In this document: one piece after another, positions 1-64,000 of the stretch
Layout: the number at the start of each line of letters is the position of its first letter
How positions within the stretch are numbered: the first letter of the stretch is position 1
From: Eledone cirrhosa
Lineage: Eukaryota
Assembly: GCA_964016885.1 (NCBI GenBank)
Contig: OZ024743.1
Span: forward strand, 32,798,001 to 32,862,000
DNA length: 64,000 nucleotides
Direction: 5' to 3'
Translations under genes and position numbers: made by a program
The notes under the pieces: model-generated
What the model saw: the letters and a program-made list of their open reading frames with translations, nothing else
The model's database searches: none
What the model was told of the DNA's origin: nothing

Positions 1-667
1 AGATAAAATTAACACAGTAACAATTTTATTATCAATAATGGTAATATCAAATTATAGTCATAACCCTTTAAAAAAATATTCAATGAAATACTAAAGAATG
101 TTCTGTTTCAATAATTTCTGAGGCTAATATATTTTTCATTTGTGATATTTTTTCTCCAAGAAACGACTAGAATATAGTCAAGGGAAATAACTGATGATTA
201 CTTGATTTGTTGGTTTATTTGAAACTAATGCAGACAGCATTCTATTCTTCCTTCATTCACAACAATATATTGCAAAAAGTAGTAGACTGATTTTAAGTAA
301 GTAGCTGCAAAATAATGCATGTTAATTTAAATTTCCATTCATTATTTTCAGAGTTAGCTGGTAATTATAATATTACTGACATTTCGTGCTGAAAATCAAT
401 CTTAAAATATATTTGATTTAGTATTTTCACACACGCACACACACACACACACACACGCGCGCACACGCACTCACACGCACACGCACTCACACTCACACAC
501 ATTTATGAATATATAGCATTAAATTGTTGATGTTTTGGGTGATGAGTTGTGATAAATTCAGCAGTTTTAAATAAGACACGTTACTACTTCCTTCAGTTAA
601 TTTCAATAGGAATTAAGGATATTTGGATATGAACCATATGATTCAAAATTTTATATTTGAAATCTTT

Positions 668-1230
668 CTAGAGGGATTTTAAAAAATAATGAAAGGAAGA
701 ACAGCTTTCATGACTTATGCAGTTATTCTCAGACTGATGAGAATGATGTAAGTTGTGTTCTTGAACTATAGTAGATTGATGTCTCTGGAAAAGATATAGG
801 TACTGTGAAAATTCCAGAAGGTTGCAGCTCTTGAAAGGAATAAGGGACTTATCAGTGTGGGGTTTAAGTGTGGTGGGGAGACACAATAACGATAATGAGA
901 TGAGGATAGAAAATATATTTGGTGAGCAGGAGATTATATGGGATGCAGTTTAGTACTTCAGAGGAACAGAGACCAGTGTTATAGTGATAGAATAAGAAAA
1001 GAAACAGTAAGATGGATTTTATGTGGATGTGGTTCAGGGTGTTTGTGCATGTAGCAGTAGAACCATTCCAGATGTGAGAACAGTACTGTATGTTTTTGTT
1101 GAGGATCAGCAACTGGTCAGAACTGAAACATTTTCTCACCCTGGATACAAAAATTTAGTCTTTAATGTGCAGTTTGACAATTCTATATATACTAAAGTTC
1201 TACCTGTTGTATGACAAGTAATAATGCTAA
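668..1230 (-). pseudogene. Highly decayed CR1/Jockey-group LINE 3' ORF2 remnant
   Basis: Minus-strand peptides 'RKCFSSDQLLIL...QYCSHIWNG' and a downstream FSR..LWN-like segment resemble the post-RT region of CR1/Jockey ORF2; frames are broken. Confidence 0.45.
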
Positions 1231-1684
1231 GTTTAACTGTAGGCAAATTAATAAAACTGTATAAATTTATAAATAATAATAAATAAATGAATTCACTATG
1301 TCTGCATTTATCGAAAATGATTCCTAATATTAATCACATACAAACACAATCATTAAAGAAGGCAGTATTTAAGAAAAATGAAAGAAATGAAATTAAGAAA
1401 AAGAATATATATTTTCATATATTTTCATATGTAAAAGCCATCATCAAAAAGATGAAGAATGGAAAAAAAGACAACTTTGTACAATTGCTAGCAGACAACA
1501 ATTGTGTGAATGCATGTGGTTCAGTATAATGTTCTTTGCCTCTCTATCGCTCTGTCTGTATGTATACTCTTCCTTCAACTCATATATTAATTTACTAATT
1601 CTCTCTCTTACTCTCTCTACCTTGTCTGTTGTCATATATGAACATTATATATTTGGTATTATTATATATATATATATATATATA

Positions 1685-2032
1685 AAGCGCATGGCTTTGT
1701 GATTAGAGAATTTGGTTCCCAATAATAAGGTTGTGAATTCGTTTCCCAAAGGCCTGCTATATCCTTGAACAAGACACTTTATTTCACATTGCTCTAGTTC
1801 ACTGAGCTGGCAAAAATGAGTTGAACCTGTAATTCGAAGGGCCAGCCTTATCACATTCTGTGTCACACCGAATCTCCCTGAGAAGTATGTTAAGGGTACA
1901 TGTGTTTGTGGAATGCTCAGCCACTTGCACAATAATTTCACAAGCAGGCTGTTCCATTGATCGGATCAACTGGAACACTGATCATCGTAACTGACAGAGT
2001 GCCTTCCATACGGTGATGATGATGATGATGAT
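1685..2032 (+). mobile_element. tRNA-derived CORE-type SINE
   Basis: Degenerate A/B-box head (TGGCTTTGTGATTAG...GAATTCGTTTCC), CORE-like TCCTTGAACAAGACACTTT, (GAT)n 3' tail; preceded by (TA)n. Confidence 0.65.
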
Positions 2033-2295
2033 ATATAGTTTCCATAAAAAGATCATCAGAGCTTTGTAGTAATTCTGAATGCTTGCTTAAGTGTTACTCA
2101 AGTGTAGAGAGAGTATCAAATTGTAATGGTAACCTACAAAATAATTGAACTGATAAACTAAAGTACAGAATGAATATCATTGATATTTATATAAAATTTT
2201 GTTAACATTTAGGATGCTGCAAATGCAAATGATCACCTGATGATTTTTCATTGCGATCATGAAATTCTTATCAAATAAAATATTTACTGTCATTA

Positions 2296-2341
<46 letters not shown>

Positions 2342-2584
2342 AATTTTTTTCAAATTTGCCTTTAGTGAATAATTATTCCAGGTTTCAGGAGAAACATTTT
2401 TTTTTTACGTTTGGTCTGAGAGTTGAAATTTGTCATGTGTGGGCTGTGAATTATTTTCTATCTTATAACATGAATTTTATGAAACCTCATGTCATTGGTA
2501 ATAGATTTTCAATAGGCTAGTCACTGTTTTCTGGCATTTCCAATGGTGAGAGTGACAAGGTAGTGTCTGAGTAACATGAGCAGG

Positions 2585-2587
<3 letters not shown>

Positions 2588-2654
<67 letters not shown>
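2588..2654. repeat. (TG)n microsatellite
   Basis: Uninterrupted TG run of about 33 units. Confidence 0.95.
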
Positions 2655-2655
<1 letters not shown>

Positions 2656-3289
2656 CTTCTGGTTTTATAAATTTATAAATTTTTATCAATAAAGAGAGAG
2701 TTGGTTTCTAACATAGACACAAGACTCGCTCATTGGAATTAAAGCAACCTCAACTATGTAGATATGTATGCATGTCTGCATGCATGCATGTGTGTGCAGG
2801 CATGGATGTTATTTTATGTGCGGATGTGTGTTTTGTGTTATATGTATGCATGTGCATATGCTTTGTATCTGTACATGTATACATGCAGTTATTAGATGCA
2901 GAATATTTGGAATATTTTATATATTTTTACTGTTCCATTAATAGATTGTACTTGTAATTTCCTAACTAGTTGTGTTCTTTCTGTTTCTGTGAAGCCCAAC
3001 TTCTCAAGATTTGTACTAAGGCAGTTACAAACATACCCCAGTGGCCCAATAATCACAGGTATAAATCTGAAGATTTTTTGGGGGGCATGAATACTGAAGT
3101 GAAGATAGTGAGTTTGGCCCTTATACCTACCTCCCTTCTTCTGATTACCGGATGCTGAAGCTGGTATTTACTGCACCAGCTTCTGAAATTCTTGCACTTA
3201 ATTCAGCCTCCTACTTTCCATCACTCATGAACATAGCCCTGAGATATTTGAAGTTCTCCACCGTCTTCAGTGGAACTTCATTTATATGT

Positions 3290-3570
3290 GGAGTGCATTG
3301 CACAGGCTTCTTTGAGAGGACAAGTGTCTTGTTGAAGAAAAAGAAATAATAGGAAGATTGACAGAGTACTGTTCAGTACTGCACAGTTATCAGAGAACAG
3401 GGGATCCCAATATACTGAACATGCAGGAATCTATCAATGAAGATTACTATCTACTAATATGAGAAATTAAAGCTACAGTAAGATCACTGAGTGGCAGAAA
3501 GTCAGTCAGAATTGATAACATCCTTGTTGAACTGCTAAAATGCAGAGGAAAGGCTTCAACAAGTATCCAT
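3290..3570 (+). pseudogene. Decayed RTE-clade ORF fragment (APE-RT linker)
   Basis: Residual 'TEYCS' and 'VRSLSGRKSVRIDNILVELLK', similar to the RTE KSPGxDNIPAELLK motif. Confidence 0.4.
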
Positions 3571-4094
3571 TGCAATAATAATACATTTTAAGGTTTAACA
3601 CTTCTGGATAAATTTTCTGAAATACTAAATTAAATCTTCTACTATTGTTAACAGCATAAAGGTCGTAAATGATTTAGAATCTAAAATTTAACAGTTTACC
3701 TGTCACTTGATCAAGTTTTACTTAATAATACCATATATTACAGATCATAAGCTAGTAGAATCAAACCTTATTCTAAAAAGATACAGAATTGACCATTCTA
3801 AAGTGGTATTATATGTATGGATGTTTACATTTAAGTATGTTTACGCATATGTATGAATGCGTGTGTGTGGCTGGAAAGAAATGAAGCTTGCATGCTCCAA
3901 TGAATTTAGAATAGTAATATACATGAACAGCAAAGTGTAAATGAACTGAGAGAGAAACTGGGCATAAGAGGGATCAGGTGGAGTGTGCAAGACATCCTTT
4001 CTCACTCTCTCTCTCACTCTTTCTCTCACTCTTTCTCTCACTCTCTCTCTCACTCTTTCTCTCTCTCTCTTTCTCCTTTATATATACATATGTG

Positions 4095-4127
<33 letters not shown>

Positions 4128-4899
4128 TGTAATATCTTGATCATGGTGCCGAGCAGTTACGACATGTGTTCAGCAAGCCTTTTCAAGGGTGTAGTAATAT
4201 ATGTAGGGTGTGTAAAAATAGGTCGCTAGTCTTGGTAGTGCTTTGGTCAAATTTATCATTGTAGTAAACTGGGCTGAGGCATAAAGTGAGGTAAGTGTAC
4301 TTGGACAGGCAATGGGTCAAGAGAAGGAAGTAGTGTGAGTAGGGGTAGCTAGTAGGAGGAGAAGGGGTGTAATGGTCATAAGAATAGGGGGTTGAGGGAG
4401 TAAGGGAAAAGGTTATGTATAGACAGCTTAGAGGCTGATGGAAAGTTTTAAAGAAAAGAATAAAATTAAAAATAAAAAGCTGGTTATATAGAAGTAAATG
4501 AGGAAATGGTTAAGTATATTAGTAAATAGGATAAAATAAGATAAAATAAGATCAAGTAAAATATATAGATTTAAAAATAGATTAGATAGTAAGAGTTGGT
4601 AATCAGTGATAAAATGCATGTATTATGTGTATGCATACATGCACACAAGTATACTGGGGAATTTTAGGTTTTATATAGAAATGCATGAATAAATAAGTCA
4701 ATTATTACTTTAATGAAAGGAATGGGGTGAGGTGAAATTTAGAGAGCAAATATATGAGTAGGTGGATAGATGAGTGGGTTAAGTATGTACACACAGGCAC
4801 AAGCATATTCATATGCCTGCATGTAAGCATATATATGCACAGTCATGTACAAGCACATACATATATATATTTATATATATGTATATATATATATATATA

Positions 4900-4962
<63 letters not shown>

Positions 4963-7900
4963 ACATGCACATCCATACAGTCTCACATGCATACACACAG
5001 GTCCATGCATGTCCATATGGTGAGAGTAGGTGGTAAAGCTACCTTCACATATACACAAAGGAAATATAGTATGTAAAAGGAAACTTCCGAGGTGATTAGT
5101 GGTTGGTTGATGGTACAATGTAGGTAGTACGTGGATATACTAGCTGAGAGGTGGGATGTGAACTTGGGGTCTCTGCAGTTGGATTCCCTGGTGAAGTGCA
5201 AGCGTTTGGGCAGGAGTGTAGGGTGGGACTTGGTCCAAGTACGGGTCACTGCACAGGCTTAAATGCTGAGTGGTTCAGGTTCCAGCACTTGGTAAGAGTG
5301 GATCATTAGCCTCTCAGATTGTCTGTTAGTTTGAGGCAGAGGTATGATTTTCATATATATGGATATATATGTGTGTATGCATGTGTATTGTACTTATGTC
5401 CAAATGTTGATATGGTAGGAGTTAATGATAACCACAATACACAACAATATCCAGCTTTATAGATAAATTTGTTTAGTATAGCGACAAATTCTAATGAAAT
5501 GGAAGTCTATTATATACTTTTTATCTATTAATTTAGGCTCAAGGTATTGTTGTCTATGCAAACAATACAATGATTTTTGCAAGATTAGAATGAATAGCCT
5601 TACAGTTAGCTCTTAAGGACTATAATCTCTCAATTGTATATTTCTGTGAAAGAAAATATTTTAAACATTATTGGTTTGTATATTTATATCTCTTGTCTCT
5701 AATACCGAATTGTGAGGTATTAACCATAGATATATGTGAATATCTATATATATTTAGCTTAGAAGTATTTGTGTTGTCTTTAGTTATAACATCATAAATG
5801 ACTGTAGCCACAGAAATAGCCATAAAAGTATTTTTTGATGATTCAGCCTTCTCATAACTATCAGATATATTGCTTATAAACTTGCACATTGATATAAACC
5901 ATCTTATGATGAAGACATTTTAATAGGGGTACAAATCTTTGCAGTAAGAAGAAGAACAGCTTGATTTTTGCAACACATTGCATTACACTAATATTCTATT
6001 ATAAAACCATTGGTATACAAAACAAGAACATATTGGAAAAATTACCAATATATTCATTGTTACTTTCATATAAATACTTTAAACAGGTAGACAAGCACTT
6101 ACATCAACATCGTCATCACTTAACATCTATTTTCCCTGCCAACAAGGGTTGGATAGGTCATCATTGAACAAGTTAGTACTTTATCAGAGCTACTGACCTT
6201 TCAAATAGGTCAGGAACCCACATCTCATTTACATTGTTCCAGTTCTCTATAGAGTAGACTGGCTGCATTTTATTATGACACCAGCACTTGGAAGGTGGCC
6301 ATGAAAAGTTCTCTTTACCCTTTATTTGGCAAGTTTTCTACAGCTGGATGCCTTTCCTATTTCCAACCACTTTACAGAGTGAGCAGTGTGTGTTTTGTTT
6401 TATCATGGCACCAGCACTAGGATGGGGGTATTAGTCATAGACTCAACTAAAGGGCCCTTTCTACCCTATGGGTGGAAATATGATGGAGAGGGTAAGAAGG
6501 ATGATAAGTACATCATGGGGAAGTGACAATAGTTGTGAACAAGTTCAATGTTGTATGTTTAACTTATTTGAGAAAACTTGTCTATCAAAATATATGTATT
6601 TGGCTATACTAAAGAGGAATATGTGTTGAGTCAAAAAGCATATATGTATGAAAGAAAAAAAAACCATACACACAGTCAAGTAAACTTTTGATCAATACCT
6701 TTACAATAATGAAAAACATTGATCTAATTGATTAATGTATTGAAGAAAAAAAAACACCTTATGTTTATGCTCATTTGTATATATACTATTTATTTCATAT
6801 TCTATTCATTTTGACCTCAACAGTGCAACATATCTTATGTATTTAAATATATTTTCAAACATTATATGTAAATTAGTACAAAAACACTTAATGATGATTA
6901 ATGTTTTTAATGATGCCTGGTTTTGTTGGGATAGCTCAACTTTGCCTTTCATTCCTCCTGGGTCAATAAAAAAAACAACTATATACAACAGTGAACTGGC
7001 AGATTTATTAAATACTTTGTGGCATTTGTATTCTGGGTTCAAATCTTGCTGTAGTTTACTTGGATGGTAGACTTAATCTGTCACCCAGTTTAACACTGCC
7101 ACATAGCCGTTGTGTGCTTTTGGTGGAACCCATTCTGTTGCAAGCATTTAAGCTAAATCTTTGGTTTCAGAATGTTTTTCACTCCCTCCCTCCATCCATG
7201 CTACTAGTTTTGGAGGCCCCTGAAAATGTTTATGGGCTTTGCCCCTCCCTCCTGACGAAATAATGAAAGAAAAACTGTATTATCATATTTATCCTATTTT
7301 ATAAAAGTTTATCAGCTCTTGACTTATGAGAAGTCAACTTAACCTCAATAGAATTTGATGTCTGATCTGAGAGGGACAAGAATGAATTAAATAATATATT
7401 TAGTCTCTACTCTCTAATTATTTGAAATATGGTGTAAAGAATAGGGTGGTGTTATCAGAAAAGTTAGAAAATCATTAATTAGCAAAATTGAAAGTGTATT
7501 GAAAGTGCAAGACCAGTACCAAAATCTATTGCAACAAAATCTTATTTACTTTAAAGGAAATCAAACAGTTCAAAACCCTTTAAAAAATCATATGTAGGAA
7601 ATATGAGATATGTTTGATATAAATAAAAGATAAAGACCAAAATATAATGAGCAAACAGTTTTGAGCTAAATATTTTATTCAATGTCAGTTTTGATTCATT
7701 TACATGATATATGAAATGAGTAGAAACATTCTAAAATGAGCACTTAACCCAATAGTATATTTTGCTATATAGTAAAAAAATAAAAAAAGCCATAGTACTA
7801 AGAGTTAGCATAGCCTATTCTAGTTTGTTAGCTTTGCATTTGAAAGCTTCCTACTTTAGTAATCTTTTAATTATGACCATCGTTGGATTACATTTTATTT

Positions 7901-8781
7901 AATTTTTTTATATTTTATACATTCATTTTTTTTTTTAAATTCATTTATTTATTTTAACATTTTTCCTCATTTTGAATATCAACAGCTGTACTAAGATTGA
8001 TTCTCTAATAAGAACTGGTTTATTTGTACACAACTTTAATTCTCATCATGATGGTATTGAAAACCATAACACTTTCAATTTCATATATTTTATTTGTAAC
8101 ATTCTATAATTCCTTTCTGAAGAAATACTTATAAAAACGTGTACACTTCATATAAAGTTGTTATTTTTTTCTTTTGTTTTTTTTTTTTGTTTTTAATATG
8201 AAATTTCAGTCACTGAATTGCATCACAAATGATTGCTTGATAATTTAACACCAAATTCAATATGATCTAACAGAAATTGCTTAACAATGGTTATTTGAAA
8301 TTTCTAGTCTATAAAATGCTGGAAAACCTCATAAAGAAATGACTGCTTCACTATTAAAACAAATGGTAAATTTTATTTTAAGAACTCGAAGCATTTAGAT
8401 AGAAAAACATGACAAAGGCAGATTTTACTGCTGGCTGTTTATATACCAGTATGAAGGAATAATTGCATTATATTTCAGGAAAGAAAAGGGGGAAAATTAC
8501 AAATTGATAATCAAACTGTTGTCATAAAATATTGAACCTAGATGAATGAAAGGCAAATTTTATCTTCGCAGGATTTGAACACAGAATGTAAAGACCCTGA
8601 ACAAATGATTTAAACCATTTTGCCTGATGCTTTAACGATTCAACCCATCACCAAGAAAAAAAATAATAGTTTTAAATTTAAGGTCAAGACCAGTAATTTG
8701 TGGGAATGCAATGTCAATAATATTGACTGCCATATTTGACTGGTTCTTCATTTAACCCCAGTGACATCACAAATTTGAAAC

Positions 8782-8958
8782 CTACTTTTGGCACAAGGCA
8801 AGCAATTACCTAGTGTATTACTGGTACTTTATTTTATCGACCCCATAAGGATGAAAGGCAAAGTTAACCTTAGCGGGATTTGAACTCAGAATGGCAAGGG
8901 CCGTAACTCTATGTGTCAAAGCATAGCGTTTGACCCTCTACCGATACTGCCAATCCAC
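8782..8958 (-). mobile_element. tRNA-derived SINE with Meta-like domain
   Basis: Reverse complement of the family sequence seen at 60865-61056 (A box TGGCAGTATCGG, B box GAGTTCAAATCCC, CTTTCATCCTTAYGGGGTCGATAAAATAAAGTACCAG). Confidence 0.85.
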
Positions 8959-9043
8959 GTTTTCTAATTTAGGCACAAAGCCAGCAATTTGTGGGAGGTG
9001 AAAGTCAGTTAAACCAACTCCAGTAATTGACTGGTATTATATT

Positions 9044-9227
9044 TGGATTGGCAGTATCAGTAGAGGGTCGGACGCCATGCTTTGACGTATAGAGTTACGG
9101 CCCTTGCCATTCTGAGTTCAAATCCCGCCGAGTTTAACTTTGCTTTTCATCCTTACGGGGTCGATAAAATAAAGTACCAGTAATGCACTGGGTAATTGCT
9201 GGCCTTGTGCCAAATGTAGAAACAATT
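9044..9227 (+). mobile_element. tRNA-derived SINE (same family) inserted into an older minus-strand SINE
   Basis: A/B boxes, Meta-like domain, AGAAACAATT 3' end; ATTATATTT repeated on both sides (probable TSD); the interrupted older copy resumes at about 9235-9350. Confidence 0.85.
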
Positions 9228-9374
9228 ATATTTTATGGACCAGAAAAATAAAAGGCAAAGTTAGCCTCAATATGGTTTGAACTGAGAACATAAAGGGGTG
9301 TGATGAAATATTGGAAAGCATTTTGTCTGGGGCTCAAACAATTCTGCCAATTCTAGAAACAATAATAATAATAA

Positions 9375-9570
9375 TGGTTAAGGCCAGCAATTTTGGGGGA
9401 GGGAAAAGTCGATTAAATCGACCCCAGTACGTGACTGGTACTTTATTTTATCGACCCCGTAAGGATGAAAGCTAACCTCGGCGGGATTTGAAATCAGAAC
9501 GTAAAGGGCTATAGCTCTGTGCTGCAAAGCATGGTGTCTGATGCTCTATCGATGGTGCCAATTCACCACC
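9375..9570 (-). mobile_element. tRNA-derived SINE, related subfamily
   Basis: Same Meta-like domain and B box in reverse; (ATT)n tail seen as (AAT)n at about 9360. Confidence 0.75.
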
Positions 9571-10278
9571 CACAATAATGATGTTTATAGTAGGAATTTT
9601 TGTAATTTCTATTTTTCATTTCTTTTCTGACTATTAAAAATACAAGGTAATATATAGAAATATTGTTACATCAACAAGATCATTTCATTTCTGGAAATAT
9701 TGATAGTATCATATGACTCTGAAAAGTAAATATGAATATAAATGTTCTTTGCCCACCAAAATCTCTATAAATTATAAGAAACTAAATACAAATTCATAGA
9801 ATTATAAAGAATAGTCATACTGTCAATAAAAAGCCCCAAAGATAAGTGTCGTCTTCTTTCTAATGCGTGGGTATATCTATGTGTTTGTGTATTCTTGTAT
9901 AGACAACTATTAAGATATTACATTCATTGGAATAGAAGATGACATTTATTGAAATATAAATGATTTAATAGGTATAATAAATGCTGTCATTCGATACACA
10001 ATGCATATATGAAGCACTTGTATATATACAGTGTTACTATCAACATTTTTTCCGGCTTTAGGGGTTTATAACCAACCTTGTTCAAATTTTTGTTATATTC
10101 CAATAAACTAACACATACACACACATGTATATATCTAGTTGGTGTGGGCATTCCATCATGTCTTAAGGTTTTAGGATATCATACCAATGTATGTTTTTTT
10201 TTGTTTGTTGTTGTCACCAGAGACAACATCACATTTATATATGATTATCATATATATATATATATATACATATGTATG

Positions 10279-11096
10279 GATGCCGGTGAGCATGTCCAGC
10301 TAACCTCAGTCTCCTCTGTGTCACTTTTGAGCTGACTTTTGGGAGGCTCCCATACAGCTCTGAGTTTTTCATCCTCAGTGTATACTGATTAATGTTCAGA
10401 GCCATCCTCACCATTTTTGTGTAGCACCCATCCACCATCTGAGTAAGTTTCTTGGTCAGTGTCCAAGTCTCAGACCCGTACAGCAGCACAGACTCCACTA
10501 CAGCAATGAAGAGGCGGATTTTCAGGTCTTTACGAAGGTCCGACTTCCACACCGAACTGAAGCTGTGGCACGCCGCCCAGGCCTTGCTCTTCCTCTCAAC
10601 CACATCATCTTCCGTATCCCCAATCTTTGCTCCCAAATACAGGACGTCCTCAACCAATTCTAGCGGCTTCCCGCCTACATTAGTGATCCCTTCTAGCTTC
10701 TCAACATTCTCTACCAGATATTTTGTTTTAGTCTCATTCATTCTCAGCCCCACATTCATCGACACAGTCTCAATCTCCTGCATCAAATCCTCTGCCTCTT
10801 TCACTGTATTTGTCACCAAAACTGTCGTCAGCAAATTCAGCATCCGATATCTTTTTCGCCTTAACTCTCCTGCTCTGAGCCGGTGCTAGATTAAAGCCAG
10901 AGTCCTTTGACATTGCACTCTGTGGGAGCCTCTACATGGACACACTGGAAGAGGAAGACCAATGTTAACGTATGTTGATGCCCTATGGTCAGACACTGGT
11001 CTGTTGGAGATGCAAGACATGGCAGCGATAATGAGGGACAGAGACCGCTGGAGAGAACTCATCCATGGATCTCGAGAATTTTACCCGCCCTAGAAA
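10279..11096 (+). mobile_element. 5'-truncated, 5'-inverted RTE/RTEX-type LINE insertion
   Basis: 10279-10916 reads on the minus strand as RT (DAEFADD, KTK, YLG, ESVLLYGSETWT, RRLRLAGHAHRHP). 10911-11093 reads on the plus strand as the continuation (HCTLWEPLHGHTGRGRPMLTYVD...MRDRDRWR...PP*). ATACATATGTATG flanks both ends (10266-10278, 11097-11109). Confidence 0.85.
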
Positions 11097-11871
11097 ATAC
11101 ATATGTATGTATGTATGTATAATGGGTTGAGTATCTTTAGAAGAATATGCCCTATAACATTTGATCAGCTCTTGCTATTCATCCTTAAATCTTTCCTCTG
11201 TTTTACCTAAGCACATATTAAAGAAGATCTATTTTGGACTGTGTGTGTGTATGTGTGTTGCCGTTCCTCACATAATACCATAAACAGGTTCTTGGTAGGT
11301 GTTACTTCAGATGGAATGATATCAAGTTTACCACAGGTTCAATGATATAAATAAAATTTACTTTTCTACGTAATATCCCTAGTGATTAAATTTCTAAATT
11401 ACGACTCAAAACTCTTCTAATATTAATATTGAAATATGTGTGTGCTATACATATATTTCAATATTTAAGAAACATTAATAAAGCCAATAAGATGATTATT
11501 TACTTAAAAAGATGTTTGTGGCTTGTTTCTTCTGTTTGTATTATTCCTTGTAGCAATGTTATCGACTCATTCGGAACATATTTGCTTTGGAACTTTTCTC
11601 TTTATGTGGGTTCTTTTCAGTGAAAACATATCCAAGGTTTGTTTCTTCAGTTTGTATAATTCCTTGTAGCAGTTGTATCCACTCACTATGTCTTCTTCTG
11701 AACTTATCTCTCTCTCTCTGAGAATCCTTTTCAATGAAAATGACCATATCTTTATCTAAAAGCTGAAAAGCATCTAATGAATCTTATCAGAATTTGTGTT
11801 GTTTGTTTATTCTCATTCTCATCATTTTCAGCAGGGTGCTGTTCCATCTCCATGAGGTTGCCATTATATAG

Positions 11872-11993
11872 TGGATTGAGTTCAAATCCCGCCGTGGTTG
11901 ACTTTGCCTTTCATCCTTACGGGGTCGATAAAATAAAGTACCAGTAATATACTGGGATAATTGCTGGCCTTGTGCCAAAAGTAGAAACAATTA
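11872..11993 (+). mobile_element. 5'-truncated tRNA-derived SINE
   Basis: B box through the AGAAACAATT end of the same SINE family. Confidence 0.8.
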
Positions 11994-12062
11994 TATAATT
12001 CTTCACTATGTGATTCAAATAATTCCACTACACCTGTTTTTTTTCATGAAATTCAGCTTGAT

Positions 12063-12175
12063 ATCATCATCATCAGGTCGAGCTTGCTCGGCTTTCTACG
12101 ACACGTTTCCTCCATCCATCTCTGTCTCTCATAGCGCAGCTATGAGAGACAGAGATGGATGGAGGAAATGTGTCA
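12063..12175 (-). mobile_element. Minimal RTE/RTEX 3'-end insertion with inverted duplication
   Basis: Minus strand encodes AMRDRDGWRKRVVESRASST* followed by (TGA)n; 36-bp inverted repeat at 12100-12174; CAGCTTGAT direct repeats at 12054-12062 and 12176-12184. Confidence 0.75.
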
Positions 12176-12392
12176 CAGCTTGATGTGCCAGTCTTTAAAT
12201 ATCCTAATGACCATTTTGTTTCGGCTTCTCAAAACCCAGGAAGCCTGCAATGTAGTTTGAATAGATTTTATTTCAAACAAGAAATATTCTGGTTGTTTTC
12301 ACTTCTCACTATGCCTCAGTCAAACTTTTAATAAGATTTATAACACGGTAAACATGCCCAAACTCCTTTATAATAGGTGTAGTTTCAGTTGC

Positions 12393-12592
12393 TTAACCCT
12401 TTAGCATTTACATTACTCTACATTTACTATTATATTTTGATAGTAACAGCTTTATCTCACATGTTATTTATGTTATTTATTTTGAGAACAATACCTGAAC
12501 ATAAGTATGTGTGGCCAGTTATGGCCAGTTTGAACAGAGAGAGGTGAGAGAATTCTGGCCGGATATGGCTGGTTTAAATACTAAAGGGTTAA
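12393..12592. mobile_element. piggyBac-like MITE
   Basis: TTAA-CCCTTTAGCATTTA ... TAAATACTAAAGGG-TTAA: 14-bp TIRs with one mismatch, CCC/GGG termini and TTAA target sites. Confidence 0.75.
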
Positions 12593-12894
12593 AGGCACAC
12601 AGTAAAAAATAGGCTTCCGATGTAACAATAACTCCCTAGTTCATAGGTTGAATTAGGCTTGTATTCTATTTGGAAGATGAAGAGTAGTGTGAACATTGTC
12701 TGGACATCCATGTTAGTTGGGCAAACTGCAGCATTGCCTACAAGAAGCAAAGCTATAGTTGCTTGACTATATCTTTTGATAGCTGGGTAGAGACAGGAAA
12801 TACACCAGCCTTGAAATAGTGTTCTGTTGAACCATTGATTAGCATAAGATGAGAAAATGAAATTTAGAGTAGCCTTTCATAACTACTAATCATC

Positions 12895-13118
12895 TTCATC
12901 ATCATCATCATCATCATCATCATTTTACGTCCGCTTTTCCCTGCTTGCAAGGGTTGGACGGGTCCTATTCAGCACAGCATCTCTCCACTTGTGCTTCGTC
13001 ACCTCCTCGGTGAGTTTCAGCGATCTGAGGTCTTCTCTCACCACCTCCGTGATCTACCTCTACTGCATCTTCCTTCTACTGGGATTTCTTGGCACTTCTT
13101 TATCCAGCAGTCATCCTA
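12895..13118 (-). mobile_element. RTE LINE 3' end
   Basis: (GAT)n tail, CCCTTGCAAGCAGGGAAAAGCGGACGTAAAA terminal motif shared with other RTE copies, and C-terminal 'WIKKCQEIPVEGRCSRGR'. Confidence 0.75.
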
Positions 13119-14675
13119 ATGTATATAAAAAACTGACTTAATTAAGCTTCACCTCCAAATAAGAAGGGATCATACATTCTTTGGCAACCTAGACCCCTTT
13201 TTTTATTCTTTAAAAATATGTTCTTTTGGTATTTGTTTTCAAAACAGACCTGTATCTTCAAGTTAGGATTTTGCTGCAGTTTATATTCTCCATTATCCAT
13301 AAAGTTAGAAACATACCTTACATATGTACCTGTTATCTGTTAGCTATGCAATTTTGATTGATTTTAAAATGCTTAACCCAACCACTTTTAATGAAATATA
13401 CTTTATTTGAATTGGGTATTGGAGAATTTAGAGGAATTTACTAAAGTTATTCTGTCATTATGAAGATGATATTTGTAATATAACTTAACAAAAGTAAAAT
13501 TATATTGAATGATTTTAATTTAATATGGGCAGTTTTGTTTCACAGAAATAGTCAGTTTTTGGTTTGGTTGGATTTAAAAGGGTTAACAGTTTCATTTTCA
13601 TAGCAAGTGGCAAAGAGAAATACGCTGATGTATGTCAAATTTTATTAGTAGTTGTATGTGTATAGACATTTCATATTCTGTTTGGATGTAGGCATACTGT
13701 TTATAACTTACATTTTCAGGTGTGCGCTTTTAATGTTTTTATTCCACAATGCTTATATGTAGCAACTCAAGTAAAACCTAGAAGCACATGCAACAAATGA
13801 AAAGCCAAGAATTCCAAGTAAGCCATATATAATAAATTGATAAATGAATTATCAGTTTAGTATGGTAGACTGGTGGAATTGTTAGAGCATTGGATAGGAT
13901 GCCTTGCAATATTTGTCCCAACTATTTTAATTCTGAGTTCAAATCCCACTCTTGTCTGCTTTAATCCATCACTTGGTTAAACACTACCACCAGTTCCATT
14001 CTTTTGCAAGTATTTGTATCAGGTCTACCTTCCTCCCTCCCTCTCAATAGTCTCAGAGACCCTTACAAGAATCATCAGCACTGCCTTCTTTCTGACTATT
14101 TGATAAGAAAAATCACTTTTTCCATTAGTAGGATATTTTATATTACAAACAGAAGTATTAACTTGATTCTTGTGAATTGAGTAACACATTCAACAAAAAT
14201 TATTGACATGCCAGCATACATTGGATTATTTTACTGCAAAAGAAATTGTTATATCAAATAGTAAAAAATGATTGACAAACTAGATGATTCAAACAAGATA
14301 AACGACATTGAAAATTTACCATGTTACTTATGGGAAAACTCTAGATAGTAAACATGGCTATTTTGGTAACCAGTGAAAATTAGCAAATATATTAACACTT
14401 CTGACTTCAAACCACATGAAGCCACCCTTAATTCTATAATACAAAACTGCTTGTCTTAAAGTGTCGAAAAATATGTGTAAGGTTTTGTCAGCATTTTCAT
14501 TTTAGTTGACAACACTGACAATATACAATCATGTAAAATGTTTATATTTATATAAAGGTTCCTCATCATACTTTTATGTAAGAAACTTTGTAATGTTCCA
14601 AACACCAGCTTAATAATGATAAAGTTAGTTATATTATTAAATCCTTCCATATTTTTGATTATTTTCAAACTTATT

Positions 14676-14947
14676 TGAAAATAATTGTTTCTACTTTAGG
14701 CACAAGGCCAGCAAATACCCAGTGCATTACTGGTACTTTATTTTATCGACCCCGTATTGAAAATAATTGTTTCTACTTTTGGCACAAGGCCAGCAATTAC
14801 CCAGTACATTACTGGTACTTTATTTTATCGACCCCGTAAGGATGAAAGGCAAAGTTAACCTCGACGAGATTTGAACTCAGACCATAAAGGGACGTAACTA
14901 TGCTGGAAAGCATGGCGTCCGACTCTCTACTGATACTGCCAATCCAG
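14676..14947 (-). mobile_element. Tandem SINEs: near-full-length copy (14762-14947) plus a 3' fragment (14681-14756)
   Basis: Both match the SINE family; TGAAAATAAT occurs at all three junctions. Confidence 0.8.
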
Positions 14948-16539
14948 TGAAAATAATAAACAGTGTCTTGCATTAGAAATATGGTATCAAAACGGTTAGA
15001 AAAAGATAACAAAGGCATTTTAAAATTATGATTATATTTAGCAGATATGTATGATATAACTTATTACGAGTATATCAACCAGAATTTGAATAAATGAGGG
15101 AACTATTTAGAATTTTGATTAAACCTGTAAAAGTCAAATATTGATTTCAAATTTATGCACAAGGCCAGCAATTTGAGGGAGGGTAAAGTCAATTAACCCA
15201 TAAGCATTTAAACCAGCCACTTCTTTCTGTCCAAACCGACTGTAACTGGCCACTCGTACTGATATTAAGGTATTATTCCCAAAATAAATAATTGTTTCTA
15301 CTTTAGGCACAAGGCCAGTAATTACCCAATGCATTACTGGTACTTTTATTTTATCGACCCCATAAGGATGAAAAGCAAAGTTAACCTCGGCGGAATTTGA
15401 ACTCAAAATAAATAATATCAAAATCTCATAGATTCAATATTATGTGAGATAATTATGTAAGATAAAGCCTTTACCACAAAAATACAATAGTAAATATAGA
15501 GTAATGTAAATGTAAAAGGTTAAATTGATTCTGAGACTTTACTGGTACTTTATTTTGTCAACCTCAGATGGATGGAAGGGAAATTTGAGCTCAACAGAAT
15601 TTGAACTCAGAAAGTAAATTACTGGAACACACACTGCTAAGCATTTACCCAACGTTCTAACACTCTGCCAATCCATCCCAAAGTCAAGTATTACGAGCTG
15701 AAAGAAGTTACACCAATAATGTTCAGAGTGTTAATTTTATATTCATTCTGATAATGCTAAGCAATTATAATGAATACAGTGCAATAGTTGTTGGATTATT
15801 CAGGTATTCAGAGTACTTGATTCTCATTTTTAGAAGTAATTCTGAAGCTGAAAACTGTAAAAACCAGGCAGATGTGACTTGAGTTAACAGGCCTGAATAT
15901 GAAGACTGCCAAAACCAATATATTTGTTTGTAGATAGTTTCCAAAGAGTATTGCAATCTCGGAAATGATCATGCAATCATGGAAAGGAAATAGTCAAGAA
16001 TTTAATAGTTTATGCTCTGTGCAAACAGTGCATTAAAAAAGCTGTCTGGTTTTAGTTTTGCTGATAGAATCAACAATGAAACTGACAGTATAGGCTTATA
16101 TAATAGAAGTTTTCATTCCATATAGGTTTATTTGATGTTAGTTTTCATGTGAGGAATTGGCAGACTCATTAGAATACTGAATTAGATGCCTTGATATTTG
16201 TTCCAGCTTTCTGCACTCTGTGTTCAAATCCTGCCATGGTCAACATTGCCTTTCATCTTTTCAAGGTTGTAAAGTACAAGTCCAAAGATGTTGGATAGTC
16301 AGAATTATTAAAGAATTGGTCTAGATGCTTTGTGGTGTCTGATCTGGTTCTATGCATTGTGAGTTTAATTCCCACCTCCTTCTGTCAAGAGTTACAACCA
16401 GCAGATTGTATCAGCAATGGAAAGATCCATGTAAACATAATTTCCTTAATCAAATCTAAAGATTATCACCTTTCCTTTCTTAGTATAGAAAAATTCTAGA
16501 CTGTTATTTCCTATGCTCATAATGGCCAGAGCATAGATA

Positions 16540-16906
16540 CATCATCACTGTTTAACGTCCATTTTTCCATGCTGGCATGGGTTAGACGAGTTATCTTGTT
16601 GTGAGCAATGCCAGATCAGGTGACCATGTCTTACTCATACAGAACTGATTTGGGCTGGTTTCTGCAGCTGGATGCCCTTCCTAGTGCCGACCACATTTAC
16701 AGTAAATACTGGGTACTTTTTGTCATGACACCTACACAACCACTATACAGTGTAGGCTGGGCACTTTTTGCCATGTCACCATCACAACCACTTTACAGTG
16801 TGGGCTGCATGCTTTTTGCTGTGTTGCCATCACAACCACTTTACTATGTGGGCTGGGTGCTTTTTGCTGTGTCGCCATCACAACCACTTTACTGTGTGGG
16901 CTGGAG
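16540..16906 (-). mobile_element. Non-autonomous RTE-related element with an internal 48-bp tandem array
   Basis: RTE-type tail (AACCCATGCCAGCATGGAAAAATGGACGTTAAAC...GATGATG), AGGAAGGGCATCCAGCTG motif, and about 4.5 copies of a 48-bp unit at 16688-16906. Confidence 0.7.
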
Positions 16907-18025
16907 GCTTCATTGGATGTATACTTCAACTTGTCCTCATGGAGATGCATGGGTGTGGATGGGGAGGGGTGATGCATGCTATGTTTCAACTATCTATTAA
17001 AATTTCAGATATTGCAGTTTAATTAATGCTTGGAAAATTGTGTTCCAAAATGAAATATTTTAAGATTGAATGCCTTGAAATATACTATTATGTAGATAGT
17101 TTTAACAATTTTATCATGATTAAAGTGATATCAAACTAGTTAATACTGATGAGATGGTCAGCATACTAGTGATACTAATATGTAATATATATGTTATACT
17201 ATTTTTTGTAAATTTACTGAAAGATGTTGATGCATAAACACTGAATTATCTGTAAAGAAATTATTTTGATCATCATCATCATCATCGTTTAACGTCTATC
17301 TTCCTCGCTAGCATGGGTTTATATGGGAATTGTCCCACTTGAGGCAAGATTGGTTTTCTCACTTGTATAGGACTGTCTGTTATATGTCACTTACTGTCAT
17401 AGGCACCAAATAGAATGTGTTACCTGCAGAGGGTTCTTTCAGTTTCCATGTCTTCCTTCTCCAGACTGGCTTTTGTCTTGGTCCACCTAGTGCTTAATCT
17501 AAGGTCACTGACAATTAATTAATGTTAGAAGGTACATTCCTCCCCAGGAAAGGACATGGTGTGTCATTGTAGTAGAGCTAGTGTTGGATAGCAACTGAGA
17601 AGTGTAATTGTGAAAGTAATGGCATCTAAGTCTTATGGGTGACAAAAGGATGATGATGATTAGAATAGAAGTGTGATGCTATTGTATATAGGCAAAATTT
17701 ATGGGTAGGTGTCAATAAAGAGTCTCAATAAAATGAAAAGGTGTGGGGGGGGGGGGTCATCAATATTGATTCACTCCAATACTACTTAGAGTTCTGCTTT
17801 TTTTATAATATGCAATCATTTGGGTGACAAAAAGATTACATGTAGTGAAAAATGTTACACATTTTATCGTTTTAGCATCTCTGCTGAGTCATACATGTCA
17901 AACTCTTCATTAAACAATTTACTCAGGCCTTCCTTTCCATGTCTTACAGTAAAATTGATGTGCAAATAGATAGACATACACATTTGTTTTATTCATGTTT
18001 TCCTAGTCAACATTTCAATTATATA

Positions 18026-21000
18026 AACTGCAGCTCGGCAGAACATGAAACCTTCAGCCTACGAGATGATGGGCAGATATGGAAGTTTGTTAAGGCTGGC
18101 GAAACATGGAAAAGAGACACCAGCTGGTCTGAAAACACTGTACCCACAACAACTGACAATAAAGAAACTGAAAAAACTCTGGGAAACTAAATCAGAACAA
18201 CCTGCCATCCCCTGCACATAATCATAGACTGGAATCAAGGTACAAATTGTTGTCCTTGAATGCACGTAGTCTATGCAATAAGATTCATCTTTTTGACTCC
18301 TACGTCAAAAGTATCAACCCTGACTTCATTACAGTCATGGAAACTTGGGCACATCCCTTACTCTGTGATGGGGTTTTCAGCATGACTGACTACAACCTGT
18401 TTCGTAAAGACCGCATTAATCGTCGTGGTGGTGGTGTAATGGTCTATGTTCAGTCAAATCTGTCGGCAATTCCTTGTGCTGATTTGAACCAATCACAGCA
18501 GGAAGTTTTTTTCTGCGATATACGTATGACCATGTCAACACTGCTACTTGGAGTCGTTTACCATCCCCCAAATTACCATCAGGACACTCAACTTTGTGAT
18601 ATCCTCAGAGCTGCTGCCAGGAAGACAGCCACTTATGTTTTCATTGCAGGAGACTTCAATCACCCTGAGATTGACTGGAAAACCTTTCGTTGGCCGCCAA
18701 GTGCAAATGACTTCCTTGAGCTAGTGCTGGACTCGAGTTGGTCCCAGGTGGTTACCTCTCCAACGAGAGGTGACAACCATTTGGACCTACTCGTCACCAC
18801 TACTCCTGAAACGGTCATTAGTGTTACTGCTGAGGAACCTTTAGGTGACTCTGATCATGCTATGATGATTGCCAATCTATCCCTCATGGGCAGTAACAAG
18901 AACCACAACTATCTCCAAACTGATCACTTTGACTGGAATAAAGCAGACTGGAACTGTTACTGCACCGAGTTGCAACGGCCTAACTGGCTTTAGTTCTACG
19001 ACTCTGGAGATGTCAACACTGTACTCCAGAACATCCTGAGCTCAATATGGACAGCATGTGCAGCATCGGTGCCACGTAAGCGGAAAAAACATCCCAAAAG
19101 TGCAATTTGGGAGACTGCAGCAGTCCATCTTGCCAGAAAAGAACGGCGCAATGCTGAACGTGAGTACAAACTTCACAAATCAGACATTAATAGGAAGAGG
19201 CGAACTAGATCGTCCAACCACCTCAAACAGGTGACAAAAAAGACAGTGCTTCAATTTGAGCAGCTCATAGCAACCAGCCCTGACAGTAAGGTGTTCTGGA
19301 AGTATGTTCACTCAAACAGAGGCCTCACTCTCCAGTTGGTCCTCTTCACAATCCCCACACAAGCCAGGTTACTGACGACCCCAAGGAATGCGCAGAGCTC
19401 ATTGCTGAATGCTATGCAGGCATTTTCACTATTGAAGACCAGAGTGTACCATCTCCACCACCTATGACACCGGACTCTATTACAACCATGGAATTTACAC
19501 CTGCAATGCTGCGACGTCACCTGAAAAATAAACGCAACCATGCCTCTCCTGGTCTTGATGGTGTTACGTACCTGCTTCTTAAACGTGGTGGGTACTTGCT
19601 TCTGCACCAGTTATCACGCTTCTTCCAATTCTGTCTGAACAACAGTGCTACTCCAGAACAGTGGAAAACTGCCAGTGTCATTCCTCTGTTCAAAAAGGGT
19701 GATCGCACATCACCTGTGAACTATCGTCCAGTCAGTCTTACTAGTTGCATCGCCAAACTGATGGAATCCTGTGTCAGAGAAACACTTTGGAACTTCTGGA
19801 ACTCTCAGTCTTATCCGGCCCTCGCAATTTGGATTTATCCCCAACTCCAGCTGCTGTGATCAACTTATAGAGTTTCTTGAGGACATCACACGGATCACTG
19901 ATGGCGGCTCATGGGTGGATGCTGTTTACCTTGACTTTGCGAAAGCCTTCAATTCTGTGCCACACAAAAAGCTTATGGCAAAACTCTCTGCAATGGGTGT
20001 GAAGGATGATCTTTTTAACTGGTTGAAGTCCTTCATTCTCAGTCGAAGAGAGGTAGTCACGGTTCTGGGACAGCATTCCTCACCATATGAGATGTCATCT
20101 GGTGTACCACAGGGATCTGTTCTTGGCCCCCTTTTGTTTGTGGCATATATTAATGACATAGATGCCAACTTAAAGAATGCCACAGTACTAAAGTATGCAG
20201 ACGACATCAAGCTGTACCTTGAGATAAAAAGGACAGATCCTGAACACTATAGATCTTGCTTGCAGTCTGACCTGGACACAATGCAACAATGGATCTCAGA
20301 CTGGCAACTCAAGCTAGCTGTGGACAAGTGCACCACCATGCATTTTGGGAGTAAAAACCCAGCGTCCACATACTCCCTCCACAGCACTAATATCAAGAAG
20401 TCTTCTTGTGAATGTGACCTTGGCATTACGGTCAGCAGCGATTTGCATTGGACGAAGCACGTCTCTAAAATTGTCAAGAGGGACGAGGGTGTCTTAGCAT
20501 CACTCAGCAAGACCTTTGTCAGCCGCTCTCCAGATATCTATTTAAGGCTGTACATGGCTATGGTGCGACCACACTTAGAATTTGCATTACCAGTCTGGAA
20601 CCCCTATCTTGCTCAGAACATTGACCGCCTGGAAACTGTTTAGAGACGTGCAACCAAGCGAATACCCTCCATCAGGCATCTACCATACTCTGAGCACCTT
20701 GCTTCCCTGGGCATGGATACATTGAAGCTCCAACGCCTGGCAACTGACTTGGTAAACACCCACAAAATTGTTAACCATGTTGCCAACAACAACCCTGAGT
20801 ACCTTTTTGATTTCCATGTGTCTAACACACGTGGACATGCCCACAAAGTAAGAAAACAGCACAGGTCCCATGACTTTCGGAAACATTTTTTCATGCTCAG
20901 AGTTGCTGAAGCATGGAACAAACTACCTGCATCAGTTGTTAGCTGTCGAGACACTGCATCCTTTAAGGCCTCCATGCTTCCCAAGATCCGCCAACACTAC

Positions 21001-21128
21001 AGCTAACACATACACACATGTACTTCCCTGACATTTGTGTATTATTCTATGTACTATACATACACCTTTGACGAGTTGTAGTGCACCTGAGCACTTTACA
21101 CAATAATTTCATTATTATTATTATTATT
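18026..21128 (+). mobile_element. CR1-clade LINE, 5'-truncated within ORF1, with (ATT)n tail
   Basis: ORF1 C-terminus ending 'LGN*' at 18190; ORF2 APE and RT; CR1-type C-terminus (TRGH..K, FF..RV..AWN.LP); 3' UTR ending in (ATT)6; candidate TSD ATTATATA at 18018-18025 and 27194-27201. Confidence 0.9.
18247..21006 (+). pseudogene. CR1 ORF2 (APE endonuclease + reverse transcriptase), disrupted
   Basis: LNARSL, ETW, GDFN, LDL and SDH (APE); SPGLDG, YRPVSLTS, YLDFAKAF, GVPQGSVLGP and YADD (RT). In-frame TAG stops at 18991 and 20641 and frameshifts near 19320 and 19800. Confidence 0.92.
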
Positions 21129-21341
21129 GAATGCCATGGTTGACGGAGGCTCGGCTCTGTAAGGTATAGTAATTTTTAACCGTTAAAACAATTGTAAATT
21201 GTTTAAAACTTGAACCAAATTGTTGATAAAGACACCCTCCTCCTCGTGAGAGGGGTCTTTCTGTCCGTTATTTGGCCCTTCGGGGTTAAATAACCAGTTA
21301 TTGGGGTTTTGTACCCAAAATTTCATTTTAAACAAAAAAAC

Positions 21342-23429
21342 ATGGCTACGAAAAAGAAATTTCATACGTCACTCCCACTCATTCCGTCTTCTTCTTCCTC
21401 AATCATCACTACAGCAGATAGAAGATTGTCTCTCTCCCTCCCTTCTTTAAATGTGTCTCTCTCCCTCCCTTCTCTTTCGCAAGCGACGAAAGAAAAGAAA
21501 AGTCTCGTGCAAAGCGTGCAAGGTTTCTCCACGACGACGACGACAGCGACGAAACAGGTGTGCGGGAAATACGAAAACCCAGTTCATTCGTCTGACGTCA
21601 GGAATAATAGCAGTAGCAGCCGTAATAACAACAGCAACAGTGACAATGAAAACAACAGTAGCAGCCGCAACAGCATCACCAGCAGCATAAACAACAACAG
21701 CATTAGCAGCAGCAACACCAACAACAACCACAGCAACAGCGGCGGAGGCAGTAGTCGTAGTACCTGCAGCAACAACAAAAGTACCAGCAGCTCTGACGAC
21801 AACAACAACAGCAGAGAAAAACCAATCTCATTTGCAGGTATTGCGAAAAACTTGGAAACAATCCTCATAACAAATGAGGAATTAGAGGAAGCGAAGAAGA
21901 TGGTGACAAAGAACGGACACCGAGCAATCTGCAAGGCAGCGAAAAATTTTTTCGAAACCCAAGAGCACTGTACGGTCACGTACCGTACAGTAAGTACAAA
22001 ATCCCGTAGGGTGGAAAGAGCCACAGAGGCCCAAATACAAAAAGCCTTGGGGTCTGTGTGGCAGAGGAAAACGCACATCACCCGAGGCAAAAAATACGCC
22101 ACCGTAGACGTACTTTTTGCCACACCCCAGGAGGCAAAGGCCCAATCAGTAGTGACCCTAAGGAGCGAGGAAATGGTGTTGGTGCCCTCCTACTGCGGGC
22201 AAAAAATTGTGAGGGTCAAACTGACCCACGTCCCCCCCGGAATGACCCCTTCTTGGCTGGCCGCGTCTGTCCTCGTCGGAATCGAGGACAAAACAACTGT
22301 ACTGCAAGTACAGAAAAAAGTAAGAGAAGATTGGGTCGGCTCCTCCATTGAGATGCTAATCCAAACCAACCAGGAGTGCATCGAAGCTATCCCGGATGTG
22401 ATAGACTTCGATAACGGCACTCAACTGCCCATAAGTGTTGAGGGCAAACGCCCGAAATGCTTTCGCTGTGGATCGAAGACTCACCTCAGGGCCTTCTGCA
22501 ACGAGAAGACCCTGAGAAAGGAGAAAACCCCCCTCCTTCCGAATCCGGCTCCACGGCTACCAGCAACAGGACAAGCGGCAACCAGGAACGATAGGTCCGT
22601 GGCACCCATACCCACTCCACGGAAATCAAAGACAGCAGCAGCAGTGGAAATATTAACAACAACAACAGCAATACCAAATGCAGCTGCAAGAGAGACTCCA
22701 GTGCAAACATCACCAACAACAACAAGTGAAAGAGTGGAGCTGGTACCCCTCCCCGACCTTACAGAATCAGACATGGAGTGTGAGGTGGGAGAGGGATGGC
22801 AAAAGGTCGCAAGAAGGCACAAACGCAGAAGCAGCGCATCGTCGCCTTTGAAAAGGGAGGAAAGAAATGAGAAAAGGGTAAAGTCTACTGCAAAGAGACC
22901 CACAGCAGCAACACCACCAACACCATCACCACCCACACCAGCACCACCATCACCACCGGCGACAACTCCACCGCCAACAACACCTTCAACACAAGCACCA
23001 ACATCGCAAACACAACAACAAAACACACACACCCAGCAACAACGACAAGAAAATAGCAGAACCACACCCCACCCCCATAAAAACAAATGCACGGCAATAA
23101 ATACACACAACAAGAAACTAATGACTTACATAATTGAACACACAGACATTTCACAACAGGACTACATAATACCAGCACCAATCAAAACGCCAACTAACAT
23201 AAGACTGCTAAAAATAGCACAGAAACAATACACAAATATTAAAACGAAATTCCCCAACGCAGTTGGTGATTTCAGGGACCTAGGAGGAACCATCAATCGA
23301 AGAGTATACTCAGACATTCTCTTAGAAGAGCCGACGACCAGCCGAAGGGACGATTCAACGGTCCCTTCACCAGACGATCAAGTGAAAAGGGATGTAAAAA
23401 CCATCCCTCCTCTACCAAAAGTACGGTAA
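21342..23429 (+). CDS. Tx1/L1 ORF1 protein (nucleic-acid chaperone, CCHC zinc knuckle), 695 aa from the first ATG
   Basis: ATG in AAACATGG context at 21342; open to TAA at 23429; CFRCGSKTHLRAFC (CX2CX4HX4C); S/N-rich N-terminus and P/T/Q-rich C-terminal third. Confidence 0.9.
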   Translation: MATKKKFHTSLPLIPSSSSSIITTADRRLSLSLPSLNVSLSLPSLSQATKEKKSLVQSVQGFSTTTTTATKQVCGKYENPVHSSDVRNNSSSSRNNNSNSDNENNSSSRNSITSSINNNSISSSNTNNNHSNSGGGSSRSTCSNNKSTSSSDDNNNSREKPISFAGIAKNLETILITNEELEEAKKMVTKNGHRAICKAAKNFFETQEHCTVTYRTVSTKSRRVERATEAQIQKALGSVWQRKTHITRGKKYATVDVLFATPQEAKAQSVVTLRSEEMVLVPSYCGQKIVRVKLTHVPPGMTPSWLAASVLVGIEDKTTVLQVQKKVREDWVGSSIEMLIQTNQECIEAIPDVIDFDNGTQLPISVEGKRPKCFRCGSKTHLRAFCNEKTLRKEKTPLLPNPAPRLPATGQAATRNDRSVAPIPTPRKSKTAAAVEILTTTTAIPNAAARETPVQTSPTTTSERVELVPLPDLTESDMECEVGEGWQKVARRHKRRSSASSPLKREERNEKRVKSTAKRPTAATPPTPSPPTPAPPSPPATTPPPTTPSTQAPTSQTQQQNTHTQQQRQENSRTTPHPHKNKCTAINTHNKKLMTYIIEHTDISQQDYIIPAPIKTPTNIRLLKIAQKQYTNIKTKFPNAVGDFRDLGGTINRRVYSDILLEEPTTSRRDDSTVPSPDDQVKRDVKTIPPLPKVR

Positions 23430-23464
23430 GTGGTCTTTCCCATCTTTTCCACTCTATTTTAAAC

Positions 23465-26400
23465 ATGACCTCACTCAGAATAGGCAGCATAAATGCGCGT
23501 GGCTTGGGGTCGTCATGGAAGCAGGGTCACCTGCTCAACGACCTCAGGTCACTAAACATAGATGTAGTGGCCATCAGCGAGACCAGAATCTCCGAGGCAC
23601 GGGCCTTCGCACCGATCTTCGGCGGCTACGATGTGTACGCATCTCCCAGCCGTCCTGGATCGGGTGGAGGAGTTGCTGTGCTTTTTCGGAGAGGTTTGGA
23701 TCTCGCCATACGGGCCATCTTCCTGGACCCAGAGGGTAAGCTGGTGGTGCTGGACGTGACCAGCGGAGACGGGCAAGCTTTCAGGCTAGTGGCCGTCTAT
23801 GCCCCGACAGGAGCAGGGCGGCCTGATTTCTTCCGGCGTCTGGAGACCTTTCTTGGAACGTCCCGCTCTTTAGTGTTAGTGGGCGACTGGAACGGGATCT
23901 TAGATGCACGCTGGGATTGTGTGGGATTAGCGGATAGGGGTGGAGGGTGCAAGAGCCTCACCAACCTGCTCAGGCGTTTTGAACTGTCTGACAGGTACCG
24001 ATTGGATTTCCCGAATGTGCCAATGTGGACTTGGACAAACCGCATAGGGTCATCCAGATCATATCTAGATAGAGTATTTTGTAGGGAAATAGATAGGTCT
24101 AGCATAGGCTGTCCACAATTCAAGATAGTCAGCTACACGGACCACAAATTCGTGACCTGTGTGCTTGACTTAGATAGGCTTCATAGACGAGGACCCGGCT
24201 ACTGGAAGCTAAACGCGTCCTTACCAGCGCGCAAGGCCTACAGAGACCGGATTAGCGAACTAGTTAAGCGGGCGTTGACGGGAGCCATCGTCAACAACAA
24301 GTGGTGGTTTGCTCTGAAAAGAGCGATCAGAATAGAATCGATTAGGTTTAGTAAGGCTTTAGCAATAGAGAAAAATAGAGCAGAGGGAGAACTAGTTAGA
24401 AAATTAGACGAGGCGCTTAGCAAAGGCATTGCGACCGACGTGCTTGCGGCGAAATTGGCCCTTGACCAATTCTTCAATGCAAAGCACGAAGGCTGCGTTG
24501 TCAGAGCTAGGGTGCGTGCTCTCAGACACGAGGGAACGAAAGCCGTTCAATGGGCCCGAGTGGCGGAGGCGCGTCGTGGTAACAAAGCCACGATCCGGTC
24601 TTTGGTGGACCACGACGGGCGCATGCTACTCGATCCCGGGCAAATGTGTGAAGCTTTTCAGCGACACTTCGCTCAGCTGTTCGGGGGCAGCGGGGGGCCG
24701 GGTAGAGGGATGGACTTTAGTGTCTACCTCGACGGACTGCCGCGGCTCTCGGCCACTGAGGCGAAGTGTTGCGAAAAGCCGATAACAGCCGCTGAAGTAC
24801 GGGAGGCAATGACTGGCTGCACAAGGGGTAAATCGCCTGGTTTGGATGGTCTGCCCTATGAACTTTACGTACAGATGCCAGACTTGTTCGGAGGCCTCTT
24901 GGCGGACGTCTACTGCAACTGGCAACAGAACGGGAGAATTCCCAGTTCTGTGAGCCGAGGAGCGGTGGCACTGCTGAGAAAGGATCCGAACAAGGGGGAT
25001 AACATAGACAATTTCCGGCCCATAACTCTGCTAAACACAGAGTTTAAGATTTTGGCCAAGGTGCTAGCAAAGAGGTTGGCGCTTGTCGTTGGTGGTCTGG
25101 TGGGAGAGGCACAGACATGCGCCATTCCCGACAGATCCATCCACGACAACCTCCACCTCATGCGATACATCGTAGAGAGGGTAGCTAGGGAACCTGGCAC
25201 GGGTGGGTCCTTGATCAATTTAGATCAGTCGAAAGCTTTCGATAGGGTCGACCATCGTTACCTAGCGGCAGTCCTGAGGGCGGCTGGCTTTGGGCCCGTC
25301 TTCAGAGGCTGGATCGCTGCCATGCACAGCGACATCTGCTCTGTGGTGAGAGTGAACGGTCACCTGTCGGAACCGTTCAACATCATGCGCTCGGTCCGCC
25401 AAGGATGTCCCCTCTCGTCCCTCTTGTACGTATTGACGCTCGAGCCATTACTGCACAAACTGGAGACGTTGAGGGGAGTCCCGCGCGAACTAGGATGCGG
25501 AAGATCCGTGTCAGCATATGCGGACGATGTCACCGTAGTGGTGTCGAACGCCAAACACATCGAGGCGATCGGCACTACACTAAGAGAATACGAAGCGGTG
25601 ACAGGAGCAATGATCAACCAGGAAAAGTCAGTGGGCCTGCAGCTCGGCACCTGGAGAGGCAGGTCCATGCCGTCCAACAGCGTCGTCGGGCGCTGGACGG
25701 ACGGACCGGTTAAATTGCTAGGGGTCTGGTTCGGTCCGGACCTCCAGACGGACAAAAACTGGGACGAGGTGACGAGCAGGGTGGCTTCTCTCACCCAGAA
25801 ATGGGCGGAGAGGAAGCTATCCCTGAAAGGTCGAGCGGAGGTGGCTAACGCGTACATCGCGTCTGTCATCTGCTACCGCCTAACCGTCGTACCTTGTCCT
25901 AAGCCTCGCCTGACTGCGCTGGAGCGTTTGCTCTTTCGCTTTTTGTGGAAGGGACGTGCTCCGATGGTCAGGCGGTCCATCTGTTGTCAACACCCGCTAC
26001 GTGGAGGGCTGGGCATGCCGTGGCTGATGATGCGCAGGCACGCGCTCAGGCTACGACATCTCCACATCTTCCTCGACGGTGATCAGGTGTGGTCGCCGTT
26101 TGCTAGACGCGTTTTTCCCCAGCTCGTTTCCTTGACGGAGCTGCAGTCCTGGGTCAAGCGAAGACCGAGAGGGAGCGCCTGGAGACTGGAATGTCTTCAG
26201 GCGCTCACAGCCCTCGACCAATCGGGTAATGTGATCGGTGGAAACTCCACCTCGGCGTTCTATAGAGGATTAGTGGAGGGGAAGAGCGACGACGTACTTG
26301 GGGAAACTCTAGGCGTCGACGAAAATCAACTAGCCAATCTCTTCGGAAGAACTTTCGGGCCAGGGCCTATGGACAACTTCCAGAAATCTCTGGCCTGGCA

Positions 26401-26884
26401 GTGCTACCGAGGAGCCTTGCCAGTTCGGGATAAACTCTACAGGCATGGAGGTGCCGTCAGCCGGGCATGTCCGAGATGCGCGCAGGGCGACGAAACCGTC
26501 CTGCACGCACTCGTCCAGTGTCCGAAAATTGCTGACTTGTGGGTTTATGTCGAACACCTGCTGTCGCGTTTAGGACGGATCCGGCTATCATCTGAGTCCA
26601 TCGTGAGGATTGCCCCGCCCTCCTCCTTTAGCCGGGAAGGGCAGGCAGTTTTTATCTGCCTGGTGGCCATGGTGAAAGAGATAGTATGGTGGACACGTTT
26701 GAAAGGGCTGAAGACGAGCACTTACCTCTTCGGTGATGCTCTGATTGACTTTTTCAAATTTCATTTGAAAAGGAAAATCAGAGTAGAGAGGGAAGTGCTC
26801 TCTTCCCAGCATTTTGTTGAAAGATGGGTGAGAGAAGCAAGAATGGCCCGAGTGAATGGGCCTACTCTGAGTATATATCTGTAA
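23465..26884 (+). CDS. Tx1/L1 ORF2 protein: APE endonuclease, reverse transcriptase, C-terminal zinc finger (1139 aa)
   Basis: SINARGL, ISETR, VYAP, GDWN, YLDR and TDH (APE); SPGLDG, RPITLLN, LDQSKAFDRVDH, RQGCPLS and AYADD (RT); CPRC..ETVLHALVQC (zf-RVT type). No stops or frameshifts. Confidence 0.96.
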   Translation: MTSLRIGSINARGLGSSWKQGHLLNDLRSLNIDVVAISETRISEARAFAPIFGGYDVYASPSRPGSGGGVAVLFRRGLDLAIRAIFLDPEGKLVVLDVTSGDGQAFRLVAVYAPTGAGRPDFFRRLETFLGTSRSLVLVGDWNGILDARWDCVGLADRGGGCKSLTNLLRRFELSDRYRLDFPNVPMWTWTNRIGSSRSYLDRVFCREIDRSSIGCPQFKIVSYTDHKFVTCVLDLDRLHRRGPGYWKLNASLPARKAYRDRISELVKRALTGAIVNNKWWFALKRAIRIESIRFSKALAIEKNRAEGELVRKLDEALSKGIATDVLAAKLALDQFFNAKHEGCVVRARVRALRHEGTKAVQWARVAEARRGNKATIRSLVDHDGRMLLDPGQMCEAFQRHFAQLFGGSGGPGRGMDFSVYLDGLPRLSATEAKCCEKPITAAEVREAMTGCTRGKSPGLDGLPYELYVQMPDLFGGLLADVYCNWQQNGRIPSSVSRGAVALLRKDPNKGDNIDNFRPITLLNTEFKILAKVLAKRLALVVGGLVGEAQTCAIPDRSIHDNLHLMRYIVERVAREPGTGGSLINLDQSKAFDRVDHRYLAAVLRAAGFGPVFRGWIAAMHSDICSVVRVNGHLSEPFNIMRSVRQGCPLSSLLYVLTLEPLLHKLETLRGVPRELGCGRSVSAYADDVTVVVSNAKHIEAIGTTLREYEAVTGAMINQEKSVGLQLGTWRGRSMPSNSVVGRWTDGPVKLLGVWFGPDLQTDKNWDEVTSRVASLTQKWAERKLSLKGRAEVANAYIASVICYRLTVVPCPKPRLTALERLLFRFLWKGRAPMVRRSICCQHPLRGGLGMPWLMMRRHALRLRHLHIFLDGDQVWSPFARRVFPQLVSLTELQSWVKRRPRGSAWRLECLQALTALDQSGNVIGGNSTSAFYRGLVEGKSDDVLGETLGVDENQLANLFGRTFGPGPMDNFQKSLAWQCYRGALPVRDKLYRHGGAVSRACPRCAQGDETVLHALVQCPKIADLWVYVEHLLSRLGRIRLSSESIVRIAPPSSFSREGQAVFICLVAMVKEIVWWTRLKGLKTSTYLFGDALIDFFKFHLKRKIRVEREVLSSQHFVERWVREARMARVNGPTLSIYL

Positions 26885-27143
26885 ATTAAAGGTGGAAAAC
26901 TGGGAGAGGGCACTTGCCTTGGTGGTCAGGGTCATTGTGGCTTTTTACTGGGCTTTCACCACAAATGTCCCTCCGAAGTCTCCCCCCTATTGGGGAATTT
27001 TTCATTGTTATTTTCATTGTTATTTTTGTTACATCCTCTGTTTTTGTTTTTTACACGCAGAAATGCCCATTTGTACCGTCCTGCATTGTCCTGCACTGTC
27101 CTTAATGTCTACTTTATGTAAACCCTTGTGGTTAATAAAGAAA

Positions 27144-27145
<2 letters not shown>

Positions 27146-27196
<51 letters not shown>
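27146..27196. repeat. (ATT)17 microsatellite, the distal part of the split CR1 tail
   Basis: Perfect ATT run directly after the Tx1-like element. Confidence 0.9.
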
Positions 27197-27201
<5 letters not shown>

Positions 27202-28745
27202 GGCATTGATAGATGACAACTTCGAAAATAGAGGTTTTAATCTGCATGACTACTCAGAATTTGTATTAAAATATTTGGTGAAAGTAGTTTTATATGATCT
27301 GAGATGTGAAGTGTAAAGCAAAATTATGTTTATATTGCTTTTCACTAAATTTATAAGAATCAAATGAAAAACTTTTGTAAGGTGTTTCAAAATAGTTTTT
27401 AGGAAACTCAGACCAATTAACTAATTGAGTTAAATGGTTGCTTTATGTATTGTAATACAAAAGACCCATCCACCAGTACAGGCACTGTGACACTAGAAGT
27501 AAGCATTGTGAAAAAGCAGAGACTTAGCAATTGAACAGAGACAATATAGTCTGGTTGAGCATGGTGCTATGATAAAATACAGCAAATATACCTTGAAAAG
27601 TGTTAGTGCATGATAAAATCAACACAGTCTACTTTGTTAAGTGTTAGTGCTGGTGCCATGAAAAATACACCCTGTACACTCTGTAAGGTGGTTGGCATTA
27701 GGAAGTAACATATGATCACTGTGATGTGTCTAGTCTCAGACCATGGCAACTCTCCCAACCTATGATTGTGTCGAAAGTGGACGTAGTGTGATGATGATGA
27801 TGAGTGCATTTGTTATAAAATTAGAGATGGTTATGATACCTATTATTTATTCAATCCAATTCTCACATATTTCATGTATATGCCATTTTTTTACACTTTT
27901 CTTGCATTTTTCCGCTTCAAGATATATAGACCATATATCTCTCATAACATTTATCATATACCCAAAGTATGTTTACCCTTTTCAGGAACACGATGAAAAC
28001 ATTTGCTAATAATCTAATTCCGAAATCACTATTGTTCTACTGTGAATATTCTACCTTTTATCTGTCCTCCTCTTCACAGATTTTTCTTTATCTCTTAATT
28101 TGTGGGTCTTTCATTCTAACTCACCACTATGAAAATATTTCTTTCTTTTAAAAGGGTGAAAAGATAGAGGAAAGCCAGTGATTAGAATTTAATTAAATTT
28201 CTTTGTTTTTATATTCAAATTTTAATCAAAGTGTGAGAAAGTCCAGCAAAGTTGGAAAAGATTTAGACGTTTACCTACATTCTCTACAAAATAAATTCAT
28301 AGCTTTATGATAAATAAAACCATTTGCCAGAGATATTACTTATATTAAATATCTTGAACTTAAGTTCTGGAGGTTATCTCCATTTCTTTCAAACAAAGTA
28401 ACTAACCATTCTTTTCATGGTCAACATTTGACCTGCTCTATAGTTAACCATTAAGTTTCCATTCCAGATATCTCAAAATAAGTAAAGAAAACATTACTAT
28501 TTTAAGAGCAAAAAGTAAATTTAACTCTTCTGTTCTCACAATTATAAAATGTTATCAGCACGTCTCTCCAATGTTATTTGTAAATAAAAAGTTTTCTCCC
28601 ATGATTACATTTATTTTTAAACATACCATAAATACTATTTCATGCTTTAATAAATATCAGTATTGTAATTGAATATTATTTGTAGTTTTTAATACTTTGT
28701 CATAAAATTTAAAATATCTAAATGTGTTTTCTTTTTAAATTCTAG

Positions 28746-28772
28746 GTAAGTCTATTTTTGAATAGGATGCAG
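28746..28772 (+). other. Candidate 27-nt micro-exon or recursive splice site of an unidentified host gene
   Basis: Pyrimidine tract and TTCTAG|GTAAGT...GCAG|GTAAGT; open in phase 0 (VSLFLNRMQ). Confidence 0.4.
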
Positions 28773-31639
28773 GTAAGTGCATAATATTGTATCTATTAAC
28801 GTTTTCATTACTGAATAGAATGTATTTCCAATAAAACAAGCTCTATTTCAATTAATTAAAAATGAATTTTGAGGTAGCTACTGAAATTATTAATTATTGC
28901 ATTACCAAGATCGTAACTTAACATATGGTTCTTCAAAAATTTATTTTGAATGATTTTAATTTATATAGAAACCTTTGATATGGGTAGGTTTGTTTTATAT
29001 AACCAGAGCTAGTTTTTGCTGGGTTGGTATCAAAAGGATAAAACTGAAGTAATAATATATGTTTATTAAATAAGCCAAAATAATTTTTGGCTTATTTGTT
29101 ATAGAGAAATGCAGCCTTTTTTCACTCAAGGTTTCTGTAACAATATAATGTTTAAATTGTTCTTCTGGGCAGCCTAATAATTTGCTTAAATTGTTTAGGG
29201 AATTAATATTTTAGTTTACTGACATACATGATTCAAGCATGTCTCACAAATTAATTTTTATATCTGACTTTAATGTAATGTTACTGATTACACTGAGTTG
29301 AAATATATTCGTGCCTGAGGTTTTTCACTTGTTAAATTATGTTAAAATGTGCTGTTGCTTATACGGAATATATTACTTAATTCTAAAATTGTAATCCTGT
29401 CATTATCATATTTCTATTTAAAGGCCTATGATTTTCAAATCATTTTTAAAATATTCAAATATTTCTTATAATTAAGCTTATTCTTTAACATTTTATAATA
29501 TAACTTTAGAAATGTTGATAGAAGGCCTTTTTGATAAATAGGAACCTTTCATAATAAATAGGTTTTGTATCAGCCTTGCCATCACATGAGGTACTGCTTC
29601 TAGCATGCTGGCTTGTCTAAAAAATTATTAGAAAGATTTTCCAGTGCTCCTTACGATATCATTATCTTTTATTTGGCAGTGGTTGTCTGCCCCTTTTGCT
29701 TGCTTTTTATTGTATGTGGTCTTAGATGTGTGTTTGGATGTTTTTTTTCTTTCTATTTTTTTCTATTTCCTTTCCTTGTTCTTTTTATTTATTTGTAATA
29801 TTATTTGATACAATTATGAATAAAACATACTACCGTAATAAACTAAAAATTCAAAAAACCAAGATAGTTTCTGGTGATTTAGTAATTAAGAGGGTTAAGA
29901 TAAAAGTATTCATGTATTGTTTGCTTTTATTGATACTTTTATAAGATTACATTGGATGAAAATGTGAAGATAAGTTATCTGTATTTTTATTACAAATAAC
30001 TTTTGATGTTTGTGTATTTTATCTTATTTATCATTTTTTATTGCACTTTATAGTACATTTCTCATTTTTTCAGTCCAAAATTATATTTTCATTTTCTGTG
30101 AAAGCAGAGCATTATGCTGGATGTTATGAAAATAGGCTAAGATTAGTGAGTGCAGTTGAAGTTGAGTTTTATGATTATTAAAGTATTTAAAATATAAATA
30201 TGTAAATATTTCCAACAGAATTTTATTTTGAAATGTGATTATAGGGTTAGAGTAATAAGGGAGTTAAATGACACTGTGAATTGAGAAGGTTCAATGAGAT
30301 GGTATAATAAGCAAGTTTAGAGAGAAAGTATAAACTACACCGGACAGAGCTGTGGTTTCAGAATGTGGATGATTGTAGGCTATTTCATCAGATAACTGGT
30401 TTTTTCTTTACTGAAAAAACATAAAGTGTAACAGGTGCCATATCCTGTATGCTTATGCTATATTCCTATGCAGGACATATAAACTCTGTAAAACTGTAGG
30501 CACCTTTTTACAACTGAAATATTATCTCGTCTTTTAGGGGTAACCCAACCTAAAAGTGATTATCAGATATTAGCAGTTTTATGGGCTATTTTCTTTTATT
30601 TTTGCTCTTCTATTAAGGAGAAAAAAAGAATGGATTGGGGGTTGTTTCCCTGAGATGTGTGTCAGTGTTTTGGTGCTTTTGGACATACCCAATTTTCAAA
30701 GCCTATTGAAATATATCTGGATGATTTCCATTCATTGTTGTTAACAATTGAATAAACCATAAGTTTATGTAAATTAAATATATTAACAGGGTTAATATAT
30801 GAAGGAATCATTTAAGCAAACACCCTCTTATCCTCATATTTCAGTTCTCCACTGAAATCATCAATTTTTCAACCAAGTGGAAATATGGAATCTATGAATG
30901 GTGTATCGAGAGGGGAGTAGTGTGCATTACAGCATAAGGACATGGATGTTTCAGGAAAAGAAAGCTAGTTGGTAGATTCACATTGATAAAAGATGGTTCC
31001 AAGCAAGTAGTCAACTTGATTAAAATCATATAGAAGACACACATATATCAAATATATTAGCAAATGTACATAATTGTGTGCATATTCAATAGAAATGGAT
31101 AACAAGGATTATGGGGAGAAGTACTATAATTTAATAGCTGAGGATATGCAATGTACACATAAGCTAAAAGAAAATTTGGGACAAATTATATCAAACCTTA
31201 GATGGTTGAGCCTTACATATTGGAAAATTAGTTATGATTTATGGAAATAAGTTGTATTGTAGCTTGATCAATCTGTATTAAGATCAAATGATGGCTGTGA
31301 AATCGATGAGAATGACACATAGTTATTTGAATATGTATACATTTCAAGTTTTAACTTGAAAACTCAAATGATAATCTAAAGGTTTATTTTAGTGTTATAC
31401 ATTTAAGAAAACTATGAATTGGCTACCCTGATATATGAGGTATTTCTGGTGAGTGTCAACTAGCTTTAAATTCCATAGTGAAATAAGATTCCTTATTTTA
31501 ATTCATAGAACTGATCTGATTGTTTGAGACATTAACGTTTTCTGTGTTTCATGAAGAATGTACTAGGTGAAACAATTATGGATTTAGTAACTGGAGAATA
31601 AACATCAGCACTATGATATATGATAAGTAATATATATCT

Positions 31640-31883
31640 TTAACTCTTTTGTTACAAACATTGCCTATAATTTCCAAATCATTTTGACAATAATAAAATC
31701 TTTGGAAGGATTTAGAAATCTATCTAATTTTCTCATTATTAAACTGGTGTTTGGGACATAACAAAGCTTGTTATATAAAATCCTGATGGAAAGCCTTTAG
31801 ATAAATATAAACATTTTAAAATCAACAGCTTAGTATCATAGAACTAGAATCAGTTTCATGTGGCTTGATATCAAAAGTGTTAA
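31640..31883. mobile_element. Old piggyBac-like MITE (second family; partial copies near 13373-13586, 28860-29040 and 36750-37155)
   Basis: TTAACTCTTTTGTTAC ... GATATCAAAAGTGTTAA degenerate TIRs with TTAA ends; internal sequence is shared with the other copies. Confidence 0.5.
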
Positions 31884-33996
31884 ACTAAGTAACTAAGATT
31901 CATAATATAAATTAAGAAGTAATGATTACTTGGTGATATTCCTTTAGTTCTCCTAGACCTGTATGCTTAATAGAATATTTTATCTATTTCAAAAATCATT
32001 TTGAGAATTTTGAATCAAATAACAAAACAAAATTCTTTTCACATCTGTAGCAAATCTTCACACACTTTTAAACTTGTTTCTTGTGTATTCTTTACTTTGT
32101 TGTTCAATAATACCAAGAAATGCCTGACAGAACAAGACTTACATATATTTAATCATCAACATTTATTAACATTTTATAATGCAGTTTTGAACATACATGC
32201 AAAAATTGTTTTGCGGCAAAATGGCAGTTTTCAATTTACATAATAATTGCTGGGTGTTTTCATTTTATATTTTCACTTTTTTACATATTTTCAGTTTCAA
32301 TTTTTTTTTTTTTTGTCTCTTGAATTAAAATTTATTCATGATAATATTTCTTATTTTTGACTCCGCTCATGTATTTTTAATTGTTGTAAATGATGTTTAA
32401 TTAAAAAAGAAAAAGTATAAAAAGTTAAGAAAACAATAATAATTTCCTTTAACAGGTGAATGTGCATTATAATCAGGATTTATTGAAAATGTATGTAGTT
32501 TCATATCTTCCAATTAAAAATTATATTACAAGTCATCAACCTTTATCAATTCTTTAACCCTTTTCCATAGCCAAAGTGCTGAGTTCTTAGCTAATAGGAG
32601 CCTGTTGTAAACAATTGACGGATGAATGGTGCATGATGTTTCATTTAAATAAATATTAATGCGAAATTAAGAAAAATACATAGGAGTTTCAAGTAAAAGT
32701 TTTTAAAATATATCTATAGTTTTAGAGACCCATATAGATTGACATATTTATTACAATAAGATGGAACCAAGTTTTGTGCACATTTGGAATGGGGATGGGG
32801 AGTTCATAATAATAGAAGGGAGTTTACTAACAATAGAGGAACCTTAAGTGAAAAGAGAGCTAATTAATCCATAATTCATTGGGTCATAGAGGTAGCATTG
32901 GATACTTTGACCCCACATTTTAAACCACCACTCTAATGCCTAAATAGAGCAAGGTGAACTGTGTAACTGAAAGATAAGCGTCATGTTCATGTGCACATTG
33001 CTGTGCTGGTCATAAACAATTTTCACACCCTTTCGGCGGGTAGTTTATCATCTGACTGACTTAGCTGCTTTCACTCTTCAAATAAATATATTTTTTCCTC
33101 ATAGTGGATGAAAAATCAGATTCACTAATGTGATTGCTGCTCTCCATTGTAGAATATTTGAAAAATTTAGAAAGTCAGTTGCTACTATGAAAACGTATTT
33201 TAACTCTTGTCATCTGATGGACATTTTTTTCTTATATAAGTTTGGTTATATTTTTACAATTGCCAATGCTCAATCAATAATACTTATATCTGAATGTATT
33301 TTAACATAAAATGGATTGAAAAAGATTAGTTTTAATACCAATGGAAAATATTTGGAAGCTATCATAATGAAAGTAACTTCTTATTTTTGTGGAGCTGGTC
33401 CATTAGCTATTTATTTAATATCCAAACAATATACACAATTTCCTTCCATGATAGCAAAATAAATAGTTGTGATTTTCAAATATGTAACCATACATCTGAA
33501 TTATAAAATTATTATTTACTACCAAATATTTCAAAAATGAATTTTTCAGTTTTTAAGTTTATATTTTGACACTAATATTTTAAGAATGATTTAATTTTAT
33601 ATACTAGTTTTTTACGTCTCAATGTGCACTAGAATAAATGGTATCAACCTTAAAAATACCGAAACTATAATGATTTCCAAAGGTTGACTGAGGCGATGGG
33701 ACTGTCTGTTTTTCTGTTGTTTTTCCCATTGTTTGTGTTCTATGCTTTCCTGCCTATTGTGAATTCATATTCTAAAAACTTAACCATGCAGACATTTTTT
33801 GAAACTATTATATATTACATGTCACATTGCCCTCTATTTTCCATTTTTACTTTTTCTACACCTCTGTGTCATTCTTCTTTGTCTGCACATTGGACTGCAG
33901 TCCATATAAGTTTTTCTGTTTTTCTATTTCTCAACTTTCTATTGTTTTACCATTGGTTTTTCTATTTCCTTTGTCCTGTGTGCTCCATATTTTGAG

Positions 33997-34053
<57 letters not shown>

Positions 34054-34327
34054 ACTGGCGAGGAGTCATCTAACCAATGCAAGCATGGCAAAACAGTGAC
34101 GATAATGATGATATCATCAGCATTTATCATCTATTTTCCATGATTCTATAGGTTAGATGGGCAAACACATTCTAAGTCAAGGCAGGTTAAGTGACTATAT
34201 CTTATACTTTCCATTCTTGCATGGCTGGATGCTCTTTTTTGGCTGGATGCTCTTCCTAACACCAATTCCAACCCATAACATAATGGAAATTGATGTTAAA
34301 TGATGATGATTAAATGATGTTAAATGA

Positions 34328-34380
<53 letters not shown>

Positions 34381-35051
34381 ATTTTATGTATACATTTGGA
34401 TAAATGCTTACTTGAATTTTAAGTTCGATTATATAAGGGATTTTCAATGATGGAGATGGAATCAGAAACAGTGTCATCTATCACAATTAGGAAACTCTTC
34501 CTTTCAATCATTCACTCTGTATACAAAGCAAAGGTCATTTGATCTATGTATATTAAGTATGATGTTGTATAATAATTATAAATGGGTAATGAAGGCAACA
34601 GTTCACTAGGGACTTGTGAAGAATAAATTAAACATGGTCTACTAGATGTATAATTTGAATACAAAGGACAGCTGATATGCTAAGGGATCAGCATTAGTAT
34701 TAAATGTGTCATGCATACAGAGAATATGAAGGATGCCATAAGAGGAAAGAGAGAGAACAAATAGAAGGAATATAAGGAAGATATTGAGTTATATATGTTG
34801 ATGCAATCTGAAAGAGCAAGAGCTCAAAGAAGAATCAATGAAGAACAGATTAACTGGACTCCACTGCTTGATATGATATGATATATATATACATAAGCTA
34901 TATTGTGCGAATATATATATAATGTACTGAAACTATAGTGATTTCCAGAGGTGGACTAAGGAGATGGGACTCTGTTTTTCTATTCTCTTTATCCTGTGCA
35001 CCCACCTCTTTTGAATTAATATTCTAAACTTAGCCATACTGGCTTTTTTAA

Positions 35052-35092
<41 letters not shown>

Positions 35093-35208
35093 TAAGAGGA
35101 ATTCCAACTTTGTCTGATTTACTCGTTTTATTTACAATCCTTTAAAATATATATAATATGGTATTATAATGAAATAGTATGATAGAATATTAAATTCTAA
35201 GTGTTAAT

Positions 35209-35247
35209 TGAACAAGTACTTTCATGCTTTCGCAATCTTCAGGTTCA
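35209..35247 (-). ncRNA. Minimal type I hammerhead ribozyme (mirror copy)
   Basis: Exact reverse complement of 35304-35342 in the left palindrome arm. Confidence 0.78.
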
Positions 35248-35303
35248 TGATATGTGGTGACAGTCGAGTTTGCAATTTTCAACTCGACTGTCACCACATA
35301 TCA

Positions 35304-35342
35304 TGAACCTGAAGATTGCGAAAGCATGAAAGTACTTGTTCA
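35304..35342 (+). ncRNA. Minimal type I hammerhead ribozyme
   Basis: TGAAC-CTGAAGA-T-TGC GAAA GCA-T-GAAA-GTAC-TT-GTTCA: 5-bp stem I, GAAA-capped stem II, palindromic AAGTACTT stem III region. Confidence 0.8.
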
Positions 35343-38300
35343 ATTAACACTTAGAATTTAATATTCTATCATACTATTTCATTATAATACCATATTATAT
35401 ATATTTTAAAGGATTGTAAATAAAACGAGTAAATCAGACAAAGTTGGAATTCTTCTTATTAATATAATCTTCTATACACAATCATACACACCCGTGTATA
35501 TTTACCTATCTATATCTATATATATATATATATATATATACACATACAGACCACAAGACAAAAAAGATTAATTCTATATCCACACCTAAACTGACCTTTG
35601 ACACAATTTAACCCCACTTGAATACCCACCAAACACACATTAAAAATGCCATCTGGTCCATTTGTTTGAATGGTAAGAAGATTTTCTATTTTTCACCAAG
35701 TGAATTCAATTGAATTCTTGACCTGTTGAACACCACCTCCACCACTACACCTTCATAAAGAACATATATGTAAGAAGAAATTTGACAGAAAACTCACATA
35801 TATTCTAACTGCTCACAGAATACATGAAAAACATTTTATTTCAATATTTAATACATACATATAATGGGTGATGAGGGTAATTCTTCTGATTTCTCTTCTG
35901 TGTGGTGTATTGTACATTTTCTTTTAACAGTAGATAACCATAAATTTAAATTTTCCCATAATACTACGAAAAACAAGAAAGAGAAATCTGGACAAATTTC
36001 TCAACACCTTTCCTTGCCCCTCCCCTCTAACTACAGACATCACCCTACATCTTCTCTTCTTCCTTCACTGCTGAGATGCAGAGCTGTTATACTAGTTGCG
36101 AATTATAGTTTGCCATACGTAACTCATCACACAAAGTCCATAAAGATGTTGAACTTGACGTCGATGAAGGAAATTTGCTTGCTTCAGATACCAATCCTCT
36201 TGATTTAATGAATGTTTATCTTAAACATTTACCACACTGCTTCATCAGTTCTAACATATTCTTAAATCCACTAGATTCTATCCATATCTATTCTGTCCAC
36301 CATCTCTACTCCATTGAAGGGCAAGAGACTGAAATGTTAATCTTTCTTTTCCTCACATCAACATTTTCTGGAATATTCTATGGATTAATTATTGCTAACA
36401 TAGATCCTTACTTGTTTCCTTGGATTGCAAACTTTTCTCACGTGCTGAATTCTTTCATTTGCATTTAATTTCTGTGTTAAGTAAGTTAATTAGAAGTGTA
36501 ATTTTTTTTATATATTTTTTAACAATAATTAAAAACAAGAATTTTTTTTTTGTTACTAATATATTTTTTTAAATGCACAAAAGTGAAAACATCTCACCAG
36601 TCTAAAATCTATGGAATTTCATTTTTGCAAAATATTTTTGTAGGCATTTCTTTCTAAAGAAAAAAATAAATTTAATATACAAAAGTTAGTAGTTCATTTA
36701 CTTTGTGTTTATTGATCAGATAATGCCTACAGCTTTAATAATTAATTTTAAAACCTATTTTTTACCATATTTCTAATGAAAGATACTGCCTCTGATTTTC
36801 AAATAATTTTTAGAATAATCAAGAATTTAGAAAGGTTTAATAATTGTTTCTACTTTAGGCACAAGGCCAGCAATTATCCAGTGCATTACTGGTACTTTAT
36901 TTTAATAATATCACTTAATCTTTATCAAGCTGCTGTTTGGAATATGACATACCAAAGGTTCTTACTTAAAATTGTGATTAAAAGTTTTAAGGATATAGAG
37001 CTGTTTGTTTTAAACATCATCATCATTATTAACCTCATCATCATCATAATCACCATTTAGCATTAAATGATGATGATGAGGATAAACACTTTAGAACATA
37101 TGGTTTTGTATTATAAGAACAGAAGTTTCAGGCAGTTTGGTACCAAAAGGGCTAAAAATTATAGATATTCCTTAATAAACTAGGTTTGAGGATGTGATGT
37201 GGTTACAAAGTATATAATAGATAAAGCAATAAAATAGGGAAATGATTCAGTTTGAAATTAAATGTAAAAGATAAGCTAATTAGAAAAGAATCATGGGAAT
37301 ATGTTCAGTAGCTAAGTGATAGATACTCTTGCATGTTTCTTTTGAAATGCCATGGGAAATTGTAAAACTATTGAAGGGTAAAAGCAAAATTTATAATTTT
37401 ATTCTTTTTAAAACAGTATTTCTCAAATTTTTAATGAAAATTTGTTTCATAAAATCCTTGAATACAGAAGGTTCATGAGTAGTCAACTAATTGCATGTAC
37501 ATAATTAGCATGAATATTATTGAATTTCATATGCATATCAATTATGAATAGGAAAGCTTAGACATCCAAAGTGTACATGGTTTCTAACACAGATTTTAGA
37601 ATTTCAGATGCAAGGATTCAGCTATCAGGATTAGATTTAGTTATAAGCTTAGTTTATCAAATTATAAATCAGAATGTTATATCTATAATGTTAAATTTGA
37701 TTAACTCTATCGACAATTTTACAAAAGTAATTCTCTTGAAAGTGAGCAGAGAAGTACCAGAGATTAAAATTATAGCTGAAATGAAGATGATTGTAAAATT
37801 TATTGTCCAGTTATTGAAATTAGTTGTGAAGTAGCACATCAAGTAGACTGAGGGATTATTTGGGCTTCTGGTAGTGTATTAACATGCTTCATGCCTTTCT
37901 ATCATAGACAAACATTGGTGATTTCAGCAATAAAATATGATTTAAATCATTTATCTTAAACAAGGCCCTTTTTCATAAAGCAAATTATTTACATACTGGT
38001 TGGGATACTTGTTTTCCTGTTAAGTGTATCGAAAGAAGTAAAATGTATCTTGACCAAAATTAAATGGGCTTGTGTTTAGCATTTTAAATATTATGCATTA
38101 CCATATATTTACATTCAATAGATTATCCAAATGTCAATGTTTACTAAAACTAATAATCAACTCAAATAAAATAAACATTTTCTCTTGTGTCCATAAGTGG
38201 TTCTAATCAATGAATAAGATTTACAATGTCTACTTATTTACTATAAGATCTATTTAACTTTAACACCATTTAAACAGATTTGTTTGATGGATTGTTATTT

Positions 38301-38869
38301 CTGCTATAGTATTTTATGAATTTTCAGAAGTCATCAGGCTGAACTATGGATTATATATCTAAACATTTACTGACACTTAGATTACTTGGAGTGTGAAAAC
38401 TGTGTCAGAAAAAACTGTAAATCATTGGTGGATTGGCAGTATTGGTAGACAGTCGGACTCTATTATGCTTTGCAGCATAGAGTTAAGGCTCTATATGGTC
38501 TGAGTTCAAATCCCACCAAGGTTAACTTTGCCTTTCTCTGAGACAAGTGGAAGTAAGGAAGGAAATTTTCTTCAGACCTAGATACTTGGATTGAATATTT
38601 GCAATAGATTGGGCTCTGTTAAAAGTACTGAAGGGTCAGATGTGGTGAAAAAACTAAAAATGGATTATTTTTACAAATCAAATCTAAGTGTTGGCAGTAT
38701 GGTATGGTAACATATCTAATTTGGTGCATTGGAATAGATGTTACAATACATATAAATTCAAATTCTACCAGCATCAACTTGACATTTTATCACTTTGGGG
38801 CTAATATCATCATTTTAACATTCACTTTCCTTGCTAGCAAGGGTTGGACAGATCTACCACCATGGCATA

Positions 38870-39120
38870 AGAGGAATTGGATGTAGTTTGCAAGAGAGAA
38901 GACTGTGTTGGTATGGACATGTGATGCAGATGGAAGATAATAGCTGCATAAAGCAATGCAGAATACCCCAGTTGCTGTAACACATGGAAGAAACAGACCC
39001 AGGAAGACATGGGATGAGGTTGTAAAGACTGACTTTTGAAAAAAATAAATCTTACAACAGAAAGTACTAAAGGTTGTGAGGGCTGGCACTATGTGGTGCT
39101 GAAGAAGACCTGACCTGCAA
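38870..39120 (+). pseudogene. RTE ORF C-terminal remnant
   Basis: 'RGIGCSLQERRLCWYGHVM..GRNRPRKTWDEVV' in broken frames. Confidence 0.65.
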
Positions 39121-39519
39121 CATGCAATGTGGCCTGACCCCCTCCCTCTTTCCACCACGCTTCACTAACAGCTATCCTCAACACTGGTACACCCCCTTAC
39201 TGCACACACCCCATTCCCCCTCCCTACACATACTCCTAGCTGCTGCCCTCTTGTGAAGTGTTGGGTGATGGGGAGGGCATTCAACAGTAGAAAGCTTGCT
39301 TAACAAAGGGTCAGAAGGATTCTTTAGTCGTGTCAAGACATGACAGCCTCCCTAGTATTTGATGATTTACACAATAAACACACCCAGTACATGCTGTAAA
39401 GTGGTTGGGGATAGTAAGGGTATCCAAGCATAGAAAGGTTGTCAAACAAAGGGTTGAGAGGACCATCAGTTGTGTCAAAGACGTGACAAATGCCCCGCTG
39501 CATACGCTAGAATGTAAGA

Positions 39520-40155
39520 CAGATCCATGGCTTGTCAGGGTGATCCACCACCATGTCACCTTCTGTCTTGGTGGGACCTTACTCCAGCTACAGACCTGGC
39601 TTGTGGCTTTCAGTAGGTTGTCCCATAGAAATTCCCATTTTTTCTCTATGTTATATATCCTTAACTTCGCTGCCTTACTGTCATAGATGTGAAGAAGCAT
39701 TTCTTTAAATGTGTTACCTACTGAGGACTCTTTCAGCTTCCTTCTCCATACTGGCTTTTGTCTCAGGTTCCACCTAGCCTTTACTCTAAGTCGCTGACAA
39801 CTAATCTATGTTGGAAGGTACATTCCTCCCCAGGGAAGGTCTTGGTATTTATGTTTATTTGCCTGTCATGTTTCTTGGTGAGGATGAAGTCTATTTGGCT
39901 TGCATGACTCCCTGATTGGTAGGTAATCAGGTGGTTGGCTGGTTTAAAGGTTGTGTTACACATCATTAAGTCAAGAGCATCATAGAACTCCAGAAGCATA
40001 GTCCCCTCCTCCTTGCTTGTGCTATACCGGTAGCCTCCATGTATGTCAGGTAATCTATCATGATGTTTCCCAACATGTCCATTGAAGTCACCAGCTACAG
40101 TCATAAGATCGCTGTCATCTGTCATTGAGGCAGTCTGCATGAGGGCCTCATAGAA
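39520..40155 (-). pseudogene. RTE APE endonuclease and linker remnant
   Basis: AGDFNGHVG, ITYQSG..SQIDFIL, PGEECTFQHRLVVSD, and 'KVTWWW'. Confidence 0.8.
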
Positions 40156-40159
40156 ATGA

Positions 40160-40333
40160 ACAACATGCTTTATGACACAGAGTTATGGCCCTTTACGTTA
40201 TGGGTTCAAATCCCACTGAGGTTGGCTTTGCCTTTCATCCTTATGGAAGTTGATAAAATAACACACTGGGGTCGATTTAATCGTCTTTCCCCTCCCCAAA
40301 TTGTTGGCCTTGTGCCTAAATCAGAAACCACTA
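40160..40333 (+). mobile_element. tRNA-derived SINE, older copy
   Basis: GGGTTCAAATCCC B box, Meta-like domain, GGCCTTGTGCCTAAA 3' end. Confidence 0.7.
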
Positions 40334-42170
40334 TTGTAAAAAGAAATAAAGTATCTTACCTGCAGTTTGATGTATAATTAATACTTGCATCATATTTTCA
40401 AAATATAAAATCTTGGCAATTTCTGAATTTTAGCTGAAATAACATTTTCTAGCCAGACATTGCTTTTGTTTTATTTGTTCTAGAACACATTGTTAGATTG
40501 AATTTGTCTGTTCTTAGATCCTTATTCAAAATATTTGTTTTGGTGGTGACTAGTCTTATTTTTTTCCTGTTAAAATAGTAGCTATTGATAATGTAGTGTG
40601 CTGAGACGATAGTATACTTTTGATACAAAGAAGTAAAGTAATAGACAAATTAGTTACTCTCATAGGCTCCATTTATGGCATGTTGTTATTTTTTTTTTAA
40701 ATATTTATTTGATATTTTATTTTAATGTTTTAGTTTTGTCAAATATTTTCAAGTTTTATATCAGTACTGACTTTTCAGAACATATAATTTCATTGTTTTA
40801 TCTTATAATCTACATGCATTTATAGCATCATTTACACAATATAGACATATCTACCATATATGGCTGAAACATTTCTATATAAATATATTATATATCATTG
40901 ACAAATGATGGTAAAAAACTGTCATCTACAATGAATGTTGCATGTGCAAAGGCATTTCAGATAGTTAGTACAAGAGTATTGAGATTGTGGCTTCACATCA
41001 GCAATATTTGTAGCATATTTAGTATAGGCATATGGATAAGTTAAAGTAGTAACAGAATCTATGCAAAATAGAAGTAGGCTAAAGCATTAGCAAGATCTTA
41101 TATGAGGATCGATAACCTCTTCTTTTAGAACAATAAGTATCAAATACGATCTAACACAAGGATGCATGCAAATATGTTTTTATGTGATGTTATCCAAATC
41201 AAATCAGCATGGAAAAGTTGGCATTAAAAAAAATAATGATGGCAATAAAATCAAAACTACATCCGGTCAGGATTTATATTTATTTTTTAGCTTCCGTTTT
41301 CATATAAAATGTTCAGTAATAAAATAAATAGTGTCAAAATAATATTTCTATAGAATCTTTCAGAATTAGCACTTCTTTTGCTCTCACTGATGTGAGAAAA
41401 AATTACTCCGGTTTAGTGGAATAAATAATCATTTGGTAAAAGATTAAATTAAAGTGGCATTCATTTATTTTGTTCAAACCAAATTATAAAATATATTGAA
41501 AACAAATTAGCTTGTAACATGAATAGATTAATATGTAAAGAATATATTATAATATTACAGAGAAAGTTATAGGTGTTTGAAATGAGATGAATGAGAAGGC
41601 TTAGCACTGTACATTGGTAGCTATTGTTGTTATAAATATAAAATTTTGAGGGTGGTGAATAAAATACTTTGAGCATTCTGTTACACCCCTTTACATTCTG
41701 AGTTCAAACTCTGCCGAGGTCAACTTTACCTTTCATTCTTCCAGAATCAATAAAATAAGGTACTAGTGAAGTACCGAGGTCAATTTAATTGACTTACCCT
41801 TCGCCAAGATACATGACCTTGTGCCTACATTAAAAACAATTATTAATATTACCTTTTGAGATATTCTTAATATGCTTACAAAACACAATTCAAACTGAAA
41901 TAATATATCTATGAGTTACATGCAATAAGTTTCTCTACTTTTCTTATCTCAATGGGAACATTTTGACCATGTATTATCCTGTTCTACATTTGATAGAGGG
42001 TGTAAAACTAATTCATTTCAAATATATGTTTACTAGTTTTTGACATCTCTAATTTGTTCCGGTTTAAAAAACCTAAAATAATGTCCCTGCTAACATTTAA
42101 TTTAAACAAGCATAAAAATCTGCAAATTATACAGTTGTATATAAACACACCTCCACAAGCACATACACAA

Positions 42171-42214
<44 letters not shown>

Positions 42215-42419
42215 AGAGAGAGAAAGAGAGGTGTAGGTGTCAAGACAAAAAACATCTAGCCCACACTTTAAAGTGGTCATGTAGGAGTCACGACAAAAAG
42301 TACCCAGCACGCAGTAAATGTAGTTGGCTATAGGAAGAGCATCCAGCCATAGAAACCAAGTCAGAAACAGTTCTATGTGACCCAACTTGCCTCAAACAGA
42401 ACAACCAGTCTAACCCATG

Positions 42420-42938
42420 CTACACCTAGAGGATTGCAACGATGAAGGAGATAAGCTACTGGGAGAGACTAAAAGAACTGAACATCGACTCCTTAAAACA
42501 AAGACAGGAATGATACGTAGTGATATACATAGGGAAAATCCTGGAGGGACTAACACCAAACTTTGGCATTGGGAGCTAGACCAACCCCCAAACAGAACGT
42601 CACTGTGTGGTGCAAACGGTCCTATCTTCCACATCTAGAATAAGGACCAGATATTGCAATAGCCCGGGGTTCAAAGGCCTTCAACTTTTCAACAAGGTGC
42701 CAAGGGATTTGAAAGATCTGCATGGTGTGGACGTGGATGTTTTCAAGAAACATCTCAACACCCTGCTATCCAGGATCCCGGCTGAGTCCACAGCACAGTA
42801 CAAGGTAACCTAAGGGCAGCAGCAATGAACTCCCTCTAACACAAATGACCAGCCAACAAAGGCTGGAGATAGAAAGTGTAGCAACAAGGGCGGTGCCCCA
42901 GCATGGCCTCAGCCGGATGGCTGGAACAGGTAAAAGAG
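42420..42938 (+). pseudogene. CR1-group LINE 3' remnant
   Basis: 'RTRYCNSPGFKGLQLFNKVPRDLKDLHGVDVDVFKKHLNTLLSRIP' resembles a CR1-group ORF2 C-terminus. Confidence 0.65.
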
Positions 42939-42989
42939 TATATATATATGTATATATATGTACATATGTGTATATATATATGTGTGTAT

Positions 42990-43510
42990 ATAAATTAATA
43001 AAAACAATGAATAAAAACAAAGAATCAGTTCCTTATATTAAAAAACTCATCATTTTACGATCGTTTCTAGGATATATATATGTGTATTGGTATGTATATC
43101 ATATAGATCTATGTAAACATTTTACAAACTATCAGAGGGAATATACATACCTACACATATATATGCTGTCTTCAGAATTAATCATTATTTCTGAAGACAG
43201 CATATATATGTGTAGGTATTATATTCCCTCTGATAGTTTGTAAAATGTTTACATAGATCTATATGATATACATACCAATACACATATATATATCCTAGAA
43301 ACGATCGTAAAATGATGAATTTTTTAATATAAGGAACTGTTTCTTTGTTTTTATTCATTGTTTTTATTAATTTATCTTGACTCTGTTTTCCTGTGTTTTT
43401 CATCGAAAAAGATTTTTGAATACATCTTCTCTTTTCATGATATTTGGATTACATTGAGTTCTTCATACGGATTGGACACTACCGTATATTTTGGTAGATT
43501 TATCTACATA
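42990..43510. mobile_element. Second palindromic Penelope-like pLTR cassette in (TA)n
   Basis: About 188-bp inverted arms (42990-43177 and 43189-43375, about 3 differences), 11-nt spacer, unique 3' extension to about 43510, TA-rich repeats on both flanks. Confidence 0.72.
43184..43316 (+). ncRNA. Type I hammerhead ribozyme with a 100-nt extended stem II
   Basis: ATTATTT-CTGAAGA-[100 nt, partly self-pairing]-GAAA-CGATCG-TA-AAATGAT; palindromic ACGATCGT stem III region; the base of stem II is mismatched. Confidence 0.6.
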
Positions 43511-43514
43511 TGTG

Positions 43515-43547
<33 letters not shown>

Positions 43548-43563
43548 GTACATATGTATATAT

Positions 43564-43595
<32 letters not shown>

Positions 43596-43604
43596 TTATG
43601 TATA

Positions 43605-43635
<31 letters not shown>

Positions 43636-43818
43636 GTACATATGTATATATATATGTATATATATATATATATATATATGTACGTGTATATATATATATA
43701 TGTATATATATATATGTACGTATGTATATATATATATGTATATATATATATGTGTATATATATATGTATATATATATATGTGTATATATATGTATATATA
43801 TATATGTGTATATATATG

Positions 43819-43849
<31 letters not shown>

Positions 43850-43858
43850 GTATATATA

Positions 43859-43903
<45 letters not shown>

Positions 43904-44109
43904 GTATATATATATGTGTATATATATGTATATATATATGTGTATATATATGTATATATATATGTGTATATATATGTATATATGTATATATATGTATATA
44001 TATATGTGTATGTATATATATTTGTGTATAAATATACATATGTATATTTATATATATATATATATGTACATATGTATATATATATGTATATGTACATATG
44101 TATATATAT

Positions 44110-44158
<49 letters not shown>

Positions 44159-44276
44159 TATATATATGTATATGTATATATATATGTACATATGTATATA
44201 TATATATGTGTGTGTGTATGTATATATATATGTGTGTGTGTATATATGTGTGTGTGTGTATATATATATACACACA

Positions 44277-44330
<54 letters not shown>
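43511..44330. repeat. About 820-bp compound (TA)/(TG) microsatellite
   Basis: Near-continuous purine-pyrimidine alternation; it accounts for the Y/I/M/C-rich ORFs in the track. Confidence 0.95.
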
Positions 44331-44334
<4 letters not shown>

Positions 44335-44783
44335 TCTATACATTACATATGACAATAACACCTTCACATACTTATCTCACTACAAGGCATCTTATATCTG
44401 AATTATTTATAATTTCTTCAAACATACAAATATTTATAAAAATTCAAAAATATAAATCAATACAAACATATATTAAAGACTATAGTATAATTAGTTTTAA
44501 AAGGAATAAAAGTATTTCTCTAAATTAAGATAAAATATAATTTCGAATGCTAGGTATTTATTAGGTTTCATTTGTTTGTCTCTGTATGTTTGCATATGTG
44601 TGTAGGAGTTTTGATGTGTGCATGAAGGTCAGATTCTTATTATATATGTCAATGTTTTTATGCATGGAGTAGTGTAAATAAGATTTATCATCCAGAAGCT
44701 TCCTATTTTCTCTATTGATTTAGATTAGGTTATTTTAGCTCTCTATTTCTGCAAGATTATGCTTATTTGTGTGTGTGTGTGTG

Positions 44784-44818
<35 letters not shown>

Positions 44819-44835
44819 GCATAAAATATATATAT

Positions 44836-45560
44836 ATGTGCATAAAAGATGTAGTGGGATCACAGGTAGGCTAACTAAGAACATAGATTTTACATGTGGC
44901 CGGTGCTCTGGTGCAATAAGTAGCAGCAAGTGCCCACAAACTACTAGCTCTTTCAATTGCGCAGAGGGTTCTATAGAAATAGTGGACAGCTTCCGTTACC
45001 TGGGCGATAAAATCAGCAGTGGGGGAGGGTGCTCTGAAAGTACTGTAGCTAGAGTCAGAACTGGTTGGAAAAAGTTCAGAGAGCTTATACCACTATTAGC
45101 TGCTAAAGGGTTCTCACTAAAAATGAAAGGCAGGTTGTACGATGCCTGCATACGAACAGCAATGCTGCATGGCAGTGAGACCTGGGCATTGTGTGCAGAG
45201 GATATACGCAGACTAGAGAGGAACGAAGCTTGCATGCTCCGCTGGATGTGTAACAGTAATATACGTGAACGGCAAAGCATAAACGAACTAAGGAATAAAT
45301 TAGAGATAAGAGGGATCAGATGTTGTTTACTCGAGAGAAGGCTACGTTGGTATGGACACGTGATGCGCATGAAAGTCGATAGCTGTATAACAAAGTGCAG
45401 GGCAATAAAGATAGACGGTAGTCACGGAATAGGCAGACCTAGAAAAACCTGGGACGAGCTGATAAACTCCGACATCACACACTTACACCTCTCCAAGACA
45501 ATGTCACTGGACCGAGACCTTTGGCGGTACTCAGTAACAGAGAAGACCCGCCTTACCTAA
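44836..45560 (+). pseudogene. 5'-truncated RTE ORF: half of a PHD-type finger, RT thumb and C-terminus
   Basis: VHKRCSGITGRL...FTCGRC, DSFRYLGD, MLHGSETW, RRLRWYGHVMR, GRPRKTW; open to TAA at 45560. Confidence 0.88.
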
Positions 45561-45654
45561 ATATATAGTAAAACCTACTCCAGCCAGTAGGCATCTCTAA
45601 CAAATACACCCCGTCCCACCACCCCCACCTGATCCACACCACCCCGTTCTATGT

Positions 45655-45955
45655 AAAGTTATGTTGGTGCCGCGCCATCGAGGCCGAAACAAATGAGATC
45701 GTGTAGGTGTCACGACAAAAAAACACACAGTCCACGCTGTAATGTGGCCGTGTAGGCAACACGGTAAAAACCTCCCAGACCCACACTGTAAATGTGGTTG
45801 GTGTTAGGAAGGGCATCCAACTGTAGAAAACCTGCCAGACAGTCCTATGCGAGCAAGACAATCACTCTTGCCTCAAGTGGGACTACCCCCGTCCAAACCC
45901 ATGCAAGCGTGGAACACGGACGTTAAACGCTGATGATGATGATGATGATGATGAT
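45655..45955 (+). mobile_element. Non-autonomous RTE-related element with (GAT)n tail
   Basis: GGTTGGTGTTAGGAAGGGCATCCAACTGTAGAAA motif and the AACCCATGCAAGCGTGGAACACGGACGTTAAAC(GAT)n end. Similar copies near 6150-6420, 27600-27800, 39310-39520, 42230-42420 and 52005-52310. Confidence 0.7.
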
Positions 45956-47669
45956 ATATATGCACATATACACACACTATGATTTATGAAAGCACATTTA
46001 TATACATGCATGATTTCCACTCACATTAATGCAATTATCTGTTGTTGCATGCCATCTTGAGGCTATATTCTGCAGAAAGGTGCATGATATTTATATTTTG
46101 TTTTTATAGTTTTGCATTTGTATTATGTTGATGAAGAATTTCCCAGAATTCTTTATGAACAGATTGGTGTCATGATCAATGAATAACATTTGCATTGAAC
46201 TTATTTGAATAAATTATTAAGTTAATCAGAATGTATTAGAAAAATAAAGAGATTAGAATTACAGAAAAGCAATTAAAAGACAATATTTGTCCTCTACTAA
46301 ATGTTTATTCCCAGCTTCATACATATATTTGTAAAATGACATTATCGATGTTTGTGCTCTATATATTTCTGCCCATATTATGAGGCTCATAATTTTCTTT
46401 ATATTTTCCAATATTTTCTATTAGATATGCCAGTTAGTATTTATTATAAGCATAAAGAGATCATAAAAGGCAGGTAACATTTTAGCTAGTTAATATCATC
46501 AAAAACTGTAACAGTGATGGACACTTTATATGAAAACAGGATGGTACTAGAAAATTGCTATTAACACATATTATTCTTATTAAAATGCAAAATCACAAGC
46601 ATGTGATATATTTAAGACTTATAAAACATCATCTTCAGTTATCACAACACATCATGGCTCAACAGTTTTACAATCAAGTGCAGTTTATTCACTGAAATAT
46701 TGATTTATGTTATACCATTTTTACAAAAAGTCTCGAAATCAAGTAAGGCAATTGTAGCTTACTACAAGCATAATTTATGTATGAAATAAACTACACAGAA
46801 ACATCTGGTATGGATAATTTTTTAATAAAAGAAAAGTATTTTAGAAGAGATGACGTTAGCAATCAATATAAAATTTGTGTCTTTTATTTGTAACATTTTG
46901 TGATTGATCTTGCTTGAGTTTAGTTCGGAAAATCAATGCCACAATTATAAATGATATAACTTCAATACAACAACTATAGCCACTCCTGTTACAAGGTATG
47001 TCCTCCAAGGATTGCCTTTTAGATTGTCTAATACACATTTAAATGAATGCCATATTCTACAATGATTTCTATGCTAAAAAGGATAAATACAGTATAACCT
47101 CATTCATTCAAATAGTTCTCTCTCTCTCTCTACCTGATGAGAGAGGCCAGTTTTAGAACTGTAACTTTATATATATATATATACATAATGGAAACTTCTT
47201 TCAAATAGTTTCATATGCTGTGCTATGCCAAGTCAAAAGCAATGCCCATTGTGTGTGTGTATATATATGTCCCACCCTTGCAAGCAGGGAAAAGTGGACG
47301 TAAAATGATGATGATATAAATTGAAGAAAATTAACAAAGGGAAAACAAGACAATGAACGAAAACAAGGCAAAACAAAAAAATTATTTTTTGAAAATCAAA
47401 ATGCAAACGAAAGACCTGGAGATTCTTCAGCCGTTGAGATGGACTTTGGCAGTTTCAACCTCTACCAACAGTACTGCTGGTCCACCTGGGGTCACAGCAT
47501 CTGACACAAGCCAAAATACTGTCCATGGTGTAAGAGACAAGACAAAACAATAACTTATAGCAATTAAGCTATAACATGTACACACAGAATTTTATGTGAT
47601 GTCATATATGTACATAGATATATATATATACACACACACATGCACACACATGCACACACACACACAGAT

Positions 47670-48665
47670 CCTCATCTTCATTATCATTTTGTGTCTGCTT
47701 TGCTATGCTTGCATGGGCTGGAGAGGTTCTTTCCACCACAGCATCACACCAATCATCTCGGGCCTTGATCATCTCATCTGTAAGATTGTGATTTGAGATC
47801 AGCTCTGACAAACTCTTCCTGCTATTCAAACAATCTTCTCTCCTGCACACTACATAACTCCTCTTATATCCAGCCACTTCCTCAGCTTATCTATGCTTTG
47901 CCTTGCCTTTCACATATATTAACTTTGCACATTCATCAGCACATGCTTGCTTCATTTCTCTCCAGCCTATACATATCTTCCGCATTCACTTCCATGTGTG
48001 TACATGCAACATACAACCAGCCTTTCTTTCATAGAAAGAAACTTTTTGCTGTCAACAAAGTTAGCAACTCTCTAAACTTTTTCCATTTTGTTCTTACTCT
48101 AGCTATTATACTCCCAGTGCAGTATCCTACCCACTAATTATCACCTAGATAACTTATCACCTAGATAACAGTAGTCATCAACTTCCTGGGATTGAAAAAC
48201 ATTTATTTTACTTCTGCTCTTATTAACTATTCCTGTATATCTGCCACATACAAAGTTTACCATTTCTATTAGTCTGCCCACTACACCATTACCTCTTCTG
48301 TACCCAGGATTTACATTGTGTACATCATATAGAGTTACTACTTACTCCTTTTCTTTACAGGATCAGGTCATTGTCTTCTTTCCTGCTTACCAGAACTTTG
48401 GTTTTCTCCAAGTTTTCTCTAAGCCATTTTTATTCTAAATTATGTTTCCAAAACCAGAATTTCTTCTCTAGCTCTTAGAAACAGGTTGTCAGCTTACAGG
48501 AGTTCTCATGGGCGACCTGTCTTAAACATCTCTGTTATAGCCTGCAGAACAATGATGATAAATAGGAGTGGACTGAGGATGGAGCTCTGAGCACCTACGT
48601 GCACACTGAATTCTTTACTAAATTCACTGCCTACTCTCACTTTACTAACAGCTCCTCTGTACATG
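47670..48665 (-). pseudogene. Decayed RTE RT domain including the PHD-type insertion
   Basis: SKEFSVHVG, ILSPLLFIIIV, ELL*ADNL, EKTKVLVS, RKGVSSNSI*CTQCKSWV.KR, FVCGR, YLGD and WKKFRELLTLL in broken frames. Confidence 0.8.
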
Positions 48666-48979
48666 GTTGGATGCTCTTCCTATCACCAACCTCTTTACAG
48701 CACGGACACTGCATTCTTCCTGCTGCTAACACTAGAGAGATTGTCTAACCAGACAAAAAGTCCTCTCCACATTATACAGTCTTTTTTGTTCAGAGTGACT
48801 GCTCTTCTAGCTGCACTGCTTTTTCCCTCAGCTTGCAGAGACCATGACAAACCTGCGCAGTCATAAGTTTAAGTAAGCAGCATGTAGAAAGGTAGTGGAT
48901 AGCCCAGGGAGGGAGGAAGTAGTGAAAGGAAAAGACATACATACATACACATACATACATACATGTATTCGTGCATGTA

Positions 48980-49011
<32 letters not shown>

Positions 49012-49787
49012 TGTTTCTAATTTTGGTACAAGGCCAGCAATTACTCAGTACATTACTGGTACTTTATTTCATCGACCCCGTAAGGATGAAAGGCAAATAC
49101 AATTCAAGAGAAATTCTACATCAACACATGATGATAAATCCAAAGATATCTCAGCTAGAAACACAAATATTTGTACCCAACAAATAATTGAGTATTATAG
49201 GAAAAACAGGAAATTTCCTTTTACATTTTGATCATGGCCTATCATCAAGGAATGTTTAGAGATAGACAGAACAGCACACTGGTTGTTTGTCCATAAAGAT
49301 TAAAGTAAAGTGTTAGCTACAGCCATTGGAGGTAACAGACTAAGAAAGACTAACTTATCTCGTTCACTATATATGTGTGTGTATGTGTGTGCATTTCTGG
49401 GCTCTTTTGAGAGTCCATTATACATATGTATGTGCATGTGTTTTGTAGTTTTTTTTGTTGTTTTTTTTGTATGGAAGAAAGGGAAGTTAAGTGGTGTACT
49501 AAGTATTGGTGACGTATTGAATAGCAGCTGCCAGTCTTTGTAGTGTTTTGATAATCTACCCATGTGGTATACTATCAAAGGATTTCTTGTACTGTACATC
49601 GAGAGTTTAGCTCTGAGTACATTTATGGTGCTGTAAAGATGCACAGGAATGAAATAACCCCACTGATCTATATTCTCTGAAATCAATAAATCTACTCATA
49701 GTTGTTAAATGACTAGATAACATTTTAAAGTATATAACAGATAACTAAAGATGGTCAGCAAAGGAATAACAAAACATTTTACAGAAA

Positions 49788-49822
<35 letters not shown>

Positions 49823-49844
49823 AAATATACATATATGTGTGAGA

Positions 49845-50270
49845 TGCGCGATGCTGCATGGTAGTGAGACATGGGCAGCAACTATGGAAGATATGCGACA
49901 GCTGGAGAGAAATGAAGCAAGCATGCTCTGTTGGATGTGCAATGTCAATGTGCATGAACAACCAAGCATAAACGAGTTGAGAGAGAAACTGTGTATAAGA
50001 GGGATAGGCTGTAGTGTGCGGGAGAGAAGACTGCATTAGTATGGACATGTGATGCACATGGAGGATGACCGTTGGGTAAAGAAGTGCCAACAAATCCCAG
50101 TAGAGGAAAACCACGAAAAACATGGGCGGAGGTGGTGAGAGCAGACCTCAGATCGCTGTAGCTCATGGAGTAGATGACAAAGGACAGTGGCGAATGGAGA
50201 GATGCTGTGCTTAATAAGACTCATCCCACCCTTGCAAGCAGGGTAAAGCAGACGTAAAATGATGATGATA
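49845..50270 (+). pseudogene. RTE 3' fragment with (GAT)n tail
   Basis: AMLHGSETWA...ERRLH*YGHVM...RKTWAEVV followed by the family terminal motif. Confidence 0.8.
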
Positions 50271-50348
50271 TATATATATATAAATATATATTGTAGGTAG
50301 TACGGTGAAATACTGGTGTTGGTACCAAATCAAGCACTCTATGCACAG

Positions 50349-50452
50349 GCATAACAGTCTGAGGAGCAGATCGATACTGAAGTCAGGTCCATAACTCCTA
50401 TGGGTCACCTTGAGCCAATCCTCTGTGAAACGTGCATAACAGGTCGATATGC
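50349..50452 (+). ncRNA. Candidate degenerate type I hammerhead with a long stem II
   Basis: CTGAGGA-GCAGA...TCTGT-GAAAC GTG CATAA CAG GTC-GATATGC followed by AATAAA; stem I is interrupted and stem III has one mismatch. Confidence 0.45.
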
Positions 50453-50630
50453 AATAAATATTTTTCATATGTAAACGAAACTTTCTCATCTTTTTTATTA
50501 TTTATATATATATATATATATAGAATTAGCTTTTAATGAATTCCCTTTTCTATCAACCAATGACCTCTACCCATCCCACTCCCCACCCTCTCCTACCACC
50601 TGAAAAGACCACTTTTATTTTTGGATACCC

Positions 50631-50681
50631 AGATTCCTGATGATTTCTAAAGAATGAAACAGTTCTAGTCCTGTAGAATCT
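50631..50681 (+). ncRNA. Type I hammerhead ribozyme
   Basis: AGATTC-CTGATGA-T-TTC TAAA GAA-T-GAAA-CAG TTCTAGTC CTG-TA-GAATCT: all three stems pair; predicted cleavage after A50675. Confidence 0.85.
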
Positions 50682-50683
50682 CA

Positions 50684-50725
<42 letters not shown>

Positions 50726-52769
50726 CTTTGCTAGCAGAGAGTACAATGCATGTTGCAAAAGATGGCTACAAGGGTTGGCATCAGGAAGGGAATTCAACTG
50801 TAAAACATTGTTTCAGAATATCCCATCTGACCCATGCAACACAGAAAAGTGGGCATAAAAACAATGATGATATATATATATATATCCCTGTATTTTGTTC
50901 ATAAGAACAATGTTTACAGATACTAAGTAAAGTTCTCCGGAGAATAAAGTTTGTTATATTCTTTATTCGTTTATGTAGATCCAGGCCCTTATTTTATCCC
51001 ACTATTAATGTGCACTAAAGTACAACCGATTGATATTCCATGTTTCTATTACTTTTACATTTATTTCATTTGCTTTTTGTTTTGTTTTGTGCATCTTGAG
51101 ATCGATAGTACTTTGTTTATCAATCCTTGAAAGAAAGAAAAGTCAAGTTAAACTCAATGGAATTGAACTCAGAATATAGAAAGCTTGAATAAATATTGCA
51201 TGTTACTCTACCTAATGCTCTAGCAACACTGCCAAATGCTTCACTGTCAAGAGAGTTTCTGCTTCTGATTACATGGACATCTAAAATCATTTATTAAAGC
51301 ATGGTACATGCTATTACCAAATCATGCTTGATAGATGGTGGCAGCTGTATTATATCATCATCCTTGTCATTTTATGTTCATTTTTCCATGTTTGTATGAG
51401 ATAGATAAGTGTCCCTCCACTTGTCTCTTCCCTTTGTCATCTTTGTGAGGTTCAGTATTTTGAGCTCCTCTCTGCGAAACTGCTCAAGTACATATTAACA
51501 TATACATTATATCTGTACAAATATACATACAATGGATGTAAGAAGACTATAAGAATTATATACATACAAAGATATACATATATAATGGATATATTTCTAT
51601 GCATATAATTCCTCTTATATTCAGTATTTTTCTTATACTCATTATATTAGTACACATACACACTCATATACATTACAGCCCACATTTACTCCTCTTCTCC
51701 CTCTCCCCAACAACTTTGCCAAATTTATCCTTAAATTCCCCTCCTGCATGTCCAATCATACCATTGAAACCCATGCTCATCCATAATACTCCCAGACATT
51801 ACTTATTACCATAACGCCACCCTATCTCTCCTTATAGTAACAGGCAGCCCAAACCTCACTCTCATTCCCCCAGCCACTCTCCCTATCACTATCCTCTCAG
51901 TCTAACCAAGGATGCAAGCATGCTAGTGTTGAAATGTGCTAGTACTGATTCAACAATAGAATGTGCTCTCTATCCAGCTCACATTGGAAGATGAGAGTTT
52001 TAGTCATCATCATCATCGTTTAATGTCTATTTTCCTGAGGTCAGACTGGTCAGGCTCAAACGCATTGTTTTTGTTTGGTTTCTATAGCTGGATGCCCTTT
52101 TTAATGCCAACCACTTTACAGCATGTACTGGGAACATGGCTTCTATGACTGGATGCCCTTCCTAAACACCGACCACTTTACAGAGTGTACTGAGAACATT
52201 TTATTGTGACTGAGGTACTACCATCTTACAGGGTAGACTGGATGCTTTTGTATTGGCACCAGCAATACGACTTTACAGGGTAAACTGGATGCTTTTGTTG
52301 TGGCACCAGCACTATTTCATTACACCACTAGGGTGCTTAGTGTATATGGTCATACTGGGATCCATCATTTCATTGCTGGAGAGGGGGTCAGGGTGGTAGT
52401 AACCTGCCTCCTTTGGTGATCTAAAAGGAGGACATTTATATACTGCTTGGGGCATGTGGTTGGGCAGTGTCAATCATTTGGGGGTGTGCCAGGCTCGCCT
52501 GGATTGAGAGAGTGTTAGGGGTGCAAGGGTTTAGCAGGAAAAGGTGATTCAGCCATGGTTTGTTGTATATTCCATGCTAGTATGGGTTATATGAGTATAT
52601 TTGCAGGTGAGGACCTGGGAGTTGTTCCATCTCTCTACTTCTTTAGGTTGGAGGAGGGAGGGATGATGGGTATGCTGGCAGGGGTTTCAGAAGTATACTG
52701 GTGGGTGAGAGATGAGGCTTGAGTGTTATAACACCTCTCTGCTTGTTCAGTTTTAGGGTGGAGTGAGGT

Positions 52770-53165
52770 AAATGGGTAAGCCATCCTGCTTCTACTGCAT
52801 TTATTCCACTTGTGTGGGAAAGCAGGTTCCTCCTGTTTTGGAATGTCCCCAGTTTTTTCAGTCCTGGGTCATCTTCTTTGTGAGGTTCAGCTGCATGAGG
52901 TCGGCCCTCACTACATCATCCCAGGTTTTTTTAATCTCTTCTCCTACCAAGGGTTCCTTTGAATTCAAGCACCCTGCATTTCTTTATGCACATGTCATCC
53001 TTCACATGCATTACATGTTCATAGCATTGCAGTCTTCCCTTCTGCACACTGCACCTGATGCTTCTTATGTAATGTTTTTCTCTCAGTTCATTGATAATTT
53101 GTCGCTCGTGTATACAACTATTACAGATGCATTCAAACATGCTTGGCTCATTTCTTTCCGTATAA
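52770..53165 (-). pseudogene. RTE C-terminal remnant
   Basis: 'ERQIINELREKHYIRSIRCSVQKGRLQCYEHVM..KKCR..GTLGRRR..KTWDDVV'. Confidence 0.7.
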
Positions 53166-56100
53166 TTTTCATACTATTGAAAATGAAAAATTAAGTAATA
53201 TTTACCATTGGTGTTGAACATCAATACTTTGTGATTAAATTTAAAAATTGTTACACTGTAATGTAAAAACAATGGATTTTGAACATTTAACATAATTGAG
53301 TCTTTAAAATATTTAAATTATATTCAGCTTATTTTATAACAAGCAGGGAATGGAGATTATAAAAGTTATATATGAATAAGTTATTTGTTGGAGGGACCAT
53401 TCGCAAAATAATGTTAGAAAATGGTATGATCTCTTATTCCATTATTCCATTATAATTTGCTATTTAATAATCTATTTCTGTACTCATTCTTAACAGAAAA
53501 ATATGTACCATTCCTACCACTGAATAGTTAATGTAAACTATAGTATCACCAGCTGCATCATCATCATTATACATCTATTTTGAATGATGTTATGGGTTGC
53601 ATAGGTTGCCACAGTCTGAGACAAGACATGGTTGGATAACCATGTCTTGGTCATACATTTCATATTTTGGCATGCAGCCCTTTAAAATCACACGTGCAGC
53701 CTGCAGGCATGTTTTTACAGCATGAGCATGTTTTATCTTCATAATATAAAATTTTAAAAATTAGTTGTAATGTGCTCAATTAGTTGTCATGTGTGGCCCT
53801 CAGACAACACTTATGTGACCCATCTGGCCTTCAGGGGACCCTCAGTTTGACATGCCTGGTTTATGTGGCTTGATGCCCTTCTTAATGATAACCTTTTTAC
53901 GGAGTTTATTAAGTATATATATTGTGGCACTAGGACTTCCACTTTACAGAGTGTAGTGGATGCATTTCATTTTGACACCAACACTAAAGAGGTTGTCATA
54001 TGCTTGGCCAGTCTGAAATATAATTAAATAATCTGTGTAAATTGTAACACATATAACTATAAAAAATTAGTTTTATGACAGAATGATAACTGGAAGAATA
54101 GTAAAATTTAAAAAAAGATGAGAACAAATAAACCGTTATAACTAATCAGGAACACCTGGTGCTGAACATTCATTCCTAGAGGGCCTCGGACACACAGGAA
54201 ACAGTTTGACAGGTCAGGAGAGAACTGGAGCAGATTGACCATGCTGCCAGAAGCTTGCTGCTTTGTGCAGCTTAAAACACAGCAAGTACTAAGTTTAAGA
54301 TAACCAGCCATATTGTAAAAAGAATCTAAAAGAAATTTAACTATAAACTACATTATGCTGGTTTTATTCTGGAAATATGAAACACCAAATTTTAGCCTTT
54401 AAATACATTTTTACTTCTTAATTTCTCTTCTTAATATAGAATTAGTAGTAGTTTGTGATTTCTCATTTTTTTTGTTTTATTTAAACTATCCAACTACTTA
54501 CATTCAGCCAATATAACGGGTAATTGATTTAACATAAAATAAATGCTAAGGAACTACCATGATTTCTTTAAAGTTCCAATTGATCTCTCTTGGCATCTGC
54601 AATCTAATACAGTGTTAATTATAGTCTATTTTCAAATCAAAATAACCAATTGCATTCGTTTAGATCTTCACATAGGGAAACTTATGCTATCTACCACTCA
54701 TAAATTTAACTTCTAAAAGGCTTGTGATACATATTAGTCCCTTGCCAACTATCCGTCTATGATTTCTTTCCATCTTTTATGCTGATATTCTAGTAACTTC
54801 TAAGCCTTCAAACTTTCCGAACTCACTTTTATCCATTGAAAACCATTTACTGCACACCATTTTATCTGTCATTCACATAATGGATTTCACCCACAACACT
54901 TTATATTTAATCATTTAGACAGTTCTTCAGCTTAAAATAGGAATTATATATTCTACATGTGTATTATATCAATCACTACCATCCAAAATTAAAAACAAAA
55001 AAAAAATATTTTTATATATAAAATTGTATATATATATCTGTAGAGACTATGAAATATATCTTGCTCTTTAAAACATTCCATAAAATTATACAAGCAGTTA
55101 TTTAATAATAGGTTTATTATAAGGGAATATACATTTTTATGTTAACAATAACTGCCTTTCTTTTAATATATGGTTTTATATATTTATTTTCAACTATACA
55201 TGAGTGGCAATTTATAAAAACTTATGTAAATATAGTAAATATGTAAATATGCATCAGTCTATATGTGTCTGCATGTCTTGAAGCAAGGAAATTGCTGTTA
55301 TATTAGAACAATGTTTCTGAAATTTTTTCATAAACATAATTTGATACACTAACATATAATTATAGATAGGTATGTATGTGTATCTGATTGAGTGTGTGTA
55401 CATTTTAACAGGTACTTAAATGAGAAGTTATGTGCATAACGTTTAAGTATTAGATAGAATCTTCTAGGCTTTGACACTTAAAATTTACATTTATTTTTCT
55501 TTTCCACTATATTGTTGCATTATTTCATCAGCTTATTTTTATATGCATTTTATATTGGAGTATACACTGGGATTTTTATGTCGAAATTATAGAATAGAAT
55601 AATTGGAGGTACTAAAAATTTGCTTAATATATACATTTTCATGATACACACACTGATCTATGTGATCAGCTCAACAAGCAAACACATATGCAAATATCTT
55701 CATACCATAAAGCATTCACACAGACGCACAAACAAATACTCAGACATGTACTGTCCAGTATTTCCTGTAAAATCTCAATTATAAATATTGTTTCTCTTTC
55801 CTTCTTGATTTCCCAGCTATCATATATTCCTTCTTTCATTTCTTCTCTACCACTTACTCTCCATTTTTTCTCAGTCTAACTCTTTCTTCTCTGCATGGAG
55901 TGTTCTCTATTCCTCTAGTTGTAAGACTTTTGCTCATTTCAAATACATCAGCTCAATAAACATACTGTAAGTGTTATAATAACAAGTACCAATAGTCCTC
56001 CAGCAAAATAACTAATATCTTCATTTTTTCTCTCCTTCCACATCATTTTCAATGTTTCTCTTCTTCCCTCTTTCTATTTTCCCATATTTGTTACTCTCTC

Positions 56101-57099
56101 TCTTTCTATTTTCTAAAAGTAAACTACTATTTGCATTTATTTTATTTTTTTTCTTTATATTTCTCCCTATTTGAATCAGTTTTATACTTTCATCATTTTC
56201 TTTCTGTTTTTCATTTTCTCCAATATACTTTCTCACAATCATTTACTCATTCTACTCTTTTATTCCAAACTACCTCTCTCTCTCTCTCTCTTTCTCTTTC
56301 TTTTTCTCCCTTCCCACTTAATCTCCCCCTCTCTCATTATTTCTCTGTCTTTCTTCCCCCTCATCATTAGAGTATTACCTAAATGAATTTTAAAAGAGTT
56401 AACATTTCCAAAGGAACTGAATTTATCGAGAATTAGAATGAGATGATAGTAGAACATAAGAGAATGGAGTGGAACGTCAGAAAATAGTATCACTACTGCT
56501 TGCTTAGACAACAGCGACAAGGACAACATCAAAAACAATAACAACAGCGGCAGCAGTAGCAGTTACAGCAGCAGTAGCATCAACAGCAGAGGCAGTGGAA
56601 GCAGCTTTGGTGGTGGCGGCAACAGCAGCAGCAACTGGGTTTTGTCGCAGAGGCATAATTGAGGTAAAAGAAAAAAGAGGAAAAGGAGAAGTGGAAGACA
56701 GAAGAAATAGAAATCATAAACCATGAAGTGGATACACATTGATAAGAAATAGCCAGAAATGTCTGGGGGGGGAACTCTACGAAAAAAATCTTTCCTACAC
56801 CCCACCAAAAACAAAACAAAACAAAGCAAAAAGAAAACAAAATTAATATGAAAAATATTTCAAAATATACATATTGCAAATCTTTATCGTTTTAAGTCTA
56901 ATTAAAGTATTAAAGAAAAGTAAAATCACTTCTTTCCTGTTAAAATATCACCTACGAAGGAATACCTTTTTTCCAAATTTCCCTGTATAACTTGTTTGCT
57001 TCTGTGGAGGAAGATTTGACGATTTACCATAGTACTACTAGCAGCATCAGAACTAGCAAGAGGCATTAAAGAGGAGGAAAAAAAAACCAAAAACCAACA

Positions 57100-57131
57100 A
57101 TGTTGTACCTTTTGCCAATAAGTCCTGTTAG
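57100..57131 (+). other. Candidate coding end of an alternative first exon (MLYLLPISPV-)
   Basis: ACA-ATG start context, 10 codons plus 2 nt, then AG|GTAAGT; preceded by about 700 bp of TE-free, purine- and CAG-rich UTR-like sequence. Confidence 0.3.
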
Positions 57132-58434
57132 GTAAGTTAGGTGTATTATTATTATTATGATAAAATTACTATTATTATTATTAATTATTATTATTAATTA
57201 TTATTATTAATATTATTATAATTACTTTCTTTTTACTATCACTGTGTTATTTCTGATAGTATCTTCTCATTAAATTAATTTACTATACCCCACCCCCAAA
57301 TGTGCCTTTGTGCCTATATTAAAAATTATTTTTGTTGCTATCATTATCTTTATTATCTAGCATTTTTCTCCTGATAAATAAACCCCTGAATTTCTGGTAG
57401 CTTGGTATATTTTCTGTTCTGGTATTCAACATGTGCCTGTTAAGGGGTATTTTGCTTCATTTAATATGACTTGAAATATATATATTTGTATATTCCAACA
57501 TCCATTAGAATTTAGTTATTTGCTGGCTCTCTACATGTGTATATTGATAAGTATTCCATAGTATCTCGAAAACACTTTTAGCTTTCATCATTGATACATA
57601 CCCAAATATGAACCAATGAATGAACCTCTGCGCAGTTGCTTGATATCATACAAATAGTAATCAAATCTCCCTCAACTCACACACTACTGACATAAAAAAA
57701 AAACAGTTATATTTGATTATGTAGTTATGGATACATTTTGCTTGAAGCCGGGTACAGATTGGTCACTTTTGAAATACTTTGGATGATCATAGATATTTTT
57801 TTCAGTCAGGGTTGACCTGGGGTTAAAGAATAAGAGTAGAAACATACTCAAATACTTTGGTATATGTACATATATGTGTGTATATATGTATATTGATATA
57901 ATTCTTTTCAAAATATATATCATATGAGAGCATTGGTTTTCTATTAATACTGATTCTTTACATATTCAATGGCATATATATCTCCAACTCTTTATGAGTG
58001 TATCTTTATATAATTTAGCTAAATTTCATACAAACATGTTAATTGTGATACAAAGCTGAAGTTCATTTAAAGTATGTTATCTTGTGTCTGTGTATTTTCA
58101 TTTATTCCTTTTATTTCAGTTAAAATATTTGAAAAAACAGAAAAATGTGTGTATGTTAGGTTTGTGTTGTGGAATGAACAAAGGCCATATTAACTCTTAA
58201 TATATATATAGGTTGAAAAGTTGGTCCTCCTTCTGACCAAAAAAATGTTCATTCCTGGTATGGCTTCATTGTAATACTGGCCTTAATAGTAATAATATAT
58301 ATATACATATATATATATATGTATGTACTCTTCTCCATTTGGAAATGTATGTGTGTGTGAATGTGTAACAAGTACTGTTCTCATCTTTCACCTCACAAGT
58401 TCAACAAATATTTCAATTGACTTAGTATTTATAC

Positions 58435-58503
<69 letters not shown>

Positions 58504-58867
58504 TTAAAAGGTAAATCTCATATCATACGTTTTTTTTTTTTATAAAGAGTTTTTGTTTGTATTATTATTAAATTTCTGAGCTAGTTCTGTGTGCATATGA
58601 AACTAAAATTCCTTTTATAGTTGGTAGCAGAAAGACAACTCTTATTAGAATCACAGAATGGTAACTACTAGCTTGACATGAAAATTAATTTAATTTTAAG
58701 TTAGCTTCATAAAAATTATATTTTTGTGAGTGACTTCCACATTCATGTCACATTAATAGATTTTCACATAATAATTGAATAAAGTTGCAGGAATAATTGC
58801 AGGAATGATTGATATTTGTACAGACAACTTACATTTTATACCTGAACAAAAAGTTCCTTAATAAATT

Positions 58868-58954
<87 letters not shown>

Positions 58955-58961
58955 GTATGGG

Positions 58962-58999
<38 letters not shown>

Positions 59000-59068
59000 G
59001 ATAGATATTTATTATATTTTCATTTGTATGTATGTATACATGGATCTGCATGTGTGTGTATATAATAA

Positions 59069-59099
<31 letters not shown>

Positions 59100-60864
59100 C
59101 ATATATACACAAAGAGAAAGAGAGAGAGAGGGGGAACATGTAAGAGACTCAGGTGCAAAAACCACTGCTATATATTAGATCTTAGAAAATTGTGTAAAAT
59201 GCCCCTGTGGACAGAAGAAAGTTACCCAATTTTCTAGGCTATTATTTATAGGAATCGGTTGTATTTGTAGTTATTTGCGTCTGAGTTTCTTACATTTTAT
59301 ATGAGCTTCATAATTCTTCAGTGCTTCACTTAGAAAATTCTATGCTTTACATACACTATATGTATATATATATATATATATATAAATAAACTATTTTGAA
59401 ATACGTGACATTATATATGTATATGTGTGTGTAGTGATTGTATATCTAATATAACATATATACATATGTGTAACCACCTAAACATGGTTTGCCATCAGTA
59501 CATTGCAATCTTTAGGTGATTGATTGTTGTTAAAGGCAGTCAACTGACAAATACTTAATGCCAGTATTCTCACAAATATTTGTGTATCTATTCAATGCAA
59601 ACCATTTAGTATTTTTCAGTAACTTCATAGAAATTTATGTACACTGCTCGTATTTATATACATTATGTACATGCATTTATATTTATATATTCATATACGT
59701 ATATAAATAAATATGAAAGCTCACATATGTGCATGATTGTGTGCACTCTTACACTCATATCGGCATATACCAATCTCCTATGTGAATAAAAATTGTGTTA
59801 AGTGTCTATCAAATATGAAATTCATAGAAAATCATCAAAATTTCATTGATAGTGCCTACTGTGTTATTTGTTATAGCAGTAAATTTAGAATTCTTTACTG
59901 CCGTATATATCTTGGAAATATTTTCAGTGCTACAACAGTTTGGTATACAGTATAAAATATTAGTCATGCGTTATGTGTCTGTTACATATCAGTTGTTAGT
60001 TTTCTCTTACTTAGGTATATATATTTTTTTTTCCATAATCTCCCCCCACCCCACCTCATTTTCTTCATAAGGAACAATGTAATTATTTTCATTTCATTTC
60101 GATCTATTTTTCTCCTTTCCATTTGAAATTACAATCATTTCCTCTTTATACTTATCTCTCATTTTTCTCCCACATGTTTCTTATACCTCTAACTTCTACT
60201 CATTTGCTTTATACATTTAGCTAGTTTTCTCTTTACTATCCATATATATTACTGTTTAATAGGAAAGCAAATATAATTGAAATGTAAAGTACATTCTATG
60301 TGAGTTGAAAAATATCATATTTCATTTCATCTGTCCAAATTCACATTAAGCAAAGTAACTATTGACCAGCACATCTCCAAAACATACGTAACACGCAATA
60401 AATGACTATGTGACATTTAAAATATGTAGATTATTACTCAAATATTATTCATTACCTCTTCCTTAAATTTGATGCTACTTACTACATCAAATTAAGATCA
60501 CTTATTTAATTATTAATGTTTTGGTATTTTCTTCTAGTTTTCCTATTTTTTCATTATTATTATTCACTCTTACTCTTATTTTATAATGTCTTATCTCATC
60601 CTTTTTTTGCCAGCTTCTTACAGAAGCCATTCCTTGGTACATTTCATTCTTTCTATTTCTTTATAAACTGTTTCTTTAAGCAACATTTTTTGAGGTCATT
60701 CAATCTATTAGTTTTGTTTTCTCCATCTTCATTATTTCTTTCCTTATCAACTATCATTATTTTCATTCATCCTTACGGGGTCGATAAAATAAAGTACCAG
60801 TAATGTACTGGGTAATTGCTGGCCTTGTGCCTAAAGTAGAAACAATTATTTTCATATATACCTA

Positions 60865-61056
60865 GGCGGTGGATTGGCAGTATCGGTTGAGGGGCGGACG
60901 CTATGCTTTCCAGCATAGACTTACGGTCCTTGCCATTCTGAGTTCAAATTCCGCCGAGGTTTACTTTGCCTTTCATCCTTACGGGGTCGATAAAATAAAG
61001 TACCAGTAATGCACTGGGTAATTGCTGGCCTTGTGCCAAAAGTAGAAACAATTATT
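60865..61056 (+). mobile_element. Full-length tRNA-derived SINE, preceded by a 3' fragment at 60765-60850
   Basis: GGCGGTGGATTGGCAGTATCGG A-box head, GAGTTCAAATTCC B box, Meta-like domain, AGAAACAATTATT end. Confidence 0.88.
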
Positions 61057-61246
61057 TTCATAACTACCTTAACAAGTCAAACTAAAGACAACAAATAATT
61101 GCATCATCCTTTAAAATTATTCCCTGATATTGTGGCTAAAGTATTTTTTCTTAGTTTCCTACTATCTTTTTCCCTTCTTAATTTTCAAATGTTGGGAAAT
61201 GTTACTAATTTTGGCAATATTATTACAATATGACCCTCCCAAGTAT

Positions 61247-61293
<47 letters not shown>

Positions 61294-61295
<2 letters not shown>

Positions 61296-61344
61296 CTTCC
61301 TGATGATTACTCCTGAATGAAACAGTTCTAATCCTGTAGAAGCC
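61294..61344 (+). ncRNA. Type I hammerhead ribozyme in a ~135-bp cassette flanked by (TA)n
   Basis: GGCTTC-CTGATGA-TTACTCCTGAAT-GAAA-CAG TTCTAATC CTG-TA-GAAGCC; homologous to the 50631 copy with a covarying stem I; one mismatch in stem II. Confidence 0.82.
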
Positions 61345-61426
61345 ATTTCTAAATTAAATATCTATACTCTGCTTTGTATTGAGTACCTTACTTACTGTGG
61401 TTACTCCCGATTGAACCCGGGATAAA

Positions 61427-61460
<34 letters not shown>

Positions 61461-61589
61461 ATCATCACCGTTTTACGTCCGTTCTTCCACGCTAGCATGG
61501 GTTAGACGATATATATATATATATATATACATCCATGCACATACACATGCATCTTTTTAATTGTGGAAGTTTCTCGAACTAAATGTTTC

Positions 61590-62600
61590 CATTTACCAGT
61601 GCAGTATACTCATTTCAGACATCAGTCAATTAAGAAACATTCTATTCACCTTTGTAGCGATTGTGATGAGGTAGTGATTTTGACATTGAACCTTTCAATA
61701 ATCCAATAATTTAAATAGCTGTTAAATTTCAGGAATTTTGAAAAGTTTGCAATGTTTAAGAAACATCTTAGAAGCAGACAAAAGTATAAACCTTGTTGAT
61801 TTATTGCCTATGTTCTAAACTCTGTAAGCTTTCTCTATGAAACTGATACAATTTCCATATATCAGAGTAGTTGAAAATGATTATGTATATCTTTGAAAAC
61901 ATGCAGTATTGCTATCTTGTTCTAATTTTCTAAAGTCTTTGATATTTTAGAACATCAATCAATACCCAGTTGATTTATATATTTTATTTACTAAGTCATT
62001 GATTGTTAAGTTAGGTATACATTTACAATGTGTTACATTATTACTATCTATGTAATTAGAATTTATTAGTGACCACTGATGGTTGTATTCAAGGTGACTT
62101 CTTACAAGGGGATTAGTATCCATGTCTTTGCTTAGATTTACTAAAAACAATCTGTATTGGTTTATTCTAGTTGAAGATTTTTCAAAATGTAGGTGTCAAA
62201 ATCTCTACTTGCTATCTTTAATTCAATTTCACTATTTTCTAGCTCACTTCAGGAAAAAGTATTATTTCTTTTTACTTTAATTAACATTATAACCTAAATT
62301 TTACCAGCATTGCACCTCAATTTATTTCTCTAAAAAAAGTAAGGGGTTTCCATAGGTTTATCTACTAGATTCCTGTTTGATATCCATACTTTTGTATCAT
62401 CAGAAAATAATTTAAGGTTGGATCCATCATCATCCAGTTTTTTACTGTTCTTTGAGAACATATGTACATGAATTTAGAAGAATATTTTAAAGATTCTAGT
62501 TAAACTTTTTCTTTTTTACCTCTACGTTTTTAGCCTTCAATGCCACATTGAAATTCCCTTCCTAAAGATTTGTGTGAACTCTTGAAAATAGGGCTAATGT
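61590..62600 (-). pseudogene. Very old CR1-group RT remnant
   Basis: 'LVRSHLEY' and a decayed FSDDTK (YADD-equivalent) motif near 62400. Confidence 0.45.
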
Positions 62601-62887
62601 CATATCAGATAGTGCCACTATCATATCAGTGCATTGGTTTAACCATATTTAAATTTAGTTAAGTATATTAAATACTTTAAATACAATATTCCCTATTAAT
62701 TTGTGGATATTTTTCCACATATAGTAAATTTATATAAACATTTTACAGAAATCTTTAAATAATCAACACATTTTAAAGAAAAGGGGTAGCTTATTTTCAA
62801 GAACAAATATGTTTCACATATAAAAGTTAATTTTAACTCTTTCTTTTCAAAAGATATGCAGTAAGCGCACATACACATCCACACACA

Positions 62888-62988
<101 letters not shown>

Positions 62989-64000
62989 TTCAACATCCAT
63001 TTTCCATGGTTGCATGAATTAGATGGGTTGTCACCTTATGAGACAAGACAAGTCAGGGCCCGAAAACCACATTATGCTCAACCAGATCTATATTTGGGCT
63101 TGGTTTCTACAGTTGGATGCCCTTCCCCTAAAGTGGGTACATATATATATATATCTATAAACTATTGTAGTAAACAAAAAGTAAGTAGTCACTTGAATAG
63201 AAAAAAAGAAATGTTTATGAATCTGGGGTTATATATATACTACTTGATATATTATAGTGTATATTTTTATAGAAATTTTATTTATTTACATACTATTCTC
63301 TCTTTATCATTCTAATTTCATTTGAGATTTATGACTATTATTTTTCTGATTCATCATTAACTTTGAGAAGGTAACTGTCAGTATGAAACATATTTAATAT
63401 TTCCTGTCAGTATCAAAAATAGTTAAGATCAATGTGAAGCCTAATATATTTCTTCTATTTTCAACTGTTGGCTCCAGTCCTCAACAAAATCTTTCATATA
63501 ACATTTTTATATGGGTATTTATTCTAGAATATGGAACCCCACCTGGCCTTGTTAGCTGTCACAGCAATCTTTCTGAAACAGATACTACAACCATTCTCAC
63601 ATACATCGTTTCTGAGGAAAAGACAATCCCATTATACACCCATTTAGATTATTCTTTTATATCACTAATGGTTTCATAAGGCCAGATTCATCAGGCATTT
63701 CTTTTTTGTCTACTTCCTCAGTGTATTGCTTCTAAGAATTTTAATTAAAATAATGTTGCTGCTCTTAATATCAACAAAACCATCAGCTGTGTATGGCATA
63801 GGGTCGTTTGGAAAAGCTGCTCGTTTTGGTGTTTCAGTTGACATTAACAACTTGTTTGCTTCATTGCTGCTGCATATGTTGACTGAACTCTCTGGGTTTT
63901 TCTATATTTTAATGTAAATATATTGTTTTATAGCACAACAATATAAACACACCCATCCACCCATAAAAATACTCTTCTACATTCTCCATCAGATTCAGCT

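Follow-up and report, generated by a model that had tools for sequence, protein, structure and literature searches.

Site-specific and microsatellite-specific LINEs

Site-specific LINEs tend to be rare, their targets (rRNA and snRNA genes, telomeres) being few. Tx1L pairs a large ORF1 with an APE-RT ORF2. The Dong / R4 clade is defined by a single ORF with a restriction-like endonuclease downstream of the reverse transcriptase (RT) and no APE. Human L1 ends in poly(A), nicks DNA at loose TTTT/A sites, and encodes an ORF1p of the Transposase_22 type, as the Pfam naming indicates. To our knowledge, neither the I factor nor other microsatellite-tailed LINEs are restricted to their tail repeat as a target.

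Microsatellite-specific insertion is described for Kibi and Koshi, Tx1-clade elements of teleost fish, and for crocodilian Tx1, with (TC)n, (TTC)n or (TTCC)n/(TTTC)n as targets (PMC4494074; PMC3812793). Dong, of the R4 clade, is reported to target (TAA)n in silkworm, mosquito, and freshwater snail (PMC3812793). Tx1L of Xenopus laevis is described as site-specific and inserted in another transposon (PMC4494074), and the Drosophila I element as ending in TAA repeats (PMC3747384). A repeat annotation of Octopus vulgaris counts L1-Tx1, CR1, and Dong-R4 elements among the recently active ones, and its text makes no mention of ATT or AAT (PMC13282606). In a literature search confined to papers as distinct from repeat libraries, no (ATT)n- or (TAA)n-specific L1 or Tx1 element was found, and three terminal strings of the LINE and SINE described below matched no paper in a literature text search.

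The locus analyzed here lies in a 64,000-nt stretch of Eledone cirrhosa DNA (the window), and all coordinates are positions within it. Like Kibi, Koshi, and crocodilian Tx1, its central element is an APE-type, two-ORF LINE of the L1/Tx1 group with microsatellite-specific insertion; unlike them, it targets the AT-only triplet (ATT)n, resides in a genome whose repeat content is not that of a vertebrate, and belongs to one of three families that together number thousands of copies. It shares its microsatellite target with Dong but differs in having two ORFs and an N-terminal APE in place of a single ORF with a restriction-like endonuclease, which rules out membership of the Dong / R4 clade. Tx1L is likewise a site-specific member of the same group with a large ORF1 and an APE-RT ORF2, although it inserts at a single site of a DNA transposon rather than into a simple repeat. 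The triplet-repeat end that replaces poly(A) recalls the I factor and other microsatellite-tailed LINEs. Judged from sequence, the family would join the microsatellite-targeting LINEs as a new member specific for (ATT)n.

Anatomy of the composite

The window holds a nested series running from a 5'-truncated CR1-like LINE through (ATT)6 and an intact 6,017-bp two-ORF LINE to (ATT)17, with the following features.

18018–18025, no strand: ATTATATA, upstream copy of the short duplication around the CR1-like insertion (identical 8-mer at 27194–27201)
18024–21110, + strand: CR1-like LINE copy, 5'-truncated and decayed (Pfam Exo_endo_phos / Exo_endo_phos_2, RVT_1)
18247–18993, + strand: CR1-like APE ORF (Pfam Exo_endo_phos / Exo_endo_phos_2)
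19771–20643, + strand: CR1-like RT ORF (Pfam RVT_1)
21107–21128, + strand: TTTC(ATT)6, landing site of the 6,017-bp LINE, formed by the microsatellite tail of the CR1-like element itself (TTTC(ATT)1–7 in 29/29 other copies)
21129–27145, + strand: intact full-length L1/Tx1-group LINE, 6,017 bp (copies of the 5' 41-mer, full-length relatives)
21129–21341, + strand: 5' UTR of the 6,017-bp LINE (GAATGCC start right after ATT in 59/59 full-length copies)
21342–23429, + strand: ORF1, 695 aa (translation; Ser/Asn-rich start, two predicted RRM-like folds, CCHC knuckle, Pro/Thr-rich end)
22458–22499, + strand: CCHC zinc knuckle CFRCGSKTHLRAFC, ORF1 aa 373–386 (read from sequence)
23465–26884, + strand: ORF2, 1139 aa (Pfam domains; human LINE-1 ORF2p match)
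23528–24094, + strand: ORF2 APE endonuclease (Pfam PF03372, E 3e-14)
24995–25726, + strand: ORF2 reverse transcriptase (Pfam PF00078, E 1e-28)
26384–26542, + strand: ORF2 zf-RVT (Pfam PF13966, E 7e-8)
26885–27145, + strand: 3' UTR, AATAAA (27134–27139) then a GAAATC end without poly(A) (same end at 30/30 loci)
27146–27198, + strand: (ATT)17, serving as tail and as the target's downstream half (TRF, 17.7 copies, 100%)
27194–27201, no strand: ATTATATA, downstream copy of the CR1-like insertion's duplication (identical 8-mer at 18018–18025)

The original prediction described a CR1 tail running directly into the 5' end of a full-length second element, and both points hold: TTTC(ATT)6 at 21107–21128 passes without a break into 21129, where the 6,017-bp LINE begins with GAATGCCATGG, and its ORF1 (695 aa) and ORF2 (1139 aa) are open. 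It also had the CR1 copy inserting first, inside a short repeat that brackets the whole composite. ATTATATA does stand at 18018–18025 and 27194–27201, outside both elements, with the CR1-like tail split by the 6,017-bp LINE, and 29/29 other CR1-like copies carry a TTTC(ATT)1–7 tail of their own, confirming that order. Because homology to those copies begins at 18024, the duplication is counted as 6–8 bp.

The 3' end of the 6,017-bp LINE is GGTTAATAAAGAAATC (27130–27145), followed by (ATT)17. The absence of poly(A) and the (ATT)17 are as first read, but the TC that had been assigned to a following TC(ATT)17 is the element's own end (AAATC in 30/30). The proposed 20-bp target site duplication TC(ATT)6 falls with it: the upstream TC is the CR1-like end (30/30) and the downstream TC the end of the second element (30/30), so that each belongs to its own element and the shared string is not a duplicated target as such. 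Most of the (ATT)17 was probably added at insertion, since it exceeds every CR1-like tail seen (1–7 units).

In contigs of four sequencing runs, where the repeat is collapsed, none joins the CR1-like tail to the downstream flank; no empty allele is therefore seen, and the pre-insertion state of the sites is a reconstruction. A target duplication is unreadable in a pure microsatellite, and the shares of ATT that come from the target and from insertion are not separable.

Coding capacity and affinities

ORF2 finds its closest solved relative in human LINE-1 ORF2p, which aligns over residues 5–854, endonuclease and RT included (E 1.6e-52); R2 proteins match at E 1e-21 or weaker among PDB sequences. 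On the strength of PF03372, PF00078, and PF13966 together with this best PDB match, ORF2 is assigned by sequence to the L1 group (L1 plus Tx1 clades). A database search with ORF2 returned 44 matches, the best at 79% identity and the next at 39–44%, and its Atlas matches are generic RT/endonuclease clusters only. In metagenomes, 83 of 224 pattern-matched stretches encode a relative; 80 loci were kept, almost all at 21–32% identity over the best segment. An ATT tail is found in 0/14 inspected metagenome relatives and poly(A) in one, which is uninformative for lineage.

ORF1 matches no Pfam family, Transposase_22 included, and in this as in the missing poly(A) the element differs from human LINE-1. 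A match to MBD (E 0.017) was taken as chance, and ORF1 residues 160–420 have no database homolog. All three sister-family ORF1s share the first three positions of the CCHC knuckle (C, C, H) without change; two also have the final Cys, where L258 has Ser. An AF2 model of ORF1 built from 4 sequences (pLDDT 60) contains two beta-alpha-beta-beta-alpha-beta units, and its top Foldseek rows are two-RRM proteins, weak matches with E 0.009 or more; a single-sequence fold (pLDDT 33) was unusable. ORF1 tentatively resembles the kind that combines RRM with CCHC. ORF1 variants with RRM plus CCHC are described as consistent with Tx1 (PMC5203782); the "Tx1-like" of the original prediction stays a candidate assignment. 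Target-specific insertion, common but not universal in the Tx1 clade, characterizes 59/59 full-length copies, all of them in (ATT)n.

The family is abundant, young, and likely active. An exact pattern search with the 41-nt 5' end, used to count 5' ends genome-wide, gave 1,350 matches (722+628), and the reversed control gave 0. At the 3' end, 40 matches were scored, with 99–100% identity over 196 nt. Among 39 copies found through the 3' end, 29 are full length at 95.7–99.7% identity; of these 29, 19 keep the 1139-aa ORF2, 12 keep ORF1, and nine keep both.

Insertion junctions in ATT runs

The full-length sample comprises 59 copies (30 via the 5' end, 29 via the 3' end), the 5'-end samples being the first matches on one chromosome-sized contig. 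An ATT run precedes all 59, in one orientation and one register (ATT|GAATGCC). Copies found by the 5' end follow runs of 3–27 perfect units (30/30; median 8), with at least 4 units in 29/30, and full-length copies found by the 3' end follow (ATT)6–30 (29/29). One further 3'-end-found copy (1/39) begins at nt 44, again after an ATT run. Sampled 3' ends read AAATC(ATT)n in 30/30, with AAAGC and AAAAC as variants elsewhere in the family, and downstream runs are 1 to 24 units long. These flanks bear out the predicted (ATT)n targeting. The class to which Kibi and Koshi belong has been delimited by the same microsatellite flank in more than 20% of copies (PMC4494074); here the same repeat stands at both ends, in 59/59 full-length copies at the 5' side and 30/30 at the 3' side, far above that figure.

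The remaining 3'-end-found copies are more varied. Clear 5' truncations at nt 4007, 4632, 5062, and 5814 have ATT-type runs upstream in 4/4, in varying registers. Copies L079 and L095 (2/39), of complex structure, lose similarity without an ATT run at that point; in L062, L091, and L094 (3/39) the sequence continues into a diverged, sister-like ORF1, so that no junction can be read.

ATT flanking of the family is far above chance. Before a random oriented position, (ATT)4 occurs at a frequency of 1.7e-4 and (ATT)2 at 1.1e-3 (241 kb of background). Selection against genic insertions is generally expected, so insertion might have been random with only copies in harmless ATT runs retained. We find this scarcely credible: copies at 98–100% identity have had little time to be purged, and despite the rarity of (ATT)4, 59/59 copies sit in ATT runs in one orientation and register.

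The sequences upstream of the runs include own-family tails, sister-family tails, SINE tails, (CTT)n/(ATC)n borders, other repeats, and unique DNA. Head-to-tail arrays of 2–4 units, spaced at 6,035–6,257 bp, account for 25/100 5' ends among the matches listed, and a same-family tail lies directly upstream of 21/60 sampled copies. Both observations would suit an account in which (ATT)n is simply the element's own tail, and template jumping or unequal exchange yields tandem copies, and with them the upstream runs, without any choice of target. That account is very improbable, given that the ATT run abuts non-family sequence in the other 39/60 copies, that runs also precede the 4/4 clear 5'-truncated copies, and that the upstream run in the window is the tail of the CR1-like family. 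Upstream runs cluster at 6–10 units, and part of the upstream ATT could therefore arise during integration.

CR1-like and SINE tails

The CR1-like element combines an APE (PF03372/PF14529) with an RT and a TTTC(ATT)1–7 tail, and the label "CR1" is provisional. The window copy is 5'-truncated, as 29/29 other copies extend upstream of 18024, and its coding region is split into ORFs of 248, 132, 131, and 290 aa; a full-length relative has a 438-aa Cys/His-rich ORF1. TTTC before ATT is the family's own end in 30/30 copies, and the tails of the 29/29 other copies lead into unrelated DNA.

The original prediction had suggested the TC-ATT junction of CR1 tails as the possible target. The window copy itself occupies such a site, as does sister-family copy L316, inserted in a CR1-like tail. 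We nevertheless give specific targeting of this junction practically no credence, because a CR1-like tail precedes 0/59 other copies of the family and the element is absent from 29/29 other CR1-like tails.

At the 5' side, the CR1-like family shows 0/27 break points abutting an ATT run, some of which may be rearrangements rather than true 5' ends. An ATT tail alone is therefore no explanation of targeting; in having the tail and no ATT restriction, the CR1-like family behaves like I-factor-type LINEs. One SINE copy, likewise ATT-tailed, has an ordinary 17-bp TSD.

Sister families

Two sister families have 5' ends unrelated to that of the window family and the same ATT behavior. Their ORF2 C-terminal parts are mostly 63–92% identical to P0002. 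A sister 3' motif occurs 4,718 times, with a TC(ATT)n end in 24/30. The first sister 5' end occurs 7,225 times, and 30/30 sampled occurrences follow ATT/GTT runs; the second occurs 1,926 times, and 30/30 follow ATT|GG. Over the three families, 119/119 full-length 5' junctions abut ATT runs.

A proposed model of insertion

In the explanation that we favor with high confidence, the 6,017-bp element is an intact two-ORF L1/Tx1-group LINE, the sampled junctions of all three families lie in (ATT)n (with L079 and L095 breaking off away from an ATT run, and L062, L091, and L094 contributing no junction), and insertion likely proceeds by target-primed reverse transcription. The endonuclease's predicted nick falls in the (AAT)n strand, and the (AAT)n end that it frees would pair with the (AUU)n tail of the element RNA. 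Reverse transcription would then start within the (AUU)n tract downstream of AAUAAA, and such priming would explain both the missing poly(A) and the variable downstream run of 1–24 units. The fixed 5' register may come from microhomology or from a capped 5' G. Since ATT runs remain at both ends of the element, an insertion would restore the target that it has used, in keeping with the arrays and nests observed.

In this model, the endonuclease rather than tail pairing alone would select the site. Conversely, a non-specific endonuclease might leave the choice entirely to pairing between a nicked (AAT)n end and the (AUU)n tail, an idea that gains from the identity of tail and target repeats and from the 1–24-unit downstream variation, as expected of pairing in different registers. 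We regard it as unlikely. The (ATT)n-tailed CR1-like family and the SINE insert at varied sites (0/27; 17-bp TSD), an indirect argument in that other enzymes are involved, and the 119/119 full-length junctions in ATT would also need second-strand cleavage inside the repeat.

Few microsatellites are known as targets of APE-type LINEs, and with this family an AT-only triplet would join them; the family is also a natural resource for studying repeat recognition by an APE fold. Its specificity is as strict as that of rRNA, snRNA, and telomere LINEs, yet it numbers at least 1,350 5'-complete copies, with thousands more in the sisters. The family would account in part for how ATT microsatellites and LINE/SINE nests arose and grew in this genome. 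Annotators of the genome should take LINE units arranged head to tail between ATT runs as serial insertions, not segmental duplications.

A possible shared landing pad and the opposite-strand element

We tentatively extend this model, with somewhat less than even confidence, to (ATT)n.(AAT)n as a shared and self-renewing pad. At least three L1/Tx1-type families would use it in the ATT sense, their APE reading the triplet in register; an unrelated, possibly Dong-like lineage would use the opposite strand; ATT-tailed CR1-like LINEs and SINEs would seed new pads; and each insertion would recreate two targets. If true, a shared pad would free site-specific elements from the limit that usually holds down their copy number, so that 5'-complete copies could exceed ten thousand.

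The opposite-strand element was seen at locus L048, where the same runs hold, in opposite orientation, another element with (AAT)n flanks. A search of solved structures returned no relative for it, and its one Pfam match is zf-RVT at E 0.006, below the cut-off. It carries a CCHC and a PD..D motif, a combination that we take to be Dong-like, and on these sequence motifs the element may be Dong-like.

Structure and affiliation of the nested elements

The L1-type element, a LINE with two ORFs, begins at window position 21129, the base directly after the TTTC(ATT)6 end of a CR1-like LINE copy.

Features of the composite (window coordinates)
18018-18025 and 27194-27201: ATTATATA, just beyond both ends of the composite
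18024-21128: CR1-like LINE copy; ORFs for an APE endonuclease (18247-18993) and for an RT (19771-20643) (Pfam)
21107-21128: TTTC(ATT)6, 3' end of the CR1-like copy
From 21129, 213 nt: leader of the L1-type element
21342-23429: ORF1, 695 aa; residues 373-386 form a CCHC knuckle, CFRCGSKTHLRAFC
Between ORF1 and ORF2, 35 nt: spacer
23465-26884: ORF2, 1139 aa
Last 261 nt, to 27145: 3' UTR, ending AATAAAGAAATC without poly(A)
27146-27198: (ATT)17, directly 3' of the L1-type element

Pfam domains in ORF2 comprise Exo_endo_phos (E 3e-14), RVT_1 (E 1e-28) and zf-RVT (E 7e-8). Human LINE-1 ORF2p is the best relative among solved structures (E 1.6e-52, residues 5-854), and R2 proteins rank behind it (E 1e-21 or weaker). 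Judged by its ORF2 sequence, the element is a member of the L1 group. Pfam assigns no family to ORF1, and a search for database homologs of residues 160-420 found none. The CCHC positions are kept in three ORF1s from sister families (relatives with similar ORF2 and other 5' ends), except that one of the three has Ser in place of the final Cys. An ORF1 model built from these four sequences (pLDDT 60) contains two beta-alpha-beta-beta-alpha-beta units, and its top Foldseek rows are two-RRM proteins (e.g. nucleolin, NONO/SFPQ, Raver1, hnRNP A1 UP1; only at E 0.009 or weaker). Knuckle and model weakly suggest an ORF1 of the RRM plus CCHC kind, which one source treats as consistent with the Tx1 clade (PMC5203782).

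The coding region of the CR1-like copy is broken across several frames. The copy is also 5'-truncated, as sequence upstream of 18024 is shared by 29/29 other copies; one full-length relative encodes a 438-aa Cys/His-rich ORF1 in this upstream portion. The family's own tail is TTTC(ATT)1-7 in 29/29 other copies, with the TTTC end in 30/30. The family (loci L100-L159) is very young and numerous: 1,859 candidates at the 3' end, 1,153 in the 5' region, and many copies identical over 211 nt. AT- or TA-rich sequence follows the tail in 17/29 copies, a hint that the element may prefer TA-rich sites.

All sequence statements of the original prediction are correct: the junction at 21129, the lack of poly(A), (ATT)17 and ATTATATA on both sides. 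Its order of events also holds, in that the CR1-like element entered with a 6-8 bp duplication, ATTATATA, and the L1-type element then inserted into its ATT tail. The proposed 20-bp target site duplication, TC(ATT)6, falls away, as the upstream TC is the CR1-like end (TTTC in 30/30) and the downstream TC the L1-type end (AAATC in 30/30). Target duplication may well account for some ATT units but is illegible in a pure repeat. Most of the downstream (ATT)17 was probably added during reverse transcription, because 17 units exceed every CR1-like tail seen (1-7).

A young family flanked by ATT runs

A genome search with the 3'-terminal 196 nt yields 40 scored matches of 102 candidates at 99-100% identity, and the first 41 nt have 1,350 exact matches (722 forward, 628 reverse; reversed control 0). 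Full-length copies occupy 29 of the 39 other loci found via the 3' end (95.7-99.7% identity); among them the 1139-aa ORF2 is kept in 19, ORF1 in 12 and both in 9. The family is abundant and likely still active.

Tabulation of genomic flanks from both termini bears out the prediction that the family targets (ATT)n. The element's 3' end reads AAATC, then (ATT)n, in 30/30 loci, window copy included. Among copies found via the 5' end, the upstream run ends exactly ATT|GAATGCC in 30/30, with 3-27 perfect units (median 8; at least 4 units in 29/30). Among those found via the 3' end, (ATT)6-30 precedes 29/29 full-length copies, and an ATT run likewise precedes a copy starting at nt 44. Four of four clear 5' truncations (nt 4007, 4632, 5062, 5814) follow ATT-type runs in varying registers. 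Three loci (L062, L091, L094) have no readable junction, the copies continuing into diverged ORF1-like sequence, and two of complex structure (L079, L095) have no ATT run where similarity stops. The background chance of (ATT)4 before a random oriented position is 1.7e-4 (241 kb). There is strong support for a lineage of L1/Tx1-group LINEs specific to (ATT)n.

The narrower suggestion that the target is the TC-ATT junction of CR1 tails finds no counterpart in the other copies sampled from the family: a CR1-like tail lies ahead of the ATT run in 0/59 copies outside the window, and 0/29 other CR1-like tails continue into an L1-type element. A same-family tail precedes the run in 21/60 cases; elsewhere the run borders on sister-family or SINE tails, on (CTT)n or (ATC)n, on other repeats or on unique DNA.

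In the L1-type family (L031-L099) the lengths of upstream runs concentrate between 6 and 10 perfect units, with a median of 8-9, and those of the GGCGACC sister family are longer (median 15); the upstream run may therefore be partly made at insertion, or the target may have a minimum length.

ATT-tailed elements without ATT 5' flanks

Two ATT-tailed elements of the same genome serve as controls. In the CR1-like family 0/27 5' break points adjoin an ATT run, though rearrangement may explain some of them. The second control, a SINE with a tRNA head and an (ATT)n tail, often lies close to ATT runs, yet 0/13 heads are flush with one, and one copy carries an ordinary 17-bp duplication. An ATT tail alone is thus insufficient for ATT 5' flanks, and mainly for this reason the specificity probably resides in the L1-type element's own machinery, with the endonuclease as the most likely determinant.

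The SINE (~185 bp) ends CCTTGTGCCTAAAGTAGAAACA(ATT)n, lies at window 14675-14838, 60766-61050 and other positions (also L013, L015, L121), and forms clusters separated by ATT. When its last 22 nt are anchored at the tail against the last 22 nt of the LINE, 15 positions match, a score reached by 0/2000 shuffles; free local alignment of the ends is not significant (290/2000). The LINE lineage may be the carrier of this SINE.

Sister families and arrays

The 3' ends GCCCTTGTGGCCAATAAA(G/T)(A/G)AA occur 4,718 times in the genome (control 0). The ORF2 C-terminal parts of these copies are mostly 63-92% identical to the window ORF2, and TC(ATT)n terminates 24/30 sampled. Two additional 5' ends, both followed by ORF1-like coding sequence, were first seen on the 3' side of ATT tails. 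The tails ahead of one belong solely to the L1-type family (L018/L021/L029); those ahead of the other belong either to that family (L007/L017/L023) or to a sister family (L253, L258). One of the two 5' ends has 7,225 occurrences, preceded by ATT/GTT runs in 30/30 sampled; the other has 1,926, with an ATT|GG junction after 3-24 units in 30/30 and 1/30 located in a CR1-like tail. Given ATT flanks at all three 5' ends, three families with unrelated 5' leaders share one landing site and orientation.

Twenty-five of the first 100 5' ends listed belong to arrays in which two to four units follow one another head to tail at a spacing of 6,035-6,257 bp, and nests of the LINE-ATT-SINE-ATT-LINE type are common. 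Serial insertion into tails predicts both arrays and nests; template jumping could be an added source of arrays.

In the most abundant sister family (contig G000 C1), many 5' ends lie 0.3-1.1 kb apart (e.g. 47415688/47416796/47417804), a spacing suggestive of arrays in which ATT links short derivatives that are non-autonomous or carry internal deletions.

Proposed insertion mechanism

From the observed anatomy we infer the individual steps. An (AUU)n end is expected for the RNA, because AAUAAA stands 6 nt ahead of the run. The endonuclease would nick the (AAT)n strand, freeing an AAT-3' end that would pair with (AUU)n and prime cDNA synthesis. Such priming would bypass any poly(A) and yield downstream runs of 1-24 units. 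Second-strand cleavage would likewise fall within the repeat, and microhomology or a 5' G could explain why full-length copies invariably join at ATT|G.

Relation to known elements and neighboring repeats

Dong, which has the same microsatellite target, is an R4-clade element with a restriction-like endonuclease, a feature that the L1-type element lacks (Pfam). Excerpts of two sources name as microsatellite-targeting LINEs Waldo (ACAY), Mino (AC), Kibi (TC), Koshi (TTC), crocodilian Tx1 families ((TTCC)n/(TTTC)n) and Dong (TAA) (PMC4494074, PMC3812793). In the literature searched, no L1/Tx1 element specific for (ATT)n or (TAA)n came up; the family may be catalogued in Repbase/Dfam. A repeat annotation of Octopus vulgaris gives L1-Tx1, CR1 and Dong-R4 as LINE groups with recent activity, and neither ATT nor AAT appears in it (PMC13282606). 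(ATT)n is a new target inside a known LINE class, not a new class.

Another retroelement sits in the ATT microsatellites in opposite orientation (L048:1567-2382, + strand of the locus). Bordered by (AAT)8 and (AAT)16, it ends ...AAATGCAACTGT(AAT)n. In reverse complement, this 3' end also comes after ATT tails in L012 and L030, and in L035 it is found upstream. The element's 216-aa ORF carries a CX2CX8HX4C motif, then RPDIILKD...LIDMSVPID, a pattern that we take to resemble the restriction-like endonuclease found in R2/R4 (Dong-like) elements; the only Pfam hit is a sub-threshold zf-RVT, and a PDB search gave no match.

One sequencing run labelled as another organism (X6) contains long contigs ~99% identical to the L1-type element at low depth (6-10); a closely related organism, a labelling error or carry-over could be the source. 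The window is unusually rich in simple repeats (170 TRF rows in 64 kb) and includes a (TA)n array at 43515-44331 of ~408 units with 82% matches.
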